Of a DNA stretch of 54,255 nt, positions 1 through 54,255 are shown piece after piece; positions within the stretch are counted from its first letter, which is position 1, and every line of letters begins with the position of its first letter. Origin of the DNA: Bacteroidaceae bacterium (lineage in GTDB: Bacteria; Myxococcota_A; Bradymonadia; UBA4248); contig CAVGZQ010000001.1 in NCBI GenBank assembly GCA_963633515.1, forward strand, positions 1-54,255. The letters run 5' to 3'. The translations under genes and the position numbers were made by a program. The notes under the pieces are model-generated. The model made no database searches and had not been told where the DNA came from. It saw only the letters and a list, made by a program, of their open reading frames with translations.

Positions 1-1
1 C

Positions 2-691
2 GCATGCATTGCGCAGGGCGAATCGAAATCTTACGAAGTCGGCGCCGCTTGCGATGCAGCGGAGTTTTCCGAATTCTGCGACGGCAGCGCTGCCGTCATT
101 TGCGATGCCGGCAACGTTGTCGCCGCGACAGACTGCGCGCTTGCGGCGGGAATGCGCTGCGCGGCGTTGCCCAACTTTTACGGCGCCGGAATCGATCGCG
201 CCGGGTGTTACGGCGACGATGCCAAATGCGATATCGGCAATGAACGTCAGGTTTGCATCGACTACGAAAATATATCGATTTCCGGACGCCAGATTTGTTT
301 TCGTTCGCGAAACGGCGAATTTTATTACGATTGGGACATTGCCGCAGCGGCAGTTTGCCGAAATGCCGCCGGTCTCGTCGCTTCGTGCGCCGATGCCTAT
401 CGCTGCGGCGTAATTCCCATCGTCAAAACGTGCGAAACTCAAGAAGCTTTGTGCAGCGCCGACCTCGGTTACGCCGGATGCGCCGAACTCCCCGATATGG
501 GCGCGGTGTGTTATGCGGCGGCGTGCGGCGCGGATGATGTTTCTGCGGCTGTTTGCGCGAGTTTTTCGCAAAATGGGAAAACGGCCGCTTACGCGCAAAA
601 ATGCCTGAAAACGGCCGACGGCCGATATGTGCGCGTCGATGTCCGTCAATGCGAAACGCAATGCGACGAACAAACGGGAATGTGCATTTAA
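2..691 (+). CDS. Cys-rich secreted protein, C-terminal part (5' end outside window)
   Basis: Frame 2 is open from nt 2 to TAA 689-691 (my translation ACIAQGESKSYEVGAACDAAEF...QCETQCDEQTGMCI). It has 23 Cys in 229 aa, the same Cys-rich style as the two downstream lipoproteins. Track ORF 152..691 is only the Met-delimited tail. Confidence 0.55.
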   Translation, partial: ACIAQGESKSYEVGAACDAAEFSEFCDGSAAVICDAGNVVAATDCALAAGMRCAALPNFYGAGIDRAGCYGDDAKCDIGNERQVCIDYENISISGRQICFRSRNGEFYYDWDIAAAAVCRNAAGLVASCADAYRCGVIPIVKTCETQEALCSADLGYAGCAELPDMGAVCYAAACGADDVSAAVCASFSQNGKTAAYAQKCLKTADGRYVRVDVRQCETQCDEQTGMCI

Positions 692-1102
692 GACGAAATT
701 AAAAATAAGAACGCAAATATCATTCGCAATTGCTTGATATTGCTGAATTTAACGCGGAAATCGCCCGCTTGCGGCAAATGGATCGGGCGATTGCCGACGG
801 TTTCGGTCGCTTTTTATCGAGAGAGTCGGATTTAATGGATCGATCGGGGCGAAAAGTTGACTTAAATGCAACGCCGATCGCTTGCATTGCCGATAATTCC
901 GATGTCTTCGTCGGATTTTGAATTTTTTTTCTTTTGCGGCGTCTGTGTCTTTTTCGGCATTTAAAAACGAAACTTTCCCTCGGCGATTACGCTTGCCGTC
1001 CGATCGGCGGATGCGCGATATTCGAAAAAAGAACGAAAAATGATGCATGCCGAGGGATCGGGCGCATTCTGCATCAAAACGCGGCATGCGGCGAAAAATG
1101 TC

Positions 1103-1252
1103 GGCTATTTCGCCCTTTCGGGCTCAATACGCTGCCGCAGGCTTCGGCTATTTCGCCCTTTCGGGCTCAATACGCCTTCGCTGCCTGCCTATTTGCGTTG
1201 CAAATACGGCAGGCTCGCCGCGCTATTGCCCCTGCGGGGCAATACGCGCGGC
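1103..1252. repeat. REP/BIME-like cluster of 4 GC hairpins (CTAT...ATAC orientation)
   Basis: ggCTATttcgccc-tttc-gggctcaATACgc occurs twice, followed by cctgcCTATttgc-gtt-gcaaATACggcagg and gcgCTATtgcccc-tgc-ggggcaATACgcgc. Intergenic. Confidence 0.75.
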
Positions 1253-1424
1253 TTTTGTTTCGTCTGACGGCGCCGCGCAAATTCTGCCGAAAAAGCGAAT
1301 TTTATATGGAATTGACGGCTGTTTTTTTTCTACACTGCAAAGCCGGTTGTTTTTTGGGGGAGCCAAAAAATACCGCGCATAACTTCGTTTGCGGCGATAT
1401 ACATTTGAATATACGGATTTTTCG

Positions 1425-3371
1425 ATGAAAAACACGGCTTTATTGATTTTGTCTTTGGCGTTTGTGTGCGCCGGGGCGGTTTCGTGCGGCGGCGATAACG
1501 GCGATGGCAACCGCATCGATTCGGCATGCTTTGCCGATGTTTGCGCAGACGACGGCAAAACGCTCGTCAAATGCGATGCGCAAACGCGCCGGGCTCGGCT
1601 CGTTTATTGCCAAAACGGCTGCGAAAACGGCGCTTGCATCGGCGATGCTGCCGTCAAATGCGATCAAAGCGTTTGCCTCGATGCGCAAACGCTCAACGTT
1701 TGCGACGCCGAAACCGGCGAGCTGTCGGCAAAAACATGCCCCGAAGGCTGCGAAAACGGCGCTTGCAAAGAAACAAATCTTAACAAATGCGCGCAAAGCA
1801 CGTGCCTTGATGCGCAAACCCTCAATGTCTGCGATGCGAAAACCGGCGTCTTGACGCCCCAAACTTGTCTTAAAGGCTGCGAAAACGGCGCCTGCAAAGA
1901 AACGGCTGCCGTCAAATGCACGCAAAACAAGTGTCTCGATGCGCAAACGCTCAACGTTTGCGATGCGCAAACGGGGACATTTTCTCCGATCGGCTGCCCT
2001 TATGGGTGCGAAAATGGCGCATGTCTCGCTGCGCAAGCGAAGTATTGCACGCAAAACGCCGATTGCGCCGACGAACCCGGCAGCGCATGCGTCGCCAACC
2101 GATGCGTCGCATCTCCCGAAAATCCCGCCGATGCCCTCATCGGCACGGCGTGCGGCAGCGATTTCGAAGGGTTTTGCGACGATCAAAACAACGCAGCCGT
2201 CTATTGCTCGGCAAAAGGCTTTGTCAGACGGACGGCGTGCGCCGACGGAAAAATTTGCCTCGTTTCAAAAACGTCGGCGATCGCCGATTGCTACGAAAGC
2301 GATATTTCGAAAGATGCTTCATCGTGCAATGCCGTCGGCGCGCAATCCGACATCTGCGACGATATGGATTATGCATCGGCGGCGTATGTCACAAAAAGAC
2401 AGTGCGAAGAACTGAGCGACGGAACGAAACGGTATGTCCGATCCGGTTTGCAAAGGTGCGCTTACGCATGCAACGAACTTAACACGGCGTGCGCCGCCGT
2501 TTCCGACGACGGTAAAACGTGTTCGGCCGATGCCGTCGCCTATTGCAAGAATCGCGGCGAGCCGAATTGCGCCGTTTATAAAGAAGGCGTCGTTTGTTAT
2601 GCCGACGCCGACGCATGCGGCGAAACGGGCAAAAAGGCATCGTATTGCGCCCAAAGTTATGGCGGCGAGCCGATGTCTGTCCAAACTTTATGCGTTTTGG
2701 CCGCCGACGGCGTTACGAAGTTAAGCCTCGAAACCGGCCGCGACTATTGCGCGCTGTCGTGCGACAGCGCGACCAATCGATGCGCCGCCGTCTCCGACGA
2801 CGGAAAAACATGCAACGCCGCGGCAACGCAATACTGCGCCCGGCTCTATGACGGCTGCGCCGTCGTCGGGGGACAAATGCAATGTTATTTTGACGGCGAC
2901 AAATGCGGCGAAGAAGGCGCGGAGACGGTGTCTTGCGACGATTTCGAAGCCGACGCCGATATTTACGTATCGGTAACGCAAACATGCATGACGGCCGACG
3001 ACGGCACGACAATGATTAACGTCGATACCGGCTATGAATACTGCGACACGATGTGCAGCAGCATCTCGGGCGAATGTCTGGCAGCCGCCGCGGACGGCGG
3101 CGAATGCTCCGAAGGGCATTCGGCGCTTTGCGCCAAACATGGCCATGCCGGGTGCGCGCTTATCGGCGGAGACCCCGTCTGTTATGACGGCGATTGCGAA
3201 AACGAAGGCGAAATTTCGGTTCTATGCGCCGAAGGCGCCGATAAAACTGCCCAAACGACGACGAAGGCTTGCGCAAAAACCGATAAAAACGCGCTCGTAA
3301 CCATCTCGGCAACGCAAAATTGCGCAAACGGGTGCAACGACGGCAAGACGGCTTGCAAAGACGAAATCTGA
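1425..3371 (+). CDS. Cys-rich repeat lipoprotein (4 x ~43-aa modules, then 3 x ~97-aa modules)
   Basis: Internal Met gives MKNTALLILSLAFVCAGAVSCGG (signal peptide plus lipobox AVSC). Repeated C..CLDAQTLNVCDA.TG.....C..GCENGAC modules have a 129-bp DNA period (1675/1804/1933). CAAVSDDGKTC modules recur at 2490 and 2781 (291 bp apart). Confidence 0.8.
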   Translation: MKNTALLILSLAFVCAGAVSCGGDNGDGNRIDSACFADVCADDGKTLVKCDAQTRRARLVYCQNGCENGACIGDAAVKCDQSVCLDAQTLNVCDAETGELSAKTCPEGCENGACKETNLNKCAQSTCLDAQTLNVCDAKTGVLTPQTCLKGCENGACKETAAVKCTQNKCLDAQTLNVCDAQTGTFSPIGCPYGCENGACLAAQAKYCTQNADCADEPGSACVANRCVASPENPADALIGTACGSDFEGFCDDQNNAAVYCSAKGFVRRTACADGKICLVSKTSAIADCYESDISKDASSCNAVGAQSDICDDMDYASAAYVTKRQCEELSDGTKRYVRSGLQRCAYACNELNTACAAVSDDGKTCSADAVAYCKNRGEPNCAVYKEGVVCYADADACGETGKKASYCAQSYGGEPMSVQTLCVLAADGVTKLSLETGRDYCALSCDSATNRCAAVSDDGKTCNAAATQYCARLYDGCAVVGGQMQCYFDGDKCGEEGAETVSCDDFEADADIYVSVTQTCMTADDGTTMINVDTGYEYCDTMCSSISGECLAAAADGGECSEGHSALCAKHGHAGCALIGGDPVCYDGDCENEGEISVLCAEGADKTAQTTTKACAKTDKNALVTISATQNCANGCNDGKTACKDEI

Positions 3372-3456
3372 ACATCGAAACATATCGTTTGCGCAGATAA
3401 ACCGTCAAACAAGCGGAAATATCGCCGAACAATCGTTATGAACATCGAAACAATAA

Positions 3457-3489
3457 GATCGCGGGCGTGAAATCCTGCGGTCTTTTTTT
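3457..3489 (+). terminator. Candidate rho-independent terminator
   Basis: gatcgcggg-cgtgaaat-cctgcggtc forms a 9-bp stem if two G.U pairs are allowed, followed by T7. It lies 86 nt after the stop at 3371. Confidence 0.5.
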
Positions 3490-3764
3490 GTATTTTTTGC
3501 GGCAATCCGAATGATTCTTTGCATCGGATGCGGTGACAGTCCGACGGCATTGCGGTTTGTTTTGTGCGGCGCGAATTCAGATTGTTTCAATTCATGCAAA
3601 TCGTTTCGTGCAATAAAATTTAAAAATATATTGGAATTTTGTATTTTTTTTACTAAATGCGGCGGCGGCGTCGGTTTGCAGGAATAATCTGCAACGATGC
3701 CCGATGGGATTGCGTGCCGCGCATAAACGCAAACCGAAGAACTTTTATACAGGTGAGGACACTT

Positions 3765-4709
3765 ATGAAGAAATGGCAAATTTTGCTCGCGATTGCTGCA
3801 ATGGGATTGACATTCGCCGCCTGCGGCGATGACGATGATGCAACCGACAAAGACAACTCCAAAAGCGATGTCGTCGACGGCGGCGGCACAACCGACGGCG
3901 GCACAACCGACGGCGGCACAACCGACGGCGGCACAACCGACGGCGGCGAAGACGAATCGTGCAATCCCGAGACGTTTACAGAAAAATGCGACGGCAATGT
4001 TGCCGTTTGGTGCGAGGGGACGTCTGATACGGACGAAACAAAAGGCGCCGTCGCAAGATCCGATTGCGGCAGCTACGTCTGCGATGTCAGCACATCCGAA
4101 AACTATGCCTATTGCTTTGACAAAGACGAATCCTGCACGGCGGGCGCAACGGGCACGATCTGCTATGATGACAGCGATTACGGTATTTCCTATACCTATC
4201 CGTCCGTATGCGTTAAGTTTGACAGCGGCAAAGGACGTTGGTTGGATAATGCTCAAACGGAGGACGATTACACCGTCTGCGAGTCGACTCAGCTGTGCAA
4301 CGCCGAAGGAAACGCATGCGTCACGGCAAAAGAGTTTACGGCGACGTCTTGCACCGCTTCATCGGCCAAAGACAAATGCGAAAGCGGCAAGCTCGTTTCG
4401 TGCGATTATAACGACGACGACGAAACTGTTCTTGTCAAAACCGATTGTTCCAAAATTGGGCTGACCTGCGCCGAAGTTGCCGGTCAAGACCTTGCAAGCT
4501 GCGTTTCCGACGAGAGCTCATGCACAGCCGGCAAAAAAGAAACCGGCTGTGCCGATGATTACTTGTTGTCGTTTGAGTATACGGCAGAATGCGTCAAATG
4601 GTCGAACAACGCTTATCACGGCGTTGTGACGTCGTACGCGTATTGTGTCGAAGCATGCAATGATGCCGGCACGTCTTGCGACGCAAATGGCACGAAAGAC
4701 AGCGAATAA
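3765..4709 (+). CDS. Cys-rich lipoprotein with GGTTD tandem repeats
   Basis: GGTGAGGA Shine-Dalgarno then ATG 3765. MKKWQILLAIAAMGLTFAACGDDDD (lipobox FAAC). GGTTD x4 is encoded by a 15-bp tandem repeat at about 3880-3947. The Cys-rich body resembles 1425..3371. Confidence 0.8.
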   Translation: MKKWQILLAIAAMGLTFAACGDDDDATDKDNSKSDVVDGGGTTDGGTTDGGTTDGGTTDGGEDESCNPETFTEKCDGNVAVWCEGTSDTDETKGAVARSDCGSYVCDVSTSENYAYCFDKDESCTAGATGTICYDDSDYGISYTYPSVCVKFDSGKGRWLDNAQTEDDYTVCESTQLCNAEGNACVTAKEFTATSCTASSAKDKCESGKLVSCDYNDDDETVLVKTDCSKIGLTCAEVAGQDLASCVSDESSCTAGKKETGCADDYLLSFEYTAECVKWSNNAYHGVVTSYAYCVEACNDAGTSCDANGTKDSE

Positions 4710-4737
4710 TCGTCAATTGAGATTATGGAGAATTTAA

Positions 4738-4767
4738 GCGGCATCCTCGGCGGATGCCGCTTTTTTT
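4738..4767 (+). terminator. Rho-independent terminator
   Basis: gcggcatcc-tcggc-ggatgccgc perfect 9-bp stem followed by T7, 29 nt after the stop at 4709. Confidence 0.8.
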
Positions 4768-4894
4768 GCATGCGGATCGCGCTTTAAATACGCCGATTTT
4801 CAATTGAAATCCGTCTGTTCCTGCTCTAAATTGGATAGAACGACCTGATGAAGGTCATTCCGAATTGACAATTTCAATGCACGAGGAGGAGCAT

Positions 4895-6016
4895 ATGAAT
4901 CCCATTACCGAAGCATTCTTGCACGATATTCCCAAGACCGATCTTCACGTTCATCTCGACGGGTCGTTGCGCATCGAATCGCTCATTGAGCTCGCTCGGG
5001 AACGCAAAATACCGCTCCCGGCCGACGATCCCGAACGGCTCAAGCAAATCCTCAATATCGGCGGCATTCACGAAAACCTCGAGAGCTATCTGCGCGTCTT
5101 CGATACTACGCTCAAAGTGCTCCAAGACGAAGATGCGCTTACGCGCGCGGCTTTCGAACTCGCCGAAGACGCGGCGCGCGAGAATTGCCGCTATATCGAA
5201 GTCCGCTACAGTCCCATTCTGCATCAGCGCGAGGGCTTGTCGCTGCCCGTCATCGTCGAATCGGTCGCGGCGGGCTTGCGCGAAGCGAAAAAGAAATACG
5301 GCATCATGAGCGGGCAAATTATCTGCGCCATGCGCCATATGTCGCCGCAAAGCTCGCTGCGCTTGGCCGAATTGGCCGTTGCGTTCAAGAATAAAGGCGT
5401 CGTGGGGTTCGATTTGGCCGGCGGCGAAGTCAACAATCCGGCCGAAAAACATGCCGAAGCGTTTGCGTTTATCCGAAAAAACAATCTCAACTCGACGGTT
5501 CACGCAGGCGAGGCTTACGGGGCGAGATCGATTCATCAGGCTATCCACGACTGCAATGCGCATCGCATCGGACACGGCACGCGGCTGCGCGAAAACGGCG
5601 ATTTGCTCAATTATATCAACGATCACCGCATCCCGCTCGAGATTTGCCTAAAGAGCAATGTTCAAACCGCCGCCGTCGATGCCATCGAAAACCATCCGCT
5701 CAAATTTTACATGGATTTTGGGTTGCGTTGCACGCTCAATACCGACAACCGCCTCGTCACCGACACGACCATGACCGACGAATTCAAACTCGCCTGCCAA
5801 GTCTTTCATCTTACCTACGACGAGGTCAAACGGCTCGTCGTCGACGGCTTTAAATCGGCGTTTATGCCGTTCCGGAAAAAACGCGAAGTCATGCGGATCG
5901 TTCTCGACGAATTCGATGCGGTGTCGAAAAAACACGGGCTTCAGAGCGAAGTCGAATCGAAAGGCATTTCGCGCTATGCCATCGATCGCATCGGCGAAGA
6001 TCCCATGCCCGACTAA
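4895..6016 (+). CDS. add: Adenosine deaminase
   Basis: GAGGAGGAG SD before ATG 4895. Motifs DLHVHLDGSLR, HAGE and CTLNTDNRLV are typical of the adenosine deaminase metal site. The track ORF starts earlier, at TTG 4865. Confidence 0.9.
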   Translation: MNPITEAFLHDIPKTDLHVHLDGSLRIESLIELARERKIPLPADDPERLKQILNIGGIHENLESYLRVFDTTLKVLQDEDALTRAAFELAEDAARENCRYIEVRYSPILHQREGLSLPVIVESVAAGLREAKKKYGIMSGQIICAMRHMSPQSSLRLAELAVAFKNKGVVGFDLAGGEVNNPAEKHAEAFAFIRKNNLNSTVHAGEAYGARSIHQAIHDCNAHRIGHGTRLRENGDLLNYINDHRIPLEICLKSNVQTAAVDAIENHPLKFYMDFGLRCTLNTDNRLVTDTTMTDEFKLACQVFHLTYDEVKRLVVDGFKSAFMPFRKKREVMRIVLDEFDAVSKKHGLQSEVESKGISRYAIDRIGEDPMPD

Positions 6017-8313
6017 TTGCCCGGCATTCCCGTCAGGTTCCGGGCGGCTTGCAGCGATTTTTGGCTGTCGAGCCCCTGCAAATCTATTCCGATTATCGCA
6101 ATATCGCTGCCGTCGGGCGACTTTTCGCGCGCAATAATCGTCGTGTCGGCCATTCGGGCGACCGATTGCGCGCCGTTCCAAACCGCAACCGACGACGGCC
6201 GCGACGACCCCGTTCCGACGGCTTTTCTCAGCCGGAAGTTGTCTTTGCGAACGCCGAAGCGGCGGTCTTTTGTTACAATCGGTTCGCCGTAACAGCCGAA
6301 TACTTTGCCATGATGCGGATCGCACCGATCTTGCGTCTGCGCGCTTTGATGCGCGTCGACGGCATTGACGATGACGGGGATTTTTGCATCCAAGGCCGCT
6401 TTGTAGGCATCGGCGTTCCATGCCATTTTCCCCGCGCACGAAACCGTATGAAAGATTGCTTCCCGGGCGTCGCCGATCGACTCCGACGATGTAAACACGC
6501 CCTGCGATGCGCCGACAAACGATGATAACGGGATTTCGTGCGCAAAGATATGCGACGCCGGGCGCATGGCTTCGTCCGATCGGCACGTTGCCGTTTCGAC
6601 GATTGCCGCCGATTTCGCGCCCGGCCGATAGCTGAAAATAAGCGACGGCGCGCTTTCCGACCCGTCGGGCAAAACCGCGCTCACGCGCAAATGGCGCGCG
6701 CTGTCGGGCATAATCAGAACCGTGTCTTTTGTTTCGGCCAAAACCGGCCACCGATTGCCGTCGCTGCTGCCGCGGACGCGATAGCCGGCCGCTTTGGGAA
6801 CGGCTTTCCAGCGCGCGGCGACGCGGCCGTCGTTTTCTTTGCGATAAGAAACGAATTCGGGCGCGGCGACTTTCGATGTTCCCCTGAAATTGCCCAAAAA
6901 CGGCGTCAGCATGCGGTCGATCGCCTGGCGCGTCAGTTTCCGGTTGCGGCTCCCGTTGACGATGATCGAAAACGCATACGTATGCCCGTCGTAGCGGTTG
7001 ACAAAAAAACCCGACCCCGAAATGACGTCGCGCAAAGTCCCCGATTTCGCATAAACGCGGCCTTTGCCGTCGTCGGTTGCGAGCCTGCCGCCATACGTTC
7101 CGTCATAGCCCGAGACCGAAAGCGATGAAGCCCACTCGCGGGCGAAATCCGATTTTTGCAAAACCCATGCGGTCAATTCGGTCAGAAATTCCGGGCTCAC
7201 CCGATTGTCGTGCGATAGCCCCGAGCCGTCGTTAAGACGCACATTTTTCGTGTTTAAGCCAATCGATTTGAGCCATGCCAATTCGGCTTTGGCTCCCGCT
7301 TCATAGGTGTTTTTGCCCGAGTTTGCGCCAATCGCAAGCAAAAGCATATCGGCATATTCGTTGTGGCTGACGCGGTTGAGCGGCACAATTGCCTGCGACA
7401 AAACCGGCGATTTCCAACCGGCCAGCGGCGTTCCTTCTTTTTTTTCGTTCTGACGGACGGCGATGCCGCCGAAAGCGATGCCGTTTTTTTTCATCAAGGC
7501 GGCAAACTGCCGCGAGACGCGTTGCAAATGCGCCGATGCCGAAAGCGTGTCGGTTGCCGTGCCGCCGTACACGACATACCCCGATACGATTAAATTGCCT
7601 CGGATTTTTTTTATTCCGGCGTCTTTGAGCTGCGAAATCATCCCGATCATCGGGGTGTCGCCCGAATTGTAAAAACGCGTCGACCACGTAAAATCGTGAT
7701 CGATGTAAAGCTGCAAATCGCCATTGACGACGCCGTCTGCGATTTTCCCCCGCGCCAAAAGCGACGATTCGAACTGCCGGTCGGGGCCCAATATGCCCAA
7801 AGCTGCCGCCGTCGTCACGAGTTTTGTGTTCGACGCAGGCTTGAGGAATTTGCCGGACTGTTTGGAATAGACGGTTTCGCCCGTATCGAGGTCGACGACG
7901 CGCATGCCTATCGTCGTTTGACGCACGGCTTTTGCGTTCATCGCGCTTTGAACCGATTGCGACAGTTTTTTCTTGACTTCTTCAGAAAGCTGCGGGGGGT
8001 TTGGAAGCGCGATGTCCGAACGCGGCAAATCGTTTTGCGCGGCGGCATCGTTGCCGTCCGAACGGCGGTTTTGCGCCGGAGCGGCCGCGCTTGCGGATCC
8101 GGATTTCTCGGCGGTTTCGGGCACAGCGTCCGAAAATCCGGGAATATTGTCGGCGCGCTGCCGCTCGATCGCGCGCAATTTGGGCGCATCTTGCGCAAAA
8201 GCCGCATGTCCGAGACCGCAGACGCCAAACAAGATCCCCAATGCCGTCAGACGGATTGATTTGATTCGATCGATTCGCACGAAAAACTGCCCATTTCCTG
8301 CGGCAAGCTGCAA
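6013..8313 (-). CDS. dacB: D-Ala-D-Ala carboxypeptidase/endopeptidase, PBP4 (S13) family, with about 300-aa C-terminal extension
   Basis: Signal-like N-terminus, SxxK motif in PASNTKL, and a KTG-like AKSGTL. Residues after about 460 (fibronectin-like AARWKAVPKAAGYRVRGSSDG, then an unknown domain) are additional. The 3' end overlaps add convergently by 4 nt. Confidence 0.75.
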   Translation of the reverse strand: MQLAAGNGQFFVRIDRIKSIRLTALGILFGVCGLGHAAFAQDAPKLRAIERQRADNIPGFSDAVPETAEKSGSASAAAPAQNRRSDGNDAAAQNDLPRSDIALPNPPQLSEEVKKKLSQSVQSAMNAKAVRQTTIGMRVVDLDTGETVYSKQSGKFLKPASNTKLVTTAAALGILGPDRQFESSLLARGKIADGVVNGDLQLYIDHDFTWSTRFYNSGDTPMIGMISQLKDAGIKKIRGNLIVSGYVVYGGTATDTLSASAHLQRVSRQFAALMKKNGIAFGGIAVRQNEKKEGTPLAGWKSPVLSQAIVPLNRVSHNEYADMLLLAIGANSGKNTYEAGAKAELAWLKSIGLNTKNVRLNDGSGLSHDNRVSPEFLTELTAWVLQKSDFAREWASSLSVSGYDGTYGGRLATDDGKGRVYAKSGTLRDVISGSGFFVNRYDGHTYAFSIIVNGSRNRKLTRQAIDRMLTPFLGNFRGTSKVAAPEFVSYRKENDGRVAARWKAVPKAAGYRVRGSSDGNRWPVLAETKDTVLIMPDSARHLRVSAVLPDGSESAPSLIFSYRPGAKSAAIVETATCRSDEAMRPASHIFAHEIPLSSFVGASQGVFTSSESIGDAREAIFHTVSCAGKMAWNADAYKAALDAKIPVIVNAVDAHQSAQTQDRCDPHHGKVFGCYGEPIVTKDRRFGVRKDNFRLRKAVGTGSSRPSSVAVWNGAQSVARMADTTIIAREKSPDGSDIAIIGIDLQGLDSQKSLQAARNLTGMPGN

Positions 8314-8415
8314 GATATAAACCGCTGCCGCCCAACCGGTTTACCCAATCGCGAGGATCGCACACGCGGCGATTTTGGCAAAAATTGCATATATCGGCAT
8401 GGCGCCGCGCAACGC

Positions 8416-8607
8416 GCCTGCCGCATTTGCTGCCCGAGCAGCAAACAGGCAGGCCGCGAAGGCGTATGCGGGCGGCCCGCCCGCATAGCCGAGCCGCGCC
8501 GCGCGTATTGCCCTTCGGGGCAATAGCGCGGCAGCGAAGGCGTATTGCGCCGAAGGCGCAATAGCCGAAGCAGGCGTTCGAATCCCCCCGGCAGGGGGGC
8601 GAACGCC
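8416..8607. repeat. REP/BIME-like cluster of 5 GC hairpins (GTAT...ATAG orientation)
   Basis: cctgccgcatttgctgc-ccga-gcagcaaacaggcagg; ggcGTATgcgggc-ggcc-gcccgcATAGcc; gcgcGTATtgccc-ttcg-gggcaATAGcgc; ggcGTATtgcgcc-gaag-gcgcaATAGcc; ggcgttcgaatcccccc-ggca-ggggggcgaacgcc. Confidence 0.75.
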
Positions 8608-8944
8608 CAAGAAAAAACAAGTACGCAAAAATTCAGCGCAGGGCTGCAAATATCGGAGTTTGCGCGTTTGCGGGCGGGCGGCGTCTGCGGAAGTCAGGCA
8701 GGCAAAAATTTGCAACGTCCGGGCAATCGTTATAGAGTCGGTTTCATGCAAATTGCCGATTTTGCCGACGGCGTGTTTGGGCATATCGCAAAAATGTGTT
8801 ACGATGCCCGATCGGCGTGTTTGCGCCGCAACCGGATTGCGGCTATTTTTGCGCGTTTGCAAGCGCGCGCCCGATAAAAAGCGATGAATTTTAACCCCGC
8901 GGCCGCCGGTAACCGGATGCGACGCAACTTAGAAAGGGTTCGAT

Positions 8945-11900
8945 ATGCGTTTCGTTTGCGATAAATGCCACACATCTCTGAGTTACCCCGATGAAAAGAT
9001 TACCAAGAATAAAATCCGTTATACATGCATAAAATGCGGAAATGTCGGTGAGTTTTCGGTGAATTCAAAGTCTGAGTCCAAAGATGCTGCAGAAAGTTCG
9101 GGCTTATCGAACCTGAACAAATGGCATGCGACGACGCTGAACACGCCGCGGCGATCGTCGGGCGTGTCCGCCTGGTACTATTCGTACGACGGGACGAGCC
9201 GCGGGCCGTACTCCGAAGAGGCGCTTTGCGCGCTGTTTCAGGGAGAATTGGCCGATATCGGCAATAATTGCCATGTTTGGTGCCGGGCGCTTGAGAACTG
9301 GAAACCTGCGGCGGAGGTCGAGCCGTTTGCGTCGGCGCTGATCATGCCGCCGCCGCCGCCCGCGCCCGTTGTGCGCGTATCCGACGAAAATTTGCCGCCG
9401 CTTTTCGGCGGAAAATCGGGCTTGCGTTCGGCATCCTCTTCGCCGAATGCGGCGCGCGCGTCGTCGCCCGATTTGGCAAGCCTCAAACAGCGCCTCAAAA
9501 CCGAAACGCACTTGTCGCAAGAAGCGCCGACGCATCAAGCCATGCCGGCGCTTGAGTCGCTTGTCAGGGCCGAAAGCGAAATCGCGTCGGAAGACTCCGA
9601 CGGCGAAACGACGAAGGTCGGCGCGGTTTCGCCATTTTTCGCGTTCCGAAACGCCGACGAATCGCCGTCCGGCGGCATCGGCGGGCAAGCGGCGGGCAAC
9701 GAAGACATTTTCAGCATACTCGACAAAGAAACGCGCGCCGCCGCATCGCGGTCTCGCGCCGCCAAAACCGACGCCGAAACCGATAAAAAGGCGCATAAAT
9801 CGCTGCCCAACATCTTGGGCGCGGCGAAATCGGCGGCGCCGATGCCGCTGTTTTCGGCGTCAAAATCGAGCTCAAGTCCCGGCGCGCCGTTCAAGGCGAG
9901 CGCATCATCGCCGAAAACCGGAGCCGCTTTCGGCGGAAACGAGAAGCCGGCGCCGGGCATTGCTTCGATTTTCGGCAATTCCGGCAATGCGTCGCATCTT
10001 TCGCCGCTTTCTTCGCATCTCGGGCGGAGCAATCCCGGCGAATCTTCGCTCCCGGGCGCACGCGCGCGCGATGCGTCCGAATCGCCGCGGTTTTCGGCGC
10101 TCAGACATGCCGCCGATGAAGCCGCTTCGAAATCTGCTCGCGTTTTGCCCGCCGTCGGCGCGGACGGCGACGCAGAGCGTGCCAAAGAACAATACGCCGA
10201 TTTTAAGGAGGATTTGGGCGATATCCTGAACGCCGGCCGGCAGCCGGACGCCGATCGGCTCGGCGTCAATGCCGAAACCGACGGCAGCATGAGCGATTGG
10301 CTTTCGTCCAAAACAAATCTTCCGTCTTTTGTCGAACGTTCCGAGTCGGAAATGTCGCTTGCCGCCATTTCATTCGACGATAACGGTTCTTTGACGGATA
10401 TTGCGCAAGAATCGCGGGGTGATGCCGAATCGGATGCGCATCTCGGCAATAAATCCCCCGCCGAAGCTGCGTTGCCCGCAGACGCCGATCGGGCGCAATC
10501 GATGTCCGAGTTCGCCGGCGGCCTCAAATCGCAGCCGCCCGAAGCCGATGCGCTTGCGTCGGGCGATGTGCCCGATGTTGCGCTCGACGAATCGTCCGAT
10601 TCAAGCGCGGTTTCGAGCATTCCCGATATTTCGCTCGACGCGTCCGGCGATGCGTCGGGCATTTCCGATATTTCGCTCGACGCGTCCGGCGATGCGTCGG
10701 GCATTCCCGATATTTCGCTCGACGCGTCCGGCGATGCGTCGGGCATTCCCGGCGTCACCGACGATTTGCGCAATCCGCTCGGCGAAGCCGCCGAAAGCGG
10801 CGCCGACAAAAACGCATCATCTGCGGCGGTTGGCGGCGAAGCCTCGAATTCCGCTTCGGGGTTTGGCGAAATAAACGAATCTGATGCGTCGTTTTCCGAG
10901 CTCGAAGCATTTTCGCTCGACGATTCGAACAGCCGAAGCAATTTGCCGATCGGCAAAAAGCGTGCGTCCGAAGACGCAGACGATGCGCCGGCGCCGGAAG
11001 GCGGCGCCGGGATTTCGGAAGGTGCCGACATCGTCGCCGGCGATGCCGGATGCGCCGCGCGCGTTTTGCGCGGCAAAGCCGCCGAACGGCGCACAGCGCT
11101 CCTGAATGAAATTCTGGCAGAAGAGCCGGAGGACGAAGCGCATAATATTTCCGAAGAGTCTCAGCTCATCAATCTTCGGCATTACGAAGAAATGGCGCGG
11201 CTCGACAAGCGCAAAAACAACAAACGCATTGCCGCCGTCGCCGTGTTTGCCATCGTCGTCTGCGCCGCGATCGTTTTTGCGCAATTCGGCAAAGACAACG
11301 CCGAGGCGACGCATGCGCCGACGATTGTCGGGGCGTCCGATGCGTCGTTCGAAGCGGTTGCCGGCCGCGCCATCTCCGACGAAGATATCGATCGCATGAT
11401 TCCGGCCGACGATTTCGAAATCTACGATGCCCACGCCGAAGAAAACGCCGCCGGGCATCGGCGCGTCAGGGAGCAGCCCGAAGCGCGGCCGCAAACCGAA
11501 GCTGCCGCCGAGTCCGTCGGCGGCGCCGGAGTTCAGGCCGATCAAAACGAAGCTGCCGCCGCAACTATCTACGGCGCCGAAGCCCAAGCCGAACAAAACG
11601 GCGAAACGGCTCCCTTGCGAAAAGACGGCCGTGTCGGCGTCGAGCTCCAAAAACAGGAATTTGCGAAAACCGATGCGACAAACGGGGCGAAAGCCGCAAA
11701 AAGCGCGTCGCCCATGCAGGAACAGTTCAAACTCGGCTTGAGCGCCATTTCTCGGTCGGTTCAAGAGTGCCATCGCCGCGAAGCAAAAAACGGCGCGATG
11801 AACATCTCCAAAATCTACATCCGTTTCGACGTCGAACCGTCGGGCGCCGTCGATAAATTCGTCATCGAAAACGACGGCATCCCCGAAACGTTCTCAAAAT

Positions 11901-11986
11901 GCATCGACAGCAAGAAAAACCGATGGAAATTCATGCCGTTCGAAGGAAAAACCGTCTCTTTGCGCCAAGGGTTCGTTCTGAATTAG
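8945..11986 (+). CDS. Zinc-ribbon / GYF_2-like / long disordered / TM / AgmX-PglI-type C-terminal domain protein
   Basis: N-terminal CDKC...CIKC ribbon. WYYSYDGTSRGPYSEEAL...WKPAAEVEPF is GYF_2-like. About 600 aa of low complexity follow. TM segment IAAVAVFAIVVCAAIVFAQF. C-terminal ...QECHRRE...IYIRFDVEPSGAV...KCIDSKKNRWKFMPFEG resembles the AgmX/PglI C-terminal domain. Confidence 0.75.
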   Translation: MRFVCDKCHTSLSYPDEKITKNKIRYTCIKCGNVGEFSVNSKSESKDAAESSGLSNLNKWHATTLNTPRRSSGVSAWYYSYDGTSRGPYSEEALCALFQGELADIGNNCHVWCRALENWKPAAEVEPFASALIMPPPPPAPVVRVSDENLPPLFGGKSGLRSASSSPNAARASSPDLASLKQRLKTETHLSQEAPTHQAMPALESLVRAESEIASEDSDGETTKVGAVSPFFAFRNADESPSGGIGGQAAGNEDIFSILDKETRAAASRSRAAKTDAETDKKAHKSLPNILGAAKSAAPMPLFSASKSSSSPGAPFKASASSPKTGAAFGGNEKPAPGIASIFGNSGNASHLSPLSSHLGRSNPGESSLPGARARDASESPRFSALRHAADEAASKSARVLPAVGADGDAERAKEQYADFKEDLGDILNAGRQPDADRLGVNAETDGSMSDWLSSKTNLPSFVERSESEMSLAAISFDDNGSLTDIAQESRGDAESDAHLGNKSPAEAALPADADRAQSMSEFAGGLKSQPPEADALASGDVPDVALDESSDSSAVSSIPDISLDASGDASGISDISLDASGDASGIPDISLDASGDASGIPGVTDDLRNPLGEAAESGADKNASSAAVGGEASNSASGFGEINESDASFSELEAFSLDDSNSRSNLPIGKKRASEDADDAPAPEGGAGISEGADIVAGDAGCAARVLRGKAAERRTALLNEILAEEPEDEAHNISEESQLINLRHYEEMARLDKRKNNKRIAAVAVFAIVVCAAIVFAQFGKDNAEATHAPTIVGASDASFEAVAGRAISDEDIDRMIPADDFEIYDAHAEENAAGHRRVREQPEARPQTEAAAESVGGAGVQADQNEAAAATIYGAEAQAEQNGETAPLRKDGRVGVELQKQEFAKTDATNGAKAAKSASPMQEQFKLGLSAISRSVQECHRREAKNGAMNISKIYIRFDVEPSGAVDKFVIENDGIPETFSKCIDSKKNRWKFMPFEGKTVSLRQGFVLN
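10619..10750 (+). repeat. In-frame 42-bp tandem repeat (about 3.1 copies) inside CDS 8945..11986
   Basis: attcccgatatttcgctcgacgcgtccggcgatgcgtcgggc repeats at 10619, 10661 and 10703 and encodes I(P/S)DISLDASGDASG. Confidence 0.9.
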
Positions 11987-12176
11987 GAACGCGCAAGGCA
12001 GGGGCTTCGGGGCTGAATTCGCCCCCGGCGCGGGCACGGCGCGCCGCCTTGCGGGGATGCGCGGCGTTTCTTTTCGATCGGATCCGCAGCTTCGCGTTCA
12101 AACCGCAGCGGTTTTCGTTCGAATCCGACGTCTGACGGCTATCGGTCGGGCGCCGATGGTCTTTTCATCGTTTTAT

Positions 12177-12185
12177 TGGTATAAT
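12177..12185 (+). promoter_or_regulatory. Candidate extended -10 promoter element (TGgTATAAT)
   Basis: ttGGTATAATtc lies about 113 nt upstream of ATG 12298. The -35 is weak. Low confidence; motif only. Confidence 0.3.
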
Positions 12186-12297
12186 TCTTGGGTTGGGTAT
12201 CGATCGTCTGCGGCGCGCATATCCCGATAATTGCCGGCATGCGCAAAACGATTGACGGCGCGCGGCGCATCGGTTTTGTTTTTCACAGGAGGCAAAA

Positions 12298-12885
12298 ATG
12301 TTCCGTTTCCGTACATTCAGACAGTTGGCTTTTGCTGCGGGACTCGGGCTTGCAACGTTGATGGTTTCGTCTTTTGCGCCGGCCGAAGCTATGGCGCAAG
12401 ACACCGACAAAATCACCATGCAATTCGTCGGATTCGGCGCAAATCCCGATTTTTATGCCATCGTCCAAAGCAGCAAATTGGGCGGAAAATCGCTTGTCAT
12501 CTATCAAATCGGCGGTCAAGGCCCGAAACTCGTCTATCCGCTCGGCAAGACGTCGCTCGAAGCAGCGCTCCTGTCGAAAGAAGTCGCCGTTTTCGGCATC
12601 CATGCCAATTACGTTGCCGGCATGGCGGCGCCTGCCGGATACCGTCTCGGCGGCATGGTTATCGGCGAAACGCTTCAGCTCACGCTGTCGGCGGGCGACC
12701 AATCGATGACATTGGGATATGCTCCGATCTTTTCCGATCCGACAAAAACAAAAGTCGCGCAAATGAGCATCGTCAATGCATTTTGGACGCCCGACAGCAA
12801 ACGCGTCGTCATTATTTTGCATCAGACGCTCGACGGCGATTGGCCCGTCGATTCCGACGTCATAGCCGCCTACACGCTCGGATAA
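12298..12885 (+). CDS. Secreted hypothetical protein
   Basis: AGGAGG SD then ATG. MFRFRTFRQLAFAAGLGLATLMVSSFAPAEA-MAQD has a signal peptide with an AxA cleavage site. No family recognised. Confidence 0.7.
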   Translation: MFRFRTFRQLAFAAGLGLATLMVSSFAPAEAMAQDTDKITMQFVGFGANPDFYAIVQSSKLGGKSLVIYQIGGQGPKLVYPLGKTSLEAALLSKEVAVFGIHANYVAGMAAPAGYRLGGMVIGETLQLTLSAGDQSMTLGYAPIFSDPTKTKVAQMSIVNAFWTPDSKRVVIILHQTLDGDWPVDSDVIAAYTLG

Positions 12886-13138
12886 ATCAACCGCTTTGCG
12901 ATGATCGTTTTCGGCGCGCCGCATCGGGGCAATGCATCGGAGCCGCCTTGCGGGGCATCCTTTTTTCGATCGCGCCGCCGCTGCGCGCCGCCGGTTTGAT
13001 GCGATCGAAGGGGTGGATTATTCGTTTGCGCAACGTTTTTTTTCGTTATAAACTTACGCCCATGGCGTTTGGGCAGGAGCCCTTTTCATCAACGACGCTT
13101 CGCCGCGCGCGGCGAAGATTGTATTTGGAGTTGCAACG

Positions 13139-13510
13139 ATGGCATTTCAGACTGAATTTCAGTTTACGCTCCCGAAAGGTTATGTCGATAAAGACGGCAA
13201 TCTTCACCGCGAAGGCGTTATGCGCCTGGCGACGGCAAAAGACGAAATCGCGCCTTTGCAAGATTATCGCGTGCAGGCAAACCGCGCTTATCTCGTGATT
13301 ATTTTGCTCAGCCGCGTCATAACGAAATTGGGCACGCTTCGCATGATTACCCCCAACATCATCGAAGAATTGTTCAGCTCCGATTTGGCCTATCTCCAAG
13401 AGTTCTATCGCAAGATCAACGAAGAAGGCAGCGCCTCGATCAAAGTCACGTGCCCGGCATGCAAACATGAGTTCGAAGTCGACATGGGGACAGGCCTGGG
13501 GGGGTATTAA
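13139..13510 (+). CDS. Phage-tail/CIS tail assembly chaperone, P2 gpE / Mu gp41-like
   Basis: GGAG SD 8 nt before ATG. ...VMRLATAKDEIAP...ITPNIIEELFSSDLAYLQEFYRKI parallels my memory of the gpE-type pattern (LR.P...D....pe.ieeL...Dy..LQe.Y). The ORF ends 3 nt after a G7 run. Confidence 0.65.
   Translation: MAFQTEFQFTLPKGYVDKDGNLHREGVMRLATAKDEIAPLQDYRVQANRAYLVIILLSRVITKLGTLRMITPNIIEELFSSDLAYLQEFYRKINEEGSASIKVTCPACKHEFEVDMGTGLGGY
13498..13504 (+). promoter_or_regulatory. Candidate -1 programmed ribosomal frameshift slippery heptamer G GGG GGG
   Basis: Zero-frame codons are ctg ggg ggg tat taa. The heptamer 13498-13504 fits the X XXY YYZ form, and the -1 frame is open from 13471 to 13671. Confidence 0.45.
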
Positions 13511-13671
13511 GCTACCCCCTGGATAAGCTGTATCAGGAGGTAGCGTATATCGCTTACCACTTCCACTGGGCGATAGACGACATCCTCAATATGGAACACA
13601 AAGAGCGCCAAGTCTGGATTCGCGAAATCTCCGAGATTAACAAAGAAATCAACGAGAGCCGCGGCGGATAA
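13504..13671 (+). CDS. E'-like extension frame (no own ATG/GTG/TTG start), predicted to be read by -1 frameshift from 13139..13510
   Basis: The -1 frame translates VLSYPLDKLYQEVAYIAYHFHWAIDDILNMEHKERQVWIREISEINKEINESRGG*. The only in-frame ATG would leave 24 aa. The layout matches the P2 E/E+E' arrangement. Confidence 0.45.
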   Translation, partial: VLSYPLDKLYQEVAYIAYHFHWAIDDILNMEHKERQVWIREISEINKEINESRGG

Positions 13672-13729
13672 CGGCGCTTGTCTGTGTGTCCGGTGTTGCG
13701 GTTAAAAACATGCCAAAAACGAGGTCAAA

Positions 13730-15484
13730 ATGACAAAAGCAAGGCTTCCCGGCGTATACTTCGAAGATAATCCCCGCGTCGAACGCGGCGTTTCTTTGGG
13801 CGAAACAGGCGTTCCTGCCTTCCTCGGCGTCGCCGAAAAAGGACCGCTCAACGAGCCCGTCGTCATTCAAAGCGTCCAGCAGTTCTTGCGCTATTTTGGC
13901 CAACCCGTCAAAGGAAGCTATTTGCATGCAAGCATCTGGGGCTTCTTCATGAACGGCGGCACGCGTTGCCATGTCATCCGCATTGCGCATGTTTTCAGAA
14001 ACGGAAAATCCGAACTGGCGCGAAAAGCTCGCTATGAGTTGCTCGACCGTTCCGGATATCCCACGCTCGAAGTACTCGCATCCAGCGAAGGAAGTTGGGG
14101 AAACCGGCTCAGCATCGAAATTAACTACCCGGAAACCGCGCGCGTTCACAATTTCATCACGCTCGACATTCTCCCCGGATCCCGCATGATGACCATGCAG
14201 TCGACGCGCGGCATCGAGCGCGGGATGCTGCTCAGACTTTGCGACGGCGAAAATGATCGCTTCGTTACCGTCGAACGCGTCCGCGGGAACGAAGTTTATT
14301 GGAACGACGCCATCGATATTTCCATGCGTTCTGCGGCGCCGACTTATGTCGACTCCGTCGAATTCGACATGATTGTCAGAGACAAAAAACAGAATCGCGT
14401 CGAAAAATTCATCAATCTGTCGATGGGAAAATGGGCATCCCGAAACGTTGCCCGCGTCATCGGCCAAGAATCGGAACTCATCCGCATTTCCGTTTTGGGC
14501 GCCTGCGGTTACGATCAATATCCCGACAAAACCGAAGAAATTGCGTTGCGCGGCGGCCGCGACGGGCTCGACGGCATAACGCCCGACGACGTCATCGGCT
14601 ATAACAACGGTCCCGACGCGCGCTACGGCTTGGGCGCGCTCGAATCGAACGACGAAATCGACCTTGTCGCCATTCCCGATCTTCAGTTTTTTCTCGACAA
14701 TTGCGACGCTTTTCATAGCGTCCGCGACATGATCGGCATCCAAACCGCCATGATCGCGCATTGCGAAAAGATGGGCGATCGCTTCGCCATTCTCGATACG
14801 CCCCGCGATTTAAAACCCGAACAAGTCTTAGATTACCGAAGCAAATTCGAAACATCGTTCGCGGCATTGTATTATCCGTGGATTGTGATGATTAACGACG
14901 ACGGCGAACCCAAACCCGTGCCTCCCTCGGGTTTTATGGCCGGCATCTATGCGCGCTGCGACCGCGAAGAAGGCGTTTTCCGCGCTCCTGCCAACGTTCC
15001 CGTCGAGGGGCTCAACGCCGTCTATACCCTCATGCACGAAGGGCAATTTGCCGAGCTCAACGACAAAGGCATCAATTGCATCCGCTATGCCCCCCAGCGC
15101 GGCATCCGTCCGTGGGGCGCGCGCGCGCTCACCGGTTCCCCCGATTGGCGTTATCTCATGGCGCGGCGCGTCTTTAACGCCGTCCGGCGCGCCATCTACG
15201 AAAATACGCAGTGGGTCGTTTTCGAGGTTAACGGCAAAGAACTCCGCGACAGCGTCAAAACAATGCTCACCGATTTCTTGGGCAAACTGTGGGCCGCAGG
15301 CTACTTCCCCGGAAAAGTCCAAGACGATGCATTTTTCATTACGTGCGACGAAACGAACAACTCCGCCGAAGACGGCGAAATCGGCGTCATGACTATCGAT
15401 GTCGGCATTGCGCTGGGCAAGCCCATGGAGTACATCGTCATGAGTTTCGAACACAAACTCGAAGAACAGGCCGTCGGCGTCTGA
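13730..15484 (+). CDS. Contractile tail sheath protein (phage tail sheath / eCIS sheath family)
   Basis: GAGG SD. Motifs: N-terminal LPGVYFED...GVPAFLGVAEKGP...VQQFLRYFG...FFMNGG, then GGRDGLDGITPDDVIGY, AALYYPWIVM...PVPPSGFMAGIYARCDREEGVFRAPANV, INCIRY...RPWGARAL, WRYLMARRVFN and WVVFEVNG. These are classic sheath signatures. Confidence 0.9.
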   Translation: MTKARLPGVYFEDNPRVERGVSLGETGVPAFLGVAEKGPLNEPVVIQSVQQFLRYFGQPVKGSYLHASIWGFFMNGGTRCHVIRIAHVFRNGKSELARKARYELLDRSGYPTLEVLASSEGSWGNRLSIEINYPETARVHNFITLDILPGSRMMTMQSTRGIERGMLLRLCDGENDRFVTVERVRGNEVYWNDAIDISMRSAAPTYVDSVEFDMIVRDKKQNRVEKFINLSMGKWASRNVARVIGQESELIRISVLGACGYDQYPDKTEEIALRGGRDGLDGITPDDVIGYNNGPDARYGLGALESNDEIDLVAIPDLQFFLDNCDAFHSVRDMIGIQTAMIAHCEKMGDRFAILDTPRDLKPEQVLDYRSKFETSFAALYYPWIVMINDDGEPKPVPPSGFMAGIYARCDREEGVFRAPANVPVEGLNAVYTLMHEGQFAELNDKGINCIRYAPQRGIRPWGARALTGSPDWRYLMARRVFNAVRRAIYENTQWVVFEVNGKELRDSVKTMLTDFLGKLWAAGYFPGKVQDDAFFITCDETNNSAEDGEIGVMTIDVGIALGKPMEYIVMSFEHKLEEQAVGV

Positions 15485-15500
15485 CCGGTGGCGCCGTTGC

Positions 15501-15530
15501 AAGCTGCCTTTTTGAGGCAGCTTTTTTTTT
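15501..15530 (+). terminator. Rho-independent terminator after sheath gene
   Basis: aagctgcc-tttttga-ggcagctt followed by a T-run through 15530. Confidence 0.75.
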
Positions 15531-15540
15531 ATTTTTGCGG

Positions 15541-15958
15541 CTTCGCCTATTGCCGCAAGCGGCAATACGGCTTCGGGGCTTCGCCTATTGCCGCAAGCGG
15601 CAATACGGCTTCGGGGCTTGGCCTATTGCCGCAAACGGCAATACGGCTTCGCGGCTTCGCCTATTGCCGCAAGCGGCAATACGGCTTCGGGGCTTCGCCT
15701 ATTGCCGCAAGCGGCAATACGGCTTCGGGGCTTGGCCTATTGCCGCAAACGGCAATACGGCTTCGCGGCTTCGCCTATTGCCGCAAGCGGCAATACGGCT
15801 TCGGGGCTTCGCCTATTGCCGCAAGCGGCAATACGGCTTCGGGGCTTGGCCTATTGCCGCAAACGGCAATACGGCTTCGCGGCTTCGCCTATTGCCGCAA
15901 GCGGCAATACGGCTTCGGGGCTTCGCCTATTGCCGCAAGCGGCAATACGGCTTCGCGG
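15541..15958. repeat. Tandem array: 11 head-to-tail copies of a 38-bp hairpin unit with 114-bp A-A-B higher-order period
   Basis: Units start at 15541+38n. A = cttcgcctattgccgcaagcggcaatacggcttcgggg; B = cttggcctattgccgcaaacggcaatacggcttcgcgg. Each contains the palindrome TATTGCCGC-AA-GCGGCAATA. Confidence 0.95.
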
Positions 15959-16167
15959 CTGCGCTGTGCCTGCGGCATGCGCGCAGCGCAGGCAAGGCTT
16001 TTGCGCTTCGCGCCTGCGCCTTGCTCGCGCGCCTTCCGCCGGCGGCGGTGCGGCGCGCATTTTCCGTGCATAAGACCTCGGCGCGGTGCGCGGCCGACGG
16101 AATAAAGACAAATAAAAGCAAAAAAAAAACGAACATTTTTTTGAAAAATGCCAACTTATATAGGGAA

Positions 16168-16191
16168 GCATCGCTATGCGCATAGCGATGC
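16168..16191. repeat. Perfect 24-bp palindrome
   Basis: gcatcgctatgc|gcatagcgatgc lies just after an AT-rich stretch (16100-16165) and just before the degraded nuclease gene. Confidence 0.9.
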
Positions 16192-16217
16192 GCAACACCG
16201 GATGAGGACGGTTCCCG

Positions 16218-16845
16218 ATGCGTGACAATTCCATATTTGCGCGAGAAGAATTGGACGAAGCATATTCGCAAATGACGGTTTTTTCCGACGTTTCTTTCGC
16301 AGCATGTTTTTCAAATTATCTTGGACAAACCCGATATCTCCGTTTCCGAAGCCAAATTGCAAGAGCCCATCGGCAACGCATTCGTGCATTCGGTTCGATT
16401 CGATAGATTGGCAACCGATTCGGAAACGCGCTTTTATAATGCAGAGATCCAAAATGCGAACGACGGCAAATTGCTGAGCAGAGCCGATTATTGCGGTTCT
16501 GCGATAAGAATGAAAAATCTCGGAAAAAACGCCGATTATCGCCATGCTCCAAAGGTTTATGATATTTTTACCGTCAAAAATGGAAAATTTTGCAAAGAAC
16601 GACCCATTAATCGCATTTTGATGCGCGACGATTTGCAGGAAATCTATGAAGTCGGAACGCCTGTTTATTTTGTCAGCGGCAAGCTGAAGGATGCGTCGCC
16701 GTCGGGAATGCATAGGAACGATTTTTTCGTGCAATGCCGCATCGCAAATGCGCGATCCCGTTATTGCCGATCGCTTCAGAGAAGCCATTCGGGAGAGAAC
16801 GAAAATGGACGCCATTTAATTAAAACTGCAAAGTATTGCTCATGA
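16218..16845 (+). pseudogene. Degraded PD-(D/E)XK nuclease family (Rpn/YhgA-like, PDDEXK_2) gene
   Basis: Frame of 16321..16845 has ...VHSVRFDRLATDSETRFYNAEIQNANDGKLLSRADYCGSAIRMKNLGKNADYRHAPKVYDIFT (D...E.Q nuclease core plus R..Y.. pattern). The N-terminal part (MTVFSDVSFAACFSNYL) is in another frame, with a shift near the T-run at about 16306-16320. The C-terminal RDPVIADRFREAIRERTKMDAI is also out of frame. Confidence 0.45.
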
Positions 16846-17097
16846 ACGCGGACGTCCAAAAGGTCTTCAAGCCGGCATGGAAATAGGCATGAAAAAGGCT
16901 GTGCCGATACGCAGCGCGCCATCGTCCTTCGGATGCATGCCATGGGCATGGCCGAAAACGGCAGCGTTTGCATTTCGGGGCTTTCGGACGCAATCGTCTG
17001 CGGTCTTCTGAGCACGGTTCCCAAAGGCTTCCGAACGGAGACGCCGCAATTCGGGCGATCATCGGTCGCAATGCCGCGCGTTGCTGCGCGGCCGGTT

Positions 17098-17244
17098 GCG
17101 CGTATTGCGCTTAAGCGCAATAGCGCAACCCAAAAGCCGTATTTGCGTCTTCGACGCAAATAGGCGCCCGCGGAGGCGTATTTTGCCCAAAGGCAAAATA
17201 GCCGAAGCCGTTGCCGCATTGCGCCAAAGCGCAACAGGCAACGC
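17098..17244. repeat. REP/BIME-like cluster of 4 GC hairpins (GTAT...ATAG orientation)
   Basis: gcgcGTATtgcgc-ttaa-gcgcaATAGcgc; gccGTATttgcgtc-ttcg-acgcaaATAGgc; ggcGTATtttgcc-caaa-ggcaaaATAGcc; gccgttgccgcattgcgc-caaa-gcgcaacaggcaacgc. Confidence 0.8.
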
Positions 17245-17391
17245 TGTGCCGCTATAATCCGCGCTTAGATGCGCAGCGATAATCGCCTGTTTCAGCGCTG
17301 CGGCTCTGTTGGCATTTTGCGGCGAAATCGGGTAAGAATGGCGCGGCTTCGGTGCGTTTGGGGCATGTTTTTGTCGGATATGGAGCAGCAA

Positions 17392-20300
17392 ATGGGATCG
17401 AAAAAAGTGCGCATCATGATCGCGGCGGCAATGGGCATATTTTATGCGGGTTGCGGCAGCGCGGACGGAGAAAAAGCGAGTTTTTCGATATATGCGTCGC
17501 CGTCGCGATCGCATGCTCCCATCGAAGTGAGCTTCGAATTGATGCGCGATGACGGCAGCGATGTTTCGGCTTGCGTCGGGTCGTGGAATTTCGGCGACGG
17601 CGTGACGCTCAGCGGAGAGGCTGCGCCGCGGCATACGTACCGGACCGGCGGCGTTTATGATGTTTCTGCCGAACTTGCTTGCGGCGATGCCAAAGGACAT
17701 GCAACGGCTGGCGTCGAAATATATGATTCCGTCGATTTATCGGTTTCCGGTTTGCAAGCGCGCCCGCTCAATATAACGACCGGCGGAACTTTAAATGTTT
17801 CGGTTCAGGTTGCCAATTCTGCAAACGTTGCTCTCGGCGTTCCGGCATACCTCGATATATATTTGACGGCCGACGGTCAAACGAATACCTATCAAGACGG
17901 TTCTTCCGTGCATTTGTACCGCCAAACGGTTGAAAATTTGGGCAAAAGCGGCGATGACAATTGCGTAAAGCAGCTTTCGATCGAAATTCCGATTCAGTCG
18001 GATATACGGACGGGCGCTTATTATATTGCAGCCGTCATAAACGGCGGCCGAACGATCGGAGAGACTTCTTACGGCAACAATTCCGTTGTTTCGGGGCAAA
18101 CCGTCACGGTGTTGAACGATTTAACCGACGGCGCCGATTTCAAAGCGCTGAGCCTTGATATTTCTCCGGCGGCGACTTCTTTTTTATCGTCGGTGACGGC
18201 ATCATTCCGTTTTGTCAATCAAGGTTCCTCGACCGATGAATCGTTCCGTTATCAAATTTGGATGGGGGCAAAAGATAACGGCGAAGATCGGTCGCAAGGC
18301 GTGCTCGTTCATGAATCGACGATTGAGGGGGGGATGGCGAATGCCGAACAAAGTATCCAAAACGTTCTTATCCCCATTGCGCCGGCGGTAACCGAACATG
18401 GTTTATATTATTTTTGGCTTGCATTAAATCCCGACGAAGCGATCCGCGAGCGCGATATGTCGAATAACGCCATTCGGAGCGCAAGCCCCATTCGCGTCGC
18501 CGACGAAGATATTGCCGACGCCGATATCGCCGTCGAATCTGTATCGATTTCGCCGTCATCGGGCAGTGTCGGCGGCACTTTTTTGACGTCGATTCATGTT
18601 GTCAACCGCGGCGCGCAGCCGACCGGATCTTTTGTTTGCACGATCTTTTTGTCGCCCGACATGTCGCTCGATCCCGATGCGGACATCGTCGCGGGATCGA
18701 TAAATATCGCCGATCTTCCCGCGCATTCTTCGGAAGATGCCGCTTCGATTGCCGAAATCGACACGGGTGTTTCGCCGGGCGATTATTGGGTTTATGTTTT
18801 TTGCGATTCGAGCGGCGTTGTCGCCGAAGTCGAAGAAAACAACAATATACAGCGCGCCGCCGATCGATTGCGCGTAACAGGCGATGCGGATATCGATTTG
18901 GTCGTCGGAGCGGCGGAATATTTGTCTTCGGCTTCGATCCGCGACGGCGATGCCGTTTCTTTTTCGGTTAAACTTTGCAACAAAGGCAAGACCGACGCCG
19001 GTCCGTCGTATATTTCCGCATCCCGCATCAATCAATGCAATAATGCGTCATCCGAAGCCGAACGCCGTTTGATCTCCGGGTTGGCAAGCAACGCTTGCGA
19101 AACCGTAACTTTTACGACGCCGGTTGCATGCGATTTTTGGTGTCCGAATTATCAATTCAAAGTTACGGCGGATGTCACCGATATCGTTATCGAAACGCGC
19201 AAAGAAAATAACACGGCAACGTTGCCGACGATAACGGCAAGCGGTCCGCAGTGCGTTTGTTCGGGCGATGCATACGAGCCGAACGATTTATGGGGACTTG
19301 CAAAAACGATAGGATCCGTCGACGAAGATTTGACGCTGTGTTCAAATGACAAGGATTTTTTCAAACTCGATGTGCCGAAAAATGGTTCTTACGAAGCGCA
19401 TCTCTCGCATGATTCGTCGGCATCGCCGCTTGAAATCGTTTTATATCACGGCACGGCCGCCATCGCATCGTATCACGGGGCAGACGATTTATATATCCGA
19501 GAAAGCCATTATTCATCGGCAGACGGCGATGTAAGGATTTTGATTAAGGGCGTCACTCCGAATGATTTCAATCGCTATCATCTTTCGACATCGATATATT
19601 CCGATGCGGAGGGCATCGATCTTGCGGCATCGTCGCTGACATTCGACGGAATGTTAAGCGCCGCAGAATCCAAAAAAGTCATGCTGAAAGCCGACAATCT
19701 CGGCAGCGAAAAGACGGCGCCGGTAAAAATCGGTTATTATTTGTCGTCCGATACTTCGATCGGCGCGGCGTCAGTGCGCCTTGCGCAGCGCGATTTGCCG
19801 GCATTGATGCCCGGGGCATCGGCTGAGGTTGCCGTCGATATTCTGTTGCCGGGCGATATTCCGGGCGGATATTATTATTTGATTGCCCGCATCGATGACG
19901 AAAATACGCTTGACGATGTGCGTCCGTCGAATAATGAAACGCATTCTGCACGCATGTATTTCGACAAAAGCTGTTACGATTCGCTCGATCCGAACGATTC
20001 GGACAATGCGCGCGAACTCGTCTTCGAGTCAGGCTCAATCCGATATGACGATCTTGCGGTTTGTCAGTCCAATGCCGATTTCTATTCATTCGGCGTTTCG
20101 CACGGCGATCGGCTCGATATATCGGCAACGGCGCAAACAAGCGGCGATTTCGACATTTATCTTTACGATGCCGCCGGCAATGAAATTGCGTCGTCGCGCA
20201 CGGCTTCGCCGACCGAAACGATTCATCTCGATTATATTTTGGGCGATCAAACGCTTATATTGGAAGTGCGGCAAATCGAAAACGATTATAATGCAAACGA

Positions 20301-21336
20301 GAGCAAATATTCGCTTTTTGCCGAAAAGCAATCTGCCGCGCAATGGCTTTCATGCAGCAATGTTTTCGAACCGAACAATTATGCATCGGTTGCGTACGAT
20401 CTTAAATCTGCCGCAACATCGGGAATGACGGCCGAGATATGTCCGGATTCCGACGAAGATTATTATCGCATCGCATTGGCCGAAGGCGATCGGCTCCGAT
20501 TGGGATTCGATGCGTCGTCGTCGATGTTGCGGGCAGGGCTGTATCGCGGCATGCCTTTGCAATTTATTTCGCTCTTGACAAATTTGCGCAGTCAATCTTT
20601 TGATTATACGGCGACGGAAAGCGGCGATTATTATATTCGCGTATTTACAAATGCAACGGCGATCGATGACAAATCCTACCGTCTGAAATGGCTCGGAGCA
20701 TCGGGACCCGACGTCGGCGCATCAAACTTCATCGCGCCTGCGCGAACGCAAGCCGGAGCAGAAATAACCGTTTCGTTTGATATTGCAAATTCCGGAGACG
20801 CCGATGCGCCGTATGCCGCTGCAATATCGATCAATTCCGTTGCGGCAGATACATTTTCGGGCACGCTCAAAGCGAACGCATCCGAACGCGTTTCGCGAAA
20901 AATATCGGTGCCGGAGACATTGTCGGGAAGCGCTGTTTTGCGCGCAGAAGTTGCGTGCGACGGCGATGCAAACATGTCGAATAATGCGATCGAACGCGCG
21001 CTTGCGGTGTTTTCGAAGTGTCAGGATGATGCGGGCGAACCAAACGATAACATTTTGCAAGCCGGCGCAATCGAAGCCTCGGCGAGCGGTTCGATTTGCC
21101 TCGATGACGAAGATTGGTTTTCTGTTCCGCAAACCGCAACGAAAGCGACGCTTACGCTCTTGACGCCGGAGCAAGGTTATCTGAAAATTACGGCATACGA
21201 TTCGAACGGCGCAATGATTGCCGAATCCGATTCGGCATCCGTGCAAGAAATCGTGACTTTTTCCGATGCCAAATACATACGGGTCAAAGGATCGACATCG
21301 GAGAGTTTCGGACTGTATGATTTGAAGATTGAATAG
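17392..21336 (+). CDS. Large lipoprotein with PKD, about 6 CARDB-like and 4 pre-peptidase C-terminal (PPC) domains
   Basis: GGAG SD then ATG 17392. MGSKKVRIMIAAAMGIFYAGCGS (lipobox). PKD motif WNFGDGV...HTYRTGGVYDV. Repeated D(L/I)xVxxxxxxP...N.G modules are CARDB-like. Four copies of (Y/L/F/G)EPN(D/N)....D.D(F/Y/W)(F/Y)... are PPC-like. Confidence 0.85.
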   Translation: MGSKKVRIMIAAAMGIFYAGCGSADGEKASFSIYASPSRSHAPIEVSFELMRDDGSDVSACVGSWNFGDGVTLSGEAAPRHTYRTGGVYDVSAELACGDAKGHATAGVEIYDSVDLSVSGLQARPLNITTGGTLNVSVQVANSANVALGVPAYLDIYLTADGQTNTYQDGSSVHLYRQTVENLGKSGDDNCVKQLSIEIPIQSDIRTGAYYIAAVINGGRTIGETSYGNNSVVSGQTVTVLNDLTDGADFKALSLDISPAATSFLSSVTASFRFVNQGSSTDESFRYQIWMGAKDNGEDRSQGVLVHESTIEGGMANAEQSIQNVLIPIAPAVTEHGLYYFWLALNPDEAIRERDMSNNAIRSASPIRVADEDIADADIAVESVSISPSSGSVGGTFLTSIHVVNRGAQPTGSFVCTIFLSPDMSLDPDADIVAGSINIADLPAHSSEDAASIAEIDTGVSPGDYWVYVFCDSSGVVAEVEENNNIQRAADRLRVTGDADIDLVVGAAEYLSSASIRDGDAVSFSVKLCNKGKTDAGPSYISASRINQCNNASSEAERRLISGLASNACETVTFTTPVACDFWCPNYQFKVTADVTDIVIETRKENNTATLPTITASGPQCVCSGDAYEPNDLWGLAKTIGSVDEDLTLCSNDKDFFKLDVPKNGSYEAHLSHDSSASPLEIVLYHGTAAIASYHGADDLYIRESHYSSADGDVRILIKGVTPNDFNRYHLSTSIYSDAEGIDLAASSLTFDGMLSAAESKKVMLKADNLGSEKTAPVKIGYYLSSDTSIGAASVRLAQRDLPALMPGASAEVAVDILLPGDIPGGYYYLIARIDDENTLDDVRPSNNETHSARMYFDKSCYDSLDPNDSDNARELVFESGSIRYDDLAVCQSNADFYSFGVSHGDRLDISATAQTSGDFDIYLYDAAGNEIASSRTASPTETIHLDYILGDQTLILEVRQIENDYNANESKYSLFAEKQSAAQWLSCSNVFEPNNYASVAYDLKSAATSGMTAEICPDSDEDYYRIALAEGDRLRLGFDASSSMLRAGLYRGMPLQFISLLTNLRSQSFDYTATESGDYYIRVFTNATAIDDKSYRLKWLGASGPDVGASNFIAPARTQAGAEITVSFDIANSGDADAPYAAAISINSVAADTFSGTLKANASERVSRKISVPETLSGSAVLRAEVACDGDANMSNNAIERALAVFSKCQDDAGEPNDNILQAGAIEASASGSICLDDEDWFSVPQTATKATLTLLTPEQGYLKITAYDSNGAMIAESDSASVQEIVTFSDAKYIRVKGSTSESFGLYDLKIE

Positions 21337-21675
21337 TCTTGTTGCATTTCTCGCAATGGTTGCGAAAGGCCGGGAATTTGCGGCGGCTTGTTTGCGACGC
21401 GCGCGAAGTTTTTTGCATCGGCGCATGCCGGGAGCGGATCGATGTCTATCGGTCGGATTGCGCGTCGGGGTTTATTTTGGGGCATTCGGTATTTTTAGCG
21501 CGCCGCGCAGAATTTTCTGTTTGGCCGATGCGCAGTTTTTCCGGCGGCAATCGCTGCCGGAGTGCCGGATGCGGAAATTGCTCAAAAAAGCGATTTGTTT
21601 CCTTTTCTGCCGTCTGCAAATCATTTAAAATGTTCTGCGGGTGTGTGATGTAACCTTTTATGGGAGATTTCTGCC

Positions 21676-23154
21676 ATGGCTCAAGCCCTGCAAAATAAAG
21701 CCTCAGCCAAAAAGGCCGAAGCTGCGCCGACGGTCAAGACGGACAGCCTTCAAAATGCCAAGACGAAAAGCGCGGCAACGGCGCAAGCCGGCAAGATTGC
21801 CGCAGCTGCCGATCATTCTCAAGAGCAAACGGCTTCGCCCGCCGAACAGCTGGTTGCGGCGACAGCGTCGAAAAATAGCGCCGAAATTCTGTCGGCGCTC
21901 CGGGGCATGACGTCGGATGAACGCAAATCGGTCGCCGGGAAAACCGACTTGATGAGCAATCTTGCTGCGCTTAATTCCGACGACAATCTCAACGCAAGCA
22001 TGGACTTGCTTTATGAACATATCTGCGATGATGCGGTTATGCAGACGTTTGTCGAAAAGCGTTATGGCGTCAAGCTCGGCACCAAAACGCTGCGCGGGAA
22101 GATTTTCAAACTTTTGTGCTGCACAAAAGATGAGGAACAGGCTTGGACGGCAAACGGCGCGCGGCATTTGTATTATAGCTTGGGATTGTTGCCCCAAAGC
22201 CATGTAAGCAAAGTGAGCGCAATCACGACGATGAATACCCAAAATGGCGGCGGCGGCGTGGCGCTCGGCTGGACGGGAAGCTACAATGTCAACTACACCG
22301 ATTCCAACACGTCGGCAGTCGCGGGAAGAGGCTATTGCGACACGAAACAAGATTACAAATATGATCTCAATTCGCTCGATTGCACAATGGTGCATGAGTT
22401 GGGACATATCGTCGATGTCGGGCAAAAATATTCCAAACGCGACGACTTCCGCGCCATAAGCGATTGGAAATCCGAGGGCAAATCGGCGCAAAATATTGCT
22501 TCGGCCATCGAATCTTATGCAGCGAATCCTTATCCCGACGGTTTGACCGCCGAAGAAAAAGAAATTGCCCGCGAGGGCGCCAAATTGCTCGTCAAAAATC
22601 GCGTTGTCGGCGATTCAAACGGCAATCCCATCGAAGAAAATATCTTGCCTCGCGTGCAAAAAGCGTATGGCAATCTCGGAAAACGCAGCGGCAAAACGCC
22701 GTCGTTTCTCGATAAAGCTTTCGATATGTTAAAAGGCAATCGCGACAATAACGATTATCGCGGCGCGGCCGAACTTACCAAAGTTTTGATGAATTCTGCG
22801 GTATACAAGCATATCGCGCGTTCGTTTACGTACTATTATGCCGCCGCCGACGGAAAGCGTCATCAATACATGCCGTGGTACAGGGGCGCGCGCAGCGACA
22901 TGCATCGTCAAATCCACGAAGGGTACGAAGGACGCGGTTGGTATTCATTTTCCAATGCGGCTTGGGCGCAGAAGATCAGCATGTATCAGTTCCGCGATCC
23001 CGGAGAAGAGTTTGCCGAACTTTATGCATCGTACCATGTCGCAAGCCCGAAAGGCTCCAAGACGAGTGCCGCGCATAAAGAATGGTTCGAGCGCATGGGG
23101 TTGCATCAGGATGCCCCCGAAAAGACATCATCCGGCAAAGGCGGCAAATTCTAG
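21676..23154 (+). CDS. Putative zinc metalloprotease (HEXXH), no signal peptide, disordered N-terminus; candidate toxin/payload
   Basis: GGGAGA SD. HELGH at 22393-22407 (residues 240-244). Downstream DPGEEFAELYASYH (23002-) is reminiscent of the glutamate-containing third-ligand helix of anthrax-LF-like (ATLF) proteases. The first roughly 75 aa are A/K/Q/T-rich. Confidence 0.7.
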   Translation: MAQALQNKASAKKAEAAPTVKTDSLQNAKTKSAATAQAGKIAAAADHSQEQTASPAEQLVAATASKNSAEILSALRGMTSDERKSVAGKTDLMSNLAALNSDDNLNASMDLLYEHICDDAVMQTFVEKRYGVKLGTKTLRGKIFKLLCCTKDEEQAWTANGARHLYYSLGLLPQSHVSKVSAITTMNTQNGGGGVALGWTGSYNVNYTDSNTSAVAGRGYCDTKQDYKYDLNSLDCTMVHELGHIVDVGQKYSKRDDFRAISDWKSEGKSAQNIASAIESYAANPYPDGLTAEEKEIAREGAKLLVKNRVVGDSNGNPIEENILPRVQKAYGNLGKRSGKTPSFLDKAFDMLKGNRDNNDYRGAAELTKVLMNSAVYKHIARSFTYYYAAADGKRHQYMPWYRGARSDMHRQIHEGYEGRGWYSFSNAAWAQKISMYQFRDPGEEFAELYASYHVASPKGSKTSAAHKEWFERMGLHQDAPEKTSSGKGGKF

Positions 23155-23156
23155 TC

Positions 23157-23798
23157 ATGGGACTGAAGCGATTTATTTCGGTCGGCATGTCGATCCTGAC
23201 CGGTTGTTCGGGAGCGGCGTCTCAGACTCCGATTGCGTGGGAAATGCCTGCGCATTTCGAAGCTTTCCGTCCGCAATCGCCCGATTGCGGGCGCGCCGTC
23301 AAGGCTCTGGAGCGTGCCTGCAAAGGCGATGCAACCATCTATTATAAACTCGGAAACATTGCTTTTGGCGGCGTTACGAGTTCGCCCGTTTTTTTTGCCC
23401 GCGATGCGGGGCACGTCACGCGCCATTATGCGGTGTTGCTCGGTTCAAAAGACGAGCGCGTTGAAACGCTCCCCAATTCCGCGCTCTACGATCAATTCCT
23501 CGCGATTGTTCAAAGCAATCGCACATCTTTGCCGACCGACGTCGTTGTGTCGACATTTCTGCTTTTGGGGCTGGGATCGTATAATCTCATTTCTCAAAAA
23601 ACGATTGAAGAAATGCCCCCGGACGAATCGCGAGGGTTGTTTGCGCCAAAGATTCGGATCGAAGACGGTGCGCCTTTGAGATTGGAGTTTTGCGCGCTTT
23701 CGCAGTCGAATATGACGCGTCCCGTTGCGACGGCATGCACGCTTACGTGTGTGCCGCATGCGCCGATCTTGGCGTGCAAAGATATCGAAGACGCTTAG
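23157..23798 (+). CDS. Lipoprotein, translationally coupled to the HEXXH protein
   Basis: ATG 23157 lies 2 nt after TAG 23152-23154. MGLKRFISVGMSILTGCSG (lipobox LTGC). No family recognised. Confidence 0.65.
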   Translation: MGLKRFISVGMSILTGCSGAASQTPIAWEMPAHFEAFRPQSPDCGRAVKALERACKGDATIYYKLGNIAFGGVTSSPVFFARDAGHVTRHYAVLLGSKDERVETLPNSALYDQFLAIVQSNRTSLPTDVVVSTFLLLGLGSYNLISQKTIEEMPPDESRGLFAPKIRIEDGAPLRLEFCALSQSNMTRPVATACTLTCVPHAPILACKDIEDA

Positions 23799-23843
23799 TC
23801 AAAATAGTTTTGCTTCCGACTCCTCCGGCTATTCCGCGCATGC

Positions 23844-26180
23844 ATGCGATCCCTATTGAGCGGAATCCGCAGGCGGTCTTTTTTTTCAGCCATGATGCGA
23901 TACGACGATATGATGAACTTTACGCCGCAAGACCGCGATTTATCCGCCGAGTCAAAAACTTTTGACGGAGAAAGGTCTTTGTCCGATGCGCAGCTCGAAA
24001 CGACGCCGTTTGAATCGGCGCATGAAATGCTTCGTTTGTACCGCGAGCTCTTTATGGCATTGTGCATGTTCAATATCGCCAAAAATCCCGACAGAATGAT
24101 CGACGATATCGGCGCGTATGCGCCGAGACGCGTCGCTTTTCGCGAAATTTTGTCGCAACTTACGGGCGATCCGTCTTCGAAGGCTGTCGAATGGCTGAGT
24201 TCGAATAAAATACCGAGTTGCGCAAGTTGCTCCGAAATTGCTTCGGCGCTATGGCATAACATTGAAATCCGAATCAATGCAACACAACAGGCATCGGTCT
24301 CGCAGTCGGCAGCCGACGGAATTTTGACGTTGCAGCATCTCGAAAAGCGCTTCGGACTTCATTTCGGCGAAACGATGCTGATAGGCTTTCTTGCCCTTAT
24401 TCAATCCGACGAAATGAGCGCTCGCGCTTATGCGTACGCAACGGGCGAGTCTGCCGAAGCGATTGCGAGCGCAGGTTTTCTCGGGCAATGCCTTGCTTTT
24501 TTCGATGTTTCGTTGCAACGCTTCCGGCGCATGTTCGCCCCGGCAAGCCCGCTCATTCGGTATGGACTCATACGTCAGGTTCATCAGGCGGCTTGGGGCG
24601 AAGAAACGCCGCTGCACCAAATGCGTCTCCTTCTTCCGAATAAAATTCTCGGCATTATTCTTAACGATGAAGAAATTACAGTTGTCGCACAATTATCTTG
24701 CGCAACTCCGGTCAGGCTGTCGCCCCGCGATCCGCTCTTTCATTGCCGAAAGCGCATCGAATCGGCAATTGCCGCTGATACTGCCCGCATTGCTGTTGTC
24801 GATGCGCCCGATTGCGCCGAATGGCTTCAAGATGTTATCGCGGCATGCGGATATCATAGCGCCGTCATTGATTCGCGGTCGCTTCAGAGCGATTATCCCG
24901 ACGGCGATATCGGGGAGCTCGTGCGCGATTTGATCCTATGCGACAGCGTGCTCATCGTTCGATGGCATGAACTTGTGCCCGGACCGGAAACATCAAATGA
25001 TATTGCGTGGTTCAAAAACATCGGACCGCGCATATATCAACGTCTCAAATCGGAGCCGCGACTCCGATTGTGCGTCATTGCCGATCGGCAATCGTTGCTT
25101 ACGCGCGCCGTATTCGGCGATCTTGCCGAAATCGAATTGCCCAAACCGTCGCAAACCGATCAGGCGAAGCTTTGGAGTCAAGCGCTTGCGCTCGAAGTAA
25201 GCAAGGAACAGGCCCGGCAAATTGCCGAACAGCTTTCCGGCGGTTATTGTCTCGCAATGCGCGAGATTCAGTCTGCCATCGAACAAACCCGGGCGCACTG
25301 TCCCGATGCTGAGCTCAGCGCAGACTTGATTACGCAAACGCTCAACAAAACCCGCGGGCGTTCGCTCGAGGGTTTGGCTGCACTGCGCAGCACAACGCTT
25401 ACGCTCGACGATATCGTGCTTTCCGACGATATGCGAGCGACATTCGATGAAGTATTGGCATACGCCCGCCATCGCGATACCGTCATGCATCAATGGGGAT
25501 TCGATAAGTACAATGCAAGCGGCGCCGGGCTCTGCGTTCTGCTTTCCGGCGTGCCCGGCACCGGAAAAACGCTGTCGGCGCTTGTCTTGGCTCATGAACT
25601 CCGGCGCGCGTTATACGTCATCGATTTATCGCGCATCGTCGATAAATATATCGGGGAAACCGAGAAAAAGCTTGCTGCGATTTTCGACGAAGCCGAAAGC
25701 TCTCAAGCCGTTTTGCTATTCGACGAAGCCGATTCGCTTTTCTCGAAACGCACAAATGTCAAATCGTCTAACGATCGATATGCCAATCTCGAAGTCAATT
25801 ACCTTTTGCAACGGCTCGAAGCGTATCGCGGCGTTTCGATTATGACGACGAATTTTGCCGACGGACTCGACGAAGCTCTTGCGCGCCGCATTCCGTTCAA
25901 AGTTCGTTTCCCGATGCCCGACGAAGCAATGCGCGCAATTTTATGGCAACGTCTCATTCCGCCGCGAGCTCCTGTAGGCGATGACATCGATTGCGAAGCA
26001 TTGGGACACGCTTTTGAAATGAGCGGCGGACATATCAAAAATGCCGTTTTCCGTGCGGCCATTCGCGCAGCTCAGGAGGATAATCCCATCGATCATGCCA
26101 TGCTGTGGGATGCCGCGCTTCAGGAATTCCGCGAAATGGGACACGTTATCCGCGACACCGTGTCAGAACAATATTATTGA
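23844..26180 (+). CDS. AAA+ ATPase of the type found in eCIS loci (Afp15-like), with about 550-aa N-terminal region of unknown function
   Basis: Walker A GVPGTGKT (25548-25571) and Walker B LLFDEAD (25713-25733). YIGETEKKLAAIFDEAE...DRYANLEVNYLLQRLEAYRGVSIMTTNFADGLDEALARRIPFKVRFPMPD matches the signature I recall for eCIS-associated ATPases. The start codon is uncertain (Met codons at 23844, 23892, 23910). Confidence 0.8.
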   Translation: MRSLLSGIRRRSFFSAMMRYDDMMNFTPQDRDLSAESKTFDGERSLSDAQLETTPFESAHEMLRLYRELFMALCMFNIAKNPDRMIDDIGAYAPRRVAFREILSQLTGDPSSKAVEWLSSNKIPSCASCSEIASALWHNIEIRINATQQASVSQSAADGILTLQHLEKRFGLHFGETMLIGFLALIQSDEMSARAYAYATGESAEAIASAGFLGQCLAFFDVSLQRFRRMFAPASPLIRYGLIRQVHQAAWGEETPLHQMRLLLPNKILGIILNDEEITVVAQLSCATPVRLSPRDPLFHCRKRIESAIAADTARIAVVDAPDCAEWLQDVIAACGYHSAVIDSRSLQSDYPDGDIGELVRDLILCDSVLIVRWHELVPGPETSNDIAWFKNIGPRIYQRLKSEPRLRLCVIADRQSLLTRAVFGDLAEIELPKPSQTDQAKLWSQALALEVSKEQARQIAEQLSGGYCLAMREIQSAIEQTRAHCPDAELSADLITQTLNKTRGRSLEGLAALRSTTLTLDDIVLSDDMRATFDEVLAYARHRDTVMHQWGFDKYNASGAGLCVLLSGVPGTGKTLSALVLAHELRRALYVIDLSRIVDKYIGETEKKLAAIFDEAESSQAVLLFDEADSLFSKRTNVKSSNDRYANLEVNYLLQRLEAYRGVSIMTTNFADGLDEALARRIPFKVRFPMPDEAMRAILWQRLIPPRAPVGDDIDCEALGHAFEMSGGHIKNAVFRAAIRAAQEDNPIDHAMLWDAALQEFREMGHVIRDTVSEQYY

Positions 26181-34969: not shown

Positions 34970-37525
34970 CTAATCATCTTTTGCTTCGTCTTCATTTTTC
35001 GTCTTCGAAAGCGCCGCATACAAATCGAAATCTTCTTCGGTCTCCGTTTTTTGAGCCGTATTTGCCCGAATCATGTCGAGTTCGTCGTATGCAAACCCCT
35101 TGATGACGAGATCTTCCGGATCGGCTTTTTTGGTGACGTCGTCCGGATCGCGCGGCGCATCGGGCGTCATCTGAAGCCTTTCGGCCGGCGCGGTCTTCGT
35201 CGCGTTCTTTTTCCAAGCTTCGAGTTCTCTCATCGACGCTTCGCGTTCGAGCAACGCCTGCGCCCGCGCCGCCTTGTGCTTTTCGGCATTGAGACGCGCC
35301 ATGCGCTCTTGATACGACTCGATTTTTTTGATTTCCGGCGTCACGCTGCCGTCCGATTTGAGTTTTAACGCGCGCTTTTCCTTTTCTTCGGCGGCGCGTT
35401 TCGCTTTTTCGGCTTGAGCCGATTCGAGCTCCCGAATCTGATCGGCGCGCGCCCGCGCCGCATCGTCTGCCGTGACTTTCGCCGCCGGCGCTTCGTCTTC
35501 GAAAAATCGTTTGAAATCGCGCGCAGACGCTTGCGCGGCGTCCGGTTCAGGCGATGCCGAATCGTCCGAATCCGTTTCGCCGCGTTCGGCGGCGCTTCGG
35601 CAGCATTTGGCATTTTCTTCGGGGTCTTCCGACATCTTCAGTCCGAGCGTCGGCGCCGGAACCGTTTCGTCGAATAATTTCGCAAAATCGCGTCTCGGCG
35701 AATTGTCTTCGATCGCCGGCGCGCAGACGGTTTTAATTTTTTCTTCGTTTTTGGGCGCTTCGATTTTGGGCTGCGGATCGGGATCGGGCGTCATCTTAAG
35801 CCCCGACGGCGGCCGCCGGTCTTCCGAAAAGAAATCGTCCGAAAATGAACGCGCCGCGCTTGCGCGCATGGCGTCGGCGTCTTGCGATCCGTCGTCGTAC
35901 TTCGGAATGGCCGCCTCATCGAGCGTGTCGAAAAACGACGCATAGCTCTTGCCCGTGTCTTGCGCCGCCGCGGTTTCTTCTTCGGCATGCGATCGAAGCG
36001 ATGCATCGGTCGCGTCGTCTTGATCGAAAAAAGACGAAAAATCTTTCGTTTGCTGCGGCGCCGGCGAATCTTCGGCATCGTTCGCCGCCCGAATGCGATC
36101 GGCGTCGGGGCTGCCGCCGTCCGACTCGAAAAACCGATCAAACGTCTTTGGCGGATCGTGTTCGGGCGCCGCTTCCGATTCTGCGTCAAATCGGCTTCGA
36201 TCGGCGCCGTCTTCGTCGCCGGCGAAGAAATTGTCATAGCGGCGCGGCGTTTTTTCGCCGGCTTCGGCGCCCTGCGGCGGTTGTTCGCCGGTTTGCGGAT
36301 CGCCGTCGGCGGCCGAATCGTCTCGCGCAAGCTCGCGCGCCAATTTTTCTCTCACCGCAGCCTGCGCCAATCGCTGCTTTTCTTCGAATATTTCTGCCGC
36401 TCGCGCTTCGCTCTCTTCTTTGGCGCTGCGGAACGATTTGTCGGCTTCGTTTCCGCCGATGTTGTCGGGGTCGATCCCGGCTTCCTGCAAAATGCGGCGC
36501 GACTCCTCGTCGAGTCCGGGCACTTCGATGCGGCGTTCCGGGATTTCCGTCAAACCTTTTTCGAAATCGCGATACGCCGCTATCGCCCCGGTTTCGGGCA
36601 GCCGCAGCGCTTCGCCGCGCAATGCCGTCAGCGCCAATATCGTCAAAATTGCCGTATCGAAATACTTGGGCGGCGGCATCTTCTGCGGCGAAGCGTAGTT
36701 TTCGCCGCACCGCCGCCGCTGTTCTGCTGCAAAGGCCTCTGCCTCGGGCGCCAAAATATCGCCGATCATGCCGAAATTCCCCGCGCACAAACATGCCAGC
36801 GCCGCAATCAGCGCGTCGTAACGCATGATCTTGGGCAAAAGCGAAGCCGGCGGCTTGCCGCGCAGCGAATCCCGCGCCTTGGCATACGTGTTTATGCCGA
36901 GCGTCGCTTCGTCGTCGAATCCGCGCCCGATTGCCGCAATCGCGCCCGCATAAATGACTGCCGACAGCCCCGTCAATTCCGCAAAATCTGCGCAAAATCC
37001 CCGTCTGAAATACGACGTCATCAAATTCGCTTCGCGCATCACGTCTTCGGGCGCCGTATTTCCCAACACCATCATCAGCGGCAAACCGTACGTCGCCGAA
37101 AACTCGAGCGTCAGCATCGGCATCCCGCTGATGATTCCGAGCTCGACCGGCATTATCCGCCGCGTCATGAACATTTCGGGCGGCTTGAGTTCCAAGTGCA
37201 TCGCATGCCGTTCATGCAGACAGCGCGCCGCCATAAACGCATCGTCGACGACTTCGTAAATATCGTCGCCCGCCGCAAAACGCAGCTGCATCCGCCAACC
37301 GTACCAATCCAAATTGCGGTAATCGGCCTCGTCGCAATGCTTCGAAAAATACGCGCTGCATTCGCTCAGACGCGCATCGATTGCCGCCAAATCGGCATCG
37401 CCGATTCGCGCTGCGCCGCGCGGCGCCGGTTCATAGGCACGGTCCGATTGGCCGTCTTTCGGCGGTTGCGGCGTTGTCTCGGTCTGAACTTCGTCTGTCG
37501 GGGCGTGTTCCGTTTTCTGCGCCAT
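34970..37525 (-). CDS. Hypothetical protein: about 330-aa alpha-rich N-terminal domain plus about 500-aa acidic disordered region with repeated FF motifs
   Basis: AGGAGA SD 7 nt before ATG 37525 (MAQKTEHAPTDEV...). The track ORF 34970..38317 extends 264 codons further upstream, through the 78-bp repeat array and into the next gene, so that extension is rejected. Confidence 0.7.
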   Translation of the reverse strand: MAQKTEHAPTDEVQTETTPQPPKDGQSDRAYEPAPRGAARIGDADLAAIDARLSECSAYFSKHCDEADYRNLDWYGWRMQLRFAAGDDIYEVVDDAFMAARCLHERHAMHLELKPPEMFMTRRIMPVELGIISGMPMLTLEFSATYGLPLMMVLGNTAPEDVMREANLMTSYFRRGFCADFAELTGLSAVIYAGAIAAIGRGFDDEATLGINTYAKARDSLRGKPPASLLPKIMRYDALIAALACLCAGNFGMIGDILAPEAEAFAAEQRRRCGENYASPQKMPPPKYFDTAILTILALTALRGEALRLPETGAIAAYRDFEKGLTEIPERRIEVPGLDEESRRILQEAGIDPDNIGGNEADKSFRSAKEESEARAAEIFEEKQRLAQAAVREKLARELARDDSAADGDPQTGEQPPQGAEAGEKTPRRYDNFFAGDEDGADRSRFDAESEAAPEHDPPKTFDRFFESDGGSPDADRIRAANDAEDSPAPQQTKDFSSFFDQDDATDASLRSHAEEETAAAQDTGKSYASFFDTLDEAAIPKYDDGSQDADAMRASAARSFSDDFFSEDRRPPSGLKMTPDPDPQPKIEAPKNEEKIKTVCAPAIEDNSPRRDFAKLFDETVPAPTLGLKMSEDPEENAKCCRSAAERGETDSDDSASPEPDAAQASARDFKRFFEDEAPAAKVTADDAARARADQIRELESAQAEKAKRAAEEKEKRALKLKSDGSVTPEIKKIESYQERMARLNAEKHKAARAQALLEREASMRELEAWKKNATKTAPAERLQMTPDAPRDPDDVTKKADPEDLVIKGFAYDELDMIRANTAQKTETEEDFDLYAALSKTKNEDEAKDD

Positions 37526-37621
37526 ATTCAATCTCCTGCATTGCGAGAAGTTTTGCAAAATTCGGGCGGTTTCGCGGCTTTTGGGCGAGCCGCCTGACGG
37601 CTTTCGCCGATGCGGCGGCCA

Positions 37622-37933
37622 GCGCCCTTTTTCGCCTTTCGGCTCAATGCGGGCTTTGGCTCCGGCTGTTGCGGCTTGCGCCGCAATGCGCCTTCGCGGG
37701 CGCCCTTTTTCGCCTTTCGGCTCAATGCGGGCTTTGGCTCCGGCTGTTGCGGCTTGCGCCGCAATGCGCCTTCGCGGGCGCCCTTTTTCGCCTTTCGGCT
37801 CAATGCGGGCTTTGGCTCCGGCTGTTGCGGCTTGCGCCGCAATGCGCCTTCGCGGGCGCCCTTTTTCGCCTTTCGGCTCAATGCGGGCTTTGGCTTCGGC
37901 TGTTGCGGCTTGCGCCGCAATGCGCCTTCGCGG
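37622..37933. repeat. Tandem array: 4 x 78-bp unit, each unit holding two REP-like hairpins
   Basis: Units at 37622, 37700, 37778 and 37856: gcgccctttttcgcc-tttc-ggctcaatgcgggc tttggctcc ggctgttgcggc-ttgc-gccgcaatgcgcc ttcgcgg. Confidence 0.95.
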
Positions 37934-38061
37934 CCCGGCGTGCGCCGGGCGGTTGCGTCCGATTTTTCGGGCTGCGGCAGCGAGCCATGCGCATTGCGCC
38001 GTTTTTTCGTTTCGTGCTTCGCGAAACAAACGCCGCAAAAGCCGGCCGCCGCGCGGCCGAA

Positions 38062-39885
38062 TCAATCTAAGCCGAGCTGATCGCGCGTAAAATACTCGGG
38101 CTCCGACGAATCGTAACGCAAATCGCGCTTGGGAACGAAATACACGAGCGGCGCTTCGTATCCTTCGGCGCGGCCGAAATAACGCGTCAGACGGCGCGAA
38201 ATCTCGACCAAATGCGCAAAATCGACGGCATACGGCGTTTCGATAAAACCGAGACGGAAAGCCGTTTCGCGCGCTTTGGCAAGCGGAACGGCGCCGATTG
38301 CGCCGGCATCTTCGCATGTCAAAACGCCCATATCGGCGAGCTCGCGGAACATCCAGAGGATTTCATAAGTCAAATGGAATCGTCCGATATGTTCCCACAG
38401 CCCCGTCACGACGTCGGCGGCATGCGCGCCCGACAGAAGCTGCCGGACGCCGTCCGCGCCGAGCTTGCCCAACGCATGACGAATGATGAGCAAATAATGG
38501 AGATTGCCGAGATCTTCGGCGCGGTTGGCCATGCCGCCGTCCAAAAGACCGATCAAAATTTCGTCGACCGGCTGCGCCGATCGAATCAAATTCGAATAAA
38601 ACCCCATCTGCTTGAGCATTGCGTACGATTGCCCGCCTTTCGACGTGTTCAGTTTCCCGCCGTATCGGAACAGCTGCAACGCAAGCGCCGACAGGCAAAA
38701 AAGCGCATAGACCGCATCTTCGGCGAAGTCGGCTTTCGAAAAGCCGTAGTCGGCTGCCGTAAGCAGGCGGCCGCCCGGGCGCGTGCGCCACCACGCCTGA
38801 ACGGCATGGAGGTTTTGGGCGACGAGCGCATCGTCGAGACGCAGCTGGGCGAGGCGCACGGTCGGCGCGCTGCCGAATTCGCCGTCATCGTCTTCGATTT
38901 CTTCTTCGTCGGCGCCCCTGAGCGCTTCGCGCACGAGTTCGAGCGGCATATCGTCGGGTTTGGGCGCAAGCGGCTGCACGATGACTTCGACGCGGGTTTG
39001 AGAAATCGGCGCCGAAGCAGCCGGCGCGGCATGGACGCTCTGCGCCGCAACGCTCTGCGCCGAAGCCTCCGGCGCAAACATCGATGCGGCCGGTTCTTTG
39101 TCTTCGGCCGTTTCGGGCAAATCGGCGGCGTCCGGTCTGTCGGGCGTCTTTTCCGACGCATCGCAGCCGGCGCCGTGATGCTGAGGCGCCGAAACGGCGC
39201 CGTCACCGTCGTCGTCATCGTCTGACGGCGCATCGTGTTTTGCGGCCGCGCCGGAGGCGCGGGATCCGGCGCCGTCTTCGTCGCCGTCATCGTCGTCGTC
39301 GTCGTCATCATCGCCCGAACCGCCGCCTTCGTCTTCGAGCAGTTCGTCGATGTCGAGAAGCTTTAATTCGCCCTCGCAGGCTTCTTTGCCCAAATCGCTC
39401 AACCCCCATCGGATGCCCACGATGCGTATGTATCCCGTTGCCTCGAGCCACATCAGCCATGCTTTGAAATTGAGCAGCGTCAGCGTTTTTCCCTGATAGA
39501 TGTAACTCGTCAGATAGCGGTAAATTTCGTTCGTCGAATACAGCCGCTCGGCTATCGCATCCATGATGAATTTCATCAGGATTTTATTTTTTTCCAGCAG
39601 ATGCCGGAAGAGATGGCGCTGGCGATCTTCGGGCGCGGCGATCGTCGGCAAATCGCGCAGGAAGGCGTCGCATTTGACCCGGCTTTCGTCTCGGACATCG
39701 ATGTTGAGGAATCTCAGAACCGTCTCAAACTGCTCTTTGTCGTAGAGCCCGTTTTCTTTGAAAAATTTGCGCAATGCGCGGAAATCGGGTTTTGCTTTGG
39801 CGATAAACGACGCGACAAGCCCGACTTTGGGCAACAATTCTGCGGCGGCGCAACCCGCCAATGCGGCATAATTGATTTCTTGCAT
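38062..39885 (-). CDS. Hypothetical protein: N-terminal wHTH-like domain, poly-Asp linker, alpha-rich C-terminal domain
   Basis: ATG 39885. MQEINYAALAG...AWLMWLEATGYIRIVGIRWGLSDLG, then GGGSGDDDDDDDDDGDEDG and a low-complexity linker, then a roughly 300-aa C-terminal domain. No family recognised. Confidence 0.7.
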   Translation of the reverse strand: MQEINYAALAGCAAAELLPKVGLVASFIAKAKPDFRALRKFFKENGLYDKEQFETVLRFLNIDVRDESRVKCDAFLRDLPTIAAPEDRQRHLFRHLLEKNKILMKFIMDAIAERLYSTNEIYRYLTSYIYQGKTLTLLNFKAWLMWLEATGYIRIVGIRWGLSDLGKEACEGELKLLDIDELLEDEGGGSGDDDDDDDDDGDEDGAGSRASGAAAKHDAPSDDDDDGDGAVSAPQHHGAGCDASEKTPDRPDAADLPETAEDKEPAASMFAPEASAQSVAAQSVHAAPAASAPISQTRVEVIVQPLAPKPDDMPLELVREALRGADEEEIEDDDGEFGSAPTVRLAQLRLDDALVAQNLHAVQAWWRTRPGGRLLTAADYGFSKADFAEDAVYALFCLSALALQLFRYGGKLNTSKGGQSYAMLKQMGFYSNLIRSAQPVDEILIGLLDGGMANRAEDLGNLHYLLIIRHALGKLGADGVRQLLSGAHAADVVTGLWEHIGRFHLTYEILWMFRELADMGVLTCEDAGAIGAVPLAKARETAFRLGFIETPYAVDFAHLVEISRRLTRYFGRAEGYEAPLVYFVPKRDLRYDSSEPEYFTRDQLGLD

Positions 39886-40086
39886 AATTACCGGCCTTCT
39901 TCAAAACAAAGACATCTGCTCGATGCAGAACGGAACGCGATGCAATTTACACGTTTCGCAAGCCCGCGCGCAAGCGTTAGTTATCGGCGGCGTCGGCCGA
40001 AATCGGTTGCATGCCGCGGGCGGCGCGTCGTGCCGATTGAATGCGAAGCGCCGAAAACGGGCAAGCGCGCATAACCAAAGAAGGGC

Positions 40087-40245
40087 GCGGCGTATGCTCG
40101 CAGGGGCGAAAGCCCCGAGAACATAGCCGCGCCTGCCTGCCGTATTTGCAAAGCAAATAGGCAGGCTCAGCCGCGCGTATTGCCCCGTCGGGCAACAGCG
40201 CGGCCGCGAAGGCGCATTTCGCCCCCCGCGGGGGGCGAAACAGCC
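40087..40245. repeat. REP/BIME-like cluster of 4 GC hairpins in a divergent intergenic region
   Basis: ggcGTATgctcgcaggggc-gaaa-gccccgagaacATAGcc; cctgccGTATttgc-aaa-gcaaATAGgcagg; gcgcGTATtgcccc-gtc-gggcaacagcgc; ggcgcatttcgcccccc-gc-ggggggcgaaacagcc. Confidence 0.8.
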
Positions 40246-40419
40246 GAAGCCGTCCGAATCCCGAAGGATCGCCGGGTGCGAAATTTATTGACTTTTTTTG
40301 CCGGACGTGCTATGCGCGGCGCACTCTTGCGGCATGAGCGTCGGGAAGCCCGGGCGCCGCAAGGGAGGCCTTTGTAGCCGCGGCAATTCTTTTTTCTTTT
40401 TTTTATTTCGGAGACCGTC

Positions 40420-42111
<1,692 letters not shown>

Positions 42112-42153
42112 TCTTTCGCCGCGCGCCGAACACGGCGCGCCGAAGTTCAAAAG

Positions 42154-42180
42154 CCGGTTTCTTCGGAGATCGGTTTTTTT
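42154..42180 (+). terminator. Rho-independent terminator of rpsA
   Basis: ccggtttc-ttcg-gagatcgg (8-bp stem with two G.U pairs, UUCG loop) followed by T7. It is preceded by a second GC hairpin, gcgcgccg-aaca-cggcgcgc, at 42121-42140. Confidence 0.7.
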
Positions 42181-42324
42181 AATTTTTGTCGCGCCGAACG
42201 CGGCGCCGAAAAATCGCATCATTGCGGAATTTCGTGTTTTTTCGCATCGCGCTTTGTTCTATAAATCCCGATTCGGTTGATCTTCGGGCCGGGCGGCCCA
42301 TGACGCGTCACAAGGGAGAGCAGC

Positions 42325-43893
42325 ATGTTTGCGTGTGAAAGATTTGCGAAAGTCGATATACGAACCGATATCCGCGAGATTGCCGGCGAAGATCGCAAAG
42401 TATTGCCGCTTCTCATCCGCGCCGCCGCATGTCTCAATCCGATTTACTTGCGGCAGGTATCCAATCTCAATCCGCAATTCAAGCAGGAAATCGAAGATTC
42501 GCATTCGCAGCGCCTGATTGAGTCTTTCGGCATCATGGCCGGGCCGTGGGATCGTCTTGACGGCGACAAGCCGTTTTACGGCAGCATCGAAAAGCCGCTC
42601 GGGGCGGGGTTTTATCCTTACGATTTGACGCGCGAAGAGTTTTTGTCCTGGTGCGAGTCGCATCCGGAAGATGCCGAAGCGCTGAAATCGTTTACGACGG
42701 TCGTGCGCCGGCTTCCCGACGGGGGTCTGACCGCCGTTCCCTACAGCGCGGTCTATGCGCTCGAACTCAGAAAAGCGGCGGATTTGCTTCACGAGGCGGC
42801 GGAGGTTTCGTCAAATCCTTCTCTTTCGAACTATCTGCGATTGCGCGCGCAGGCGCTTTTGTCGAACGACTACGCGCCGAGCGAAGAGGCATGGATTAAG
42901 CTTGATGCCGATATCGAATTCGTGTTTGGTCCTTACGAAACGTACGAAGACAGGCTTTTCGGCTACAAGGCCGCTTTCGAAGCATTTGTTGCGCGCAAAA
43001 TCCCCGAAGAGTCGCGCCGCTTGCGCCATATCGCCGATTTGGCCGAAGAGATGCAGACGGCGCTTCCCATGACCGATGCCATGCGCGCGACGCATCCCGA
43101 ATGCGCAACATCGCCTTTTGTCGTCGCCGATTTGCTGTCGGCAGCGGGCGAATCGCGTTTCGGCATTCAGACGCTGGCGTTCGTTTTGCCCAACGATCCC
43201 GAGGTTGTTTCGGCCTTCGGGACCAAAAAAGTCATGCTCCGCAATATTCAGCAGGCAAAATTCGATGCGATTTTGCGTCCGATCGCGTCGCGTTTCCTTC
43301 CGCGCAAAACGATGGAAAATCTGTCGTTCGATGCTTTTTTCCGCCACACCATTTTGCACGAAACCGGGCACAGCCTGGGCGTCAAAGCGACCGCGGGCGG
43401 GGGCGGTTCGGTCATTCATGCTTTGGCCGACGCCTATGCGCCCATCGAAGAATGCAAAGCCGATGCGATATCGACGTTTTTGTCGTTTTGGTTTGCCGAA
43501 CGCGGCGAGCTGACGCAACGTGAGTTAGACGAAACGTGCGCGACGCTTATGGCAGGATTTTTCCGATCGCTTCGCTTCGGTCTTGCGCAGGCGCATGCCC
43601 GAGCAAACGCCATACAGCTCAATTACTACATGGCGTGCGGCGCCGTCGTTTGCGACGGATCGGGATTATTCGTCTGCGATGTTGCCAAAATCGGCGACGC
43701 TTCGCGCCGGCTCATCGCCGAATTGCTTCGGATTCAATACGAAGGGAATCGCGAAAACGCCAATGATTTTTTGAATCGCTATGCCGTTTTGGACGCCGGG
43801 CTCAGCGCGCGGCTCGAAGCGCTCGACGATATCCCCGTCGATATCGTTTGCCGCTACGCGGCCGAACAGGAAGGATTTTTCGATGCCGTTTAA
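42325..43893 (+). CDS. Zn-dependent peptidase, DPP3 (M49)-like family
   Basis: GGGAGAG SD. HTILHETGHSLG (HEXXH) and IEECKADA, resembling the M49 second motif EEXR/KAE/D. Confidence 0.55.
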   Translation: MFACERFAKVDIRTDIREIAGEDRKVLPLLIRAAACLNPIYLRQVSNLNPQFKQEIEDSHSQRLIESFGIMAGPWDRLDGDKPFYGSIEKPLGAGFYPYDLTREEFLSWCESHPEDAEALKSFTTVVRRLPDGGLTAVPYSAVYALELRKAADLLHEAAEVSSNPSLSNYLRLRAQALLSNDYAPSEEAWIKLDADIEFVFGPYETYEDRLFGYKAAFEAFVARKIPEESRRLRHIADLAEEMQTALPMTDAMRATHPECATSPFVVADLLSAAGESRFGIQTLAFVLPNDPEVVSAFGTKKVMLRNIQQAKFDAILRPIASRFLPRKTMENLSFDAFFRHTILHETGHSLGVKATAGGGGSVIHALADAYAPIEECKADAISTFLSFWFAERGELTQRELDETCATLMAGFFRSLRFGLAQAHARANAIQLNYYMACGAVVCDGSGLFVCDVAKIGDASRRLIAELLRIQYEGNRENANDFLNRYAVLDAGLSARLEALDDIPVDIVCRYAAEQEGFFDAV

Positions 43894-44257
43894 ACGTTTG
43901 AGGGGCGTTTGGCGCGTTGTCGGGCGTCTGATGCCGGCGTTTTGCGCATGTTTTTGCTTCGGATGCGAAACATCAGCCGACAAACTCAGCCGACACCTCG
44001 ATGCCATCGCCGACATTACGATGCAAAACGCGGCGCACTGCGATATTTTGGCGCAAAAACTCGATGCGTATCTCGATGAACACGGCGCCGAAATGAAACG
44101 GGCGTGTCATCGCCTCATGATGGCTCATGCCGAAGACTTGCGCGGCATTTTCCAATCGACGACGCGCATCGACATGGTAACCGAACATTGCGCGCCGCCG
44201 GTTTTAAAGCGATTTCGCTATCGCATGGCAGAAATTCTCTTCGAGGAACCGCAATAA
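43883..44257 (+). CDS. Small hypothetical protein with hydrophobic Cys-rich N-terminus
   Basis: Internal ATG 43883 overlaps the preceding stop by 11 nt (MPFKRLRGVWRVVGRLMPAFCACFCFGCETSADK...). Its stop abuts the mnmG ATG. Confidence 0.45.
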   Translation: MPFKRLRGVWRVVGRLMPAFCACFCFGCETSADKLSRHLDAIADITMQNAAHCDILAQKLDAYLDEHGAEMKRACHRLMMAHAEDLRGIFQSTTRIDMVTEHCAPPVLKRFRYRMAEILFEEPQ

Positions 44258-46093
44258 ATGACAGAATATCCGATTGTTTTCGACGCCGCCGTCGTGGGCG
44301 GCGGTCATGCCGGCTGCGAGGCCGCCTGCGCATTGGCGCGGATGGGGTTTCACGTGCTCCTGATGACGCTCGATATCGATCGCATTGCCCAGATGAGTTG
44401 CAATCCATCGATCGGCGGCATTGCCAAAGGTCACATCACAAAAGAAATCGATGCGTTGGGCGGCGTCATGGCTCGCGTTGCCGATGCGTCGGCCATTCAA
44501 TACCGCACGCTCAACGCAAGCAAAGGGCCTGCGGTTCGGTCTTCGCGCGTCCAATGCGACACGCAAATCTATCGGCGGGAAATGCTGCGGACGCTGTCGG
44601 CATTTGCGAATATCGATTTGGTTCAGGCGAAAGCCGAGGACGTTCTCTTGGATGACGGCCGGCGCGTCGCGGGCGTTTTGACGGCGGACGGCGCCGTTTA
44701 CCGCTGCCGAACCGTCGTGCTGTGCACGGGGACATTTTTGCGGGGACTTTGCCATATCGGCGATTACACGTTCGATGCCGGGCGCGCGGGCGACGGGGCG
44801 AGCGAAAAGCTGAGCGCAAAACTCAATGCGTCGGGTGTGCGCTGGCGCCGCCTCAAAACCGGCACGCCGCCGCGCATTGCCCGGCACAGCCTCGATATGT
44901 CGAAATTCGAAGTCCAAAATGGCGACGATAATATTGTGCGGCTCAGTTTCTGCGGCGATGCGCCGCTTCTCAGACAAGTGCCCTGCCATATCGCTTACAC
45001 AAACGCACGCACGCACGAAATCATCCGCGGCGCGCGCGAACGTTCACCGCTCTTCAACGGCGCCATATCGGGCATCGGACCGCGCTATTGCCCAAGCATC
45101 GAAGACAAAGTTTTCCGTTTTGCCGACAAGGATCGTCACCAAATTTTCATCGAACCGATGGGGCTTGATACCGACGAGATTTATCCTGCGGGCATTTCTT
45201 CTTCGTTGCCGTTCGACGTTCAGCTGGCGTTTATCCGCAGCATCGAAGGCTTCGAACGCGCGCATGTCATCCGCCCGGCTTATGCCGTCGAGTACGATGC
45301 CCTCGAATCGGGGCAAATCACCCATGCCATGAATTTGCGCGATTTGCCGTCGGTTTTCGTTGCCGGGCAAATCAACGGCACGAGCGGTTACGAAGAAGCC
45401 GCCGCCCAAGGTCTCATGGCGGGCATCAATGCAGGGCTGATGTTAAGCAGGCGCGAACCGTTTGTCTTGGGCCGCGGCGAAGCTTACATCGGCGTCATGA
45501 TCGACGATCTCGTCATGCGCGGCGCCGACGAACCGTATCGCATGTTTACGAGCCGCGCCGAATTTCGGCTCTGTTTGCGCGAAGACAATGCCGACATGCG
45601 TCTCTCCGAATACGGTCACAAGCTTGGACTCTTGTCCGAGGCCGATTACGGCCGGTTTCAAACGAAAAAAGCCCAAATCGCCGAGCTTTCGCAGATCCTC
45701 GAAACGATGCGCGTCTCCGATTTGCCTCCCGATCACGGCTTGCCTGCCCGCGGAAAACTCGTTCAAGTCCTCAAGATGCCCGAAGTCACGATCGAACGCT
45801 TGGCGCAAATCTGCCCGCAAATTGCGCAATTTCCTGCGCCCGTCAGGCAGTCGGCCGAAATCGCCGCAAAATTCGGCGGCTACATCGCCCGCGAGAATGC
45901 CCGCATCGCCGCATTTGCCGAGTTGGAGTCTAAACGCATTCCCGAAGATTTCGATTACAAAAAAGTCCATGGGCTGACGGCCGAAGCGCTCCAAAAGCTC
46001 GAAAAATTCCGTCCGCGAAGCCTCGGCGAAGCGCAACGCATTCCGGGCGTCACGCCCGCAGCCGTCAATGCCGTTTGGATTATGCTGAAATAG
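44258..46093 (+). CDS. mnmG: tRNA uridine 5-carboxymethylaminomethyl modification enzyme MnmG (GidA)
   Basis: FDAAVVGGGHAGCEAACALARMG FAD motif, SCNPSIGGIAKGH, GPRYCPSIEDK, GQINGTSGYEEAAAQG; 611 aa. Confidence 0.95.
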   Translation: MTEYPIVFDAAVVGGGHAGCEAACALARMGFHVLLMTLDIDRIAQMSCNPSIGGIAKGHITKEIDALGGVMARVADASAIQYRTLNASKGPAVRSSRVQCDTQIYRREMLRTLSAFANIDLVQAKAEDVLLDDGRRVAGVLTADGAVYRCRTVVLCTGTFLRGLCHIGDYTFDAGRAGDGASEKLSAKLNASGVRWRRLKTGTPPRIARHSLDMSKFEVQNGDDNIVRLSFCGDAPLLRQVPCHIAYTNARTHEIIRGARERSPLFNGAISGIGPRYCPSIEDKVFRFADKDRHQIFIEPMGLDTDEIYPAGISSSLPFDVQLAFIRSIEGFERAHVIRPAYAVEYDALESGQITHAMNLRDLPSVFVAGQINGTSGYEEAAAQGLMAGINAGLMLSRREPFVLGRGEAYIGVMIDDLVMRGADEPYRMFTSRAEFRLCLREDNADMRLSEYGHKLGLLSEADYGRFQTKKAQIAELSQILETMRVSDLPPDHGLPARGKLVQVLKMPEVTIERLAQICPQIAQFPAPVRQSAEIAAKFGGYIARENARIAAFAELESKRIPEDFDYKKVHGLTAEALQKLEKFRPRSLGEAQRIPGVTPAAVNAVWIMLK

Positions 46094-46107
46094 TCTTTTG
46101 CGCGCCC

Positions 46108-46255
46108 GCGCCTATTGCCGCAGGCGGCAATACGGCTTGGGGGCTTCGCCTATTGCCGCAGGCGGCAATACGGCTTCGCGGGCTTCGCCTATTGCCGCAG
46201 GCGGCAATACGGCTTCGCGGCGGCGCTATGTTCGCGCGAGGCGAACATACGCGCC
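46108..46255. repeat. REP-like cluster: 3 tandem 38/39-bp hairpin units plus one variant hairpin
   Basis: gcCTATtgccgc-ag-gcggcaATACggc occurs at 46110, 46148 and 46187, the same unit as the 15541 array apart from the loop. Then gcgCTATgttcgc-gcga-ggcgaacATACgcgcc. Confidence 0.85.
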
Positions 46256-46469
46256 GCTTTGCCGCAGGCGACAGGGCGGCAAAGCATGCAAAAAAATCAT
46301 GCGCAAAAAGCCGAAAAAAAGCAGGCACTTTCGGCGCAAATCGTATAGTATCGCCCGCAGAACGAATGGGTTTGCGTCTGCGCCGATCGATGCCGCAAGG
46401 CGGCGGAGCTTGGCTCTCGGCATGAGACGCGCGTTTTTTGACTTTTTTTGTGACAATTTGGAGTTTCTT

Positions 46470-49400
46470 TTGACTCGCAGGATTTTGATTAATGGGCGAC
46501 GCGCGGAAGAGGTGCGCGTTGCGATAACCGACAACCAAACGCTTGAAGATTACGAGATAGAAGCGCAGCGGAGCGGACTTTTGCGCAACAATATTTACCG
46601 GGGCGTCGTATCGAATATTGCGCCGAGTCTGAATGCGGCGTTCGTCGATTTCGGCGATGCAAAAAATGGTTTTTTGGCGTTTAACGATGTCGTCGAAAGC
46701 GTGTACTGCAAGCCGGCAAAAGATGCCTATCGCATCGGCGACGTGCTTGAGCCCGGGCAGGAGCTCATCGTGCAGGTCATCAAAGATGCGGGCGGTCCCA
46801 AAGGCGCTCAGGTGACGACGAACATCAGCCTTGCGGGGCGTTATCTCGTTTTGCGTCCCAAAGATGCCAAAAGCGGCGTTTCGCGCAAAGTCGACGAAGA
46901 TGCCCGCGCCGATCTGACGCAAAAAGTGCGCAGTCTCGATTTGCCCGAGGGGTACGGATGCATCGTGCGAACGAATGCGATGGATCAATCGCGCGCGATT
47001 TTGCTGCGCGATGCCAAAGCGCTCGTGCAATTGTGGCATAAAATCGAAGCCGAAGCGGCGCGCGGATGCGGTCCGCAGTTGCTCTACAACGACCAAGACA
47101 TTGTCGTTTCCGTTATGCGCGATTACTTCGATTCGACGATTAACGAAGTTCTGATCGACGACAAATCGTGTTACGAACGCGCCATGACTTATGTCCGGGC
47201 GGCGATACCGAGCGGCAAGGACAGAATTCGGCTGTATGAAGACAAAATGCCGATTTTTTCGCGCTTCGGCATCGAAAAACAAATCGAGCAGATTTATGCG
47301 CGTCAAGTTGCGTTGCCCGGCGGCGGTTATATCGTGATCGATCCGACCGAAGCATTGACGGCGATCGATGTGAACTCGGCGCATGCGACAAAACGCGAAA
47401 ACCAAGATTTGACGGCATATCATACGAATTTGGAGGCTGCGGCGGAAATCGGACGCCAGCTGCGCATGCGCGATATCGGCGGTCTTATCGTCGTAGATTT
47501 TATCGATATGCGTTCGGGGAAACATCAACGCGATGTCGAACGCATGATGCGCAATGCCATGGCTCGCGATAAGGCGCGCAACAAAGTCGAGCGCATCAGC
47601 GCCAACGGTCTTTTGGAGATCAACCGTCAGCGCATCAGTCAGGCGCTTTCGCAGCGCATGCATCTGACTTGTCCGACGTGCGGCGGGCGCGGCACCATTC
47701 CGAGCGCCGAGGCCATCGGGCTGAGTTTGATGCGCGAAATCGACGCCCGCGCGGCGTCGGGCAACTTGGGCGGCGTCAATATCAAACTCCATCCCGACAT
47801 TGCCCAGCAGCTTCAGAACGAACGCCGCAGAGATTTTGCGCAAATCGAAACCGAATACGGCATCCGCATCGAGATTATCGCGACGCGCGAAATGTCGCGC
47901 GGCGAAGAGGCGATTGAGTGGCTGACAAAGAAACAAATCGATGCGCTTCGTCCCGAAAAAACGGCCGTCCGCGATGCGGCATCGATTATCGATGTGGCTC
48001 GGGTGTATGAGACTCAAGATGACTCGGACGATGCTTACCGACCTAATGATTACGAAGAGTTTGCCGGCGACGATGCGCGCCGCAAACGCGCGTCGAGACG
48101 CGCGCGCCGGCGCGATGCCGCGCGGTGCTGCGTTTGCGAATCCTGTGCAAACAAACCCCAAGACATCGAAGATTATTCGGCGGCAAGCGAAGAGGCTGAA
48201 GAAGATTTGTCAAAGCGCCGTTTAAATCGCGACGATCAATTGAACCGCAGCGCAGACGGCGGCGCGCGCCGCCGGAGCGTGTCATGCGCCGATGTTGCCG
48301 CGCATAAGCCGCAGCGCATCGCAGATATCGGGACGGTTGCCGGTCTTGCCGTTCTCGCGGCGCTGATCGGCAAACTTGCGCCGCATATGAACGAAGCCGG
48401 CGATGAAGATCGGATGAAGCGCCGATTCAGCGCGCGCCGCCGTCCGAGCAAAAGACCGAACGCTTCGGGCATTCCGACCGATTTCCGCATGTTCGTTTGG
48501 GATTTGGCAAAAGCCGTGTGCGTTCGGGTTTTCGGGCTTTCGGACGAAATCGCGCGCAAAGACATGGCCGAGCGATTGGGAGACGTTGCGAGTTATTTTG
48601 AATCGATGGCCGAAGCTTCGGGCGAAGAGCGCGACGAAGCCGTCAGCCGGCTTCGCGCCGCGATAACGTCCCGTCATGCGTCTTCTCGGCTTTCGAATAT
48701 GTTTGATGCCGAGCCGGAGGCACCGGCCGACGAAATGGCCGCCATGCTTTTGGCTGCCCGCGACAAAGTCGTTGCGCATATCGCCGACCGAGGCATGACG
48801 GGATGCGCCGAAGCCGCAGAAACAGCTCTTATGCCGTCGATCGCGCGATTTTTGGGCGATAATAATAATGCCGGCGCAGCTCAAGACAACCGAAACAGCA
48901 GCGCGGCGGCCGATGCCGACGAAGCGCCCGCCGACAGCTATACGGTTGCCGATGCGATTGAGGCATTGCCGGAAGACGCGCGTCAGGCGGCCGATGCTTC
49001 GGCGGATGCGCCGCAGCAATTGCGGCAGATGCGCCGAAGCATACGGCGCCGCAGCGCGATTTCCGAACAAACCGCCGATCTGCCGTCCGAGATCGCATTG
49101 CCGGCCGGCAATGCCGAGGCGTTTAAATCGCCCTATATTGCAGACAATGAACCGGTTGTGACTGCCGATGTCGCCATTGCGTCCATGACGCCGGCCGAAA
49201 CGGTTAACGCCGATCGCGACGAAAGTTTGATATCGACATCGGAAATGCCTGCGGTTTCGCGCAGCCGGCGTTCGCGATCGCGCGACAGAAAACGCATCGA
49301 TCAAATCGGCGGCGCGAGCCGGGCCGAGGACGCAATCGCCCCTGCGTTGCAAGCCGAACGCGGCGGAGACGCCGATGCCGAACCGTCGGAAGCCAAAGCC

Positions 49401-50384
49401 GCCGAAACGTCGGATGCGCCGCGAAGCGACGATGCCCCGGAAGGCGCCCGGCGCCGAGTCCGCCGTTCGCGCGGAAACATTTGCGATTCTGCGCTCAAAT
49501 CGGACGGCGGCGTTGCCGCCGACGAAACGCGATCGGTTTCGGCGCAGTCCGATGCCGAGGCATCGGACTGCGCAGCGCCCGAGACGACGGCGGCAGACGA
49601 AAACATGCCGCGCCGGCGCGAACGCCGCGCGCGCAGACCGGAAATCGGCGGCGATAATGCAGCCAAATCGGGCGAAGCCGCCGAAACGGCTGTTTCGCAA
49701 TGCGCCGAAATCTCTGCCGCCGGCGCGAAAACGCCGATTTCCGCCGAACAAAAGCCGAAATCGCGGCGTCTTCGCAGCGAACGCAAAAATGGTCAAACGG
49801 AGAAGGAAAAAGCGTCGGCTGACGCCGCAAACGCGACGTCGGAAGCCGGGGATGCCGCTTGCCCGGCGCCGCGCAATGACTCGGCTGCCGACAAAAGCGC
49901 CGGACGCAGCGTCAGACGCGTGCGCAAAGTCAGCGCGGTCAGCATGAACCTCGATGCTTATGCCCAAGACGAAGCGCGCATGACGCCGTCGGCAAATTGC
50001 GGCGGGCGTGTTCCCGAACATGCGCCGGAGCCGCAGTCCGAGATCCTATCACGCCAAATGCCGCCCCAAAAAGCCGATGCCCAAAGCGAACGGCGCAGTG
50101 CCGACGCCGGCATGACGGACGCTCAAAAGCACGAAGCCGGCGGCAGCGTCATTGAGTCGGCCGACGCCCGCAGCGAAAAAGACGGCGGCAATGCGCCTCG
50201 CGCGCGCAGAACGCGCACGGTTCGCGCCAAACTTTCCGGCAATGATGCGCAACCGACAGCGGCCGATGCCGAAGAATCGGATACGCAACCGGACGGCGAA
50301 GATGTTGCGGCGGTTGCAGCGCCGAGAGAACGCCGCGCGCGGCAAACGCGCCGAACGCGTCCGAACGGCGATCAAAACGCATAA
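46470..50384 (+). CDS. rne: Ribonuclease E (catalytic N-terminal half plus long Arg-rich disordered C-terminal half)
   Basis: GGAG 6 nt before TTG 46470 gives (M)TRRILINGRRAEEVRVAITDNQTLEDYEIE, the canonical RNase E/G N-terminus. S1 domain NIYRGVVSNIAPSLNAAFVDFG, LTAIDVNSA, Zn-link CPTCGGRGT. In-frame ATG 46422 is an alternative start. The track ORF start 46098 runs through the repeats and is rejected. Confidence 0.85.
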   Translation: MTRRILINGRRAEEVRVAITDNQTLEDYEIEAQRSGLLRNNIYRGVVSNIAPSLNAAFVDFGDAKNGFLAFNDVVESVYCKPAKDAYRIGDVLEPGQELIVQVIKDAGGPKGAQVTTNISLAGRYLVLRPKDAKSGVSRKVDEDARADLTQKVRSLDLPEGYGCIVRTNAMDQSRAILLRDAKALVQLWHKIEAEAARGCGPQLLYNDQDIVVSVMRDYFDSTINEVLIDDKSCYERAMTYVRAAIPSGKDRIRLYEDKMPIFSRFGIEKQIEQIYARQVALPGGGYIVIDPTEALTAIDVNSAHATKRENQDLTAYHTNLEAAAEIGRQLRMRDIGGLIVVDFIDMRSGKHQRDVERMMRNAMARDKARNKVERISANGLLEINRQRISQALSQRMHLTCPTCGGRGTIPSAEAIGLSLMREIDARAASGNLGGVNIKLHPDIAQQLQNERRRDFAQIETEYGIRIEIIATREMSRGEEAIEWLTKKQIDALRPEKTAVRDAASIIDVARVYETQDDSDDAYRPNDYEEFAGDDARRKRASRRARRRDAARCCVCESCANKPQDIEDYSAASEEAEEDLSKRRLNRDDQLNRSADGGARRRSVSCADVAAHKPQRIADIGTVAGLAVLAALIGKLAPHMNEAGDEDRMKRRFSARRRPSKRPNASGIPTDFRMFVWDLAKAVCVRVFGLSDEIARKDMAERLGDVASYFESMAEASGEERDEAVSRLRAAITSRHASSRLSNMFDAEPEAPADEMAAMLLAARDKVVAHIADRGMTGCAEAAETALMPSIARFLGDNNNAGAAQDNRNSSAAADADEAPADSYTVADAIEALPEDARQAADASADAPQQLRQMRRSIRRRSAISEQTADLPSEIALPAGNAEAFKSPYIADNEPVVTADVAIASMTPAETVNADRDESLISTSEMPAVSRSRRSRSRDRKRIDQIGGASRAEDAIAPALQAERGGDADAEPSEAKAAETSDAPRSDDAPEGARRRVRRSRGNICDSALKSDGGVAADETRSVSAQSDAEASDCAAPETTAADENMPRRRERRARRPEIGGDNAAKSGEAAETAVSQCAEISAAGAKTPISAEQKPKSRRLRSERKNGQTEKEKASADAANATSEAGDAACPAPRNDSAADKSAGRSVRRVRKVSAVSMNLDAYAQDEARMTPSANCGGRVPEHAPEPQSEILSRQMPPQKADAQSERRSADAGMTDAQKHEAGGSVIESADARSEKDGGNAPRARRTRTVRAKLSGNDAQPTAADAEESDTQPDGEDVAAVAAPRERRARQTRRTRPNGDQNA

Positions 50385-50426
50385 AAGCAGATTGTTTGCC
50401 GCAATCGGCGATTTTTAAGTTCTCAG

Positions 50427-50455
50427 ACGCGTCCGAAGCATTTCGGACGCGTTTT
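50427..50455 (+). terminator. Candidate terminator of rne
   Basis: acgcgtccgaa-gcat-ttcggacgcgt perfect 11-bp stem followed by TTT. Confidence 0.65.
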
Positions 50456-50496
50456 GGTCTGTATCCGTCATGGTTTGACGGTTTTACGCATTTCGT

Positions 50497-52818
50497 TTGA
50501 GATACCCGATAACAATGATAACAACGCAACAATTAAGCATGCAAATTGCACGGGAGCTGTCGATCGGCGAGCATCAGGCCGAAGCTGTTCTCGGTTTATT
50601 GGAAGAGAACGCGACCGTTCCGTTTATCGCAAGATACAGAAAAGAGCGCACCGGCGGTCTTGATGAAGTGCAAATCCGAGCCATAGAAGAGCGCCGCGAC
50701 TATCTTTCCGATCTTTCCCAACGGCGCGATGCCATCCTTTCGGCGATCGAAGCGCAAGGCAAGCTTACCCCCGAATTGCGCAAGCAGATCGAAGACGCAG
50801 CGACCAAATCGACGCTGGAAGATCTCTATCTTCCCTACAAGCCCAAGCGCCGCACGCGCGCGATGATTGCGCGGGAAAAGGGGCTTGAACCGTTGGCCGA
50901 ACGCATTTTGGCGCAGCCTGCGTCGGGCGATCCGCTCGAAGAGGCCAAAGCTTTTGTCAATCCGGAATTGGGCGTCGAATCGGCGCGGGATGCTCTTGAC
51001 GGCGCAAGCGACATCGTCGCCGAAGCCGTTTCGGAAACTGCCGAAATCCGCGATTATCTGCGGCAATTTATGACCGATGCCGGCGAAATTTTCGCTCAAA
51101 AAACGGAAAAAGCCGACGAAGAGCGTTCGAAATTCGAACAATATTACGATTACAAAGCACCGCTCAAAGATTGCAAAGGTCACCGTTTTTTGGCCATTCG
51201 GCGCGGCGAACGCGAAGGTTTTTTGCGCGCGCAAATCGAAATCGACGGCGATCGCGCCGTTGCGGAAATAGCGCGGCGCATGCATATCGACGAGAAATCG
51301 CCGTTTGCCCCCGTTCTGAGCGAATCGTGCCGCGATGCTTATGAGCGGCTGCTTTCATCGAGCATCGAATCGGATGTGCGCGTGACGCTCAAGCAAGAAG
51401 CCGATGTTGAGGCTGTCGAAGTCTTTGCCAAGAATGCCGAAAATCTTCTGCTGGCGGCGCCGCTCGGCACATTTGCCGTCATCGGCATCGATCCGGGGCT
51501 TCGCACGGGATGCAAGTGCGCTGCGCTCGATGAGACGGGCAAATTTCTCGATAACATGACGATATATCCCGAAACGGGCAATCGCGAAAAAGCGGCGCAA
51601 GAGTTTAAACAATTTATGCGCAAGCATCCGTCGAGAGCCATTGCCATAGGCAACGGCACGGCCGGACGCGAAACCGAAGCGTTCGTGCGGGAAATCGTTT
51701 CGCAAACGGAAGCGTCCGAACGTCCTTTCGTCGTCATGGTTTCCGAATCGGGGGCAAGCATTTACTCGGCGTCGGACGTTGCCCGCGAAGAGTTTCCCGA
51801 TCTCGATCTTACCGTCCGCGGCGCGATTTCCATCGGCCGGCGGCTCCAAGATCCGCTGGCGGAACTCGTCAAAATCGACCCAAAATCGATCGGCGTCGGG
51901 CAATATCAGCATGATGTGTTTCAGCCTCTTTTGAAACGCAAACTCGAAGAGATCGTCGAATCGTGCGTCAACCGCGTCGGCGTCGAACTGAATACGGCTT
52001 CGGCGGAATTGCTCAAATACGTTGCCGGCATCGGTTCGTCGATGGCAAAAAAAATCGTTTCATACCGCGAGAATAACGGAAGCTTCAAATCGCGGACGCA
52101 GCTTCTGAAAGTCGCCGGACTGGGACCGAAAACATTCGAGCAGGCAGCGGGCTTTATTCGCGTCCGCGAAAGCGACAACCCGCTCGATGCGTCGGCTGTT
52201 CACCCGGAGCGTTATGAACTCGTCGAAAAAATCGCGCGGGATATGGGTATTTCTGTAAAAGATCTCGTCGGAAATGCAGGGTATGCGAAGAAGATTCCCA
52301 TTCAATCGTATATCGGCGGCGACGTCGGAGAAATGACGCTGCGCGATATTGTCGATGAACTTCAAAAACCGGGGCGCGATCCGCGCGCCCGATTCGAACC
52401 GCCCAAATTCGACGCCGCCGTTACGCAAATCGAAGATCTTAAGCCCGGCATGATTCTCAACGGCATCGTGACAAACGTGACGAATTTCGGCGCATTCGTC
52501 GATATCGGGGTTCATCAGGACGGACTCGTTCATATTTCGGCGCTGAGCAACCGATTCGTATCGAATCCGTCCGATATCGTTGCTGCGGGCGATTGTGTCC
52601 GCGTGCGCGTGTCGGATGTCGATGCCGCCCGAAAACGGATAAGTTTAAGTTGCCGGCTTGAAGACGATGCGGACGGCGGCGGCCGCAAAAAAACGCCCGA
52701 AGCCCAAACGAATTCGGGCAAGAGCGCCAAGCCCCGGCAATCGGCGGGCAAACGCGACGGAAAAAACAGCGCCGCCGGCGTGTTCGGCAACAATCCGTTT
52801 GCGTCGCTCAAGCGCTGA
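50497..52818 (+). CDS. tex: Tex-like transcription accessory protein (S1 RNA-binding domain)
   Basis: ...IARELSIGEHQAEAVLGLLEENATVPFIARYRKERTGGLDE..., YqgF-like GIDPGLRTGCK, HhH region, C-terminal S1 GIVTNVTNFGAFVDIGVHQDGLVHIS. The start could be one of the Met codons at 50497/50515/50539. Confidence 0.9.
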   Translation: MRYPITMITTQQLSMQIARELSIGEHQAEAVLGLLEENATVPFIARYRKERTGGLDEVQIRAIEERRDYLSDLSQRRDAILSAIEAQGKLTPELRKQIEDAATKSTLEDLYLPYKPKRRTRAMIAREKGLEPLAERILAQPASGDPLEEAKAFVNPELGVESARDALDGASDIVAEAVSETAEIRDYLRQFMTDAGEIFAQKTEKADEERSKFEQYYDYKAPLKDCKGHRFLAIRRGEREGFLRAQIEIDGDRAVAEIARRMHIDEKSPFAPVLSESCRDAYERLLSSSIESDVRVTLKQEADVEAVEVFAKNAENLLLAAPLGTFAVIGIDPGLRTGCKCAALDETGKFLDNMTIYPETGNREKAAQEFKQFMRKHPSRAIAIGNGTAGRETEAFVREIVSQTEASERPFVVMVSESGASIYSASDVAREEFPDLDLTVRGAISIGRRLQDPLAELVKIDPKSIGVGQYQHDVFQPLLKRKLEEIVESCVNRVGVELNTASAELLKYVAGIGSSMAKKIVSYRENNGSFKSRTQLLKVAGLGPKTFEQAAGFIRVRESDNPLDASAVHPERYELVEKIARDMGISVKDLVGNAGYAKKIPIQSYIGGDVGEMTLRDIVDELQKPGRDPRARFEPPKFDAAVTQIEDLKPGMILNGIVTNVTNFGAFVDIGVHQDGLVHISALSNRFVSNPSDIVAAGDCVRVRVSDVDAARKRISLSCRLEDDADGGGRKKTPEAQTNSGKSAKPRQSAGKRDGKNSAAGVFGNNPFASLKR

Positions 52819-52822
52819 TTGC

Positions 52823-52865
52823 GCTTCGCGCGGAATTGCCTTTGCCGCGCGAAGCGGCAGTTTTT
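52823..52865 (+). terminator. Candidate terminator of tex
   Basis: gcttcgcgcgg-aattgcctttg-ccgcgcgaagc perfect 11-bp stem, then ggcag and T5. Confidence 0.5.
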
Positions 52866-52937
52866 GGGCGTTAATCCTCTTCACAACGCCGGATTCAATG
52901 CGCGGATTTTCCGCCCCCCCTCGCGAGGAAATTGCCG

Positions 52938-54092
52938 ATGGATGATATCTGTTGGATGAAAGAAGCCATGAGCGAAGCCGCCAAAGGCGGCCGGACAACG
53001 CATCCCAACCCGATGGTCGGGGCAGTTCTCGCGCGAGACGGGATAGAACTCGGACGCGGTTATCATCGCCGCGCGGGAATGCCCCATGCCGAAATCGAAG
53101 CGTTGCGAAACGCCGAAGCAAACGGTTTTGGCGACGTTTCGGGGGCAACGCTCTATGTTACCATGGAGCCGTGCAATCATTACGGACGGACGCCGCCTTG
53201 CACCGAGGCGCTTATCGGCGCCAAAATCAAACGATGCGTCATCGGGACGCGCGATCCGAACCATCATGTGCGCGGCGGCGGCGTCGAACGGCTCGAGGCG
53301 GCGGGGATTTCGTGCTCCGTCGGTTTGTGTCAAAAGGAATTGGTTTTCCTCAATCGGGCATTCTTTACCGCATCTCGGTTCGGCCGTCCTTATATAACCG
53401 CCAAATGGGCGATGTCTGCCGACGGCAAAATAGCGACGCGCACGGGGCATTCTCAGTGGGTGACAGGCGATTTGTCGCGGCGCGACGTGCATGAACAGCG
53501 CGCTCAAAACGATGCCGTCATGGTCGGCACGCAGACGGCGTGCGCCGACAATCCGCAACTCAGCGTCCGTCATGCCGCAACCGATCGTCAGCCGCTGCGC
53601 GTCATACTCGATCGGCGGTTGCGCATTCCTCCCGATGCCCGGGTTTTCGATACGGCGCAACAGAGAACCGTTCTTTTCACGACGCATGCAAATGCCGAGT
53701 CTGCGCGCGGCCGACGCAACGGCGCAGCCGTCGAAAGCGTCGATGAATGCGCGATGCGGTCTTGCGGCGGCGATTGCAACGGCGATGCCCTCGGGCTCGA
53801 TTTGGATCAAGTCTTCAGAATACTCGCCGAACGCTATGACGTAACGACGCTCTACTGCGAAGGCGGCGCCGAGCTCTTGGGACAATTGCGCGATAAAGGC
53901 TTCATCGACGAATGCCACATATATATCGCGCCGAAAATTGTCGGCGGCCGCGATGCGCTTGGGGCAATGACGGGATTCGGCGCGCAAACGATGGATGACG
54001 CAAGCGTTTGCCGATTTGATCCGCCGGTTTGGTTGGGCGGCGATATCAAACTCGTCGGTTATATCGATCGTCTGACGACGGCATGCGTCTGA
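52938..54092 (+). CDS. ribD: Bifunctional riboflavin biosynthesis protein RibD (deaminase/reductase)
   Basis: GAGGA SD 8 nt before ATG 52938. Deaminase motifs HAEIEAL and TLYVTMEPCNHYGRTPPC; reductase half ...YITAKWAMSADGKIA... The track start 52932 is a TTG two codons upstream. Confidence 0.9.
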   Translation: MDDICWMKEAMSEAAKGGRTTHPNPMVGAVLARDGIELGRGYHRRAGMPHAEIEALRNAEANGFGDVSGATLYVTMEPCNHYGRTPPCTEALIGAKIKRCVIGTRDPNHHVRGGGVERLEAAGISCSVGLCQKELVFLNRAFFTASRFGRPYITAKWAMSADGKIATRTGHSQWVTGDLSRRDVHEQRAQNDAVMVGTQTACADNPQLSVRHAATDRQPLRVILDRRLRIPPDARVFDTAQQRTVLFTTHANAESARGRRNGAAVESVDECAMRSCGGDCNGDALGLDLDQVFRILAERYDVTTLYCEGGAELLGQLRDKGFIDECHIYIAPKIVGGRDALGAMTGFGAQTMDDASVCRFDPPVWLGGDIKLVGYIDRLTTACV

Positions 54093-54105
54093 CGATTAAA
54101 AAAAA

Positions 54106-54255
54106 GCGCGTATGCTCGCAGCTGCCGCCTGCCTCGCGCGGCAGGCGGCAGCGAGAACATAGCGCGATCGGCGCGGCGCATTTGCAACGCAAACAGCCGC
54201 GCCCGCCTGCCGTATTTGCAACGCAAATAGGCAGGCTCGGCCGCGCGTATTGCCC
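54106..54255. repeat. REP/BIME-like hairpin cluster (runs to window end)
   Basis: gcgcGTATgctcgc[agctgccgcctgcc-tcgcgc-ggcaggcggcagc]gagaacATAGcgc (nested); ggcgcatttgc-aac-gcaaacagcc; cctgccGTATttgc-aac-gcaaATAGgcagg; gccgcgcGTATtgccc... Confidence 0.8.

Follow-up and report, generated by a model that had tools for sequence, protein, structure and literature searches.

Intergenic hairpin repeats with a bulged-G core form head-to-tail mosaic arrays in three genera of one bacterial family

Introduction

Positions 8416 to 8607 of the window (the whole stretch of 54,255 nucleotides analysed here) hold a row of GC-rich hairpins between genes, and similar hairpins recur at other intergenic places around it. 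A sequence-only reading of the window had assigned them to one REP/BIME-like family with copies at nine sites. Few non-coding elements are as common in bacteria as REP-like repeats and, to our knowledge, the action of RAYT transposases on a GTAG tag is the only mechanism of their mobilisation that is understood. The question raised by this locus is whether its hairpins form a real family and, if so, whether they belong to that system or to another one.

Results and discussion

A genome-wide family of intergenic hairpins

All nine sites are present where they had been reported, one of them, a palindrome at 16168-16191, being afterwards excluded as a family member (see below). The proposed over-representation was also confirmed, as the motif GTAT-N(8-30)-ATAG has 34 matches in the window compared to 3.87 +/- 2.07 in shuffled sequences, and none of 100 shuffles reached 34. 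The genome-wide scan that had been suggested found 550 hairpins with an exact clamp (inner stem of at least 3 bp, loop of at most 8) in the assembly analysed (G000; 3.03 Mb in 332 contigs, 54.9% G+C, 90.6% complete), while a third-order Markov simulation of the genome contained 5. When one clamp mismatch was tolerated, G000 was found to carry 711 hairpins in 413 clusters, which is about one cluster per 7.3 kb. Our own, crude gene calling assigned 81% of the DNA to genes and 19% to intergenic space, and 366 of the 413 clusters (~89%) lie in the latter. Of the 47 "genic" ones, 26 fall in the 5' extension, itself doubtful, that an ORF gains when its longest start is taken. All genomes compared in this study are fragmented MAGs, in which arrays may be collapsed by assembly. 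The family is genome-wide, intergenic and structure-conserved, has a fixed short tag and is clustered in mosaic arrays. Its members in the window, and one adjacent hairpin of another type, are listed in Table 1.

Table 1. Hairpin units and arrays in the window
Position	Strand	Feature
1103..1252	-	Array of four units: a D-type pair of identical sequence (GTATTGAGCCCGAAAGGGCGAAATAG) with single B- and C-type units; GTAT on minus strand
8416..8454	+	B-type unit with degenerate clamp (GCCTGCC-GCAT..ACAG-GCAGGC)
8461..8490	+	GGC/GCC outer stem of 3 bp, then bulged G and TAT/ATA, with an inner stem of 10 bp
8495..8536	+	C-type unit: outer CCGCGC/GCGCGG, bulged G, inner TGCCC-TTCG-GGGCA
8539..8566	+	D-type unit: GCGAAGGC-G-TAT-TGCGCC-GAA-GGCGCA-ATA-GCCGAAGC, GAA/GAA internal loop in outer stem
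8573..8607	+	GC hairpin AGGCGTTCGAA-TCCCCCC-GGCA-GGGGGG-CGAACGCC, directly after the array; of another type, outside the family
15541..15958	-	Eleven head-to-tail 38-bp units past the sheath gene terminator
17098..17244	+	Three exact units and one degenerate (GCAT..ACAG)
37622..37933	-	Four 78-bp repeats, each of two degenerate units (GCAT..ACAG and GCAT..AAAG, minus strand)
40087..40245	+	Complete A-B-C-D mosaic element
46108..46255	-	Four-unit array between mnmG and rne
54106..54255	+	A-run and module A, degenerate B, exact B, start of C; array cut by the window end

A conserved outer clamp had been described for the hairpins of these sites. Many units do have it, but the array at 37622-37933 and several units elsewhere are degenerate (GCAT..ACAG or GCAT..AAAG). 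The hairpin at 8573-8607 was rejected as a family member, being of another design without the GTAT/ATAG core. Neither does the lone palindrome at 16168-16191 belong to the family, as it is a symmetric CTAT..ATAG. It is a perfect 24-bp palindrome (GCATCGCTATGCGCATAGCGATGC) located ~130 nt upstream of a small gene (16321-16845), and is retained with one change in a strain-level relative (L122). That gene is overlapped by a 213-aa minus-strand ORF (16174-16815). Since the DNA homology to a comparison species (G002, contig C98, 5503-5988; MnmG 83% identical to that of G000) is on the plus strand, 16321-16845 is the likelier gene, and the minus-strand ORF looks spurious. A further observation in the window is an AAA+ ATPase gene (23844-26180) that is absent from an otherwise collinear G002 stretch (C73:11808-12046); elsewhere only paralogous AAA domains match it.

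The arrays also generate or lengthen long false ORFs, as at 15289-16185, 34970-38317 and 46098-50384 of the window, examples being a 298-aa ORF across the 38-bp array and the 5' extensions of rne and of the gene at 34970-37525. In practice, the arrays break short-read assemblies of the clade and create such ORFs.

Each unit is a stem-loop with an asymmetric core

The hairpins had been described as held by a conserved outer clamp, GTAT and ATAG with G/C flanks. Both tetranucleotides and their flanks are conserved, but the "clamp" is better read as a core within a longer stem. In the exact-clamp copies of G000, position -1 is C in 99%, and positions -2, -3, +1 and +2 are G or C. The G of ATAG pairs with the C preceding GTAT, and the G of GTAT is left unpaired as a bulge; from the outside inwards, a unit has an outer stem, the C:G pair, the bulged G, TAT:ATA, a variable inner stem and the loop. 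In this register, Watson-Crick pairing extends to the next two flank positions in 97% and 96% of 518 distinct copies, compared to 53% expected from base frequencies, with G:C and C:G in roughly 2:1 proportions. A clamp closed by a G.G mismatch was rejected, because the flanks fail to pair when the two G's face each other (two registers tested on the 518 distinct copies). Each unit is a stem-loop of 36-45 nt, in which the C:G pair, the one unpaired G and the three T:A/A:T pairs are invariant. The outer stems are of two classes, one with 7 continuous pairs and the other with 3 pairs, a GAA/GAA internal loop and further pairs (GCGAAGGC ... GCCGAAGC). Minimum free energy folding with ViennaRNA recovered the bulged-G fold for all three canonical units at 8461-8566, with fold z-scores of -10.6 (+ strand, DNA) and -8.0 (complement, RNA).

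The compensatory stem variation noted in the sequence-only reading withstood a quantitative comparison. Across 48 distinct units of equal length, 90.8% of the cells are paired, whereas the proportion is 65.7% in shuffles (0 of 500 as high) and 29-41% with slid partners. The two outer columns, which played no part in choosing the 48 units, hold G:C 26 and C:G 20 in one case and G:C 25 and C:G 22 in the other, each with one unpaired cell. The core itself varies in a restricted way. In G000, GTAT+ATAG was found 336 times, GCAT+AAAG 85 times and GCAT+ACAG 29 times, while GCAT+ATAG was found only 7 times (variants in the window lie, for instance, at 40233-40275 and 37622-37933). Although they do not pair with each other, both T's of the central TpA step are exchanged jointly, and the two A's stay.

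Arrays are ordered mosaics of modules

In 174 of 181 multi-unit clusters, every unit has the same orientation, head to tail. The gap from ATAG to the next GTAT is 15 nt in 136 cases, 16 nt in 52 and 14 nt in 34, and since the two outer half-stems fill it, successive hairpins abut. Alignment of copies with identical inner sequence from unlinked loci yielded four module types. Module A is GCGCGGC-GTATGCTCGCAG(tip)CGAGAAC-ATAG-CCGCGC, with 213 copies under a relaxed pattern; module B has the outer stem GCCTGCC/GGCAGGC and the inner stem TTGC..GCAA, module C the outer stem CCGCGC/GCGCGG and the inner stem TGCC..GGCA, and module D an outer stem with the GAA loop. An array begins at its 5' end with an A-run, followed by module A, modules B/C and finally module D. 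This order is not random, as C is followed by D 31 times and D by C 3 times, and B by D 16 times and D by B once. The 5' end is sharp, and an A-run precedes 99 of the 213 A modules. Both flanks of the arrays are A-rich and, on the GTAT strand, almost devoid of T-runs. Read on the complement, module A and the T-run after it resemble an intrinsic terminator in the same 99 of 213 cases, and the other modules lack T-runs (T5+ in 1-3% of flanks).

Within module A, base X in GC-X-CG covaries with base Y in GAG-Y-AC. The X:Y combinations in G000 are T:A 156, C:G 12, G:C 6 and 8 non-pairs; in G002 they are G:C 202, T:A 17 and 1 mixed, and in G003 and G006 G:C 28 and G:C 77, respectively, with no T:A or mixed case in either. 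The covariation fixes the register, so that conserved C.A and G.A mismatches are seen to flank the covarying pair, and it shows both a structural constraint and a lineage-specific sweep. Which variant of module A is dominant differs between species, and this sweep of variants through the family amounts to concerted evolution.

The family is confined to three genera and evolves in place

The pattern SSCGTAT-N(10-22)-ATAGSS was searched in related genomes, with the reversed pattern as a control. All 11 genomes of genus g1 have 560-1100 matches per genome, and genera g3 (3 of 3 genomes) and g5 have 290-730. Genera g2 and g4 of the same family are at the control level (11-16), and so are 14 genomes that represent six further families in the order and class. 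Judged by MnmG, the best named relatives of G000 are only ~50% identical, and an exact look-up of this protein in other assemblies gave no record. Among the genomes examined, the hairpin family is confined to three genera (g1, g3 and g5) of one family.

Between G000 and G002, array contents turn over while the arrays stay in place. Four of them (8.4 kb, 37.6 kb, 40.1 kb and the sheath-gene array) occupy the same place in G002, in the same orientation to the flanking gene, with different modules, tips and unit numbers; at the sheath-gene place G002 has a 3 x 36-bp array. In G002 the orientation of the array before rne is reversed, and the small gene at 16321-16845, which lies on another contig there, has moved together with its own downstream array. 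Two of about 5 breakpoints between the two genomes are at arrays; since breakpoints without arrays exist too, a link between arrays and rearrangement is not established.

Change was also followed among strains. In strains of the same species as G000, the array upstream of rpsA, the single cluster followed base by base, differs only in its loops (GAAA to GCAAA, T to G) and in a tip expanded on two arms. In G002-like strains, the corresponding array consists of one or two units of A plus x, with A loops CGGAG or TGAAA and one indel bounded by AAAAAG. The sheath array of 11 units has 3 in a strain-level relative, a difference to be read in the light of possible array collapse in MAG assemblies, and elsewhere unit numbers of 1 and 2 were found among strains. 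One strain has the 17.1-kb array unchanged, with about 20 differences visible in some 1.1 kb of the DNA beside it. A separate observation concerns the region upstream of rpsA in the G002-like strains (L113, L115 and L117 compared to L110 and L112), where a stretch of ~130 nt between the inverted repeats TTTTTGCGATTCGCTGG ... CCAGCGAATCGCAAAAA is found in some strains and missing in others, the indel being bounded by AAAAAG. This stretch could be a second small mobile or structured element.

No RAYT partner was found

The sequence-only reading had seen no Y1 transposase gene in the window. This proved correct, and a search with PF01797 gave no candidate in the whole of the 90.6%-complete G000. 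None was found either in the incomplete MAGs G003 (99% complete), G006, G009 and G012, despite their hundreds of repeats. Y1 genes occur in 7 of 10 congeners. A search for a Y1 gene flanked by inverted copies of the family had been proposed; the six Y1 loci inspected in relatives (L081-L086) carry other flanking hairpins. In one of these loci (L086, contig C271 of G008), a RAYT-like Y1 gene lies among genuine GTAG REPs (GTAGCCCCCGGTTGGC...). The RAYT-like Y1 genes of two others (L083 in G007 and L084 in G001) share flanking hairpins of a different kind, ATAACCGAGGC.. and GCGGCTGGAAGCCGC, and the L084 copy is located between hsdR- and hsdM-like genes. Two other candidates were considered and rejected: a reverse transcriptase, an idea that came from the A-run flanks, is encoded in only 3 of 15 repeat-bearing genomes, and an IS110 transposase in only 6 of 15; both are absent from G000.

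These results bear on the explanation that the hairpins are REP/REPIN elements of the classical type, which a RAYT (Y1 HUH) would mobilise in trans, its gene being missing from the incomplete assembly or recently lost. Such an origin would suit a high-copy, intergenic and GC-rich repeat with a fixed tetranucleotide one base off GTAG, and the Y1 genes of the congeners together with the incompleteness of G000 speak for it. RAYTs recognise a folded single strand via GTAG plus loop or bulge features, and the bulge of the present family matches the need of E. coli TnpA-REP for a stem irregularity (PMC8266576). However, REPs are defined by a terminal unpaired tag, GTAG or CGTC, and mostly form inverted HH/TT dimers, head-to-tail pairs being rare (PMC3733652), whereas here TAT is paired and leaves no free guide, and the arrays run head to tail. 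With four repeat-rich genomes lacking Y1 in addition to G000, and with other hairpins, the real GTAG REP included, at the Y1 loci of relatives, we consider this explanation highly improbable.

Signals on the two strands and orientation to genes

Another explanation places the function in RNA: the arrays would be stacks of 3'-UTR hairpins that block exonucleases or terminate or insulate transcription, and the core would be an RNA motif for an RNA-binding protein or an RNase. Several features fit it. Loops typical of RNA are enriched on the GTAT strand (GNRA 16 vs 2 on the complement, UUCG 6 vs 0, GCA 20 vs 8), and these, along with G.A/A.A internal loops and the conserved non-canonical GAA/GAA, C.A and G.A motifs, are features of functional RNA that speak against a DNA-level reading, as does the terminator-like complement of module A with its T-run. 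Elements are also commoner at the 3' ends of genes (convergent 26 vs divergent 10), although this enrichment fits simple promoter avoidance as well as a role in RNA or termination. The RNA-type loops and the terminator-like T-run, however, are on opposite strands, and a gene reads into the terminator-like side in only 51 of 82 elements. Among internal mismatches there is no clear excess of G.U over A.C (8 vs 4, few cases), and no relevant Rfam match at E <= 1 was found in the whole window.

Moreover, array orientation is independent of the direction of transcription. In tandem-gene contexts, the two array orientations number 39 vs 35 and 37 vs 27, and those of elements with an A-run 15 vs 17. 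Arrays are often located between divergent genes or shortly before promoters, in the window at 8.4 kb, 17.1 kb and 40.1 kb, such as the element at 40087-40245, which ends ~30-35 nt upstream of a TTGACT hexamer taken as the putative -35 of rpsA. Weighing both sides, we regard a role at the RNA level as possible but unlikely.

Neighbouring arrays alternate in orientation

While orientation ignores genes, it depends on the neighbouring array. The window arrays at 1.1, 8.4, 15.5, 17.1, 37.6, 40.1, 46.1 and 54.1 kb are oriented -, +, -, +, -, +, - and +. Throughout G000, adjacent clusters within 10 kb of each other alternate in 85 cases and have the same orientation in 29 (32 vs 3 for multi-unit clusters), while beyond 10 kb the split is 50/50. 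In pairs less than 1.5 kb apart, the A-run (terminator-like) ends face each other in 17 of 18, an arrangement that an RNA-level role would also accommodate. A hand count on the first 100 matches in G003 gave 22 vs 5 in favour of alternation; in genus g3 the tendency is weak and not significant (11 vs 7 and 7 vs 5). Because orientation ignores the direction of transcription and depends on the orientation of the neighbouring array, we infer that the family acts in DNA rather than in RNA.

Local duplication was examined as a source of the alternation and rejected. Neighbouring arrays share hardly more 16-mers than random pairs do (0.018 vs 0.008), and with so little likeness in sequence, simple local duplication fails to explain the pattern. 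The genes enclosed by close inverted pairs were likewise rejected as a cargo or a cognate enzyme, as the inner segments are non-homologous and the genes, by eye, are ordinary and mutually unrelated (resembling those for glutamate dehydrogenase, a cytosine methylase, cyclophilin, an outer-membrane protein and a BspA-like protein). The alternation may have arisen by deletion of direct-repeat configurations, or it may have arisen by duplicative inversion. We know of no description of such alternation for REP-type elements, though the literature was not specifically searched for it. If it holds in closed genomes, it ties small repeats to local genome architecture.

How the repeats may be made and kept

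Taking the evidence together, the hairpins are best explained as lineage-specific, mosaic intergenic repeats of the same general kind as REP/BIME or NIME that constitute a separate family, a reading to which we give an even chance. The asymmetric core would be the recognition site of a protein acting on the GTAT strand as folded DNA, either single-stranded or cruciform; no partner protein was found. The enzyme involved would be other than a RAYT. The number of units in an array could rise and fall through slippage, or through unequal crossing-over of units, and module variants might spread as copies of master copies or via gene conversion. Pairing in the stems would be upheld by selection or by hairpin-templated repair, and therefore only loops and tips would drift.

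A more specific proposal, which we advance as speculative and improbable, is that the bulged-G core is the site of a structure-specific DNA enzyme, not a Y1 HUH one, which copies or recombines arrays locally; outcomes in direct orientation would delete DNA and be lost, and inverted ones would survive as duplicative inversions. If this were true, the alternation of neighbours would be explained, and the process could contribute to the clade's unusual scattering of gene clusters into small blocks.

The opposite position is that no dedicated protein or function exists, and that self-perpetuating palindromes spread, and stay perfect, solely through replication slippage, hairpin-templated correction and homologous recombination. 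The changes in copy number and the A-run-bounded indels between strains, the joint expansion of both arms of a tip, and the lack of a mobiliser among Y1, reverse transcriptase and IS110 genes are all in keeping with it. Templated correction, however, would erase the bulged G, the C.A and G.A mismatches and the GAA/GAA loop, all of which are invariant over hundreds of copies in three genera, and the presence of the repeats at more than 400 unlinked intergenic sites requires some insertion process. We therefore judge self-perpetuation without a dedicated protein decidedly improbable and favour the reading of a separate, lineage-specific family.

Comparison with known systems

The REP/BIME-like assignment made from the sequence was right as to the general kind, in that the repeats are structure-conserved and intergenic, with a short tag and mosaic arrays, but membership in the REP-RAYT system fails on the tag, the dimer orientation and the Y1 partner; the family is therefore filed as REP-like in kind and outside REP-RAYT. 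With the REP/BIME elements of Enterobacteria and the REPIN-RAYT systems of Pseudomonas it shares high copy number, intergenic position and GC-rich imperfect palindromes of 20-45 nt (PMC3733652, PMC8266576, PMC3116915). It further resembles them in the short invariant tag and the stem irregularity, in the principle of a folded strand, and in having sub-families whose stems change in a compensating manner. Mosaic clusters, vertical inheritance in a clade and a preference for the 3' ends of genes are likewise common to both. The differences are equally distinct. The REP tag is a free GTAG or CGTC at one end, whereas the present family has C-G-TAT..ATA-G inside the stem with only the G unpaired. 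REPINs are inverted HH/TT pairs, whereas the present units follow each other head to tail with a 15-nt spacer, and successive REPs of a BIME alternate in orientation, whereas successive units here share one, mosaic structure being common to both. Unlike those of REP/BIME, the modules are ordered, with an A-run at the start. Binding of IHF, DNA gyrase or Pol I is a further hallmark of BIMEs. Finally, REP-RAYT systems have a cognate single-copy Y1 gene flanked by the same repeats, and no such gene was found in G000 or among the Y1 loci inspected in relatives.

In the NIME of Neisseria, RS units are flanked by dRS3 (ATTCCC-N8-GGGAAT), a symmetric 20-mer that serves as an integration target of the phage/IS110 type. 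The two families are alike in having short conserved terminal inverted bases round a variable centre, large intergenic mosaic clusters and modules shuffled between loci. They are unrelated in sequence, and the present core is asymmetric because of the bulged G, its centre is a true hairpin, and IS110 does not co-occur with it.

The attC sites of integrons are folded bottom-strand sites of 57-141 nt with R/L boxes that follow each cassette in one orientation and need IntI and attI. By analogy, the present units would share with them a recognition based on structure, with a conserved stem base, an extrahelical base marking the strand, and a terminal structure that varies, also in length. Unlike attC sites, they are 36-45 nt long and form arrays that alternate in orientation, and no R/L boxes, IntI or attI were seen.

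With 290-1100 matches per genome, a distinct asymmetric core, direct arrays and no RAYT, reverse transcriptase or IS110 partner, the family points to a way of making and maintaining repeats other than those of the systems compared here. Its core and covarying stems offer a clean sequence handle for finding the protein that reads it.

Follow-up and report, generated by a model that had tools for sequence, protein, structure and literature searches.

The window, by which we mean the whole 54,255-nucleotide stretch of DNA analysed here, very probably carries one assembly-chaperone gene that is expressed as two products, of 123 and 177 aa, through a programmed −1 ribosomal frameshift; the case is built on comparative sequence analysis. 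Under the mechanism that we propose, most ribosomes would read the chaperone ORF to its stop codon and release the 123-aa protein, and a fraction of them would slip back by one base on a heptamer of G residues close to the ORF's 3′ end (Table 1). The glycyl-tRNAs on the GGG codons could re-pair perfectly one base upstream, and a hairpin located just downstream would hold the ribosome during the slip. Shifted ribosomes would then continue in the −1 frame, adding 55 residues that correspond to the family DUF6760. By analogy with G/GT of phage lambda and E/E+E′ of phage P2, the N-terminal part shared by both products may coat the tape-measure protein. The same phage analogy would have the extension recruit tube subunits, with the ratio of short to long product set by the efficiency of the frameshift. 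Chaperone pairs of this phage kind are made at a fixed ratio, tail assembly requires both members, and neither is retained in the completed particle. We infer the shifting of the ribosomes, its rate and the binding partners of both products.

Table 1. Features of the chaperone–DUF6760 locus and of neighbouring genes in the window
Feature	Position	Strand	Basis
Tail-assembly-chaperone-like short product, 123 aa	13139–13510	+	Translation; phrog_508 match
Slippery heptamer G GGG GGG, proposed −1 shift site	13498–13504	+	Sequence; X XXY YYZ in the zero frame
Spacer TATTAA, 6 nt, including the zero-frame stop TAA (13508–13510)	13505–13510	+	
Hairpin GCUACC-C-CCUG(G) ... (U)CAGG-A-GGUAGC, proposed stimulator	13511–13544	+	Fold and covariation
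−1-frame extension DUF6760, 55 codons plus stop, gpE′-like helical peptide	13504–13671	+	PF20546 match
Contractile sheath gene, 584 aa	13730–15484	+	Phage_sheath_1 E 1.9e-13; Phage_sheath_1C E 1e-10
AAA+ ATPase, 778 aa	23844–26180	+	AAA domain E 8e-26 and winged-helix variant

Two overlapping frames and their conservation

The zero-frame ORF ends with the residues ...GTGLGGY, its final codons being CTG (13496–98), GGG, GGG, TAT and TAA. The run of G that these codons contain comprises exactly seven residues, and the stop codon is found 4 nt past the heptamer. The 123-aa ORF, the seven-G run and its X XXY YYZ phase had all been put forward in the original prediction and are borne out by the sequence and its translation, as is the claim of an open −1 frame spanning 13471 to 13671. 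This frame follows a TGA at 13468–70, ends with a TAA at 13669–13671 and encodes a peptide that reads ...GGVLSYPLDKLYQEVAYIAYHFHWAIDDILNMEHKERQVWIREISEINKEINESRGG up to the stop. Two details have to be amended. The G run was said to lie two codons before the stop; it is indeed close to it, but only one sense codon (TAT) intervenes. The −1 frame was also said to lack a start before its last 24 codons, and the absence of a start holds, as neither ATG, GTG nor TTG occurs after the upstream stop until an ATG at 13591. However, that ATG leaves 26 codons rather than 24, and no start is present before codon 30 of the extension. The predicted long product consists of residues 1–122 plus 55 residues (177 aa), with ...GTGLGG joined to VLSYPLDK..., and the predicted junction peptide of the fusion is ...GTGLGGVLSYPLDK.

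Together with the window, 116 loci were inspected. The other 115 comprise 80 species-level genomes of Myxococcota/Bradymonadia (L001–L080), 30 loci from other families of the same phylum, and L081 with four distant loci (L122–L125). Relative to the chaperone ORF, DUF6760 is in the −1 frame at 116/116 of these loci (81/81 for the window and L001–L080, 30/30 for the other families and 5/5 for the distant injection-system loci), and an in-phase G GGG run is found ahead of it in every one. Of the 76 loci that were tabulated, 74 have a run of at least five G starting at codon position 3. The slip site takes the form G GGG GAA in 57 loci, G GGG GGG in 12 and G GGG GGA in 5; in two loci of Kofleriaceae/Haliangium type, TGA comes directly after G GGG. 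The seven-G form is that of the window and its nearest relatives, and was retrieved from 12 independent assemblies of the window's clade. The in-phase slippery run, the nearby zero-frame stop and the open −1 frame, which the original prediction had proposed to check by aligning homologous loci, are thus all conserved. In 20 of the tabulated loci, a −1-frame TGA stands one codon ahead of the G run, which confines entry into the frame to CTG GGG GAA TCG.

The commonest form of the slip site, G GGG GAA, departs from the strict X XXY YYZ pattern, and its re-pairing in the A site would involve a G:U pair in the middle position. GGGGGAA is among the slip motifs observed in phage chaperone genes, with full re-pairing of the A-site tRNA if G:U is allowed (PRFect paper, PMC10885494). 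A pentamer resembling a Shine-Dalgarno (SD) sequence, located 8–16 nt upstream of the slip site, is frequent in relatives (113/138 matches) and weak in the window itself (−5.5 kcal/mol). Stimulation of the shift by such an upstream element is a possibility raised by these matches.

Alternatively, DUF6760 might be translated as a separate protein, by termination–reinitiation or from a start codon that overlaps the stop (GTGA or ATGA), the G run then serving as an SD-like element. Some relatives would suit such an arrangement. GTG overlaps a TGA stop in 24/76 tabulated loci, and ATG does so in L026. L081 and L122–L125 have an ATG or GTG either across the slip site or past it, with the ATG overlapping the stop in L081, L122 and L125. 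GGGGG is also able to pair with the anti-SD, and both gene callers and PGAP annotate a stand-alone DUF6760 protein of 53–55 aa. However, when the −1 frame is read from its preceding stop, 40/76 loci have no ATG, GTG or TTG ahead of the conserved SYPL motif, and in 43/76 the zero-frame stop is TAA, which gives the codon GTA in the −1 frame. An overlapping ATG, where there is one, arises automatically when GAA is followed by TGA. Between the G run and the start there are 0–4 nt, too short a distance for an SD, and a strong hairpin 0–6 nt past such a start would hinder initiation. Some of the PGAP models of DUF6760 place their initial 'M' on an ATC codon (P0144 vs L050). Moreover, separate translation leaves unexplained the constant −1 relation and the natural fusions described below. 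An independent start is rejected for the window because no start codon is present there. Separate translation of DUF6760 is possible in the minority of relatives with a GTG or ATG at the stop; as a general account of the locus, we regard it as distinctly improbable and prefer the ribosomal frameshift. As for the gene models themselves, which NCBI labels 'DUF6760 family protein', P0144 begins with MVSYPL where the DNA of L050 reads GGA ATC GTA AGC, and P0228 and P0239 begin likewise (L028 and L064, respectively).

The downstream hairpin and the origin of slippage

The proposed stimulator is a hairpin of 11 pairs with a 6-bp lower stem and an upper stem of 4–5 bp, separated by a C.A mismatch or a bulged A. 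It starts 6 nt past the heptamer, which is the canonical spacing, and the length of the spacer is unchanged across alignments A3 and A5. In the window, the minimum free energy of the hairpin is −16.5 kcal/mol, with a z of −2.0. Within the window's subfamily (70 distinct sequences), pairing amounts to 98.7%; a second subfamily, which uses the bulged-A register, reaches 95.3%. When 79 sequences were aligned with a covariance model, 97.0% of the cells were paired and changes on both sides were detected in 5 of the 11 pairs (15 cells), counts that lean towards structure as the alignment is fitted to the model. None of 500 shuffles reached any of five measures, and slid controls attained at most 61%.

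Compensatory changes are found in a number of loci. A C-G pair is replaced by U-A in L027 and L067, a G-C pair by C-G in L081 and a G-C pair by U-A in L090, L092, L100, L105 and L109, and two pairs are compensated in L091. L123 likewise shows a change from C-G to U-A. More extensively, GCUACC/GGUAGC has become GGCCACC/GGUGGCC in L122, and CCUGG/CCAGG has become CCUCG/CGAGG in L081, L122 and L125. Synonymous-codon entropy, which is independent of the alignment model, is 0–0.54 bits for the stem codons vs 0.7–1.9 bits just outside, and it is in the two hairpin arms alone that synonymous positions are frozen. The valine codon GTA, for example, is used in 74/77 sequences at the stem, but in 1/40 at another valine position. 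L022 and L025 are exceptions, with four hairpin mismatches each. A search of positions 13300–13800 against Rfam retrieved no known RNA family. In a 141-nt fold, the G7 run (region 13498–13519) can pair with ACCCCC of the hairpin 5′ arm (GGGGGGGU...CUACCCCC); this alternative hairpin and the stimulator hairpin are mutually exclusive.

The spacing of the hairpin and the phase of the G run also bear on whether the slippage could be transcriptional. An RNA polymerase that added one G within G7 would give, upon normal translation, an identical fusion of 177 aa, and polymerase slippage on seven G is conceivable. The established cases of efficient slippage by bacterial polymerases concern runs of nine or more A or T. 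Only five G are present in most relatives (57/76), a run on which polymerases would hardly slip efficiently, and a hairpin at 6 nt combined with a strict run phase (position 3 in 74/76 loci) is characteristic of ribosomal and not of transcriptional slippage. We therefore consider slippage of the polymerase very improbable and retain slippage of the ribosome as the preferred reading.

The chaperone and its DUF6760 extension

The upstream ORF matches phrog_508, 'tail assembly chaperone', with an E of 5e-8. PHROG 508 was matched by 8/8 diverse chaperone homologues (that of the window and seven further ones, including distant ones), and some sources label homologues of the upstream ORF 'phage tail assembly protein'. 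In the alignment columns of the chaperone ORF, an invariant C-P-x-C-x-H...D motif is found immediately before the slip site. Neither Pfam nor NCBIfam contains a family matching the upstream ORF of the window, and no Pfam chaperone family was retrieved above threshold, the best being PF10109 (E 0.0011), from one distant fusion. A comparison of the upstream ORF with P2 gpE by hhalign gave only 0.2%, with no profile similarity between the N-terminal domains. Zero matches were obtained when the chaperone was searched with tblastn against 50,697 phage records, and its profile matched no PDB chain. The AlphaFold2 model of the 123-aa ORF, built from a 20-sequence alignment, had a pLDDT of 44 and was unusable. 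Some relatives carry tandem chaperone domains within one ORF of 211–259 aa (L066 1–540; P0008 and P0025), and in these the slip site is present only after the second copy.

The −1-frame peptide matched the Pfam profile DUF6760 (PF20546) with 57.2 bits (E 1.8e-15), the curated gathering threshold being 27, and DUF6760 was retrieved with 55.1 bits in a genome-wide profile search of the source assembly. The family is present in 172/401 sampled genomes of the phylum. Besides DUF6760 itself, PF06528 (Phage_P2_GpE) is the sole family that DUF6760 members match repeatedly; 9/24 members did so, all below the Pfam cut-off (best E 0.007; window E 0.17). PF06528 is carried by the homologues of P2 E′, whose annotation reads 'GpE family phage tail protein'. 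As a P2 reference we used the annotated E+E′ gene (AF063097), translating its −1-frame part for the comparison. The hhalign score of the DUF6760 profile was 84% against P2 E′ alone (E 7.5e-6) and 90.8% against a 17-sequence E′ alignment (PF06528), the latter with an E of 1.2e-6 over 42 columns and a shared FHW motif. This second alignment and the PHROG 508 match upstream support the original designation of the two products as a pair of the E/E+E′ type. From these profile comparisons, DUF6760 is most likely an E′-like frameshift extension of the assembly chaperone and the counterpart of P2 E′. The DUF6760 profile matched no solved chain in the PDB.

Natural fusions of the chaperone and DUF6760 in a single ORF were detected in distant relatives (P0271, P0335 and P0338), one of which weakly matches Phage_TAC_7. 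Their existence argues that the fusion is a genuine product of living cells.

The DNA of the chaperone–DUF6760 region (13136–13671) is 77–84% identical in 9/10 aligning relatives and 69.5% identical in L017, whereas the adjoining sheath DNA (13742–15484) is only 64–72% identical in most of the same relatives. For a chaperone, such conservation of the DNA is unusually strong. Judged from sequence, both halves of the product, chaperone and DUF6760, are under strong purifying selection, which speaks against the locus being an artefact or in decay, that is, either a homopolymer miscall in a true gene of one 177-aa ORF or a recently broken pseudogene. Homopolymers are error-prone, and rare fused entries do exist in the databases (P0003, P0010 and P0036). 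However, the split arrangement was found in all 116 loci, and among the approximately 8000 chaperone homologues retrieved by protein search nearly all have 122–124 aa, i.e. the split form, and few are fused. One of the fused entries, P0003 (174 aa), comes from L119 (1510–1535), where two G4 runs occur within 20 nt; its near relative L019 has G5 in both. Because both G runs of L119 are shortened in comparison with L019, P0003 probably reflects sequencing errors in homopolymers and not a fusion that exists in nature. For the window, a homopolymer indel in a single fused ORF, which had been named as the alternative in the original prediction, is excluded by the identical G7 in 12 independent assemblies, the G5 or G6 found elsewhere and the unchanged frame relation. 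All in all, an artefact or a decaying gene has a practically negligible chance of accounting for the locus, and we continue with the programmed frameshift.

Genomic setting and comparison with known systems

The sheath gene adjoins the chaperone–DUF6760 pair downstream and in the same orientation. The AAA+ ATPase encoded farther downstream is possibly the Cis15/Afp15-type ATPase of the system, a link suggested by its proximity. No family match was obtained for the upstream neighbour (12298–12885). Other injection-system genes are found elsewhere in the 332-contig assembly, namely gp19-type tubes on contigs C71, C58 and C63, gp25 on C118 and Pvc16_N on C71. The sheath, tube, gp25 wedge, Pvc16 cap and AAA+ ATPase genes fit a contractile injection system (Afp/PVC-like). 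As the tube, cap and gp25 genes are encoded on four contigs outside the window, they are either dispersed in the genome or split by fragmentation of the assembly.

The order chaperone then sheath is kept in L001, L017, L060 and L119. The gene orders of relatives are Pvc16 cap–sheath–chaperone–sheath–tube (L017), chaperone–sheath–tube (L001), sheath–tube–chaperone–sheath–tube (L119) and tube–chaperone–tube (L081, L123 and L125). The original prediction had placed the chaperone in an injection-system context upstream of the sheath and not between tube and tape measure. The sheath is indeed downstream; the lack of an adjacent tube, however, is special to the contig of the window, unlike in the relatives. 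In the window, the chaperone does not lie between tube and tape-measure genes, and no tape-measure gene was identified.

Starting 55 nt past the sheath stop, a tandem array (15539–15964) contains 11.2 copies of the 38-nt unit GGCTTCGCCTATTGCCGCAAGCGGCAATACGGCTTCGG with 94% matches, each unit holding the palindrome TATTGCCGC/GCGGCAATA. The array masquerades as a 205-aa ORF (15488–16105) and occupies the place of the gp19 tube gene in the close relatives L001 and L017. Nucleotide similarity to all relatives (L001–L009 and L060) ends exactly at the stop codon of the sheath (15484) when the region 15485–17268 is compared, and the synteny upstream (11624–12885) is common only to L060. Such limits point to a rearrangement, or to the joining of contigs, downstream of the sheath. 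Between the sheath and the AAA+ ATPase, there are also a 1355-aa protein with CARDB, PKD and PPC domains (17269–21336) and an ORF of 492 aa that weakly matches a metallopeptidase (21676–23154), whose products could be fibre, cargo or unrelated.

The principle of −1 frameshifting in tail-chaperone genes is textbook knowledge for phages. Our literature search found no mention of DUF6760, and the contractile injection system papers, component lists and assembly models that we searched mention neither the chaperone nor a frameshift. We found no prior description of a chaperone frameshift in contractile injection systems, the principle being known from phages. DUF6760, which also occurs in other injection-system lineages, would gain a role as the extension of an assembly chaperone. 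The annotation of such loci would be corrected as well; gene finders either overlook the extension or begin it at codons that cannot be starts (ATC or GTA taken for Met), and in no case do they connect the two frames. If the long form is required, it would bear on tube length, the control of assembly and the production of particles in other hosts. The slip site, spacer and hairpin together provide a clean and deeply conserved example from bacterial chromosomes with natural covariation, useful for studies of −1 frameshifting on G runs.

A more far-reaching proposal, which we offer tentatively and consider rather unlikely, is that the chaperone–E′ frameshift cassette is an ancient, essential and overlooked core of non-phage injection systems, inherited from an ancestor shared with P2-like tails. 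The cassette could, with the same reservation, be defined by an in-phase G GGG, a spacer of 6 nt and a hairpin in two parts. AGGAGGU, a perfect Shine-Dalgarno sequence, makes up the 3′ arm of this hairpin, and the anti-SD is imitated by its 5′ arm. Such an SD/anti-SD-mimic hairpin might tune the short:long ratio that controls tube assembly. Were this proposal true, parts lists, including those of engineered PVC-type delivery systems, would be short of one protein, and heterologous production would depend on the frameshifting efficiency of the host.

Several known systems can be compared with the present locus. Like DUF6760, the spike-plug protein Cis6/Pvc6/Afp6 is small, helical and encoded among tube genes, and it is essential (PMC8894136, PMC12546770). 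However, DUF6760 matches no solved chain, and in L081 and L123 the Cis6 position is taken by other small genes; for both reasons, DUF6760 is probably not the Cis6/Pvc6 spike plug. Escherichia coli dnaX also offers a chromosomal −1 shift, with a heptamer followed by a stable hairpin 6 nt later, and its SD-like element has counterparts that are common in the relatives examined here. In dnaX, however, the shift leads to early termination and not to a functional extension, and the window itself has a weak SD-like element upstream. The GGGGGAA ('fivetwo') frameshifts in the chaperone genes of actinobacteriophages take place on the same slip sequence as in most relatives of the window, likewise at the 3′ end of the gene (PMC10885494). 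They belong to phages and have no demonstrated homology to the present locus; the clade of the window has upgraded its slip site to a full G7.

The logic of lambda gpG/gpGT is the same, with a shared N-terminus and a second product obtained through a −1 shift close to where the first ORF ends. Lambda differs in that no sequence similarity to G or T is found here and in that a conserved hairpin is present; to our knowledge, the lambda G/GT shift needs no strong downstream structure. In long-tailed phages, the −1 shift occurs at a low level, and the ratio of the two products is thought to be critical for the assembly of the tube on the tape measure (Levin et al. 1993; Xu, Hendrix and Duda 2004, as cited in PMC5009743).

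P2 gpE/gpE+E′ differs from the present case in that its slip site is annotated as a T run, compared with the G-rich sites found here (G GGG GGG or G GGG GAA). The N-terminal domain encoded here has no detectable similarity to gpE and carries C-x-x-C-x-H, and the gene belongs to a presumably headless injection system, where it is located before the sheath and not between tube and tape measure. In both systems, nevertheless, a contractile tail is associated with a short chaperone ORF that has a homopolymeric slip site at its 3′ end (in P2 within the operon FI-FII-E-E′-T; AF063097), and annotation pipelines call the P2 extension, like the present one, as a separate small protein, there of the 'GpE family'. 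The −1 extension is likewise about 55 residues long in both, with the shared motif ...A.I..FHW....L..M...E...W.....
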